Shown here piece after piece: positions 1 through 39,542 of a stretch of DNA of 39,542 nucleotides (the first letter of the stretch is position 1; the number at the start of each line of letters is the position of its first letter). The DNA comes from Rozella allomycis CSF55 (lineage: Eukaryota). The notes below the pieces were generated by a model. The model searched no databases. It had not been told where the DNA came from and worked only from the letters and a program-made list of their open reading frames with translations. Where the stretch lies: positions 1 to 39,542 of the forward strand of contig KE561185.1 in the NCBI GenBank assembly GCA_000442015.1. Direction: 5' to 3'. Both the position numbers and the translations under genes were made by a program.

Positions 1-318
1 TAGGATAAAATGACATTCTGCCGCGTCGACGCACATGAACGTAAAAGATTATTGTTAAGGAAGTTTGAAGTCAACGTTCACTTTCTTTCATTCACAATAC
101 GCTGTTAAGCCATAAATTCGCGACTCCGGTAAACAAGCAAAAAATGCATTTTAAACACATTTTACAACAACTACTAAAATCATATATTGTCCTACATAAT
201 ACTCGTTGGCCAAAATTATTTTTAAACGAGGTGAAATCGCCAAGCCCTTATTAAGAACATAATTCCATCCAATGAAGTTCAAACTTGCGAATCGAAATTT
301 ACAAGTACCCCTGCTATA

Positions 319-1205
319 ATGTCCTCTATTGGTACAGGTGTAAAAGCAATTAGTTTACTTGAGTAGTATGATCTTTCAGCCACTACATTTTCTCCCGACG
401 GACGTATCTTTCAAAATGAATATGCCCTAAAGGCAGTTGACAATAGTGGGTAAAGCAAATACGCCTTGGTAATGCAGAACAGTTATCGGAATAAAATGCA
501 AAGATGGCATAGTGTTAGGGGTTGAAAAACTAATCCACTCAAAACTACTTGTTAGTGGTTCAAATAGAAGAATTGGCACAGCAGATTATCACATTGGAAT
601 AGTAATAAGACCTAACATAATAGAAAGGCATGTTCAGGATTGCTAGCGGATGGGCGTCATATCATTAACAGGGCCACAGATGAAGCAGCCAACTATCGCA
701 ATACTTATAGAGATGCGATCACAGGAAACCATTTGGCAGACAGGCTTTCCTTATACATTCAAGCCCATACTTTGTATTCAAGTGTAAGACCGTTTGGAGC
801 TTCAGCTATAATTGGTGTTTACAGCAAGAACGGACCACAGCTCTTCATGATTGAACCATCGGGTCTTTGCTGGGTACAAAATTCAGTTTTAATTAAAAAG
901 GGGTATAGGGGATGTGTAATAGGCAAAGGGAAACAAAATGCAAAAACTATGATCGAAAAGATAGATTTTGAAAATATAACCGCAAGGGAAGCCGCTAAAG
1001 AGGTGGCGAAAATGTAAGTAGGTCATTCGTCTATTAAAACAGAATCTATGCAGTGCACGACGAGGCCAAAGATAAAGATTTCGAGTTAGAATTAAGCTGG
1101 ATATGTGATGAATCTAAGAAGCGTCACACATTCGTCCCAAAAGACATTTATGACGAATGTGTCAAGTATGCAAAAGATTCTCTAAATGCTGAAATGGAAG
1201 ACTAA
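319..1205 (+). CDS. PRE10: 20S proteasome subunit alpha type-7/PSMA3 (multi-exon)
   Basis: Spliced translation [27 protein letters not shown]... and [13 protein letters not shown] motifs; several micro-introns, the first at 340-366 (27 nt). Confidence 0.95.
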
Positions 1206-1255
1206 AATAAACTATTTCTTCTATTCGTTCTTTTAACTTTAAGTTTCTGCTTTCA

Positions 1256-4050
1256 ATGTTTATTTTTATGCCAGTTAAACAAAAACAAGCTGACAAAAGA
1301 AAATCTTTTCCAACGCCATCGGATGCCTTTGGGCTTTTAAGCAATGATATTCCTGAGGCAGAAATCGATACTGTCGATGTATTAAGAAAAGCTAATCCTC
1401 AGCTAGATTCTAAACAAATCAGCCTGATAGATTTAAAAATGGGCTCATATGATCGTAAATATTCTTTTTATATATTATAGCTCGTAAAACAACTGTTAAC
1501 ACCAATGATTTACGCAGGATACGGTCTAAAGATGATTTTAAAAATATTGGAGAATTGTCACAATTTATACCGGACACTCTGGCAGAAGAAAGACCAATGC
1601 TCGGTTCAAATATGAGTTTAACAAACATACTTTTGGGAGGTGATAGGGATTCAGAAGACTCAAATCCTACAAGCTTAGAAAGTATTAAATCAGGTATAGA
1701 CTTGACAAACTCAACTGCTGCCAAAGGCACTACAAGCCAATCAAGTAGCCGCACCGGGAGTCAAGTATCATTGTTACCGACGAATAAAGTGAGACGAAGA
1801 ACGTTTGCGATGATCAACGAACAACAAAAAGGTACTCAAGGGCTATCAGTGATCAATCGAATATCCATTGACGAATTAAAGACTGTGAGGCAGCAAATAA
1901 CGATGCCTGCTGAAGTTCTTTCACTTGAAAAGGCGCCAGAACATGATTCATCACGAAATGAATTCATGGAACTTTGTGACGAGATAATCAGTGCCTACGG
2001 CTTATTTCAAAATACTTTAATTGAAATAATGAAATGGAAAGATCAGTTTTTTAAAGTCCAAGTGCCACCGACGACTAAAGTCAATTTTGCGTTAATTTGT
2101 TCACGATTATTTAGAAGGTAAAAAAATTAACGCGCGATTGTCAGTAAGTCAGAGATACAGCTACCGCTTTTTGAGTTGATCAAGCAGGTCATGATGTTTT
2201 CACAATCTTGGCACGAGAAAAGATTCGCTATAACTAGACTTGAATCTGATTATCACAAGTAATGATGTTTTTTTTTGGCTGAAAAGGCTCCTCACTTCGT
2301 TGGATATCGCCATACGCAAATTGGAGTTAATGAAAACAGAGGTATAATCAATATTTGTTATATGATAGAAAGATAAACTGAAATCGTCAAGAGCTGAAAT
2401 TCGCTGGGGAGAACTTACCAGGAAACTCTTAGTAATTATCTTCCTTGGAACAAAACAGGTTAGGCATCATCAAAATAAAATGGCTAAGTGGATGCTCTTA
2501 ATATACACTGAATCTAAAGAATATGATAGACTCAGAAATCCTGAAGAAAAGGACAAAACATTTAATCTTGGAGGGGATTCCGAAACTAGCATGCATGACA
2601 TAGATATAGAAAGAATAAACAAACTAGTGGATTCCAATGCATCGTCTTTGAATTCTCTTGTTGCAGAACCAGCAAAACCAAAGGCTAGGATTTCTTTGAC
2701 GCAATATAAACTTGACAAGGCGAAATTGGATAGCTTAGAAAAAATTGCTAATGAGAAGAAGTTAAATATATCAAGCCTTGTGAAACCGAAACGAAAGACT
2801 TTATATGTGTCTGAAACCAGTACCAGGTTTCATATTCCTGACACCAACGCTTTGTTTTCTTCGGCTGATGTTAAAGCTATGAAGAAATCATATTCTATGA
2901 TATTATCGTCAAAGCTATTGCATAATGACGCTACACAACTCCCTCATAGATCTATGGTCTCTTCGAATTCATATAACGCTTGTTTAACGTTAAATAACGC
3001 AGATTGGATAAAACCTTTTGACAAATATGATATCGACGATGAGCAAGAAATTTTTCTTATTAACACTGACACATATCCAGAAATGCCGGAAGAAAAAGAA
3101 GAAAGACGGGACATGAGAAATATTTCTGACATGCCTGATGGAATGTTGTAAGAAATTAAGCATTAATAGAAAGGTTTGAGGAGATCGTGAAGAGTGCTAA
3201 TGATAGCCTATTAGAAACATTGGATGCAGAAAAGACTTGGTTCTCTTTGCAAGATGTCATTGAATTGACTTTGCTTCATTCACAACAGATGCAATTACTT
3301 CAAGATAAACATCGGTAAGTGCTAGACCAACTTTGAATAGGGATGCAGTGGAAAAAATGAACCAAGCTATTGAAGAACTAGAAGATCGTAACGAGCAACT
3401 TGAATTTGAGAACAATGGCCTATATGAAGAATTAAATAAAAGAGATGAGCAGCTGTCAGAGTTGCAGCAACAAATTGATACAGTGAAAGTTAAAGAAAAT
3501 GTAGTGATGATTGGAGGTGTACACAACGGTTCTCGTCGCTTGGAATTGTATAATAAAATGATACAAACTGACGATATTGGGCTGAAATTTTCAAAGTCGT
3601 TTAAAAAGTCGCCAAAACATAAGGATCGACTTGTTAATAGGGTAATCGAGTGGTTCTATAATACATAGAGTGCATCTCCCCAAAAGATGACCCAAAATAA
3701 CTTTGAAAGATCAGTAAATCATTATACATGTAACAAAAGTTTTTATCACGCCTGGAAAAATTTACAAAGGAAAAGTTGGAGAAGAGGAAACTTCTTATTC
3801 AAAAGGTAACAATTCATGAGACACAGAAACTTGAACCCTTCTTGAGTTACTTTAAAGAACAAAATGCTGATCCCAGAAATGAGATTTTAAAAGCGGAATT
3901 TATGCCGCTACCTCCACAGTCACCAACCAAAGAAAAACCATTATCTAAAAGTAGGCAGATAAATGTTTGAATATAGGAATATATGAATCCGTGAAACGAT
4001 CAAGATCAAGAGCCTCTTCAAATGTTTTTCTCAAAGTTGGAGACAAATAA
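1256..4050 (+). CDS. uncharacterised multi-exon protein with C-terminal coiled coil
   Basis: Same-strand ORF pieces 1256-1480, 1555-2121, 2480-3151, 3333-3668 and 3776-3970 can be joined by short GT..AG introns; no recognised domain; may be more than one gene. Confidence 0.5.
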
Positions 4051-4313
4051 AATGCATCAATTTTGTACAAGGTATTTTCTTTTTAATTTTTATGAATGAT
4101 TGACTATTCGCATTCAAATCTTTGAATAGGATACGCGTGTACATAGTTATTTCCATGACCCCAAGACTCCGAAGAGTTTACGCACAGGAATTAATCACTG
4201 TAATGCTTATTGTAATTATTTTGCTGCTTTTCTTATTTTGGACTCATGATAATTTTCAAACGATTGATTCTTCCATTGTTTTACGTGTTAGAATTTTGGC
4301 GCCAAAATTGAGA

Positions 4314-5747
4314 AATGTCATGTTTGGTTGAACACTTGGAACAAATACACTCTTCCTACGAAAACATCCAACTGCAATATGAAAAAACGTACAAACAAAT
4401 TAAAATATAAATTAGCAAATCAGAATGTGAAATATTGAAATCTGAAATAAATACTTTGCGTGACGACAGGAATAAATGCATAGAGGAGAATAATGTGTTA
4501 AAATCTGAGCTCGATGAAAAGAATAGTGAGCTGTAATACATTTTTGCTTTTATCAAAGGTCCGAGCTGATAGAGGAGAGAGAGAAAAGCAGAGAACTGTA
4601 TTTCGTTGAACTTGAAGAATTGGAAAGAGATTTTAAAAAGAGACTTAGAGAACTATATAATCAAATTGAAGGATGTAGACATGACAGCGATATGAAAGAA
4701 AAGGAGATTAGAACGTTATCAAAAATAATAGAGTACAATATAGTCTTTTAATAAATAGGTAGAGAATTTTCAAAGAAATTGGATACTGAGATGAAACAAT
4801 CGACTGAATTAACCTTTGAATTACAGAAAATCAAAAGTGAGAATGGCAAACTTGAACTAGAAAATAACAACCTCAAGAGGGAGAATGAAACTTTGAAAAA
4901 GGTAAAGAAATGAAATTCATTGTAAAGGCTGTATCTGAACTTGAATCTTCGAGTCGAATGATAAGAGACAAGGTTGGATCAGAAATGAGAAAGGTACTTG
5001 AAGAAAAGGAAAAGGAGATTCTAAAACAACAACAATTAATCAATAATTTGGTAAAGTGAACTTTAATGTCTAATTTGAGACGAATGAAAATGAAAAGATA
5101 GAAAATGATATGAATGAAATTAGCGAATATCTAAAACTTCTTGAAAAAGACCATGCAGCGTTGGAGGCGGAGGGTACAGAAAGTAAAATGATAATATACA
5201 TAACAAAGACGAATTAAATTTTAGAGAACAAATTCACACACTTAAAAGTCAACTCAAAGAAATGAAATCTAATTGTGAAAAATTGATAGAGGAGAATGAA
5301 ATTTTAAGAAATGAAAAGAGCAAAACATCTCCGACGTTTGATGAACACGATAATATTTTAAATTCAATAGAAAATTTAATGCAAAACGTTCCTGTGCAAA
5401 ATCAGTCAATAGAAAATCACAAAGTTATTGAAAACGCCAATACAAATGATCAACAAAATTGGAAACAAAAATACTTTCTGCTCCAAAAACGATGGGAAAA
5501 CTTATGCCAAGATTTCAAGATTCTCCAAAAAGAGCGCGACAATCTCCTTCAATTGAGCAACAGTAAAAACAAAAAGAATCAGAAATTAATTTCAAGCGCT
5601 TTCACTCAAACAGAGTTAGAGAATTTAGAATTCCCAAAGCAATTCAAGCATCAATCAAGCAAAATGACTCAAAGTCAATTAAAAGCATTCGAGAAACTAA
5701 AAAAGAAGGAAATTAAAGTTAGAAATTGGAACTTTAGAGAGGATTGA
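4314..5747 (+). CDS. long coiled-coil protein, possibly centriolar (CCDC57-like C-terminus)
   Basis: E/K/L heptad-rich exons separated by micro-introns; ends KIKVRNWNFRED-like (KEIKVRNWNFRED); start uncertain. Confidence 0.5.
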
Positions 5748-5806
5748 CTATGACAGAATAATTCAATATTTTGAGAAATAAATTGAATTTCATTTTTATT
5801 ACAAAT

Positions 5807-7469
5807 TTAGATTTCATAGCCAACTGTGGGAAATTTTGATGCGAAATCTACAACTTCCATTTCTAGTTGAGATATTTCTTTGATGTTTTCCGTTTGTAAA
5901 ATTTTATTAAACTCTTTCAATTTATTTGAAGCTGTTAAATTTTCATTAATAGATTACTTGGATATCTGTTAGCAATCATTTGTGCTATTTGAATTCCCCT
6001 GTCGACAAAATCGGCAACCATTTTGAAATCATTTGATTTAAATCCTCTTGTAGTCATCGCAGGAGTTCCTTTCAAAGGGCTTTAACGAGAATTACCCATT
6101 CTTAACCCTCTTGGAAGCAAAGCACTAACATCCCCGGGCACAGTGTTTTTGTTGGTTGCGATTTTAGCCAATTCCAACACTCTTTCTACACGTGCTCCAT
6201 CAATATTCTATAATTAATTTTAATTCCTTCTACTTTGTTTGTCAAGTCAAGCAACAATAAATGCGTGTCAGTTCCATCCGACACTATTTTATATCCCTTT
6301 TCTTTGAGCCTATTTGACAAAATTAACGCATTCTCTATAACTTGCTCTTGGTATTCTCTAAATTCATTTGATTGAGCTTGTTTCAACGCTACAGCCAATG
6401 CAGCAATTGTATGATTATGGGGACCAAAATTACGAATAAAATGCTGCATTACCACCTTGATGACCAGGAAAGACAGAAAAGTTTATTTTATCTTCCAAAT
6501 CGTACCTCAAAACTAGAAAAAAATTCTGAATTTAGCGCTTACCATTGCCCTTTTTGTCCTTCCCCTTTTCTCCTCTGCGGAAGAATATCATTGCACCTCT
6601 TGGTCCCCTGAGGGATTTGTGCGTCGTGGTAGTCACAACATCAGAGTACTCGAATGGACTAGGAATAACACCTGCAGCAATCATTCCTGATAAATGCGCA
6701 ATGTCAGCCATCAAATATGCATTACACCTTGCAGCAATCTATTCATTTAAAATCATCTAGCTAACCTTTGACATTCGTTCATAATCTATCAATCTGGAAT
6801 ACGCACTGGCACCAGCGATAATGATTTTCGGGCGAAATCTAGTTGCCAAAAGCTCCAGTTCATCATAATTAATTAGACCATTTTTTTCATCCAATCTGTA
6901 CGGCATGGTTTCAAAATACGTCGAGACCATTGATATTTTCTTATTTTCTGTCTGATAACCATGAGACAAGCTATGACAATCTTATGAATTTGTTACTGTC
7001 CACCATGAGGAAGATCAAGTCCCATCAACCTATCATGCGGCTTCATCAACGCGGAATATACATAAAAGTTTGCTGGAGCGCCAGAAAGAGACTGTACATT
7101 CACACCCCATTTCTCTGGATCCAAACCAAATGTTTCCAATGCTCGCTTTTGACATAATCTTTCAGCCATATCGATGTATTCATTCCCACCATAATATCTT
7201 TTCTTTAACATCAAAGTTATTTACCTAGTCCCCGGATAGCCTTCAGAATACTTGTTTTGCATTGGTGATCCCAGAGCTTCCATCACTGCTTTACTTGTAT
7301 AGTTCTATTTCATTTTTTAGAGATCAATTACTTCTGAGGGGATTAAATTAATTGATATTTGCTGTCTTTTCTTTTCATTTTCAATTATACTATATATTTC
7401 AGGGTCTATTGACTGTAGCTTTAAATTTAAATTTGTTATATTTGTAGAAAATAGTCGCTTGATTAGCAT
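5807..7469 (-). CDS. SHM1: serine hydroxymethyltransferase, probably mitochondrial
   Basis: [46 protein letters not shown] (PLP lysine); N-terminus MLIKRLFST resembles a presequence; many micro-introns. Confidence 0.95.
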
Positions 7470-7713
7470 TTTGTTGATTCCGACTAAGATTTACAATGCA
7501 CAGCCTCTCATTCGACTGGGTTTTAGTTAATTGAATTTATGAATGGAAATTGAATCATTTAAACTTTTAAGACTTAAGTATTATGAAGGTCACTTGTCAT
7601 TTCCAAAAGTCTTCCACCAATGAATTTTCCCACAACGGTAATTGTTAAGCGGATGCCCGGATAAGGAAACGTTTTAAATATCGAAAATGAAAAATCATTT
7701 TTTATTAAATTAT

Positions 7714-8454
7714 TTATTTTTTCAAATTCTTTTCCTTTCTTTCAAGTGCCTCCTTTTCGAATTGCTCGACAATCTTCTTCTTCATTTGATCATCTGTCAT
7801 CCCCTTAAGGTGATTGAAACAAAATTAAATTACTTTGACATTCCTGCTTTCCACGGAAACAACTTTAGGAACCAGTACAAACGTAATAGAACGGCCATCG
7901 CACATGGGGCCAACGTACAAATTAGAAACATCTTTTAATTCTTCAATTACTTTATAGTACATTGCTAAAATGGCGCTCATATCAAATCGCATCAACCCTT
8001 TCCTCGTAATTAAGATCCTAACTCTGTGATTCTTTTCAAGAAAATTCATGATCCTCTTTATCCGTACCTTGTAATCATTTTCTTGAATGCTAGATCCAAA
8101 AACAATTTCTTTTTCATATTTTCTATTTTTTGTCGCTGCAATCTCTTCTTTGTCGTTTGTTGGTCTCCACTTTAATTTGGGTTCCTCCTCCTTTCTCGCC
8201 ATTATCCTCGCAATCGGCGGATTAATTTTTCCATTAACGAGAACCAAGTCTTGTGTTTCTTTTTGTACTTTGGCCAAAGCATCAGCGATTGGATGCAAGC
8301 CCAAGTTGATTCCTGCGGCGTCCATCAATAAAACATTCGGAGCAGTAATAGCTTCGTTCTTTAATAATTCTGCTTTGCCCGCAGAATATAGCAGTCTTTG
8401 AATGAATGGAGTGCTTTGATATAAAACAGACTGTAACCGTAAACTTAGAAACAT
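7714..8454 (-). CDS. mitochondrial translation initiation factor IF-3
   Basis: IF3 N-domain (NE.I.A..V.L.D..G..LG; DLVLV...NPPIARIM) and C-domain (KEI.F.S.I...D; FLEK.HRV); presequence-like N-terminus; one 3' intron. Confidence 0.8.
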
Positions 8455-8488
8455 TCAATTGCCAGGGTCGTATCCGTAAACAGAAATC

Positions 8489-9152
8489 ATGGGGTACACA
8501 GAACGCGCAGAACTAGATCCAGCGAGACGATTGGAGCAGCTTAGAGAGCTGTATGAATATAGAGCTAATAATGCAGATGCCTTGTTTGGTGATCCTAGTG
8601 AGTAATAGAGATTGATTTGGAAATTTCAGATCAAGAAATCAGGAAAAGAATCGAAACTGGCTTTTAGAAGACGAATCGCGATATTGTAACTGATGAGTCT
8701 CTATAAATATAGACGAAGGATATTTTACAGTCACAAATGTACTGTATTTGAAACGCCAACTGAATATTGACAAATTTTACAAGGATTTCTTTGAAGACAG
8801 TCCAACTTTGGAGATTGATGAAAATCCTAAATATCCTGTAAAGTAAATGCATGAAGTAATATTTAAAGAGTGTCTATACCGACACAATTAATGATTAAAA
8901 CGAGAAACTTTGACATTGATCCAAAAGCAGTTCCAACATCTAAAACATATGATCCGCGCAATTCTCTGGATATAATCAAGGTATTAAGATCTATTCTCAT
9001 TTCCATAGCATTGTCATCGAGGGTATCTTCCTCATTTTGAAGAAGCGTTCCCTAAAAGTAATTTAATTCTTAGTAAATACCCAGAATCTCGCCGCCAAAC
9101 ACGTCGTGCAACCATAAAGGCGTATGAAAAAGTGTCACTCCTAGATCTATAA
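8489..9152 (+). CDS. small uncharacterised protein, 6 exons (absent from the ORF track)
   Basis: ATG 8489 (MGYTERAELDPARRLEQLRELYEYR...) stays open to TAA 9150-9152 after removing five GT-AG micro-introns. Confidence 0.6.
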
Positions 9153-9296
9153 TTACCCTCATTAAATCCTTAATAAACTCCAGATTCACATATCATACAT
9201 GCACATTAGCCTCCACCTTTTGCATTTAAATTGTGTTTCCATTTTAAATTCTGTAATTAATTTTGAGAACTGCCAACACACAACCCTTGTTTTACA

Positions 9297-12200
9297 ATGC
9301 AGCCACAACGCCCGAACCGACCACCGATGCCTCCACCAGCGGGGTATACTTCTGGTGGCTCTTTTGAAAATAGTGGCAACCGACCTGTGATGCGACCAGG
9401 CAGTGGCCGACCAGCTGGGACGCCGATGACGCCTGGACAGTATGCACGGCCCCCACCGATGCAGGCAGTTGCGAATAATATGCTAAATTTAAATAATATG
9501 CAAGGAGGAGTGAGCAGTGTGCAAGGAGGAGGAGTGAATAGTGTGCCGAATATGATGCAGGGAAGTATGAACAGACAAGGATCGATGAATAGTTTGCCGA
9601 ATGCGGGGAATGTGGGAAATGGATATGGGAATGTAGCTGGGAATAGAATGTCGCAGGGAAGCATGGTGAATCCAAATGTAGGAAATGTAGGAAATGTAGT
9701 TGGGAATAGAATGTCGCAGGGAAGTATGATGAGTCCAAATGCAGCTAATGTGCCTGGAAACAGAATGTCAGGCACGTACTCACCATCTGTAATGCAACCG
9801 CTGCCACCGCCCGTGCCCGGAGTTCCAACTTATGCGGTGCCACCCAGTATGCCGAGACCGATGATGCCTGTGCATGGTGTGATGACTGAAGGGCAGTCGA
9901 ATGCAGCGTCGCCTGTGGTTCCCGAGATGAATATTGAGAGTGCTAGACAGACGCCTTTCCAAGCGCCGTCGCCAATGACTGCTGGTAAGAGAAGAGTGTT
10001 GCAGGCGGGATATACGACGCCGGAGGGTCAGAGTAGAGCTGAGAGTCCGATGGTGGGTAGTGGGTACCAGCCGATGCAGAGCAGTGGATTGCGGCCGATG
10101 GCTAGTCCTGTGGTGAAGAATGATGTTGTTGGGCAGATGGCTGGACAGTTTGGGCAGATGGGAATACAATCGGTAAGTGTGTAGAGTTTGGATGAGTAGA
10201 TGCCGAATGTTAATTTTAATGGACAAGCAGAGGTGTATGATTTGCAGGAGAGGCTGGTTGTTCCTAGTGTGCCGCATGTAAGGGATGCATGTTTGTGATG
10301 ATAGATTAATGTGAATTTTGGGATACCACCGCCAGTGGAGTGTGGAAGGGAGTATATGAGGCCAACGTTGAATAAGTTTCCGACGAGTCAGTCGTTGTTG
10401 AGCAAGAGTAGATTGATAGCTGGGGTGTGTGTGAATCCATTTCCTAGTAGGAGGGGAGAGATTCCAGTTGTTTCTGGGGTGATTGTTAGATGTAGAAGGT
10501 GTAGAACTTATATTAATCCGTATGTGACGTTTATGGACCAGGGCACGAGATGGAAGTGTAATTTGTGTGAGATGGTGAATGATATGCCAGGAAACTATGA
10601 TTATGATAGTTTGACGCAGGGGTATGTGAATAGAAGTGAGAGAAGAGAGTTGTTTCATTCTGTAGTAGAGTTTGTAGCGCCGACCGAGTATATGACGCGC
10701 CCACCGCAGCCATTGGCGATAATATTTCTGATTGATGTTAGTTTCCCATCGTTGCAGGGTGGGGTGTTGAAGGTTGTAGCTGGGAGTATAAAGGAGACGA
10801 TAGAGAAGATACCTAATGAGAATGGACGATTGAGAGTTGGGATAATGACGTTTGATGATTGTATTCATTATTACAATTTGAATTCAAATTTGATGGATGT
10901 TGAAATGTTTGTAGTGTCAGATTTGGAAGAGACGTTTATTCCAATCCCGGATGATTTGCTGGTTAATTTAAGTGAGAGTGAAAAGATTATAGAAAGTTTG
11001 TTGGAGAAGATTGAGAGATTGTTTAAAGGAAAGAACTCTGGAGGGAATGTGTTGGGGCCAGCGCTAAAGTCTGCCGTTAGTTTGTTGTCACCTATTGGCG
11101 GGAAGATTGTAGTTGTTCAAAGTGGATTGCCTAATAAAGGGGAAGGAGTGTTGAAGAATAGAGAAGATGTGAAATTGATGGGAACCAATAAAGAGTCAAC
11201 GTTGTTTCAGCCCAGTAGTAATTTTTATAAGAATTTGGCTATCGAATGTTCTAAATCGCATATTTCAGTTGACATGTTTGTAGTTTCTAATCAATACAAT
11301 GATTTAGCAACGTTGAATGGACTTGTTACATTTACAGGGGGAAATCTTTATTATTATCCAACATTCAATGGGGGTAATTTGGAAGAAATAAAACATTTAT
11401 CTTTTGATTTCTCATCGAGTATTTCTAGATATATTGGATTAGAAGCAGTTTTCAGAGTTAGAGCATCAAAAGGTAATCACAGGAGTTAACATTGAATAGG
11501 AATAACATCGATTGGATATTTTGGAAATCATTTTATGAGATCTTCAGATTTGATTTCATTGCCCACAGTGTCACCCGATAATTGTCAATGTGTGCAATTC
11601 TCATTAGAAGAGACAATTACAACGCCATACATTTCTATTCAAACAGCGCTTTTGTATACAACGATTGAAGGCGAAAGAAGAATTAGAGTTTTTACTTTGT
11701 GTTTACCCACAACTTCAAATTTAAATGAACTTTATTCGAACGTTGATGAACAATCCATGTTTACTCTTTTATCTAAAATGGCTATTGAAAGAATTCTAAC
11801 TCACAAATTAGAAGATTCAAGAGAAGCTTTAATAAACAAATCTATAGAACTATTCAGCTCTTTTCAAAATGGCAAACCAAACATGACGCTGCCTCTAAAC
11901 TTGAAACATTTTCCACTTTTAATTCTTTCTTTATTAAAATCTATTCCTTTTAGATTTGGAAATGGCGTTATTATTCCTTCTGATCTAAGAGTCTTTCTCA
12001 CGTCAATCTTGAAAAATTTATACATTGATCAATCTATTCTATTCATACATCCAGATCTCTATCCTCTTCATCTCTTATCTGAAAATGTAATCTAGCTCCT
12101 TTCTCTTAATTCTAGGCTGGTCTAGAACTTTCTGATGGTTCTATTCAACTGCCACAAAGAATCAACCTCTCAAGCGAACATTTAGAACAGCACGGTCTAT

Positions 12201-12573
12201 TCCTACTAAACAACGGTCTTGAATTATTTCTATTCATCGGTCGTCTAGTCTCTCCTGATTTGTGTTTAAACGTCTTTGACCGTCCAAGCTTTGAAACTAT
12301 TCAATCTGGCAAGGTACCATTCTTCACCCATGTTCATTCTAGTCGTTTCTGCCTGAATTAAAAAATCCGCTCTCTATTCGAATTGCAAAAATCATCAAAC
12401 AGCTAAAAGCAAATTCAAATACTTTTCTGCCGCTTATCATTGTCAAGGATGATGGGCAGGATAAAAATAGATTCAAGTTCTTTTCTCATCTCATTGAAGA
12501 TAGAGGCACTGATGGATCACATTCCTATTCTCAATGGATTGCTTATCTAAGAGACAAACTAATTTCTAAATAA
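9297..12573 (+). CDS. SEC24: COPII coat subunit Sec24
   Basis: Pro/Gly/Met/Asn-rich N-terminus; zinc finger RCRRCRTYINP...WKCNLC; trunk FLIDVS; GLEAVFRVRAS; QTALLYT..GERRIRV; gelsolin-like tail LIEDR. Confidence 0.95.
9600..9775 (+). repeat. internal coding repeat in the Sec24 N-terminus (GNVxGNRMSQGSM, about 3 copies)
   Basis: gggaatagaatgtcgcagggaag occurs twice exactly, plus a degenerate third copy and ggaaatgta units. Confidence 0.7.
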
Positions 12574-12760
12574 ATCTTTTGCTTATTTGAATTTAAGGTT
12601 ATTTTTTGAATTATTAGAATCAAATTTGTTACTTTGAATTAAATATCTTATTTAAATCTCTAATCTCTATTTCCAAACCATTTCAATTATCTTAATAATT
12701 CCATTTTTGGATTTTCACACTCCAACCCCGCCACATTTTTTCTTCTCAACTTTCACTGCA

Positions 12761-12949
12761 ATGAACATCGCCTTGTTATTGACCTTTGCTTCTCTCGCTT
12801 TGGTTTCTGCTAGTCCAACCCCTCAAAATACGCCTCCATCTGTTCCACAAACAGCAAGCACTTTTGGTATCATCGGTGGTATTGTCGGCGGTGTCTCGGG
12901 AATCTCTTGCATGGCTATCGGTGGTTACAAGTACTATCGCTCGCTATAA
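12761..12949 (+). CDS. 62-aa signal-peptide protein with Gly-rich hydrophobic C-terminal helix
   Basis: MNIALLLTFASLALVSA-SPTP signal, P/T linker, FGIIGGIVGGVSGISCMAIGGY then KYYR; C-ending codon bias; AATAAA right after the stop. Confidence 0.65.
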   Translation: MNIALLLTFASLALVSASPTPQNTPPSVPQTASTFGIIGGIVGGVSGISCMAIGGYKYYRSL

Positions 12950-13109
12950 TAAAATAAACATTTTTCATTGTACACTATAAAGTGTTTTGTGTTTGACAAA
13001 ATAGTAGATTAATAAGAATCTTATAGTCGAAATACTACCAGGCTACATATCGGATGAAACTTTAAAGATAATTTATTAAACTAAAAACATGTATGACCCG
13101 CCTTCATCA

Positions 13110-13506
13110 TTATTTTTTTTTCCGCAATCGTTTGCTTCTTCTCGGCGAAAATACCCTGTCTCTTAAAATCTGGATGACGTCGTCGTACCCGTACTTGATA
13201 GCGAGTTGAGCCGCATAATTGTCCTGGAAGTCTACTCTAGGATCGTCAAGCAAAATTCCGACAACTTCTGCATGTCCGTACATTACAGCAATACTAATAG
13301 CATTATTGTTATTTGCACTGGGATCAACCCTGGAATCTGCAAGCAAAATTTTGACAACTTCCACATGTCCTTTCAAAGAAGCTATCTCAATGGCATCATT
13401 GTGATAGGCACTAGGATCAACTCTAGGATCTTCAAGCAAAATTTTCACAACTTCCACATGACCATTTTGAGAAGCTTTTCGAATAGCATAATTGTAATCG
13501 GCACTA
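13110..13506 (-). CDS. ankyrin-repeat protein C-terminal part with basic NLS-like tail
   Basis: VDPSA..N.AI..A...GH.EVVKILL repeats; ends SPRRSKRLRKKK; 5' end broken at n13507. Confidence 0.75.
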
Positions 13507-13697
13507 NCCGTGATGGAAATGTCATCGATGATCGAATAAATCCCTAGGTGACTGTTTATATTCAAATTGCATCCCATTTCAAATTTAAAGCGGTATTAAA
13601 TTACGAAGTCTTTCCTAAATGCAGAATGATTTTTTTTGAAACTTTAAAGATAATTTATTAAACTAAAAACANCTAAAAACATGAACACGACCCACCT

Positions 13698-14132
13698 TCA
13701 CATTATATTTGACTCAACTCTTGAATCGTGAATTAAGATTTTCACAACTTCCGCATGTCCATACACATAGGCTTTTCGAATAGCATCATTGCCATCAGCA
13801 CTAGGATCAACTCTTGAATCGTCAAGTAAAATTTTGACAACATTTGCATGCCCGTTCCGAGAAGCTTTTCGAATAGCATAATTGTCATTTGCACTAGGAT
13901 CAACTCTTGGATCTTCAAGTAACATTTTGACAACTTCCGCAAGGCCAAAATTAGACGCACATCGAATAGCAAAATTATCATTTGCACTTGGATCTACCCT
14001 TGAATCTTCAAGGAACATTTTCACAACATTTGCATGTCCATTCCTAGAAGCAAGCAAAATAGCCTCATAGTCATTAGCAATCGGATCTACTGTTGGATCA
14101 TCAAGTAAAATTTTGACAACTTCAGCGTGACC
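13698..14132 (-). CDS. ankyrin-repeat protein C-terminal part (paralog)
   Basis: About 4 repeats of 34 aa, stop at 13698; broken at n14133. Confidence 0.75.
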   Translation of the reverse strand, partial: GHAEVVKILLDDPTVDPIANDYEAILLASRNGHANVVKMFLEDSRVDPSANDNFAIRCASNFGLAEVVKMLLEDPRVDPSANDNYAIRKASRNGHANVVKILLDDSRVDPSADGNDAIRKAYVYGHAEVVKILIHDSRVESNIM

Positions 14133-14133
14133 N

Positions 14134-15025
14134 ACATCGAATAGCAAAATTGTAATTTGCACTTGGATCTACTCTTGAATCTTCAAGTAACATTTTGGCA
14201 ACATTTGCATACCCATTCCGAATAGCAAGCCGAATAGCTTCATATTCATTAGCATTAGGATTAAGTCTTGAATCTTCAAGTAAAATTTTGACAACATTTG
14301 CATGTCCATTCCGAGATGCAAGTTCAAGGGCATCGTTGACATATGTACAAGGGTCAACTCTAGAATCTTCAAGCAAAATTTTGACAACATTTGCATGCCC
14401 GTTCCAAGAAGCACTCCGAATAGCAGAATTTTCATCGGCACTTGGATCTACTCTAGAATCTTCAAGCAAAATTTTGACAACATTTGCATGCCCATTCCAA
14501 GAAGCAACCCGAATAGCATAATTGGCATTTACACTTGGATCAACCCTGGAATCTGTAAGCAAAATTTTAACAACTTCTGCATAGCCAAAGTCACAAGCAA
14601 ACCGAATAGCAACATTTTTCGCATCACTTGGATCCACTCTGAAATCTGCAAGCAAAATTTTGACAACCTCGGCATGTCCGTTCGTTGAAGCATTTCGAAT
14701 AGCATCATTGTCATCTGCGCTTGGGTCTACTCTTGAATCAGCAAGCAAAATTTTGACAACTTCTGTATGTCCGTTCATACACGCATTTCGAATAGCATCA
14801 TTGTTATTTGCACTGGGATCAACGATTGGATTTGTTAAAAGTAACTTAACAATTTCTGTGTGCCCATATTCTGCTGCTACCCTAATTGCATAGTTTCTGT
14901 CTGCTGAAGGATTTGGGTTGAAACCATTCTTGAGACTATACAATTCGCTGATCACCATATGCCCGTCTTGGGTTGTATGTATTAGATTATACTGGCATGC
15001 AAACTGGAAAGCATAGTCAACAGCT
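14134..15025 (-). CDS. ankyrin-repeat protein internal part (paralog or allele)
   Basis: About 7-8 ankyrin repeats, near-identical to 15144-15700; bounded by n14133 and n15026. Confidence 0.75.
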
Positions 15026-15143
15026 NCGAATAGCATCATTGTTATATGCACTGGGATCAACGATTGGATTTGTTAACAGAAACTTAACAATCTCTGTGTG
15101 CCCATATTCTGCTGCTACCCTAATTGCATAGTTTCTGTCTGCN

Positions 15144-16013
15144 CATTTTGACAACATTTGCATGTCCTTTCCGAGATGCAAGTTCAAGGGGATCGTTGTC
15201 ATATGTACAAGGGTGAACTCTAGAATCTTCAAGCAAAATTTTGACAACATTTGCATGCCCGTTCCAAGAAGCACTCCGAATAGCAGAATTGTCATCGGCA
15301 CTTGGATCTACTCTAGAATCTTCAAGCAAAATTTTGACAACATTTGCATGCCCATTCCAAGAAGCCCTCAGAATAGCAACATTGTCCACATCACTTGGAT
15401 CCACCCTGGAATCCGCGAGCAAAATTTTGACAACTTCTGTATGCCCGTTCATAGACGCATTTCGAATAGCATCATTGTTATTTGCACTGGGATCGACGAT
15501 TGGATTTGTTAAAAGAAACTTAACAATCTCTGTGTGCCCATTTTCCGCTGCAATCCTTATTGCATAGTTCCTGTCTGCTGAAGGATTTGGGTTGAAACTT
15601 TTGTTGAGACTATACAATTCGCTGATCATCATATGCCCATCTTGGATTGTATGTATTAGATTATATTGGCATGCAAACTGGAAAGCATAGTCAACAGCTT
15701 TTTGAGAAGTATCCTTTTGTCTAAGGAAGTTCAGAAAGCAAACGAACCTTTCAAATTTGTTTCGTCTAACTCTGTTATTGCCTTCGAGAATGTCACCACA
15801 TAAATCCATGTTTAGCAATTTACCACAACTCTGCTTAATAAGATATTGAATTACACATGGACATTTCCATGAAAGACTTACTTCCGGAGCTTGATGAAGG
15901 ATCAAGTCGAAGCAAAGTGAACGAAGCCAGCGTGATGTCCGAGAAATTTGTTTCACATCATTTAAACTTAAGTGCGACAAAATAACCAGCCAAACTTCAT
16001 GTGGTACCTCCAT
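15144..16013 (-). CDS. F-box + ankyrin-repeat protein (N-terminal part)
   Basis: ATG 16013 MEVPHEVWLVILSHLSLNDVKQISRTSRWLRSLC matches the F-box consensus and is followed by ankyrin repeats; truncated at n15143. Confidence 0.75.
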
Positions 16014-16069
16014 TTTGTAGGGAAAAGGTTTATCAGAACCGGGGTTTTCTATTTTTTTAACCGAAATAT

Positions 16070-16706
16070 ATGACTTGCACTCATTTCTCTGTAATTTATT
16101 CAGGCGAAATACATTCATCCAACGTAACATCGTCATTAATTTAAAATAGCTTCCTGCATACGACGACCTATACGTTAAATACTCTATAGTGTGCGGGCCC
16201 GACTGGCAAGTCCTTTCAGTAAAACATCATTCTAGGCAAGACAGGGCATTGAAGATGGCATATCCCAGATATCCAAAAAGACGCTTTATTCGGGTAACTC
16301 TTCAGTTTGGAACTTTCCGATTGACCTTTCCCTGAAATCGACCCAGGCTCATGGCTGGCCACGAATGGTTATAAGTGTGTACGGATTGGATGCTCTTGGA
16401 CGTGATGTTATCCGTGGGTATGGAATGTGTCATCTGCCGTTAGTTCCCGGGCGTGAGCAGATTAATGTGCCACTGTTTGTGCCAAGGGCAGGAAGCTTGT
16501 TTGGGCAGGTTTTTGGAATTTTAAGTGGACGGCTTCCAGAGTTTGTTGATCCTCGCTTTGTTGCTAATTATGATGATCGCGATTGTAAATTGATTTTGAA
16601 AATTTGAATAGTTGTTAGGACGGAGAGCTATGGGAGTGTAAAGATATCGGTGGAGACTGTTTTCAAAGATTTTGATAAATTTTATTGCTTTTGTTATTTA
16701 TTGTGA
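16070..16706 (+). CDS. B9D1: B9 domain-containing protein 1 (ciliary transition zone, MKS module)
   Basis: Spliced: DDLYVKYSIVCGPDW..G.EDGISQ..VWNFPIDL..KST..HGWPR..SVYGLD.LGRDVIRGYG..HLP..PG; three micro-introns. Confidence 0.9.
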
Positions 16707-16881
16707 TTTTAATATGCCAATTCTTGAATTGAAGATCTAATGAATTAAAATGTGTCATCAGTGATTCAGTATGTGTTTGAACGATCATGCTAATGCAAAT
16801 TTTTCACCTAAACTCTTTCCAGTTTCCATGACTTTAAATATGTTTTAAATATGAACTTTTAACAATAGAAAACTTATTTAT

Positions 16882-18487
16882 TTATTCACTTTCAGAAGAG
16901 TATGATCTCCTTCCTCTAGATTTTTGCCTTTCACGAGAATAATTCTATTAAATAAAAAATAGCGACTTACTTTATACGATCTCGCATTTCTTTCATTTGA
17001 ATAATCTCTTTCGTGCCTACCCTGATACCTTCCACGCCTTCTGTCTCTTTCTTCGTCGATAACTTCGCCTTCTTCATTTTCTTCTTCATAAGCCCTTAAT
17101 CTAGAAATGAACTTTTTGAATGCCTTGATTCTGTTCTCTTCACCGTCAATATCTTGATATTCTTGATACTTTTCAATCCTTGGTCGCACCTACATAATGG
17201 GCATGCTATTTAACATACTTGATCCCAAGAGGCAGAAGAAGAAATTGGAGGCTCAAGTCTCTTTAAAACAGATCTTAAAGCTCTCATTGCTCTTCTTTGC
17301 CTTTTTTCGTATCTTCTTTCTTCATCTTCTTTTTCATATTTAATCTTGTCAATCAACTATATTATAACTAGAAATAAATGAAGTACTTTATTAAAAATCA
17401 ATTCTGCATATTTTTTAGAAATTTCGATTGTTCTTTCATCACCAGCCAGGGTATTTAAAAACCATTCAAAAGAAGAATCAGCTTTCAAATCAATCTTATT
17501 CTCCGATAATACTTCTTGAACAATTTTTCTTTGTTTATACAAAAGTTCATCCAATTCTTCAATCCTATCAAAGAAAAGGTCCATTGGAGTGCTTCCAGGT
17601 TGCCCAAGCATATTCAAGAAACGTTCATCATCTTTAATGCAAGGGAAAACATTCTTCCATTTAGCTTTTGGATGAATCAATTCCTTTTCCTCCAACTCCT
17701 TCAAAAGTAGCTTAAAATTGTCTCGATTGATTCTCTCAGCTCTCCTTCTCTTCATCGCTTCCTCTTCAAGAGATCGATTGTAATCTCTTTCAAGCTTTCT
17801 GTAATACTCTTCAAACGAAATCAACAAATCTAAATTGTCCATTTCCATCAACATTTGATTCTCTTTATACTTTGGATGTTCCTTAATTATCTTATGTGCT
17901 TGATCAAAAGTTGTTCCATATTTTATTTCAACAACATCTTTAAGGAACATATGGAAATGTCTAGTTCTTTCTCTTCGATGATTCCTAGTCTCCATTTGCT
18001 GTTGCATCTTTCTATCTCCCATCAAATGATTATAAAAATTCTCTCGCTCTCTATCATCCGAAATCTCATTAAACACCTTTTCATTCTTCAAAATTTCTCT
18101 AGCTTTGGCATATCTCGTCCACGGTGTTATTTCTGGAGTATTCAACAACAATTCTTCAAACGCCCTCCTCCATCTAGCCATTTTATTTCTTCTTGCCTCA
18201 TTTTCATATCTCTTGCGATCTCTCATAAACCTCGTAAATGCATCTTTCCTCTCTTTAGGTGTTGGCAACGCCTTGTAATTTGGGTGGTTAATAACAAGTC
18301 TCATTGTCTCTTCCCAAGTATAATATGGCTCAATATCCTATCACTTTTACTAAAACTCACTTACAGCTTCAGCCAGCATTTCCATAAACGCACTCATCGC
18401 TTCTTCTCTACTTTTATACTCTCCAGCACTATTGTCTTTTACAAATAAAATTTAACAATTACTTGTTTGCCCCATTTCCTTTGTCAT
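16882..18487 (-). CDS. PRP40: Prp40-like FF-domain splicing factor
   Basis: Tandem FF domains (EAMSAFMEML, TWEETMR..I.HP.Y.AL, LGQPGSTPMDLF), RS-rich tail; no WW domains visible. Confidence 0.85.
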
Positions 18488-18854
18488 TTACCAAATTCTA
18501 CTCAGCCACTATAGAATTTGTCAACTTATTCCATGAATCAAATCAGCAATCAATCATTAATGTTTATTAAACGGTAAGTTTAGAAGAATTTAGCAGAAAT
18601 AAAAATTTCAAATTTATGTTGATGCAAGTCAAGCAGGTTTTTAGTCTCTCTTTGATTAAAACACATATGCTCAATACATTGGCTTTCCTTTACTTGATAA
18701 CATTAAAATCACGAAAAAGTATCAATTATAAAAAGTGAGTTCTGTCACTTTAAGTTCAGATGACTATTTAGGTATGATATAAAAGGATTTCATTAATTAT
18801 AGGTACATAATCAGGTTTTCTTGAGCCGCACCAAAAAATGGACTTCCCATCTGA

Positions 18855-18935
18855 AGGTGACAATTTGACAATATCCGCATGCCCAAATATTTGTTGCTGC
18901 CCACTTAATGGCATAGTTTTCGCAGTCGCTGGACT
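18855..18935 (-). pseudogene. degenerate single ankyrin repeat relic
   Basis: Minus strand reads SSDCENYAIKWAAT then, after a frameshift, GHADIVKL; same repeat type as the 13-16 kb array. Confidence 0.5.
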
Positions 18936-19128
18936 TGAAATTCATCTTATAAGAAAAAGTGATTTTATCGTATACTAATAAATCTGTTCACGCGCACAGA
19001 ACATCAGAAACGATCCTCAATATAAGAAGCAACGCCTAATAAATGTCTTATATCAAATTTGAGTAATAAATTATGTGAATTTGTTTGATGATACAATTTA
19101 AAAGATACAATGAAACGTACAACTCAAT

Positions 19129-21920
19129 TTATTTAAAACAACTTTCAATAGCTTTTGCATCTCTCTTCAACCACGCCGCCGAAACTTTAGCCTTTTCAAT
19201 AGCCTGTTGAAGGAACCTAGAAATGGAAGAAATATCCTTGTCTTTAAAGAACATTTCAGTGGCTCTAATGAAATCATCGGAAGCCAAGTCTTGCACACAC
19301 GCTTGAACAATTCGCCCGAGCAACGCAGCAGAGCCGCCATAGTAGCGCTTGTAGAGAGCGTCCCAGTTGTCTTGGAGGAACTTGAATGCCAAGAGTCTTC
19401 CATAGGGGTTACCGGCAACAGAGCCTATTGGATAAACAACATCTTGACTGCGAATTTCATCACTGAGAGCGAACTGCAGAGTTTTTTGTAATAAATCTTC
19501 AGTCTTTGGTGAACCGAGAGCTGAGAGTGCAGCTAATTTTCTGTCTTGGATTTGCGTTTCTTTGTAAATTTTTAAGACTTGTTCATATTCAACGACTGAA
19601 CCAAATTTTACGACAATTGAAAACACAGAGCCTATGATGGAAGGATGAAGAGCAGATTCATCGCCATTGATGAATTTGTTGAAGCCAATTTTAGATTTTT
19701 CAACAATTTCAGGATGGCCAGCTTTACCAGCCATTGAGATTGCTAGATTTCTTAATAGAATTGTTAAATCATCATCACTTTTATTAAATTCAAAACCAAG
19801 TTTATCGTAAATAGATCCAAATAGATTTTGAATAAATTGATTGCATTTGGATTTAACAGACTCTGGTTCTTGCCAAAGTAAATCTTTAACACTTTGGATT
19901 CTCTGCGCAATTTCACTCCAAATTCTAAAAATAGATTTGAAATATTTTTACATGAAACCATCTTGAATAGAAAATAAATTCAATAAAGATAATGGCTTAG
20001 TTGTACTAATATTACCAGAAACAGCCAATGCAAAAGAATCAGCTAAAAATCCAATTTTATCAAACTTTGATAATTCAGAGAAATTGTTTTTAATTTTTTC
20101 CAATAATGAATCTGAATATTTGACTCTGTAAAATCCACTTTGATTTACATTCAATTTTAGAAATTTCAAATTTTCAATATTTTCTGAAATTTCAATAATA
20201 GATGATCTATTTTTAGATTAAGAGATTTCAGAAATACTTTGTTGTTAAAAGATTTGAATTTTGAGTTGTTTTAGGCATAGATGAAATTCCAAGAGGAACA
20301 AACCACAAATCTTTATCTTCAACTGGCTTAACATCCCCTGTACTCAAATATCGATGTTGTTCAATCAAGATTTCATTTGCTTTATTCCCCTCCCTAACAG
20401 AAATCAATGGAAATCCAATTTGTCGCGTCCAAAACTTCATCATTTCTTCAACTGGCTCTCCTGATGTTTCTTCTAAAGATTTCCATAGATCCTTTTAATA
20501 CACCCATGCATCTATTACCCTTGTTGCAGCATTTCCAAACTTGTGTTTCTTTAAATAACTTCTGATTCCCTTTTTAAAAACTTCTTCTCCTAAATATGCA
20601 ACTAATTGTCTAATGACAGAAGCACCCTTGGAATATGAAATCGCATCAAATATTTGAGATATTTCATCTGGATTCTTAACTGGCACTTCAATTGGATGAC
20701 TAGATCTCAATGAATCTAATGCTAAGCCTCTTTGTTGTTCATCATTAATAAATCCCAACCAAATTTCCCACTCTGGAAAAATAAAATCTACAGCCAACCA
20801 TCCTACCCACGTGGCAAATCCTTCATTCAGCCACAAATCTTGCCACCAATCCATCGTCACTAAATTTCCAAACCATTGATGCGCCAATTCATGTCCAACA
20901 ACATACGCTACATTCTGTTTAGCCCTCAACGATGACTTTTCTTCATCAAACAATAAATAAATGGATCTAAACGTAACTAACCCCTGCCTCACATTAATTC
21001 TATTTCATTACCCAATTCTCCATCGCTCCTGCTGCAAAATCTGGTATCGCTATCATATCAAGCTTTGGAAGCGGATACGGCATATCAAAATACTCTGTAA
21101 AATAACTCAACGTCTTTGCTCCAACATCCAATGCAAACCTTCCCAACTCTTTTTGTCCCTTCAACGTGTAAACCCTCACCTTCACTCCCTCCTTTGTTTC
21201 TGTCTCTGTAAAATCAAACTCTCCAGCAGCAAACGCTACCAAATACGTCGACATCACTGGCGTCTTGGCAAACACTACATCAACTTTTCCTTCTCCAACA
21301 TCATTCATTTCAGTCACATTCATATTAGATAGCGCAGTTATTTCCTTTTCAACTTGCATCGTTATACTAAACGTTGCCTTCAATGCTGGCTCATCAAAAC
21401 ACGGAAAGGCTCTTCTAGCATCTGTAGCCTCAAATTGTGTCACTGCCATAAACCTATTATCCAAACCAACTCTCTCTTACTTTTTAGCACCATTCTCATC
21501 CGTATAAGCACTACGGTAAAATCCAGCCATCTTGTCATTCAATATCCCCTCAAACTCAAAATACAACACCCCCTTCGCCCCCTTCTCAATCTTCTCTTCA
21601 AACACAGTCTCCAAAACCTGCTTCTTCCTATCATACTTGGTCTCCTTGGCCTTTCTACACTACCACTGCACCACACACATACCTCATCTCTCCGCCCTTC
21701 TCGCCCATCAATCCAGCCTTCAATAACTTCAGCTCGTGCGCATTAACAGATACACTGTTCGTCGCTTCATGCACATCAAAACTATAACGGTTATGTAGTC
21801 TTTTTACTGGATCCACACACGACCACTGAATACGTGCTTTTGTAAATCAGGCGTTAGATGGAGATCATAGTGGTACGGCTTCACTTGCGAGGGGATAATG
21901 TCGCGTTCGGTATTCACCAT
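19129..21920 (-). CDS. APE2: M1 family alanyl/puromycin-sensitive aminopeptidase
   Basis: TQFEATDARRAFPCFDEP, GAMENW, HELAHQWFGNLVT..WW..LWLNE, ISYSKGASV, ERAP1-like C-terminus; multi-exon. Confidence 0.93.
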
Positions 21921-22184
21921 TGCAATTGACCAGGGTTGGTGGTCGAGGATTATGAGGGCGAGGATTAAGAATTTTTGAGAAAGAAATTTGAAGGGTTGAG
22001 AGTTCGTCTTTACTTTCATAAAAATTTGCAAGGGTTGGGAACGTTGAAAGTGAGTGTGACTGTTGATATCATGCTTTTGCTCGGAGATATTTAAAGTATC
22101 CAGACGATGAAAGTTTGCTGAGTAAAAATAGAAATGAAACAAACCAAAGAAAAGTACCCCTAAGTTTCAAGTTTCTCCTCATAT

Positions 22185-22511
22185 ATGAGTATGAAGACGA
22201 GTTTGCAATACACAATCTTGAATGGCTATAACTATGATTTCTGGTGCAAATGCACCCGCATAGAGTTGATGGCAAATGGTGTCTGGCACCATGTCATTAA
22301 CGAGCCTGACCAATGCGACTTTGAAAAAATGGCGCCTGAACAGCGTATCATGGAAGCAAAAGCGCTTGCATTTCTGATGAGACTTGTCCATAGAAAAATT
22401 TTGAAAGAGTACCAGAATTATATGGGATATGCTAATCAGCTGTGGATTGCCCTGAAATTAAGTTATGAGGGAGTGGAAATAACTTCAGAATCTTCTTCGG
22501 TTTTCTTATAA
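22185..22511 (+). mobile_element. Ty1/copia gag N-terminal-like ORF (108 aa), no LTR or pol
   Basis: LNGYNYDFW...RIEL.ANGVW..V and A.QLW..LK.SYEG resemble DUF4219/Retrotran_gag_2 consensus. Confidence 0.6.
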
Positions 22512-22647
22512 GAGGGAATGAACCAAAGCAGACATTCAATTAATAAATAGTTGGGGAAATATGAGTTTTATTGATTTCGATTGCTTAATGATTGAATTCT
22601 CGAATCTTAAGCATTATCGGCGATCACCATGGTAAAGGAACCTTTTC

Positions 22648-24078
22648 ATGAATCACAGGAGAATAAGGTTCATTTCACTAGGTATCACGATTTTGGTTAC
22701 ATTATTCGTTACTCTTAAATTAAACGGTGAATCTGGTACATCTACGATAATCCTAAACGACATTGAGAGTTTAAAGGCGAAAGAAGAATTAAAGATGCCC
22801 GATCAAAGTAAAGAGACTTCAATAGATAGAAATGATCGTGTAAAACACACGTTAAAATCTCTTTCATCGTTTCTTAAAAAATATTTATCAACATCACAGA
22901 ATGAATCATCATGTCAACGGACTCTAGTCTGCAACGTAAATAAGGCTTGCGGATTTGGTTGCCAAATACATCACGCAGTCCATTGCTTTCACACTGCTAT
23001 TGCCACTAAAAGAACACTTGTTCTTGAGACAAAAGATTGGTCCTATAAACCTGAAGGTGGTTGGGACAAGATATTTCTACCAATAACGCAATGTCCTAAA
23101 AGACAAGAAGAAAATCAATATCCATTTTTCTCAGAAGATTCTGATCACGACCCACATGTATTTCTTCCTATTGTAGAAAATAATCAGCCAAAGTACGAAA
23201 TCCCAAATATGCCAGAGGATCTTTTTGATGAACTTAAATCGATCCACGGATATCCAACTGTGTGGTGGATTGGTCACCTTGTTTCTTACATTTTGAGGCC
23301 TACTTTGAAAACTCTCGAACCAATGGAAGATCAAAAGCGATTGTGGGCATGGCAAACTCCAGTTGTTGGGTAATTCTAAATGATTTATAATCATGTTTAG
23401 TGTGCATATACGACGAACAGATAAAATAGGTCTAGAAGCGATATATTACAGTTTGGATGAATACATGGAACATGTAGAGAAATATTTCAGGACATTGGAA
23501 TANACGTAGAGAAATATTTCGGGAAATTGGAATCTAGCCAATCTGTGAAAGTGAAGGCTGTCTTTTTGGCTACCGATGAGCCGCAGGTTATTCAGGAGGC
23601 TAAATCGCGATACAAGGAATACATCTTCTATACCAACGATCATGCTGCCTCTTTAGCGAACCATGTTTATGGCAGTAGATATTCGGATTCTTCTTTGCAT
23701 GGAGTGTTTTCAGACGTGTATCACTTGTCAAATACAGATTTTCTTGTTTGTACAATGTCATCGCAGATTTGTAGGCTTGCATATGAATTGATGCAAACAA
23801 AGCATACCGATAAATCAAATTCATTTGTATCTCTTGACGACCCTTATTATTTTGGTGGTTGGCTTCCAAAAAAGGTGTGCGCCATTGAAGATCATATCGC
23901 GAAAAGCTCTGAAGGACTCGATGCACGCATTGGTGATATTTTTGAACATCTGGGGGAGAATGATGGGTTTGTCAAAGGAAAAAATATCAGAACTGGTAGT
24001 GTAGGTCTGATACCCACCAATAAAGTTGAAGTTTGCATGAAAGGAACGCCTTTTCCTAATATTCTTAATGATAAATAA
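22648..24078 (+). CDS. FUT8: alpha-(1,6)-fucosyltransferase (GT23, FUT8-type) with C-terminal SH3
   Basis: Type II TM anchor; CGFGCQIHH; VG|VHIRRTDK; FLATD; DFLVCTMSSQICRLAYE; SLDDPYYFGG; SH3-like tail ...G.N.RTG..GL.P..KV; one intron at ~23370-23400; n join at 23503. Confidence 0.9.
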
Positions 24079-24436
24079 ATGATTCTTTTACAATAAGATC
24101 TCTTAAGCATTTAATCAAGATCTTTTCAATGAAAATGTATTGCATGCGTTGAACACATTGCTTTGATATTGTCATATCTTTCATCTAAATCGTGCCGTTT
24201 TGTTGTATGAAAAGCACGTAAATGCAACGAACAATATGTTTAAACAAATGATTATCCCAATTTTAGTTGATTATTTTCTATTTTGCCTTTTTCATCTATA
24301 TGTGAACTCTCAAATCTGAATGGAAACGTTAATTTCCTAGTGATGTTATTTTTGGGTTGATCATTTGCTTGAAAGACAGCATACAATTTAAATTTCCACC
24401 TTTGGCCAAGAGAGGCTTGGAAGTAGGAATATCAAA

Positions 24437-25969
24437 ATGAGCGTAAGACCATAAAACGCTTTAAAATTAGCACAGATATCAAGATGATTATAGAAGAAGA
24501 GATGATCGCGACAGAAGGGACCGTTATCCGGATCGCCGTGACGATAGGCGTGACGAGCGACGTTTCGACGACAGAAGAGGGCGCGATGACCGTCACCGCA
24601 GTAGTAATTTCAGAAGACAGAGATTCCGCAGTATTTATAATATTTTTTATAGATAGGTCCCACCCCAGAAGGAATTGTTCCATTGCACTTGAGACAGCGT
24701 AAAATCCAGAACTGGGATGTTCCACGAGAGGGATGTGAGAATATGACAGCGATGGAAGCGAAGAAAACTGGATTGTTCCAGAAAGGGCCTGTTGGATTTA
24801 CGTATGGAACGAATATCAAGCCGAATACTGAAGGAGTTTACATTGAGAATACATCGACTGTTGTGACGCCTGAGATGGCGAGAACAGCAAAGAGAGTTAT
24901 ATTTACGGGTGTTGAAGAAGATGTGGATCTAGTAAAATTAATGAATTAAAGTTACAGGACAAATTCAAAGAGTTTATTTCTGGATTGATGAGATCAAAGA
25001 GTTTAACAAAGTCAGAGGAAGAGCCTGTCATTGAAGTTTTATATGATTCGGCAAAGAAAGCTGCGATAGTTGAATTTAGAACCCCAGAGGAGGCAACAGG
25101 CGGAATGCAGTTGGAAGGGATTTCGTATGAGGGGAATGTTCTCTACACAAGAAGGCCGAGAGAGTTTCAGCCAATTCCAGGCAACATTGACACTTCAATT
25201 GCTTATTTAAATAACATTATAGAAAATTTATCAATTGACAGTGTCAGTAGAATATATGTTGGAGAATTGGCTCCATTTGTAAATGATGAACATCTTTTTG
25301 AAATATTTAAACATTTTGGAGAAATAAAAAACTTCTTTCTTGTTAAAGATCTCGTAACAAGTAAATCCAGAGTAATAAATTACCTTCTTGGATGACAGGG
25401 GTTTGCGTTTATTGAATATGAAGAAGAAAAGGCAGCAGATGCAGCGCTGGAAATGAATGGATTTGAATTCTGTGATAAACATTTGGTTGTTGCAAAATCA
25501 AATTGTGACAATTTGGAACAGTTTGGAATCAATTTAATGTACATCGCCTTACCCCCATTAATAAACATTGACCTTTTGGCTGCTTCGATTGCAGTAGCAT
25601 TGGAAGAACCTTCTTGTATTCTTGTGTTAATGAATATGGTCGCCAATGAAGATCTTTTAGATGATGAAGAATACAACGGTAATTCTATCGAATGTTTAAA
25701 ACAGAAATTATGGAAGATGTGAAAGAAGTTTGTTCTACTTATGGAAAAGTTGAAAATATTATCATGCCAAGACCTGTCCCTGGTCAAAATGTCATGGGTG
25801 TTGGAAGAGTAATTATTTCCCGTTAATATCAATTTAGGTTTACATTCAATATGTTTCATCTGAAGAAGCCAAAAGGGCAGTTTTAGGATTAGCTGGAAGG
25901 AAGTATGGAGATAGAACGATTATCGCTGGATTCTACTTTTACGAGAAATTCATTGCCGGTGATTTATAA
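24437..25969 (+). CDS. U2AF2: U2AF large subunit (U2AF65/Mud2 family)
   Basis: RD/RS-rich N-terminus, R.RK..NWDV.P ULM, two RRMs, C-terminal UHM (LVLMNMV..EDL.DDEEY.EI.EDV.E; GVGRVYIQY; L.GRKY..R). Confidence 0.88.
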
Positions 25970-25990
25970 ATCTACTTTAATTCTTTTTAT

Positions 25991-26485
25991 TTAATAATTT
26001 TCTGATGCTAGATTATAAATATATTCTTCATAGTAAATCTTTCCTTCTCGTGGATCAATACTGGCAGCAATGAACTCATCAATCTCTTCTTGATTCATTG
26101 GCTCTCCAACTCCCTCCATTGTCATATATTTTACCAATTCTTCTTTAGTCAAGTAGCCCTTCTTATCTTTATCTAATGCTTGAAAGCTCTTGTAGATCTT
26201 TTCTTCATCATCCCTCTTGAACGCTTCGTCCGTCATTACCAGTGTCATGCAGTTGTAAAAGTCTGTAAACTTTACTGAATTGGTATTCTCATCTCTATTC
26301 ATTTGTACTAATAACGCTTGTATTTGGTCTTCAGTCGGGTATATAGCTAGAGCCCTGATTATTGTTCCGACTTCCTTGCAGTCAATGTACAATTCATTAT
26401 TAGTTTCTGTTATTGATCCAGTTGCTTTGAAATCTTCCACGAGTCCTTTAAGACGATCTGACCAAGAAATGTTTTGTTGTTTCAT
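25991..26485 (-). CDS. EFCAB2: EF-hand protein, dynein regulatory complex subunit 8
   Basis: D.KEVGTIIRAL..YPTE..., FQALD.DKKGYLT.EEL.KYM..EG..EP..QEE.DE...A.ID; intronless. Confidence 0.75.
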   Translation of the reverse strand: MKQQNISWSDRLKGLVEDFKATGSITETNNELYIDCKEVGTIIRALAIYPTEDQIQALLVQMNRDENTNSVKFTDFYNCMTLVMTDEAFKRDDEEKIYKSFQALDKDKKGYLTKEELVKYMTMEGVGEPMNQEEIDEFIAASIDPREGKIYYEEYIYNLASENY

Positions 26486-26588
26486 TTACTAAATTGGATG
26501 GTTTCCAAGCAGTCGACAACAAATCAATTGCAATCTCACGGTGTAAATCAAATTAATACGTGATTTTTGCTTTAACAAAATTTTTTAT

Positions 26589-28160
26589 TTAATCAAGTAA
26601 TTTAAACGACAATATTTCATATGCAATTCGTTTTCTAAAATAGTCCATGTCTTTTTGTGAAAAATCAAATGCTTTCTGCTCTGATATACATTTTGCATAC
26701 ATCAAACTAAATACACCACAATCATAGCCATTGTGTTGATGAGGATTATTTACATTGACATGTTTTTTCCACAAAGAAAAATCTATAGGGGTTCCCTTTT
26801 TGTCTAAATGTTCATTTTCTAAATAGTCTCTCATTAACTATATTAATAATTCAAAATATTTACGTCTAAATGGCCGCGATCTGAACCACCAAGTGAATCG
26901 TAATACTCAAATCTCTTTTCGATAAAGTTCGCAGCACTCATGCACCAATGAGACGATAAATGTACAGGAAATAGAATAATGTCGTAGCTAAAAATATCTG
27001 CCTTTTTATCTCTAATTGTAAATCGTTTGCATTTTTGAAATCCATCGTCTCTATAAAATCCATAAAAGAATGAATTGAAAGTATAAGTTTTGGGATATTT
27101 ACAATTTTGCTGCTCACTTCTTCTTCTAAGCATTTTACAATAAATATTTATAACCTGGTTGAAAATAAGATTAAAATCGTTACTGAATCTTCTAGCCATG
27201 TTCCGGGCTTCAAGGATTGAGGGCATGCATAATACAATGTGGTACCAACCCCATCAAATGATCCTTCTATTTCATCATCTGGATTCCTTTTAATGGCCTT
27301 TTGAATTAGCGATTCCATTTCATTCGTGATTTCTGGTCCCCGCCTTTTCACATCCACTAGTTTTTGAATCTATTTGATTTAAGACTAATTAAATACTTTT
27401 AATTGTTTTTCTTTTTCTCGTTCGTGATGCTTCCTGGGTGTTTCTGTAGTCTTTAATGTTGCCTTTATTCTATTATGAGTATTTATATCTGATACCTCTG
27501 AATAATATCATCCAAATCATTTCTTTTTGACTTTCTAAATTCACTTGAGGGTGTCTTTAATGGAGTCATCCTTGTGACTGATTTTTTACTCGGAGTTTTA
27601 AAGTCTGGCAAAACGTCGTCCATGTTAGATTCTTGTACATGTCTCTTATAATCTATTTCGAAAATCAATTATTCAATACCCTCTAATGTCATTTTGTGAT
27701 TAATAGACTTGTTATCCAACGGACTCTTAACCAATGTGTTGAAAGGTGTCGTCTGAGACTGTACGGACGCTGACAACGCTTGTTTTACAGGAGTGCCAAA
27801 TTTAAAAGGGTCTATATCTTTCTGATATTTTTTGGTTCTAACGCTAAAAGGAGTTCCAACATTCTTGTTAGAATTCGGTATCGTACAAACAACATCGTCG
27901 GATTTCTTCGCAGGAGATGTTTCCACATTCCAGTTTTTTTCGGTAGAAATGAATAAATTCTCTACTCGGAATCCATTTGTAGATGCAGCTTTCGTTTTGG
28001 CTTTTTCGGTCGACTTTTTTTTCATCGCTGTAAATGGCTTTGTAATGTAACTTTTAACTTTGGAAAATATCTTGAATAAAGTGATATTATTTGATTTTGG
28101 TTTTTTAGACACTGGAGACTCTTGTTCAGAAAAACTCTCCCGTTCTCTTTTCAGAGTCAT
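26589..28160 (-). CDS. ULP1: SUMO protease, Ulp1/SENP (peptidase C48)
   Basis: SLKPG.WL.D.VIN.Y, FNSFFY, PVHLSSHW, YYDSL, Q.NGYDCGVF; disordered N-terminus with basic NLS. Confidence 0.88.
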
Positions 28161-28214
28161 TCAGAAATTTCTGGGAACAGCTATAGAATAAAGAATTACA
28201 TTAACATTTAACAA

Positions 28215-29331
28215 TTATTTATTGGAATATCTATAAGTTTGTACATTTTTCGGGGTATAAGAATTTGGAGGTAACGTAATACTGAAATTACCCAGCGGCG
28301 GAGCAGAAAAGGAGTTACGATTATGTTGATTAGCAGTTCTAATGGTATCATAGATGGATATTAATTCTTTTGAGTTTCTTGCATTGAAAATGGGATCAGA
28401 AAGAATCATGTCTATTGACGGTCGGTTTTTCACATCAATTTGCAATATACTTCTGATGAACCTTTCTATTCCTAGAATATTTCCCAGTTATTAAAATACC
28501 ATTTGATACAGGCTTTACGAAACGAAGTGGTTGGTTGAATATTGCATGCTTCACGTCAGCACTAGAATCATTGGTTCCATAGGGAAGTGTGCCATTAACC
28601 ATGACAAACATGATTATTCCGAGACTCCAAACATCCAGTTCTGGCCCTATGTAGCTTTTTCCAAGATGAAGTTCAGGTGCTGCGTACTGCACAGAACCGC
28701 AATGCGTTTTCATTCGTTTATTGATATCATATCTACAAGATAGTCCCCAATCAACAATTTTCAATCTTCCTTTCGAATCAAACATAACATTTTCGCATTT
28801 CAAGTCTCTATGAATCCATCCATGATCATGTGCGTGTTTCACGGCGGAACAAAGTTGATAAAAGACCGATAACGCGCTCAATTCCGACAAAGGACCATAC
28901 CTTCTAATTCTATGGAAAAGTTCGCCTCCGTTACAAAGTTCCATGACGAGATAAAAATTATTGTGAGTTTCAAGTGCATCGTACAACTTGACAATATTGG
29001 GGTGATCTAGAGATCTCATTGCTTCTATTTCTCTCGTAATCACTGATAAATCCTTGACTTGGTTTTTGCGCAATGTTTTAACCGCTACCGGGCAATGTGT
29101 TTTCGTGTGAATACCGTATTTCACACAGGAGAAATTTCCTTGGCCAATTGAATGATATAGCTGGAAATCTCCTACGATTTTTAGCATTCTATTGGAATAA
29201 GTTCGATGAAACGCTTCAATGTTGTTTGGATTCGTGCTAACGGACATGTAGTTTTTTTGAGCGGCAAGCCACGACTCCGATTGAAATTCAGGGGTATTAG
29301 AGAATGAAGCGATTTCCTCGGAGAAGTACAT
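28215..29331 (-). CDS. CAMK-group (AMPK/MARK-related) Ser/Thr protein kinase
   Basis: IGQGNFS.V, VAVK, HPNIVKL, HRDLKCEN, DWG, CGS..YAAPE, Y.GPELDVWSLG; one 3' intron. Confidence 0.88.
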
Positions 29332-29471
29332 GGATGAGTCTAGATTGTTTGTATTGTTTACAAAAGTTAAATTAAATACATTACAAAATTAATTGGCTCA
29401 AAGTTTAATTACTTGACATCAGCCACCAATTCATACATTCCGGGTTAAATTGACCAGTAAATCAAATATCA

Positions 29472-30211
29472 TTATATACATATATCGTACTTTATTATTA
29501 GCTCTTGCTCTCCTTTGTATACCTCATTTGAAACTAACCATTTAAGATCTTCAAAATTTTCAAATTTGGTTTCATTTTCATAGTAGAGTTTTATTCTTTC
29601 GGATTTAACATTCATAATTATTCCTAATAATGCCGATAAATGATTATACGAAGCTTTCAAGGGACACTTACAATAAGGCGCATTTAACTGTTTCAACCCA
29701 CTGTTTCATCAAATTGCAATAATTACCTTTTAAGAGGCATAAATTTTACAAAGATATGTCTAGAAAAAGTTCTTCTTTGATACTTTTCTACATCTTGGTC
29801 TAAATCTTGCTTGTCGTTTGATTCTATTTTGTCGTAGTCTTGAACTACTGAAGAATCTATCTTCTTAATTAACGATTGTATTTGATAGTCGGGTCTCAAA
29901 ACAAAAATTATAAAAGTTTACTTTATGTTGGATATTGTCGCAGCATCTATCTTTAGTTTGCATTCCGGGCACTTGTGATTCTTTTTCACATAATTTAGAA
30001 TACAGGATTTACAGACTACATTTAAGTTTAAATTATAACGTACATGTATGCATACAATCAGTTATAGTCATCGCTTGAGAACAAAGTTTGTGACATAAAG
30101 GGCAGTCCAAAATTTTTCTCAACTCGTCCTTCCTCTAAAATCTCTAAAAATAGAAATTGTTACTTTCAAATCGTTGTTGATATACATTAAACATCCTTGA
30201 TCGTAAGGCAT
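29472..30211 (-). CDS. Polycomb group RING finger (PCGF/Psc-like) protein: C3HC4 RING + RAWUL-like domain
   Basis: Spliced: LRKILDCPLCHKLCSQAMTITDCMHT|FCKSCILNYVKKNHKCPEC...NIK|PDYQIQSLIKKI, then LKQLNAPYCKCPLKASYNHL...LIIKY; four micro-introns. Confidence 0.72.
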
Positions 30212-30234
30212 TTGCAAACTTTTGCTGTGCCACA

Positions 30235-31143
30235 ATGAGCGAGATTCCAGAGGATTTAAGCTTTGTTAAGAACTACCTGATCAAAGCGAAAGAAACTAAA
30301 GAAAAGGAGCCAATTGTGTCTTATTATTGTAATAGAATTACTCTAATTAAAAACTAAAGGCAAAATGTATGCGCTGCAATTATGTCAGAATGCAAGAGAA
30401 TCATGGATTAAAAATCAATTAGCGACAGCAACAGTAATGCAAATATTGGGCGATCTTGAAAACGTAAACTATATTGTCACTGATATTGTAGGAGAAGATC
30501 GCTCTTGAGAACAATGAAATATTTAAAAACGATGAGGCTACTAGAGCATACATAGAAAATTTTGCACTTAAAGTTTTCAAATTAGCGGATGATGACGATA
30601 GGGCGGGGAACGGTTCAAAAAAGACTGTGTTAATGTACAAGTCTGCGATTACATTTATTGAAATATTAAATATATTTGGTGAAATTCCCGAGGATGTAAA
30701 AGATAGATCAACATTTTTTATAGTTTAATGTAAAAGTGAAACATGCCAAATGGAGAATGGTTGAGATTGCTAAAGCCATGAAAGAAGGACGTGAACCTAG
30801 GCCTGTTGAATTACAATCTCCATCAATGTCTACTCCAAATGATCAGACACTAAACAATACCAACGAACAAACACATATTACTTCTCCCGTGGGTTCTCAG
30901 GTTTCACCAACCATTCCAACGAGTATAAATGTTCATCAAAGTATAAGAACAAGCGATTTTGATGAGCCGCTACCAGAAGATTATTATACATTTATAGAAA
31001 CCAAAATTGACGATAGAATTACCAATGAAGCACAAAAGTTGGCCAAATATGCTGTTAGTGCATTAATGTTTGATGACATTCCTACGGCAATAAAGAATTT
31101 AGAAGACGCCATAAAGATCTTGAAGCCATATGACACTAAATAA
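30235..31143 (+). CDS. VTA1: Vps4 cofactor Vta1 (MIT domains + VSL)
   Basis: EPIVSYYC.MYA.Q, ENFALKVF..ADDDDR, KVKHAKW....I.KA.KEGR.P, AQKLAKYAVSALMFDD. Confidence 0.9.
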
Positions 31144-31285
31144 ACATTTCCTTATATGGTTATTAATTTCATTGTCATTAATTTAAATTATTATTTAGAA
31201 TAAAAGCTAAAATAATTTAAATGCATATATCTATTTTTTGTTGCGTGAATCAAATGAAAGAATTCTTGTTCATTCGACTGCCCTA

Positions 31286-31300
31286 GCCACTTTGAAAACT
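31286..31300 (+). promoter_or_regulatory. GCCAC start-proximal motif (example instance, upstream of the cyclin)
   Basis: TAGCCACTTTGAAAA here vs TAGGCCACTTTTGAAAA upstream of RPC25 on the minus strand; GCCAC also precedes five other ATGs. Confidence 0.45.
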
Positions 31301-31318
31301 TTTTTTCATTTTTAACTA

Positions 31319-32179
31319 ATGATGGACATGATTCAAAATTATCCCACTCCAGACTCAATTAACACCCAAACTCCAAAAAGAAGAAAGGAACTTCGGTCAA
31401 TGATTGAAAAAAGCTATGCTTGCGTTACCAAACCTTGTCAGAAAAAGGAAAAAGAGAATGAAAAGCCTTTATCAACGATAAGCGAAGATCAACCAAAGTC
31501 AGATAAAAAAAGCAAGCGAGAGCTTTATGCGGAGTGGAATGTTCGATCGTTTACTGAGAGGCGAAAATTGGTGTTTGTTGCTGGCAACTTACTATCTTAC
31601 GTAACCCTTGTGAATGATAAAGTAACATTTATTTTTCTGTTAAAATTTAGTTCCATGGACAAGGAAGAGAGGCTATTACAAGGTTCCATAGTCAATGTAT
31701 TCCAAAGTTCAGTATTATATCATATTTTCAACGGTAACAAATTATATTTAAGTGTAATTAGGATATCCCAGTACGCTTTATGTAGCAATGAAACATTTAT
31801 ATTTGCTTTGATTTACATAGATCGAGTTTTGGCGTCATGTCCAAGTATTTTATTAACATCATTGAATATCCATCGGATGTTTTTAACATCTGTTTTAATT
31901 GCAGGAAAATACAACGATGATTGCTTCTTTGCAAATAGTCATTATGCTCGCATTGGTGGAATATCATGTACGGAAATGACAAATTTGGAGAGAGAGTTTC
32001 TAGCCTATTTAAAATATGATTTGAGTGTTCCGTTATCAACATACGATTACTATACAAAGAATCTGGATTCATTTCTTAAAAAAGTATCGTCCCTACCTCA
32101 TGAAAAGACAATCAAATATCCTTTCATGTCGTTAATCCATTTAATGTCCACAATGACCATCAATCAAAATATAATATAA
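31319..32179 (+). CDS. Pho80/Pcl (P/U-type) cyclin
   Basis: With introns 31622-31650 and 31734-31761 removed: TRFHSQCIP.FSI..YFQRI..YA.CS...FI.ALIYIDR, NIHR, KYNDD.FF.N..YARIGG, LEREFL. Confidence 0.85.
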   Translation: MMDMIQNYPTPDSINTQTPKRRKELRSMIEKSYACVTKPCQKKEKENEKPLSTISEDQPKSDKKSKRELYAEWNVRSFTERRKLVFVAGNLLSYVTLVNDKVTFIFLLKFSSMDKEERLLQGSIVNVFQSSVLYHIFNGNKLYLSVIRISQYALCSNETFIFALIYIDRVLASCPSILLTSLNIHRMFLTSVLIAGKYNDDCFFANSHYARIGGISCTEMTNLEREFLAYLKYDLSVPLSTYDYYTKNLDSFLKKVSSLPHEKTIKYPFMSLIHLMSTMTINQNII

Positions 32180-32204
32180 ATTTATTATTTGCTCTACATA
32201 ACAT

Positions 32205-32945
32205 CTATTCTTCATTTCCCTCCTCATTCTCATCCCCATCCTCACCTTCGCCTTCATCATCATCTTCCTCCATTTCATCCCCTTGTTCCCACCATTGAAC
32301 ACATCCTAAACCATCTTCAGCTATTGTACACTATGAACCTAACAATCAATCAATTACTGTAATCGTGTATGGTGATACCTTTTTCGTATCCTCCTCTGGA
32401 TTCTTTTGAAATTCTTTTGGATGCACATCTACAAACGTTTCACTTGCAACTCTACATCTAATAATATCTCCTTTATCCATTGCTAATTCATCCCCGTCAT
32501 AGTTCCATATCCATCGTTGGTTGTGAGAATCACTACTCAATTAAAAATGACTTTTTTACAAGTGTGAATCTTTTTGTAACAATGAATGTGGTATAAATAT
32601 ATCCTGAAAAAAACCCACCGAAATTGTTATTCCTTGTTCTGAAGATGAATTAAGGACTCCTCGTATAATCTCACCAGTAAATGGGCGGAAGATAATCATC
32701 CTGAAGATAACTAGTTTCAAAAGCTAAAATCTCATACCTTTTACATATGTACAGCCCTCACTTGGATGTATAAACGGATCAATAATAGATTTAATGTCAT
32801 AAACAGATATGCATAGTCCAACGTTATCAATAACTCGGTTGCTGTATTTTCGGTTTATCGCTTCGTTTACGGCTTTGTGAAATTCTTTATCGAGGTCGGA
32901 AGGATGTATTTGTATGGTATCTTCTATTAAAGTGAGATGGAACAT
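32205..32945 (-). CDS. RPC25: RNA polymerase III subunit RPC25/RPC8
   Basis: MF.LT.IEDTI.I.P, KYSNRVI.NVGLCI.VYDI, FR.IIFRPF.GE, EDGLG...WW; acidic tail. Confidence 0.92.
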
Positions 32946-33014
32946 GGTTTTTCAAAAGTGGCCTAGTCGCTTTGNGTGGCCTAGTCGCCTTGTAAATCGT
33001 GCAAAGTTGTTTCA

Positions 33015-33428
33015 ATGATTTATGTTGATTGGAAAATTAAAGCTGCGGGATTGCTAGGCGCATCCGCTGTACTTTTAGGGTATATTTTATGGACTGCTAA
33101 AATAGGGCATTTGGAGCGCATTCATTGAAATTTTGAAAAATCACATAACTGATATGAACAAGATCAAGTCGTGGGAAACAGCAGCACATTACCAAGTAAA
33201 ATTATTAATTTGCTTGTATAGCTAATTCATGCTGCAGCTGTTCTCGCTGTATCACAGGTACCTTCATTGACCGCTATTCATCCCGCAACTTTGATGCTTA
33301 CAGGATCATGCATGTTTTCAGGATCAATTTATCTTCTTGTTCTTAAACCCAGCTGGAAGTTTTTGGGGCCTGTTACACCACTGGGAGGTCTGCTGATGGC
33401 CGCGGGTTGGGCAGCTTTAGTTATATAA
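33015..33428 (+). CDS. TMEM256/DUF423 membrane protein
   Basis: [43 protein letters not shown]; two micro-introns; missed by the ORF track. Confidence 0.85.
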
Positions 33429-33496
33429 CAGCCAAATTCATTTTCAAAGTTTCAGAATTTAATTTATTTGAATAAATGCAATTTATATTATTTCCT

Positions 33497-33917
33497 TTAG
33501 GAATTGACCTTGTATTTGTATCTAAAGTTGTAATTTTGTAATGGACATACGCGCACTTTGGACATGTATAAAAAACAGTTTGCCCTTCATCAGCCGATCG
33601 AAGTTGCATGGTATGAAATGTCATTTCTGGGTTCCCACATTTCGGACATTTTTCTTTAATCTACACATCAAGATATACCATCCGGAATACCGTAGCACCT
33701 TCTTCTAAACGTTCCTCCTTTTCTTTAACAATCAGATGAACAAAAAGATCTCTCTTGCTTTCATGCACAACTTCGTTATTTTCAAAAACTGTTCCAAAGT
33801 AAAGAAATTTGTACCTTGCGCTGACTGTATATATCCACATGTATTGCATGTAACGTGAGATTGATCTCCTGGATAATCTAACAGGTTTGAACACTCTGGA
33901 CAAAACTGTAATGTCAT
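33497..33917 (-). CDS. RPA12: RNA polymerase I subunit RPA12
   Basis: [44 protein letters not shown]. Confidence 0.92.
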
Positions 33918-33940
33918 TTTTTAGCAGGCTGCGCCACGTA

Positions 33941-34457
33941 ATGGGTTGTTGTTTTGGAAAACCATTGAAATCTAGCGACTCACATACTGTAATTAAGATA
34001 TTCTATTTTAAAATAGACAGAAGAGCGGTCGGGTCTATTGAAAAGAGATTCAAAGTAATGATCTTGGTTTTCATTAACTAGTTGGAAGCTGGCAAATGAG
34101 CTGGATTCTGAGAAATCAGAGCTTGCTAAAATAGTTGAAAGAGCATCCGAGTAATATAATTATCGCTTTGATAAGTGTAGGAGCTTTATTAATATCCAAT
34201 CGGCGATGCGCCCGACAATTACCCCGTCACCAAACTCAGCCAACCAAGTAGAAACCTTGCGGGATACTCTTAACAAAAAATTCACTCTAAGGAACGACTC
34301 CAAATCGTCGGATACATTCTTGTCGTTTGAAACTCCGTTCAATGCGAATATAGATGAAGAGAAGAATCGATCGATGATTGATATCCAGGAAGCTCTGAAT
34401 TTGTACAAGAGGTCTATTCCGAATGATTTGATTGTGGAGGGCCCGAAAGGATTATAA
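33941..34457 (+). CDS. LAMTOR1/Ego1-like acylated vacuolar anchor
   Basis: MGCCF myristoylation/palmitoylation start, EERSGLL dileucine motif, E...L.KIVERA..SFINI; three micro-introns. Confidence 0.55.
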
Positions 34458-34481
34458 ATTTCCATTTTTGTTAATTTTTAA

Positions 34482-35161
34482 ATGGATTGGATTGATGAGA
34501 GGTTGTACTATGTGAGGACTTTTGTTAATGTTTCTGTGGTTGTTTCTTCTGCTGTTTTTGGTTATAAATATCTCGTATGATGCGTTTAATGGTTTAATTG
34601 AGAAACAGAGACATTTTACGAGCGTGCACCAAATACCTGAAAAGTACTTTAAGAGACACATTTTTCTTAAAGGAACTGTTGGTTGTGATAAGAATGGCGA
34701 GCCTTTGTTTTATCATAGTGGGCCAAACCTCTACCGCTTTGTGAAATGGTATATTAACAGACCTGTGGGTAATGAATGATGGAGATTTGAAATAAGAAAA
34801 TAGTGGAATGCCTATAAGCATTTGGGGATTGGTAGTGACCAAGGAAAGGTTGAAATTTGTTGTCGATGGATTGAAGAACAAGACTGTGTATTTGTGCTCG
34901 CATAGTGTAGAAAATGGAGTATTAATTAGTTCATTATTCAAGAAGAGAATGTTTTTGGTAAAATGATTGTTTTAATAATTAATGTGAAAGTTTAACAAGG
35001 ATGCCTTTGTTGATGAAGTCATGGAGGGAAATGTAAAAGTAGATGAAAGAATTGAAGAAATGGCAAAATCCCCATTTCAAATAAAAATAAAGAAATCATA
35101 TGAAAAAAGAAACAATAAATCATCAAAGATTTTTAGATTTATGAAAAGAAAATGGAATTAA
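34482..35161 (+). CDS. Lcl3/C3orf33-like (thermonuclease-related) single-TM protein
   Basis: N-terminal TM then RHFTSVHQIPEKYFKRHIFLKGTV...FYH.GP; basic C-terminus; about three introns; catalytic residues not evident. Confidence 0.5.
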
Positions 35162-35162
35162 T

Positions 35163-37488
35163 TTATTGACAAGAATTAAAACGAGCCAAAACGATGATTA
35201 GAAGAAGAATTTGTAGAATAAATGAAGATTTAATAATGCCTAGTTGTGATAAAGTTTGAATGTTACCTGGATAATGAATTTGGTTGTGAATGTTGACAAT
35301 TAAATTGATTGGAGATTCCTTTTTACATGCTAACAGTTCTTTTAAGATAATACTTGATTCTGTAATTGTCTCTTTAGGTTCTCTTTGTTTAACTTTTTCA
35401 ATTTCAACTTCTTCAATTTCAACATCTTTGCCTTCGGTTGATTGTTCATTAGAATTGTTAATTTCAATTAATTGTTTAAATATTTGAGCGCCAGCAATTT
35501 GATTCAAATCTTCTTCATCATTTAATGTGCTTTCGTTTGTATGATCACTTGTTTCTATTTCTTCATCAAAGTCAGTTTCGNNNNNNNNNNNNNNNNNNNN
35601 NNNNNNNNNNNNNNNNNNNNNNNNNNNNNNNNNNNNNNNNNNNNNNNNNNNNNNNNNNNNNNNNNNNNNNNNNNNNNNNNNNNNNNNNNNNNNNNNNNNN
35701 NNNNNNNNNNNNNNNNNNNNNNNNNNNNNNNNNNNNNNNNNNNNNNNNNNNNNNNNNNNNNNNNNNNNNNNNNNNNNNNNNNNNNNNNNNNNNNNNNNNN
35801 NNNNNNNNNNNNNNNNNNNNNNNNNNNNNNNNGCGCATGCGAGCAAGCAATACTTCATTTCTTTCTAATGTCTCCATAGATAATATTTCCTCTCTCAGAA
35901 CTTTCATTTCAGCTTCACGGTTTATTTGTTTTACCATTTCAAAGTATTTACGAATTTCATCACCCCCAAAATTATTTTCACACGCAACTTTCTCTTCAGC
36001 TTCATGATTAATTTGTTCTAAGTTTTCTAAGCGATTGCGCATGCATGCAAGCAATGCTTGTTCATTTTTTTCTAATGCCTCCATAGCAAATATTTCCTCT
36101 CTCAGAACCTTTATTTGTTGTAACATTTTAAAGTATTTATGCCTTTCATCACTCTTTCGTTGTTTTTCATCAACTTTGTCTTCTTTTATCTCGACTGTCT
36201 TTTCTGCATTACTCGTCTTGGCTATTAGCCCCTCTGGCTCTTTCGCCGACTTTTTGTTTTCTTTCACATTCACACTCGTCTGTTCAATGTTCGCATCCTT
36301 CAATGATGATTTCTTTTCAATTATTTCATCACCTTCAAGCGAATTTGATTGTGAAGCTGAAAGTGACAAAAATTCGTTAAATGAAATTGCATTCTCTTCC
36401 AAATAGATTCCAGAATCTCTAAGTCGTTTATCTTCAAATTCCAGATTGAGTGCCATTTTATCCCAATCTATTTTTTGAAAGAATCGATGCTTTTTTATTT
36501 GTTCAATCGTCAACCTATTTTGAGAATCACAAATCATTTTCTTTATTAAATCAAAAAACACAAGATTAAATTCTTTTGGACAATTTCTAATGATTCCAAC
36601 TTTAATTAAATTTTCCATTGTTTCAGAAAATAATCTTTTTTCTTTCTGCATGAAGATTTGATTTACATTGCGATACGGATACATTTTTTCTCTCGTTTTT
36701 TCTTCACTATCTTTTAAATTGATTAAATTACAGCCATGAAGATGATATAATGTAACACCCAGACTGAAAATGTCTGAACTGGTTGAATAATCAAGTCTTG
36801 ATGGGGTACTCGCAAGCTCAGGGGCTATAAAGAACAAAGTTCCCATCCGTTTAATATCTTCATCCTTCTTCATCACAGAAGCATTAAAATCTATTAATTT
36901 TATTTTTCCATTATCAACCATTATATTCCCGGGCTTGATGTCCCTTGAAATTAATCTTGCAGCTTTCAAATGCTCCAACGCTAAAACGCATTTTGCTGCT
37001 ATCTCTCTTATTTTATCCAAGTCAAATGTGTAATTTATCTTAAAATGCTCCAAGAAATTCTCTTTATCTACTGGATCATATTGATTCGCAAACGATCCCA
37101 AATCAAACCCTGGAATATGCTCCATTATAATGAAATATGGCTCATCTACAATCTTCTTTTCTATCAGCTTGGCATTCGTACATATCAGATTTGGAGTAAA
37201 CGGGGAATTCTTCAATAGATCCAACGCTCTAATCTCTGAATAGAATTGCGATATCAACGATTGGTCTTTTTTGTAATCATCTGCGCCGTGGAATACTTTG
37301 GCTGCGTACGTTTGCATCGTCTTCAACCGAAACACATAATGAACACTAATCTTGTATCCTGCGCTCATAATCTTTATAGTGTCAAATTCAGATATTCTGC
37401 ATTCTGGGATTTTGTCAACACTATATTTGACTCCCCTTGTTAAAGTGAAAATGGTCAGAAGGAAGATCCCGAAAACACTTTTTTTCAT
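35163..37488 (-). CDS. signal-peptide-bearing Ser/Thr kinase with coiled-coil repeats and hydrophobic C-terminus (spans N gap 35581-35832)
   Basis: MKKSVFGIFLLTIFTLTRG signal; YAAK, SRDIKPGN, DFN, GTLFFIAPE, DIFSLG, IKKHRFF..IDW; putative C-terminus ...FILQILLLIIVLARFNSCQ beyond the gap. Confidence 0.78.
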
Positions 37489-37646
37489 CTATGGCGCAGC
37501 ATTTCCATCTACGGTCGAAAACGTGTTTCACAAGTTCAAAAATGTGACAATGTTAAGTATTGACTTTATACTACCTATTTTTAGGCCATGTGTATTTTTA
37601 TAAGGACGGCAGGTGGCTTTCCGCTAAATTAGCCACACAAAACAAA

Positions 37647-38594
37647 ATGGCGACCATAGAGTTTTCAGGCTTTCCTCTATATATCAGATATGGCCAAACA
37701 TATAATATCGACTTTAACATCAAAGTAAAAAGAGAAATCAAAGCCGTGCGTCAAATATCGTTGTCCTTGAAGGAGAAATTATGGTTTAGGTATACTCACA
37801 AGTACTCAGACTTGTTAATCGACGAAACTTTTGATATTCTTTCTATTGATCTCAGCTCCTACATCACAAACGAGGGCACCATAAAGGCTGGATGCTATTC
37901 TGGCTGTCTTGTAATAGACACAGTAGAATTGAACCTTCTGTCATGCACCATTCCAAAAACATACTTGAATTTCTGGTCACGATGTATAAACTATGAAACT
38001 CACAATGTCACATATTTCCCGCGCAAATCGGCTAATATGCTGCGAGAAACGTTTATTGATTTCGAAATAGTTAAACGCGGCTGGTTTCGTAGAAATGTTA
38101 GTCAAAAGAGAAAATTATTGATCAAGGAAATTCCAAGTGATTACTTTGCGCCTCTAGAATTACGTGATATGGAACCACACGTAGAATACTTGGAGTCATT
38201 TCCAATGACCGCAACCGTTATATTTGAAAAGAGACAGTTACTCTGTGGATCCACTTTAAGATTTTCTTTAATAATAGAGAATCGATTCCCTGTCGATGCC
38301 AGAATCAAAAAGGTTTGGATTTCCCAAGATACTAGTTTCAAATTTGTCCATCAAGAGCTAACTGATGACGACATCATTTCTGATGATTGTAAGATTAGTC
38401 TCAAAAAGGTGCCTCCAATAAAGCCGAATACAATGCAGGAAGTTAAACTTCAAATGAAGCTTCCAAAGAAATGGTCTTACAGTATCATCAATGGAGATCT
38501 TGTCATGAGGCACTATGGCGTCTACTTTGTTATCGGAACGGAAGATAACGAACGCGACTATTATGCGCCTTTTCAAATTCTTGACGAGATGTAG
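37647..38594 (+). CDS. divergent arrestin-fold-like protein (paralog 1), intronless
   Basis: Two beta-rich halves; G.T....L.IEN......IKK..I.....F; P.I.P.......L..KLP.....SI..G.LV...Y.V pattern resembles Arrestin_C. Confidence 0.5.
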   Translation: MATIEFSGFPLYIRYGQTYNIDFNIKVKREIKAVRQISLSLKEKLWFRYTHKYSDLLIDETFDILSIDLSSYITNEGTIKAGCYSGCLVIDTVELNLLSCTIPKTYLNFWSRCINYETHNVTYFPRKSANMLRETFIDFEIVKRGWFRRNVSQKRKLLIKEIPSDYFAPLELRDMEPHVEYLESFPMTATVIFEKRQLLCGSTLRFSLIIENRFPVDARIKKVWISQDTSFKFVHQELTDDDIISDDCKISLKKVPPIKPNTMQEVKLQMKLPKKWSYSIINGDLVMRHYGVYFVIGTEDNERDYYAPFQILDEM

Positions 38595-38706
38595 ACATTT
38601 CATTTCGTCTAATATCGCGTATTACACTTTTCTACAATATCTGGTAAAAATCCAATAAATCTTAATTTTGAAATTTCGGATTACTAAAAATAGCAGCCAC
38701 CAAAAA

Positions 38707-39542
38707 ATGGCCACCATTGAGTTTTCCAGAGTCCCACTTTATGTCACAAAAGGCCAAACGTACAACATTGATTTTACTATTCATGTAAAAAAAGAAATTA
38801 AAAGTGTCCGCCGAGTGTCAGTTGCGCTACTGGAAAGAGAAAAGTTTAATTTCAAGCACAAGTACGTGCACACAGAAGTGGATGAAACATACGAGCATAC
38901 TCTTATAGACATGAGTGCATATATAACAAACGAGGGAACCCTGAAACCGGGAAGCTATAGCGGAACGCTTACATTTGACACGACGGAATGGAACGATGGA
39001 TCTTGCAGCATTCCAAAAACTGCTCTGAATTACTGGTCGCAATTTATTACCGCGAATATTAATGGATATAGGTATTTTATACGCAAACACGGCAATATTT
39101 TCCGTGAAACATTCCTACACTTTGAAATCGAGAAGCGTGGCACGTTTCGCAAAAACATTCGACATAAACGAGGATTATTGGTCAAAGCATCACTAAACGA
39201 CATGTTTTCGATCACGGAACTGCGCANNNNNNNNNNNNNNNNNNNNNNNNNNNNNNNNNNNNNNNNNATAAATGCAACAGCAGCTTCCTTTCCGATGGTA
39301 GCCTCTGTAAAATTTGAAAAAAGAAATGTTCCGTGTGGATCAACTTTGGTATTTTCTTTGATAATTGAAAATCATTTTCCGATCAAAGCTAAAATTAAGA
39401 AGATTTGGATTTCGCGAGATACTGTTTTCACATTCGTTAACGGTGACAACTTGATATCCGACAAACGTAAAGTAAGTCTAAAGAGAGTGCCGGATATTGG
39501 GCCTAATATTTTGCAGGAATTGAGATTCGAAACAAAGTTGCC
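38707..39542 (+). CDS. tandem paralog of 37647-38594 (partial; N gap 39227-39267, runs off the window)
   Basis: MATIEFSRVPLYVTKGQTYNIDF vs MATIEFSGFPLYIRYGQTYNIDF; YITNEGT, RETF..FEI.KRG and CGSTL.FSLIIEN.FP shared. Confidence 0.75.
   Translation, partial: MATIEFSRVPLYVTKGQTYNIDFTIHVKKEIKSVRRVSVALLEREKFNFKHKYVHTEVDETYEHTLIDMSAYITNEGTLKPGSYSGTLTFDTTEWNDGSCSIPKTALNYWSQFITANINGYRYFIRKHGNIFRETFLHFEIEKRGTFRKNIRHKRGLLVKASLNDMFSITELRXXXXXXXXXXXXXXINATAASFPMVASVKFEKRNVPCGSTLVFSLIIENHFPIKAKIKKIWISRDTVFTFVNGDNLISDKRKVSLKRVPDIGPNILQELRFETKL

Follow-up and report, generated by a model that had tools for sequence, protein, structure and literature searches.

Gene structure and neighbourhood of the locus

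The window, by which we mean the whole stretch of 39,542 nucleotides of Rozella allomycis CSF55 DNA that was analysed (contig KE561185.1), carries on its minus strand a predicted gene for a PCGF-type RING protein, running from an ATG at 30211 to a TAA at 29474-29472. Splice models were enumerated using GT-AG introns of 18-60 nt and ending at this TAA; ten models reached the stop and eight of these retained all motifs. The longest predicted model encodes 209 amino acids in five exons, separated by four GT-AG introns of 29, 28, 27 and 26 nt, with a GC content of 19-27% in the introns and 30-37% in exons 2-4. Exon 1 (30164-30211) encompasses 16 codons and is identical in the public model, although translation may instead begin at a second in-frame methionine, at 30187. 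Intron 1 (30135-30163; 29 nt, GT-AG, phase 0) is followed by exon 2 (30044-30134), which encodes the first half of the C3HC4 RING with ligands C27, C30, C43 and H45. Intron 2 (30016-30043; 28 nt, phase 1) is located at HT/F, and the second half of the RING (C48, C51, C62 and C65) is encoded by exon 3 (29922-30015; 94 nt). After intron 3 (29895-29921; 27 nt, phase 2), placed within the K codon preceding PD, exon 4 (29727-29894) encodes the post-RING helix, which aligns with BMI1 D72-K81, a charged linker and the probable first strand of the RAWUL domain. The predicted intron 4 (29701-29726; 26 nt, phase 2) separates this strand from exon 5 (29472-29700), which encodes most of the RAWUL ubiquitin-like domain and runs through the stop codon.

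The public protein (P0001; EPZ32088.1 and RKP17138.1) is 174 amino acids long and shares the first three junctions of the 209-residue model. Its last intron was annotated as 131 nt (29726-29596), which removes 35 RAWUL codons (29596-29700). The 105 bases skipped in this way are open in frame with a GC content of 33%, the rest of exon 5 having 26%, and on the sequence we infer the 26-nt intron 4 in preference to the 131-nt one. Introns of 28-31 nt also interrupt the adjoining Vta1 gene, indicating that micro-introns of this size are normal at the locus. The start and stop codons given in a preliminary description of this DNA, made from the letters alone, were thus recovered, as were the two introns it had placed at HT/F (phase 1) and NIK/PD (phase 2), junctions that the public protein shares. 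The motifs listed there (the RING, D...Q.LI.KI, ..CP..A...HL and L.I.Y) are present, with one spacing in the RAWUL pattern off by one, and the 74-residue open reading frame that was all the ORF track had caught is explained by the last exon, which is a 75-codon open stretch yielding 74 residues from a TTG.

The preliminary description had also suggested that both introns match positions in animal BMI1/PCGF genes. Introns 2 and 3 map to BMI1 F38 and R70, and exon 3, at 94 nt, shows a one-residue gap against BMI1; the human gene presumably has a 97-nt exon between the codons matching F38 and R70. All 80 loci retrieved in a metagenome scan were continuous across both intron positions (72 by pattern and eight by reading), the pattern having spanned intron 2 and thereby excluded genes that carry it. 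The literature searched yielded no BMI1 exon boundaries.

The Vta1 gene (plus strand, ATG at 30235) lies head to head with the PCGF-type gene (30187-30235). The two start codons are 23 nt apart, or 47 nt if the second PCGF methionine is used, which requires either overlapping 5' ends or a very small shared promoter. Further along the window, positions 22636-24078 (plus strand) encode a FUT8-type alpha-1,6-fucosyltransferase with a C-terminal SH3 domain (E 5e-39 to solved FUT8), and FUT8-domain enzymes have already been reported from chytrids and Mortierellomycotina (PMC10481521). Tandem ankyrin-repeat ORFs with near-identical units, interrupted by N positions, occupy 13110-16226 (minus strand); the upstream ORF has an F-box-like domain and the array looks like a local F-box/ankyrin gene expansion. 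A ciliary B9-domain gene (16236-16607, plus strand), a weak copia-type gag fragment (22164-22511, plus strand) and a weak arrestin-C match (37557-38594, plus strand) were also observed. The segments 25991-29388 and 31316-32179 encode an EF-hand protein, a Ulp1-type protease, a protein kinase and a cyclin, with no Polycomb link.

Assignment of the RING and RAWUL domains

The C3HC4 family PF13923 was matched by P0001 at 34.3 bits (Pfam cut-off 27), and all eight zinc ligands of the RING map onto BMI1. The best natural matches among solved structures were PCGF1 (E 3.5e-13), BMI1 (9e-11), PCGF6 (4e-10) and RING1B (6e-10). A Rad18/TRIM-type RING, which the preliminary description had named as the alternative, is not borne out by score, with RAD18 at 7e-5 against 3.5e-13 for PCGF1 and no TRIM protein better than 1e-5. 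A library search using P0001 returned 2282 proteins at E 0.001, and the best 149 non-self matches of these were classified with our own profiles as PCGF-type (136), RING1-type (3) or other (10), a count with some circularity, since 60 of those matches had served to train the PCGF profile. Independently of these profiles, RAWUL was among the five best Pfam families in 31 of the 59 matches scanned, these being the short ones within the top hundred. Word-based homologue searches returned only the protein itself, both for exon 5 (one of 29 candidates) and for P0001 (one of 22).

The query RING scored 91.3 bits on the PCGF profile versus 53.0 on the RING1 profile, whereas 12 other RINGs reached at most 51.2 bits and RING1 members have a median of 148 on the RING1 profile. 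The RING1 signature CPTCR...RSLRPD is absent from the Rozella protein. At three BMI1 positions with reported effects on how the nucleosome is bound and ubiquitin oriented (R64, K73 and D77), the Rozella protein has A, Y and S, respectively, and K62 is gapped; the BMI1 62-64 region contains a gap in the alignment and its assignments are less certain. A non-basic residue at BMI1 position 73 also occurs in other PCGF-type matches.

Two trees were calculated. The RING+RAWUL tree contained 44 of 50 rows, PCGF and RING1 only and without an outgroup, six RING1 rows having been removed because their RAWUL score was weak or the motif did not match. It separated PCGF proteins, including the query, from RING1 proteins, including Rozella RING1, with support of 100/100; the query had the longest branch, grouping loosely with a protein of the chytrid Globomyces and two others, and was assigned to no particular animal PCGF subclass. 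In the RING-only tree (79 rows, 88 columns), the query branched off first among the PCGF-side proteins (84/83); two long outgroup rows were misplaced inside the PCGF and RING1 groups. The query fell outside the RING1 clade in both cases (96/91 RING-only and 100/100 RING+RAWUL), in trees that contained no RAD18 row. A basal place beside RING1 was not rejected by the AU test (p-AU 0.059), but the test is uninformative on membership because placing the query and RING1 on one side is equal to the basal PCGF-side place. The RING phylogeny proposed as a check came out on the PCGF side, with weak RING-only support. Taking the best structural match, the 91.3 versus 53.0 bits and the 100/100 split together, the PCGF identity proposed in the preliminary description is supported, and the sequence data make the Rozella gene very probably a PCGF orthologue.

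The evidence for the C-terminal domain came from several sources. Exon 5 matched a single Pfam family, RAWUL, at 14.7 bits (cut-off 33.5), and no RAWUL was found by phmmer of exon 5 against solved sequences. A custom RAWUL profile, for which 31 PCGF-type proteins from outside Rozella were used, gave 18-21 bits (up to 21.1) on the C-terminus of the predicted 209-residue model, aligned over profile positions 15-90 of 92, as compared to 1.3 bits on the public 174-residue model, at most 11.4 bits on shuffled controls (2000 shuffles, 1854 scored) and at most 5.3 bits on the other 406 of the 407 open stretches of the window. The ESM Atlas, which involves no custom alignment, returned RAWUL-bearing clusters in its top three places (0.90, 0.90 and 0.88), with the family on 57, 31 and 19% of their members. 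An AlphaFold2 model of exon 5, biased by its 38-row PCGF alignment input, reached a pLDDT of 82.7, and the single-sequence model was poor (pLDDT 50). The four best Foldseek rows for the former were the PCGF1 RAWUL (E 0.019-0.075, TM 0.58-0.63), no row at all reaching E 0.001, and a wide fold search yielded generic ubiquitin-like and PB1 folds (Z up to 6.0), among which the BMI1 ULD entry ranked 20th. The RAWUL-like segment seen in the preliminary description was thus upheld by profile and Atlas alike, and the AlphaFold comparison it had proposed gave a ubiquitin-like C-terminus with the PCGF1 RAWUL on top. On the predicted splice model, the C-terminus encoded by exons 4 and 5 is a diverged RAWUL domain.

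The predicted RING1 partner and the published record

A RING1 gene, which the preliminary description had proposed to look for, was identified as a separate gene by searching the genome with P0001 (G000:C556; L005:1371-2269). The RING exon found there is similar to proteins named RING1/RNF2. The public model (P0151; 191 residues) is mis-spliced and lacks the central part of the RING as well as most of the RAWUL domain, and both domains are restored by introns of 26-40 nt. When a 28-nt intron is used, the C3HC4 RING is whole and scores 122 bits on the RING1 profile, and with introns of 29 and 28 nt the RAWUL domain scores 22.7 bits versus 1.0; in the linker, 45 splice models leave the choice of introns ambiguous. 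The restored protein retains all eight zinc ligands, I53, R81 and R91, with R/R at K97/R98 and G at D56, which is the pattern described for non-animal RING1; plant RING1 with G at D56 is active. Just 22 residues precede the RING, and an LS.YE-type arm was not found in the 1.4 kb upstream. Rozella RING1 scores 24 on the PCGF RAWUL profile, indicating that RAWUL profiles separate the subfamilies poorly. RING1 and PCGF are usually co-retained or co-lost (r = 0.7).

The search for further components was of limited power. No RYBP/YAF2 candidate emerged from the genome search, a type of search that also missed the RAWUL and RING exons of the Rozella PCGF; a genome search with Pfam RAWUL gave no candidate and missed even the Rozella PCGF itself, as did a typical PCGF query. 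As a known gene was missed in this way, blanks such as RYBP are uninformative in Rozella. Nine other RING loci, those surfaced by the P0001 and typical-PCGF genome searches, were scored for a second PCGF and, apart from RING1, none exceeded 31 bits. Three UCH-family deubiquitylase genes were found (L011, L012 and L016, on G000:C851, C559 and C417); the UCH exon on C417 gave 52.6 bits to UCHL5 versus 49.1 to BAP1, on one exon, and this gene is a candidate PR-DUB-like enzyme. An ASXH/DEUBAD-domain gene above the Pfam cut-off (L017; G000:C253:9233-9520) has a basic motif upstream of the domain that we take to be AT-hook-like. The PKK lysines of H2A are kept in all four copies printed, this motif not being diagnostic.

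A 2020 review stated that critical PRC1 components are encoded by no fungal genome (PMC7348808), the premise from which the preliminary description started. However, the surprise attached in the preliminary description to PRC1 in a fungal lineage is not supported, as RING1 or PCGF orthologues from Rozella and Gonapodya, and a confirmed PRC1 in Spizellomyces, were already given by de Potter et al. (2023) (PMC10638273), a survey that scored PRC1 only where RING1 and PCGF were both found. Its orthologue files contain six Rozella entries (EED, EZH, RBBP, RING1 and two SUZ12 fragments), among which the PRC2 core is listed, and the RING1 entry is identical to P0151. No Rozella entry was found in its PCGF file, its putative-PCGF file or its PCGF alignment. 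Its PCGF BLAST list includes ROZALL001245 (E 3.2e-5; BMI1 from residue 11, subject from 20; 25 identities, 50.1 bits), and BLAST of BMI1 against P0001 gave equal starts, identities and score, from which we infer that ROZALL001245 is P0001. ROZALL001245 was left out of the PCGF set by the 1e-5 cut-off applied there, and the gene was missed because the public annotation mis-splices it. Among the literature searched for Polycomb and Rozella together, subscription papers lying outside its scope, only de Potter et al. (2023) was found. What is new here is a correction of two gene models and one survey entry, PRC1 in early fungi being already in print.

Proposed function, rival readings and comparison with known systems

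At the level of predicted proteins, the analysis demonstrates that the same genome encodes a PCGF-type RING with a RAWUL domain and a separate RING1 that keeps the E2- and nucleosome-contact residues. These two predicted proteins complete the PRC1 core in Rozella, beside the reported PRC2, and, judged by analogy, it is likely that they form a RING1-PCGF dimer. As in human PRC1, the PCGF RING and the following helix would pair with RING1, which would bind the E2~ubiquitin and dock on the nucleosome acidic patch; the pair would then mono-ubiquitylate the lysine pair (K118/K119) of the H2A C-terminal tail, and both RAWUL domains would bind as yet unknown targeting subunits, the likely outcome being local gene or repeat silencing beside PRC2. 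For this full chain, with a compact PCGF in an H2A-ubiquitylating RING1-PCGF ligase, we put belief and doubt in even balance. A narrower proposal, in which a stripped two-subunit PRC1 (about 209 and 248 residues, with no known RYBP, CBX or SAM partner) writes H2A ubiquitin beside a full PRC2 core, is advanced tentatively, at somewhat less than even confidence. CBX was not found outside animals in the orthologue survey (PMC10638273).

A true PCGF might instead dimerise with RING1 and perform no H2A ubiquitylation, the dimer modifying a different substrate or serving as a chromatin scaffold without catalytic activity, which we regard as a possible but rather doubtful reading. H2AK119ub has been reported in holozoans and Arabidopsis only and has not been detected in fungi; a proteomic survey (Grau-Bove et al., 10.1101/2021.11.30.470311) recorded it only in some holozoans, although Spizellomyces, which has both subunits, was among the species cultured, and Rozella is not mentioned in its main text. 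The altered PCGF residues and the short N-terminus of RING1 point the same way. However, the same survey warns that ubiquitylation is hard to detect, and it is hard to see without enrichment; the residues of the catalytic face are intact in Rozella RING1, and plant RING1 is active despite having the same G at D56.

It is very unlikely that the gene is a second copy of RING1 that evolves fast, or that it encodes an unrelated RING protein whose tail is ubiquitin-like. The poor separation of RAWUL profiles, the weak RING-only support and the p-AU of 0.059 for a basal place beside RING1 would allow this, but the RING scores of 91 versus 53 bits, the 100/100 split, the predominance of PCGF among the best matches and the presence of a clear RING1 elsewhere in the genome all argue for PCGF. 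Highly improbable, too, is that the public 174-residue model is right and that its 131-nt intron leaves a truncated RAWUL in a PCGF decaying within a reduced parasite genome. This form is deposited under two public accessions and the branch in the RING+RAWUL tree is long, yet the skipped 105 bases contain no in-frame stop, resemble exons in GC and hold the RAWUL signal, and an intron of 26 nt is in line with those of PCGF, RING1 and Vta1, at 26-31 nt. As an obligate parasite, Rozella is grown within its host, but contamination with DNA of the host fungus or of some other eukaryote is scarcely credible, as the flanking genes share GC and micro-introns, the gene is present under two accessions and, in the orthologue files of de Potter et al. 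(2023), the Allomyces rows lie outside the PCGF files.

If the predicted pair is accepted as a PRC1 core, an early-branching fungal lineage with an 11.9-Mb parasite genome would carry the cores of both PRC1 and PRC2, which would place PRC1 loss later in fungal evolution and mean that it did not accompany the genome reduction of this parasite. The presence/absence call in the survey would be corrected accordingly, Rozella counting for both cores (PMC10638273). Introns of 26-29 nt led to wrong splicing of both PRC1 genes in the public Rozella models, and absences called in other genomes with micro-introns deserve caution accordingly. The two proteins, both very short, also offer a convenient pair for asking whether H2A is ubiquitylated by PRC1 beyond animals and plants; should the two-subunit, H2A-ubiquitylating complex prove true, it would be the smallest natural PRC1 and would reveal a fungal H2A-ubiquitin Polycomb mark, pointing to unknown RAWUL-binding targeting factors.

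Compared to known systems, RAD18, TRIM and BRCA1/BARD1 proteins have a C3HC4 RING followed by a helix, as does the Rozella PCGF, but their E-values fall short of that of PCGF1 by 6 to 9 orders of magnitude. RAD18 carries UBZ and SAP domains after its RING, and TRIM proteins a B-box and coiled coil; none of these was found in the Rozella protein, Pfam giving only RING families for P0001 and only RAWUL for exon 5. Human PCGF1 and BMI1 resemble the Rozella PCGF in the context of the C3HC4 RING, the post-RING helix, the zinc ligands and the C-terminal RAWUL, with about 32-35% identity over the RING region. The Rozella protein differs from them in being 209 residues long, with no tail past the RAWUL domain, and in not keeping K62, R64, K73 and D77. 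Among early-diverging fungi, a PCGF-type RING is likewise present in SPIPUN008085 of the chytrid Spizellomyces and in Gonapodya GONPRO012211, both already identified as PCGF in print (PMC10638273), whereas the Rozella gene is not. The 208-residue Globomyces protein KAI8902654.1 (P0057), which is PCGF-type and annotated as hypothetical, also combines a RING with a RAWUL domain, and both trees place it close to the query, with support that is not strong. RING1/RNF2 proteins, including Rozella ROZALL004212 (P0151), share the RING and RAWUL layout with PCGF but form a separate clade and, in Rozella, are encoded by a separate gene on C556; RING1 and PCGF are described as paralogues that predate the last eukaryotic common ancestor (PMC10638273).

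Follow-up and report, generated by a model that had tools for sequence, protein, structure and literature searches.

The ROP kinases of Toxoplasma and the FIKK kinases of Plasmodium are secreted, soluble and exported, and both form large families; secreted kinases of apicomplexan parasites were reportedly described by Saeij et al. in 2006. Enzymes of the AGC kinase group are cytosolic, and to our knowledge no AGC kinase has been described in a reversed receptor-kinase topology. Rozella is a free-living-like sister of Microsporidia and serves as a model for the origin of intracellular parasitism in fungi. According to the excerpts used here of Reinke et al. 2017 (PMC5423893), the predicted host-exposed proteins of Microsporidia have the kinase as one of their most frequent domains, and Rozella served there as an outgroup only. 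Isoforms A-D of myotonic dystrophy protein kinase (DMPK A-D) combine a kinase, a coiled coil and a membrane segment a few residues from the C-terminus, and are described in the excerpted text as tail-anchored and cytosol-facing (PMC2778554).

Here, we analyzed a 39,542-nt window of Rozella allomycis CSF55 (GCA_000442015.1, contig KE561185.1), to which all coordinates refer, and in which an intronless gene for a secreted or surface-anchored protein kinase had been predicted from the DNA letters. We tentatively favor the reading that this gene encodes a Rozella-specific, AGC-derived Ser/Thr kinase that enters the membrane in type I orientation, with the kinase facing outward. The predicted position, the minus strand and the single ORF without intron were borne out, with an assembly gap as the sole interruption. 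A 422-aa protein from a second R. allomycis CSF55 assembly (P0002) was used to bridge this gap. The locus is laid out as follows.

35163..37488, minus strand: whole gene, a single ORF of ~769 codons broken by the assembly gap alone (ORF reading and P0002)
37489..37491, minus strand: in-frame TAG immediately 5' of the start codon (sequence)
35581..35832, no strand: assembly gap of 252 N, with a true content of 236 nt by P0002 (N run and P0002)
35854..37368, minus strand: public gene model P0220, 505 aa, from the internal Met41 to just before the gap (model comparison)

By ORF reading, the start ATG lies at 37488-37486 on the minus strand and the stop at 35163-35165. The pre-gap ORF comprises 552 open codons down to 35833, for which the chance expectation at local base composition is ~3e-18. 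P0002 agreed with the ORF at 197 of 207 residues before the gap and at 128 of 138 after it, and contributes 79 residues across the gap in frame, producing a protein of ~769 aa; the gap content by this measure is the end of a second repeat unit followed by an acidic segment. The shift in frame from one side of the gap to the other is only apparent: by P0002, the 252 N stand in for 236 bases. Loose contig ends recovered in the DNA runs (35580; 35959/35965) translate, when read by eye, to the bridging sequence of P0002, and no contig piece spanning the gap was present among those listed from these runs. The one RNA run under the same species label gave no match to the window. The gap, which the original prediction had asked to be closed, could be bridged in frame, and the hydrophobic tail belongs to the same gene and not to a separate one, since P0002 matches both sides. 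At the other end, the TAG makes a 5' extension of the ORF impossible without an intron. In a search for introns of about 26-30 nt, the sole candidate was a GT..AG stretch of 24 nt that abuts the ATG, with a putative upstream exon that holds a stop and no ATG. This candidate was rejected, and the search gave no upstream exon that would change the N-terminus.

The catalytic domain follows almost directly on the N-terminus and carries these features.

36454..37410, minus strand: catalytic domain of the kinase (residues 27-345), opening with the IPxC motif conserved in the family and closing with the AGC-type HRFFQKIDWDKM (Pfam, alignments, AF2, Foldseek)
37297..37299, minus strand: codon of K64, the ATP-anchoring lysine (AAK), aligned to the AMK lysine of ROCK and invariant in A1/A2
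36925..36948, minus strand: catalytic loop S-R-D-I-K-P-G-N, residues 181-188 (sequence, alignments)
36883..36891, minus strand: DFN for DFG, residues 200-202, of which N202 opens an N-A-S sequon (sequence, STK32A and paralog alignments)
36370..36381, minus strand: FNEF (residues 370-373) in the C-tail, candidate for the FxxF hydrophobic motif of AGC kinases (sequence; placement by eye)

Pfam Pkinase (PF00069) matched residues 48-337 (E 4.4e-29; 102.1 bits against a cut-off of 31.7), and AF2 returned a bilobal kinase fold (pLDDT 80.9, pTM 0.81), which counts in favor of a kinase on the outside. Foldseek gave at least 500 PDB matches at E <= 0.001, of which the top ones were kinases and all of the AGC group (AEK1, PDK1, GRK2, PKC, YANK1 and RSK2). 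The nearest sequences in PDB searches were RSK, ROCK, MRCK, PKA and STK32A. A search with the single sequence found its best match for the N-terminal 263 residues in STK32A/YANK1 (4fr4, E 6.1e-13), which was outscored by ROCK once a Rozella family profile was used (ROCK2 1.4e-34, MRCK ~5e-30, also ROCK1 and PKA). The kinome classification sought by the original prediction therefore came out, from sequence and fold matches, as an AGC-type kinase that is nearest to ROCK, MRCK, PKA and YANK1. Neither ROPK nor FIKK kinases appeared among the matches listed (the best 60 of 1045, 60 of 63 PDB rows, and the Foldseek and profile listings), and the ESM Atlas yielded nothing beyond generic kinase clusters. 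The likening to these exported apicomplexan kinases consequently holds as a concept, i.e., a lineage-specific, polymorphic parasite kinase with a signal peptide, and fails as kinship: homology is limited to the kinase fold, and the Rozella protein is membrane-anchored and belongs to a family with at least five known members.

As AGC enzymes are cytosolic, the nearness to ROCK2, MRCK and PKA weighs against placing the kinase outside. It is conceivable, though on the doubtful side, that the protein is instead a cytosol-facing, tail-anchored AGC kinase of the DMPK type, with kinase and coiled-coil stalk in the parasite cytosol and the C-terminal helix inserted post-translationally into the ER, the mitochondrial outer membrane or another organelle. 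The N-terminus would then be no working ER signal and could be a remnant of the leucine-rich ROCK/DMPK extension or a second membrane-binding element. The family profile speaks for this arrangement, with ROCK2, ROCK1 and MRCK as its best solved-structure matches and ROCK also listed in the single-sequence search. The overall order is likewise that of DMPK A-D, with an N-terminal AGC kinase, long helices or coiled coil, and a membrane segment at the C-terminus (PMC2778554, as excerpted). In contrast to DMPK, ROCK and MRCK, however, to which its identity is only ~20-30%, the Rozella kinase has DFN and SRD in place of DFG and HRD, and with only 34 residues before beta-1 it has no room for the N-terminal helical dimerisation bundle of the ROCK type.

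The residues on which catalysis depends were kept largely as predicted. The catalytic lysine and both aspartates (K64, D183 and D200) align to those of ROCK, and D183, K185 and N188 preserve the full D-x-K-x-x-N loop, with S instead of H in HRD. D183, K185, N188 and the metal-binding D200 are invariant across five Rozella paralogs, and the APE motif is present. Since K64, D183, N188 and D200 are all kept, the predicted kinase could phosphorylate proteins. The atypical Gly loop, SRD and DFN were all seen as first described. When aligned to GRGAFGEV of ROCK2, the Gly loop (SAGYKISV) retains only the second of three glycines and departs from GxGxxG; a Gly-rich loop is retained in the paralogs P0077 and P0187. 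The αC glutamate is shifted by one position in the ROCK alignment. The Ser/Thr of the AGC activation loop (the PDK1 site) is absent, K-R-M precedes G-T, and relative to RSK the loop lacks three residues at this point; STK32A has T there. The single retained glycine, the shifted glutamate and the absent Ser/Thr all count against a catalytic kinase on the outside. HRFFQKIDWDKM aligns to the end of the RSK core, and AF2 confidence around FNEF is only 54-79.

DFN need not be a sign of decay, because human STK32A shares it at the same position and the Rozella paralogs carry DFN, DLN or DMN. STK32A/YANK1, which is also among the top ten Foldseek matches, differs in keeping HRD and the activation-loop threonine and in being without signal, stalk or anchor. 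The sequon at N202 bears on topology; further sequons lie at N152 and in the stalk. A glycan at this position would probably block catalysis, and P0101 has N-G-S at the same site; a FUT8-like gene on the same contig suggests that Rozella makes N-glycans. The sequon thus weighs against the kinase acting outside, whereas it would be harmless in the cytosol, as the tail-anchored arrangement has it.

Together with the degenerate Gly loop, the DFN sequon also suits a further possibility, namely that the topology is outside or lumenal as favored, and that the protein is a kinase or catalytically weak scaffold serving the parasite itself, in the secretory pathway or phagosome lumen, by acting on its own cargo, surface proteins or ingested material, and is no host effector. 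All topology evidence discussed below is common to this account. In the excerpts used here, the Rozella protoplast is said to indent the plasma membrane of the host and so to come to lie in a compartment within its cytoplasm, which the plasmodium takes up by phagocytosis (PMC6317583, PMC10953367); both statements agree with such a role. However, no likeness to known secretory-pathway kinases was seen, the top sequence and fold matches listed being cytosolic AGC kinases; why a lumenal enzyme should need a stalk of ~420 residues is difficult to see; and the stalk's haplotype variation, like the rapid evolution, is better suited to an exposed protein than to a housekeeping enzyme. We consider this account unlikely.

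The N-terminus, on which the outward topology depends, consists of one short segment.

37432..37488, minus strand: residues 1-19, signal-peptide-like (hydropathy, sequence)

By eye, an n-region of MKK is followed by an uncharged hydrophobic h-region (residues 4-17; best 13-residue Kyte-Doolittle mean 2.35) and a c-region of T-R-G with small residues at -3/-1. By hydropathy and rules of thumb, the segment is signal-peptide-like, and its h-region is too short for a membrane span, which counts for a signal peptide; for comparison, the signal anchor of the FUT8-like Golgi enzyme encoded on this contig is 16-17 residues long. Read by eye, the positively charged residues precede the h-region, which fits an N-in orientation and counts for an outside kinase. 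Residues 1-18 had a pLDDT below 50 in the AF2 model. A comparably hydrophobic N-terminus was found in 12 of 307 other proteins from the kinase searches, which also counts for the outside topology. Of the claim that a signal lies directly before the kinase, the hydrophobic n/h/c layout immediately upstream of the domain stands; that it is a cleavable signal is a prediction by eye. For the tail-anchored arrangement this segment is awkward: the class is by definition without an N-terminal signal, whereas here a 14-residue uncharged hydrophobic run after MKK would meet SRP first. The segment is moreover uniformly hydrophobic and not amphipathic, and the P0077 and P0187 models lack it entirely. As both models start exactly at the IPxC motif, the hydrophobic segment is, relative to them, an addition in this copy.

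This reasoning presupposes that translation begins at Met1, the only in-frame ATG upstream of Met41. Were the public start right, Met41 would initiate, the hydrophobic codons would be 5' UTR, and the product would be soluble or tail-anchored without a signal. P0220 begins at Met41, which has A at -3, whereas the context of Met1 is weak, with T at -3 and a 7-codon uORF overlapping the ATG; this difference in start context also argues against the outside topology. A start at Met41 would, however, remove strand beta-1 together with residues that align to ROCK and the paralogs, and AF2 places a strand at residues 35-43 in the N-lobe with pLDDT above 90. Homology starts at residues 21-30 against ROCK and at residue 27 (IPxC..EF) against P0077, and coding sequence therefore reaches above the public start. 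The 40 codons 5' of Met41 are open, for which P is ~0.05 by chance, and the same annotation cuts P0110 and P0101 inside the N-lobe. Initiation at Met41 is thus very unlikely.

Beyond the kinase, a stalk of ~420 aa leads to a hydrophobic helix near the C-terminus, after which six tail residues close the protein.

36181..36360, minus strand: charged linker, probably disordered and the most haplotype-variable part (AF2 of P0002 residues 32-91, pLDDT < 50; variants)
35833..36180, minus strand: helical repeat region of ~68-aa units (204-207 nt) continuing into the gap (DNA repeats, AF2)
35241..35580, minus strand: post-gap acidic region without a family match (Pfam)
35184..35240, minus strand: C-terminal hydrophobic helix, 19 residues (hydropathy; AF2 helix, P0002 402-421)
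35166..35183, minus strand: 6-residue tail (ORF reading)

A charged stalk with repeats had been proposed, and the stalk is indeed charged, net acidic, partly helical and repeat-bearing, with direct DNA repeats at a spacing of 204-207 nt and an identity of 86-89%; Tandem Repeats Finder reported only short arrays of 13-21 nt. Pfam had no match on P0002, the stalk and tail protein, nor on the post-gap piece. AF2 of P0002, which was run without an alignment and used for secondary structure alone (whole-model mean 48.5), placed helices at 90-156 and 163-243 with pLDDT 55-75. Long helices after the kinase are also what the tail-anchored arrangement calls for.

The hydrophobic C-terminus, which had been likened to a TM or GPI signal, is real (13-residue hydropathy mean 3.25, 19-residue mean 2.39), and such a terminus was found in 19 of 325 proteins checked, P0002 and the paralog pair P0101/P0249 included. 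GPI signals have an omega site with small residues at omega and omega+2, a polar spacer and a hydrophobic end. By eye, no candidate omega site was good, none having a small omega+2, and the protein does not end on the hydrophobic run but carries six polar residues beyond it, so that the GPI option fits less well and the tail more closely resembles a transmembrane segment. The helix stops six residues before the C-terminus, where by definition a tail anchor sits; when compared to that class, the Rozella kinase thus has a fitting C-terminal helix and, unlike tail-anchored DMPK, a signal-peptide-like N-terminus. Two paralogs, P0101 and P0110, end in a hydrophobic segment and a basic tail (KKVKH.. 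and RKRIAKIK). Under the positive-inside rule such tails fit a cytosolic tail and an outside kinase. Basic tails after a hydrophobic segment also direct tail anchors to mitochondria or peroxisomes, and the tails of P0101 and P0110 fit this too, which favors the tail-anchored arrangement and counts against the outside one. The N-termini of these two TM-bearing paralogs are missing from the public models, which weighs against the outside reading too.

In the type I topology that we favor, the kinase resembles receptor kinases in crossing the membrane once and in having a single kinase domain, and differs in that the order is reversed, the kinase following the signal and preceding the membrane segment; it is therefore predicted to lie on the non-cytosolic side. 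From this layout we infer use of Met1, ER entry, cleavage, orientation, activity, surface location and a host substrate, as follows. Translation would begin at Met1, and the 19-residue signal would direct the chain into the ER, with cleavage probably after Gly19. The kinase domain and the acidic, partly helical stalk would be translocated until the C-terminal helix acts as a stop-transfer sequence, with ~6 residues remaining on the cytosolic side of the parasite. As the intracellular plasmodium has no wall, this would display the kinase on a long stalk at the host-parasite interface; alternatively, it may face the lumen of secretory or phagocytic compartments. What stands of the predicted outside topology is the domain order, which is real and lies within one ORF, although the same layout also fits the cytosolic tail-anchored DMPK isoforms.

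Host targeting by this kinase is speculative, and direct reach to host cytosolic proteins is not a given. The boldest form of the idea, a small ROCK/DMPK-like AGC kinase family routed through secretion, turned inside out on long acidic coiled-coil stalks at the bare surface of the plasmodium and phosphorylating host proteins with host-side ATP, is improbable in our view. One possible purpose of inside-out kinases would be to tether mitochondria or ER of the host to the parasite, because Rozella is reported, in the excerpted text, to recruit host mitochondria round its thallus (PMC10953367). A parallel, which counts for an outside kinase, exists in the predicted host-exposed kinases of Microsporidia, an intracellular parasite lineage near Rozella, which the excerpts describe as clade-specific with signal peptides or TM segments (PMC5423893); no sequence relation to them surfaced in the searches run.

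The paralog count sought at the outset is at least four in Rozella (P0077, P0187, P0101 and P0110; as a set, accessions EPZ33961, EPZ36971, EPZ33962 and EPZ32332), two of them with a membrane segment and basic tail. The word-indexed profile searches are no family census, since, of the known Rozella paralogs, a five-paralog profile recovered P0110 alone and a two-sequence profile P0077 alone; the best word-indexed match beyond the gene itself had an E of 1.6e-9. The public model of P0110 begins at the Met of its AMK motif and that of P0101 in the mid N-lobe, and annotated starts are therefore unreliable for this kinase family. Whichever reading applies, the public model of the present locus is without either hydrophobic end and thus without both targeting signals, and at least two paralog models are without N-lobes, so that secretome or kinome surveys using them will have missed or misclassified the family. 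No paper found in the literature on the Rozella kinome, secretome or effectors pointed to it by title or abstract beginning. If the topology is true, Rozella would have an AGC kinase that acts outside the cytosol, and with it a first concrete effector candidate.

As judged from the sequences compared, the kinase is lineage-specific and evolves fast, which is common among proteins exposed to a host and counts, like the variant counts below, for an outside kinase. Cross-mapping between repeat copies may account for part of the haplotype variation at 36005-36095. Among the 39 in-gene variants listed, rough counts gave 27 nonsynonymous and 12 synonymous changes, and in the same listing the kinase core held three nonsynonymous against five synonymous.

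The original prediction had assigned to one kinase gene two stretches of sequence separated by an assembly gap, the second ending in a hydrophobic C-terminus. The features of this locus are:

37488-37486, minus strand: ATG start codon of the kinase ORF, directly preceded by an in-frame TAG
37485-37508, minus strand: 7-codon uORF (ATG GAA ATG ... TGA), its TGA overlapping the main ATG in an ATGA arrangement
35581-35832: run of 252 N (assembly gap)
37647-38594, plus strand: gene divergent to the kinase; it matches Arrestin_C weakly (23.3 bits against a cut-off of 27.7, E 8.9e-5)
38707-39540, plus strand: second divergent gene, a tandem paralog of the 37647-38594 gene

On the minus strand, 552 open codons run from the ATG at 37488 to 35833, and the post-gap frame holds 138 open codons up to a stop at 35163-35165. 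Both sides were matched by P0002 (ROZALSC1DRAFT_25222, 422 aa), annotated in the second assembly of strain CSF55, whose first residue corresponds to Met345 of the window protein (numbered from Met1). It matched the window protein at 197 of 207 residues before the gap and at 128 of 138 after it, and contributed 79 residues spanning the gap. Loose contig ends in three DNA sequencing runs (X1, X2 and X5) at 35580 and 35959/35965 gave, in their own translation, the same bridging residues. The gap is thus bridged and the tail is not a separate gene, a possibility that had been set beforehand as a test of the prediction. According to P0002 the true gap content is 236 bases rather than the 252 N inserted, which explains why the two halves seemed to lie in different frames; the ORF reads as a single gene of ~769 codons. 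Tandem repeat units of 204-207 nt (~68 aa; 86-89% identity) surround the gap and probably caused the assembly to break there.

The public model of this gene (P0220, 505 aa) takes Met41 as its first residue and breaks off just short of the gap, and therefore lacks both hydrophobic ends; this error is real. A start at Met41 would remove strand beta-1, modelled by AlphaFold2 at residues 35-43 (block-mean pLDDT 92-95), and similarity to ROCK and to the paralog P0077 begins further N-terminally, at residues 21-30 and at residue 27 (with IPxC..EF), respectively. Met1 is the only in-frame ATG upstream of Met41. Its weak start context and the uORF overlapping it both call for caution. A search for an upstream exon joined by a 26-30-nt intron found no credible candidate 5' of the ATG. 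The 158-nt divergent intergenic region contains TATA-like boxes ~80 and ~110 nt 5' of the ATG.

The kinase domain was recognized by Pfam (Pkinase, 102 bits, E 4.4e-29) and modelled by AlphaFold2 from an input alignment of 39 rows (pLDDT 80.9, pTM 0.81), with pLDDT below 50 at residues 1-18 and 384-400 only. The best Foldseek matches in the PDB were AGC kinases (AEK1, PDK1, GRK2, PKC iota, YANK1 and RSK2), and phmmer returned RSK, STK32A, ROCK, MRCK and PKA. Alignments showed that the residues required for catalysis are retained (K64, D183, K185, N188, D200 and APE). They also bore out the departures noted originally, namely an atypical Gly loop, in which only one of the three glycines is kept, SRD in place of HRD and DFN in place of DFG. 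Since human STK32A (the best single-sequence PDB match) has DFN at the same position and Rozella paralogs have DFN, DLN, DMN or DFG, the DFN should not be read as a sign of decay. The activation loop is short and without the usual phospho-acceptor in the RSK and STK32A alignments, and the αC glutamate lies one position out of register against ROCK. The core ends in HRFFQKIDWDKM, aligned with the RSK end motif, and FNEF, 28 residues further on, may be an AGC hydrophobic motif.

An exhaustive HMMER search returned 38,302 proteins at E <= 0.001 and two at E <= 1e-30, one of the two being a fragment of the window gene itself. The better full-domain matches include four Rozella paralogs, P0077 (EPZ33962), P0101 (EPZ33961), P0110 (EPZ36971) and P0187/P0251 (EPZ32332); P0101 and P0077 are probably tandem paralogs, as their accessions are consecutive on one 52,017-base contig. 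A profile of all five proteins matched ROCK2 best (1.4e-34), followed by ROCK1, MRCK and PKA. All five keep D183, K185, N188 and D200, and the HR of HRD is absent throughout. In P0101 and P0110 a basic tail follows a hydrophobic segment at the C-terminus, so that, counting the window kinase, a C-terminal membrane segment is present in three members out of five. The public model of P0110 takes the Met of its AMK (VAIK-type) motif as its start and that of P0101 starts mid N-lobe, and both are clearly truncated at the N-terminus; P0077 and P0187 begin with the IPxC motif and have no hydrophobic extension.

The hydrophobic N-terminus was compared with those of other proteins, including a Golgi enzyme encoded on the same contig. 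Further genes of the window are:

22648-23373, plus strand: FUT8-like (alpha-1,6-fucosyltransferase) ORF (E 1.2e-52) with an N-terminal signal anchor
13110-16136, minus strand: three ankyrin-repeat ORFs in a tandem array that single N bases interrupt; their 33-aa repeats are nearly identical
10356-12095, plus strand: Sec24-like gene (Sec23/24 trunk, E 2.7e-70), two ORFs ~45 nt apart (11490-11534)

Residues 1-19 consist of MKK, 14 uncharged hydrophobic residues and T-R-G, by eye an n/h/c layout resembling a cleavable signal; the residues at -3 and -1 are small. The core of 13-14 residues is too short to span a membrane, compared with 16-17 residues in the signal anchor of the FUT8-like enzyme, and a comparable N-terminus occurred in 12 of 307 other Met-starting proteins from the kinase searches. 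At the C-terminus, mean hydropathy is 2.39 over a stretch of 19 residues, and the six residues after it are polar. Originally likened to a TM or GPI signal, this end more likely represents a transmembrane helix; a GPI signal is the less likely option, as no omega site with a small omega+2 was seen by eye before the run.

Tentatively, we favor a type I membrane protein in which the N-terminal signal would be cleaved, placing the kinase and an acidic, partly helical stalk on the non-cytosolic side and the six C-terminal residues in the cytosol. The main rival, in which the kinase is tail-anchored and faces the cytosol in the manner of DMPK A-D, is considered somewhat less likely: DMPK A-D come from the closest family by sequence, and the protein would share their order of kinase, coiled coil and tail anchor, but the signal-like run at the N-terminus counts against it. 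To our knowledge all known AGC kinases are cytosolic, which in turn weighs against an outside-facing kinase. Judging by the FUT8-like ORF, Rozella may core-fucosylate its N-glycans, and given this gene, the N-A-S sequon formed by N202 of the DFN (N-G-S in P0101) also speaks against that orientation. Under the favored type I topology, the non-cytosolic side on the unwalled intracellular plasmodium would lie at the host-parasite interface, or inside secretory and phagocytic compartments. The anatomy is solid, but the key claim, an outside-facing, host-directed kinase, is a prediction, with host targeting suggested more weakly than the topology. Rozella is reported to phagocytose host cytoplasm and to recruit host mitochondria (PMC10953367).

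The favored topology would be the reverse of that of receptor kinases. Parasites with secreted or host-exposed kinases are known, among them Toxoplasma (ROPK), Plasmodium (FIKK) and, for secreted CK1, Leishmania and Plasmodium. Predicted host-exposed proteins of Microsporidia have kinases as one of their most frequent domains (PMC5423893). The window kinase is not a member of these families, no ROPK or FIKK chain being among the PDB matches listed; it is a membrane-anchored AGC kinase.

Two haplotypes were present at the locus in the DNA runs, the sequenced material being heterozygous there. Within the gene, 27 nonsynonymous and 12 synonymous variants were counted in the 39 rows listed (from a table with 25 rows more, and with those in the repeat possibly cross-mapped); among them, the nonsynonymous to synonymous counts were 3 to 5 in the kinase core and 7 to 3 in the linker. 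The stalk is fast-evolving, and the kinase looks constrained. In X1 and X2, one haplotype carries small deletions between 37528 and 37543 (3, 2, 2, 2 and 1 nt) and is without 58 nt at 37572-37631, both in the shared promoter region.

Elsewhere in the window, Pfam gave no match for the N-terminal 173 residues of the 38707-39540 gene before its internal N run. The FUT8-like ORF ends short of the full profile, so further exons probably lie 3' of it, and a small intron at 11490-11534 presumably divides the Sec24-like gene. The ankyrin-repeat ORF at 15120-16136 (minus strand) has an additional F-box-like domain. In the Logan protein P0118, the kinase domain is preceded by an N-terminal membrane anchor of ~23 residues; P0078, also from Logan, has a partial kinase domain before a complete one, and both share the C-terminal ending F-x-G/D-[VI]-[DN]-W-K..[FL]-G-A-L.
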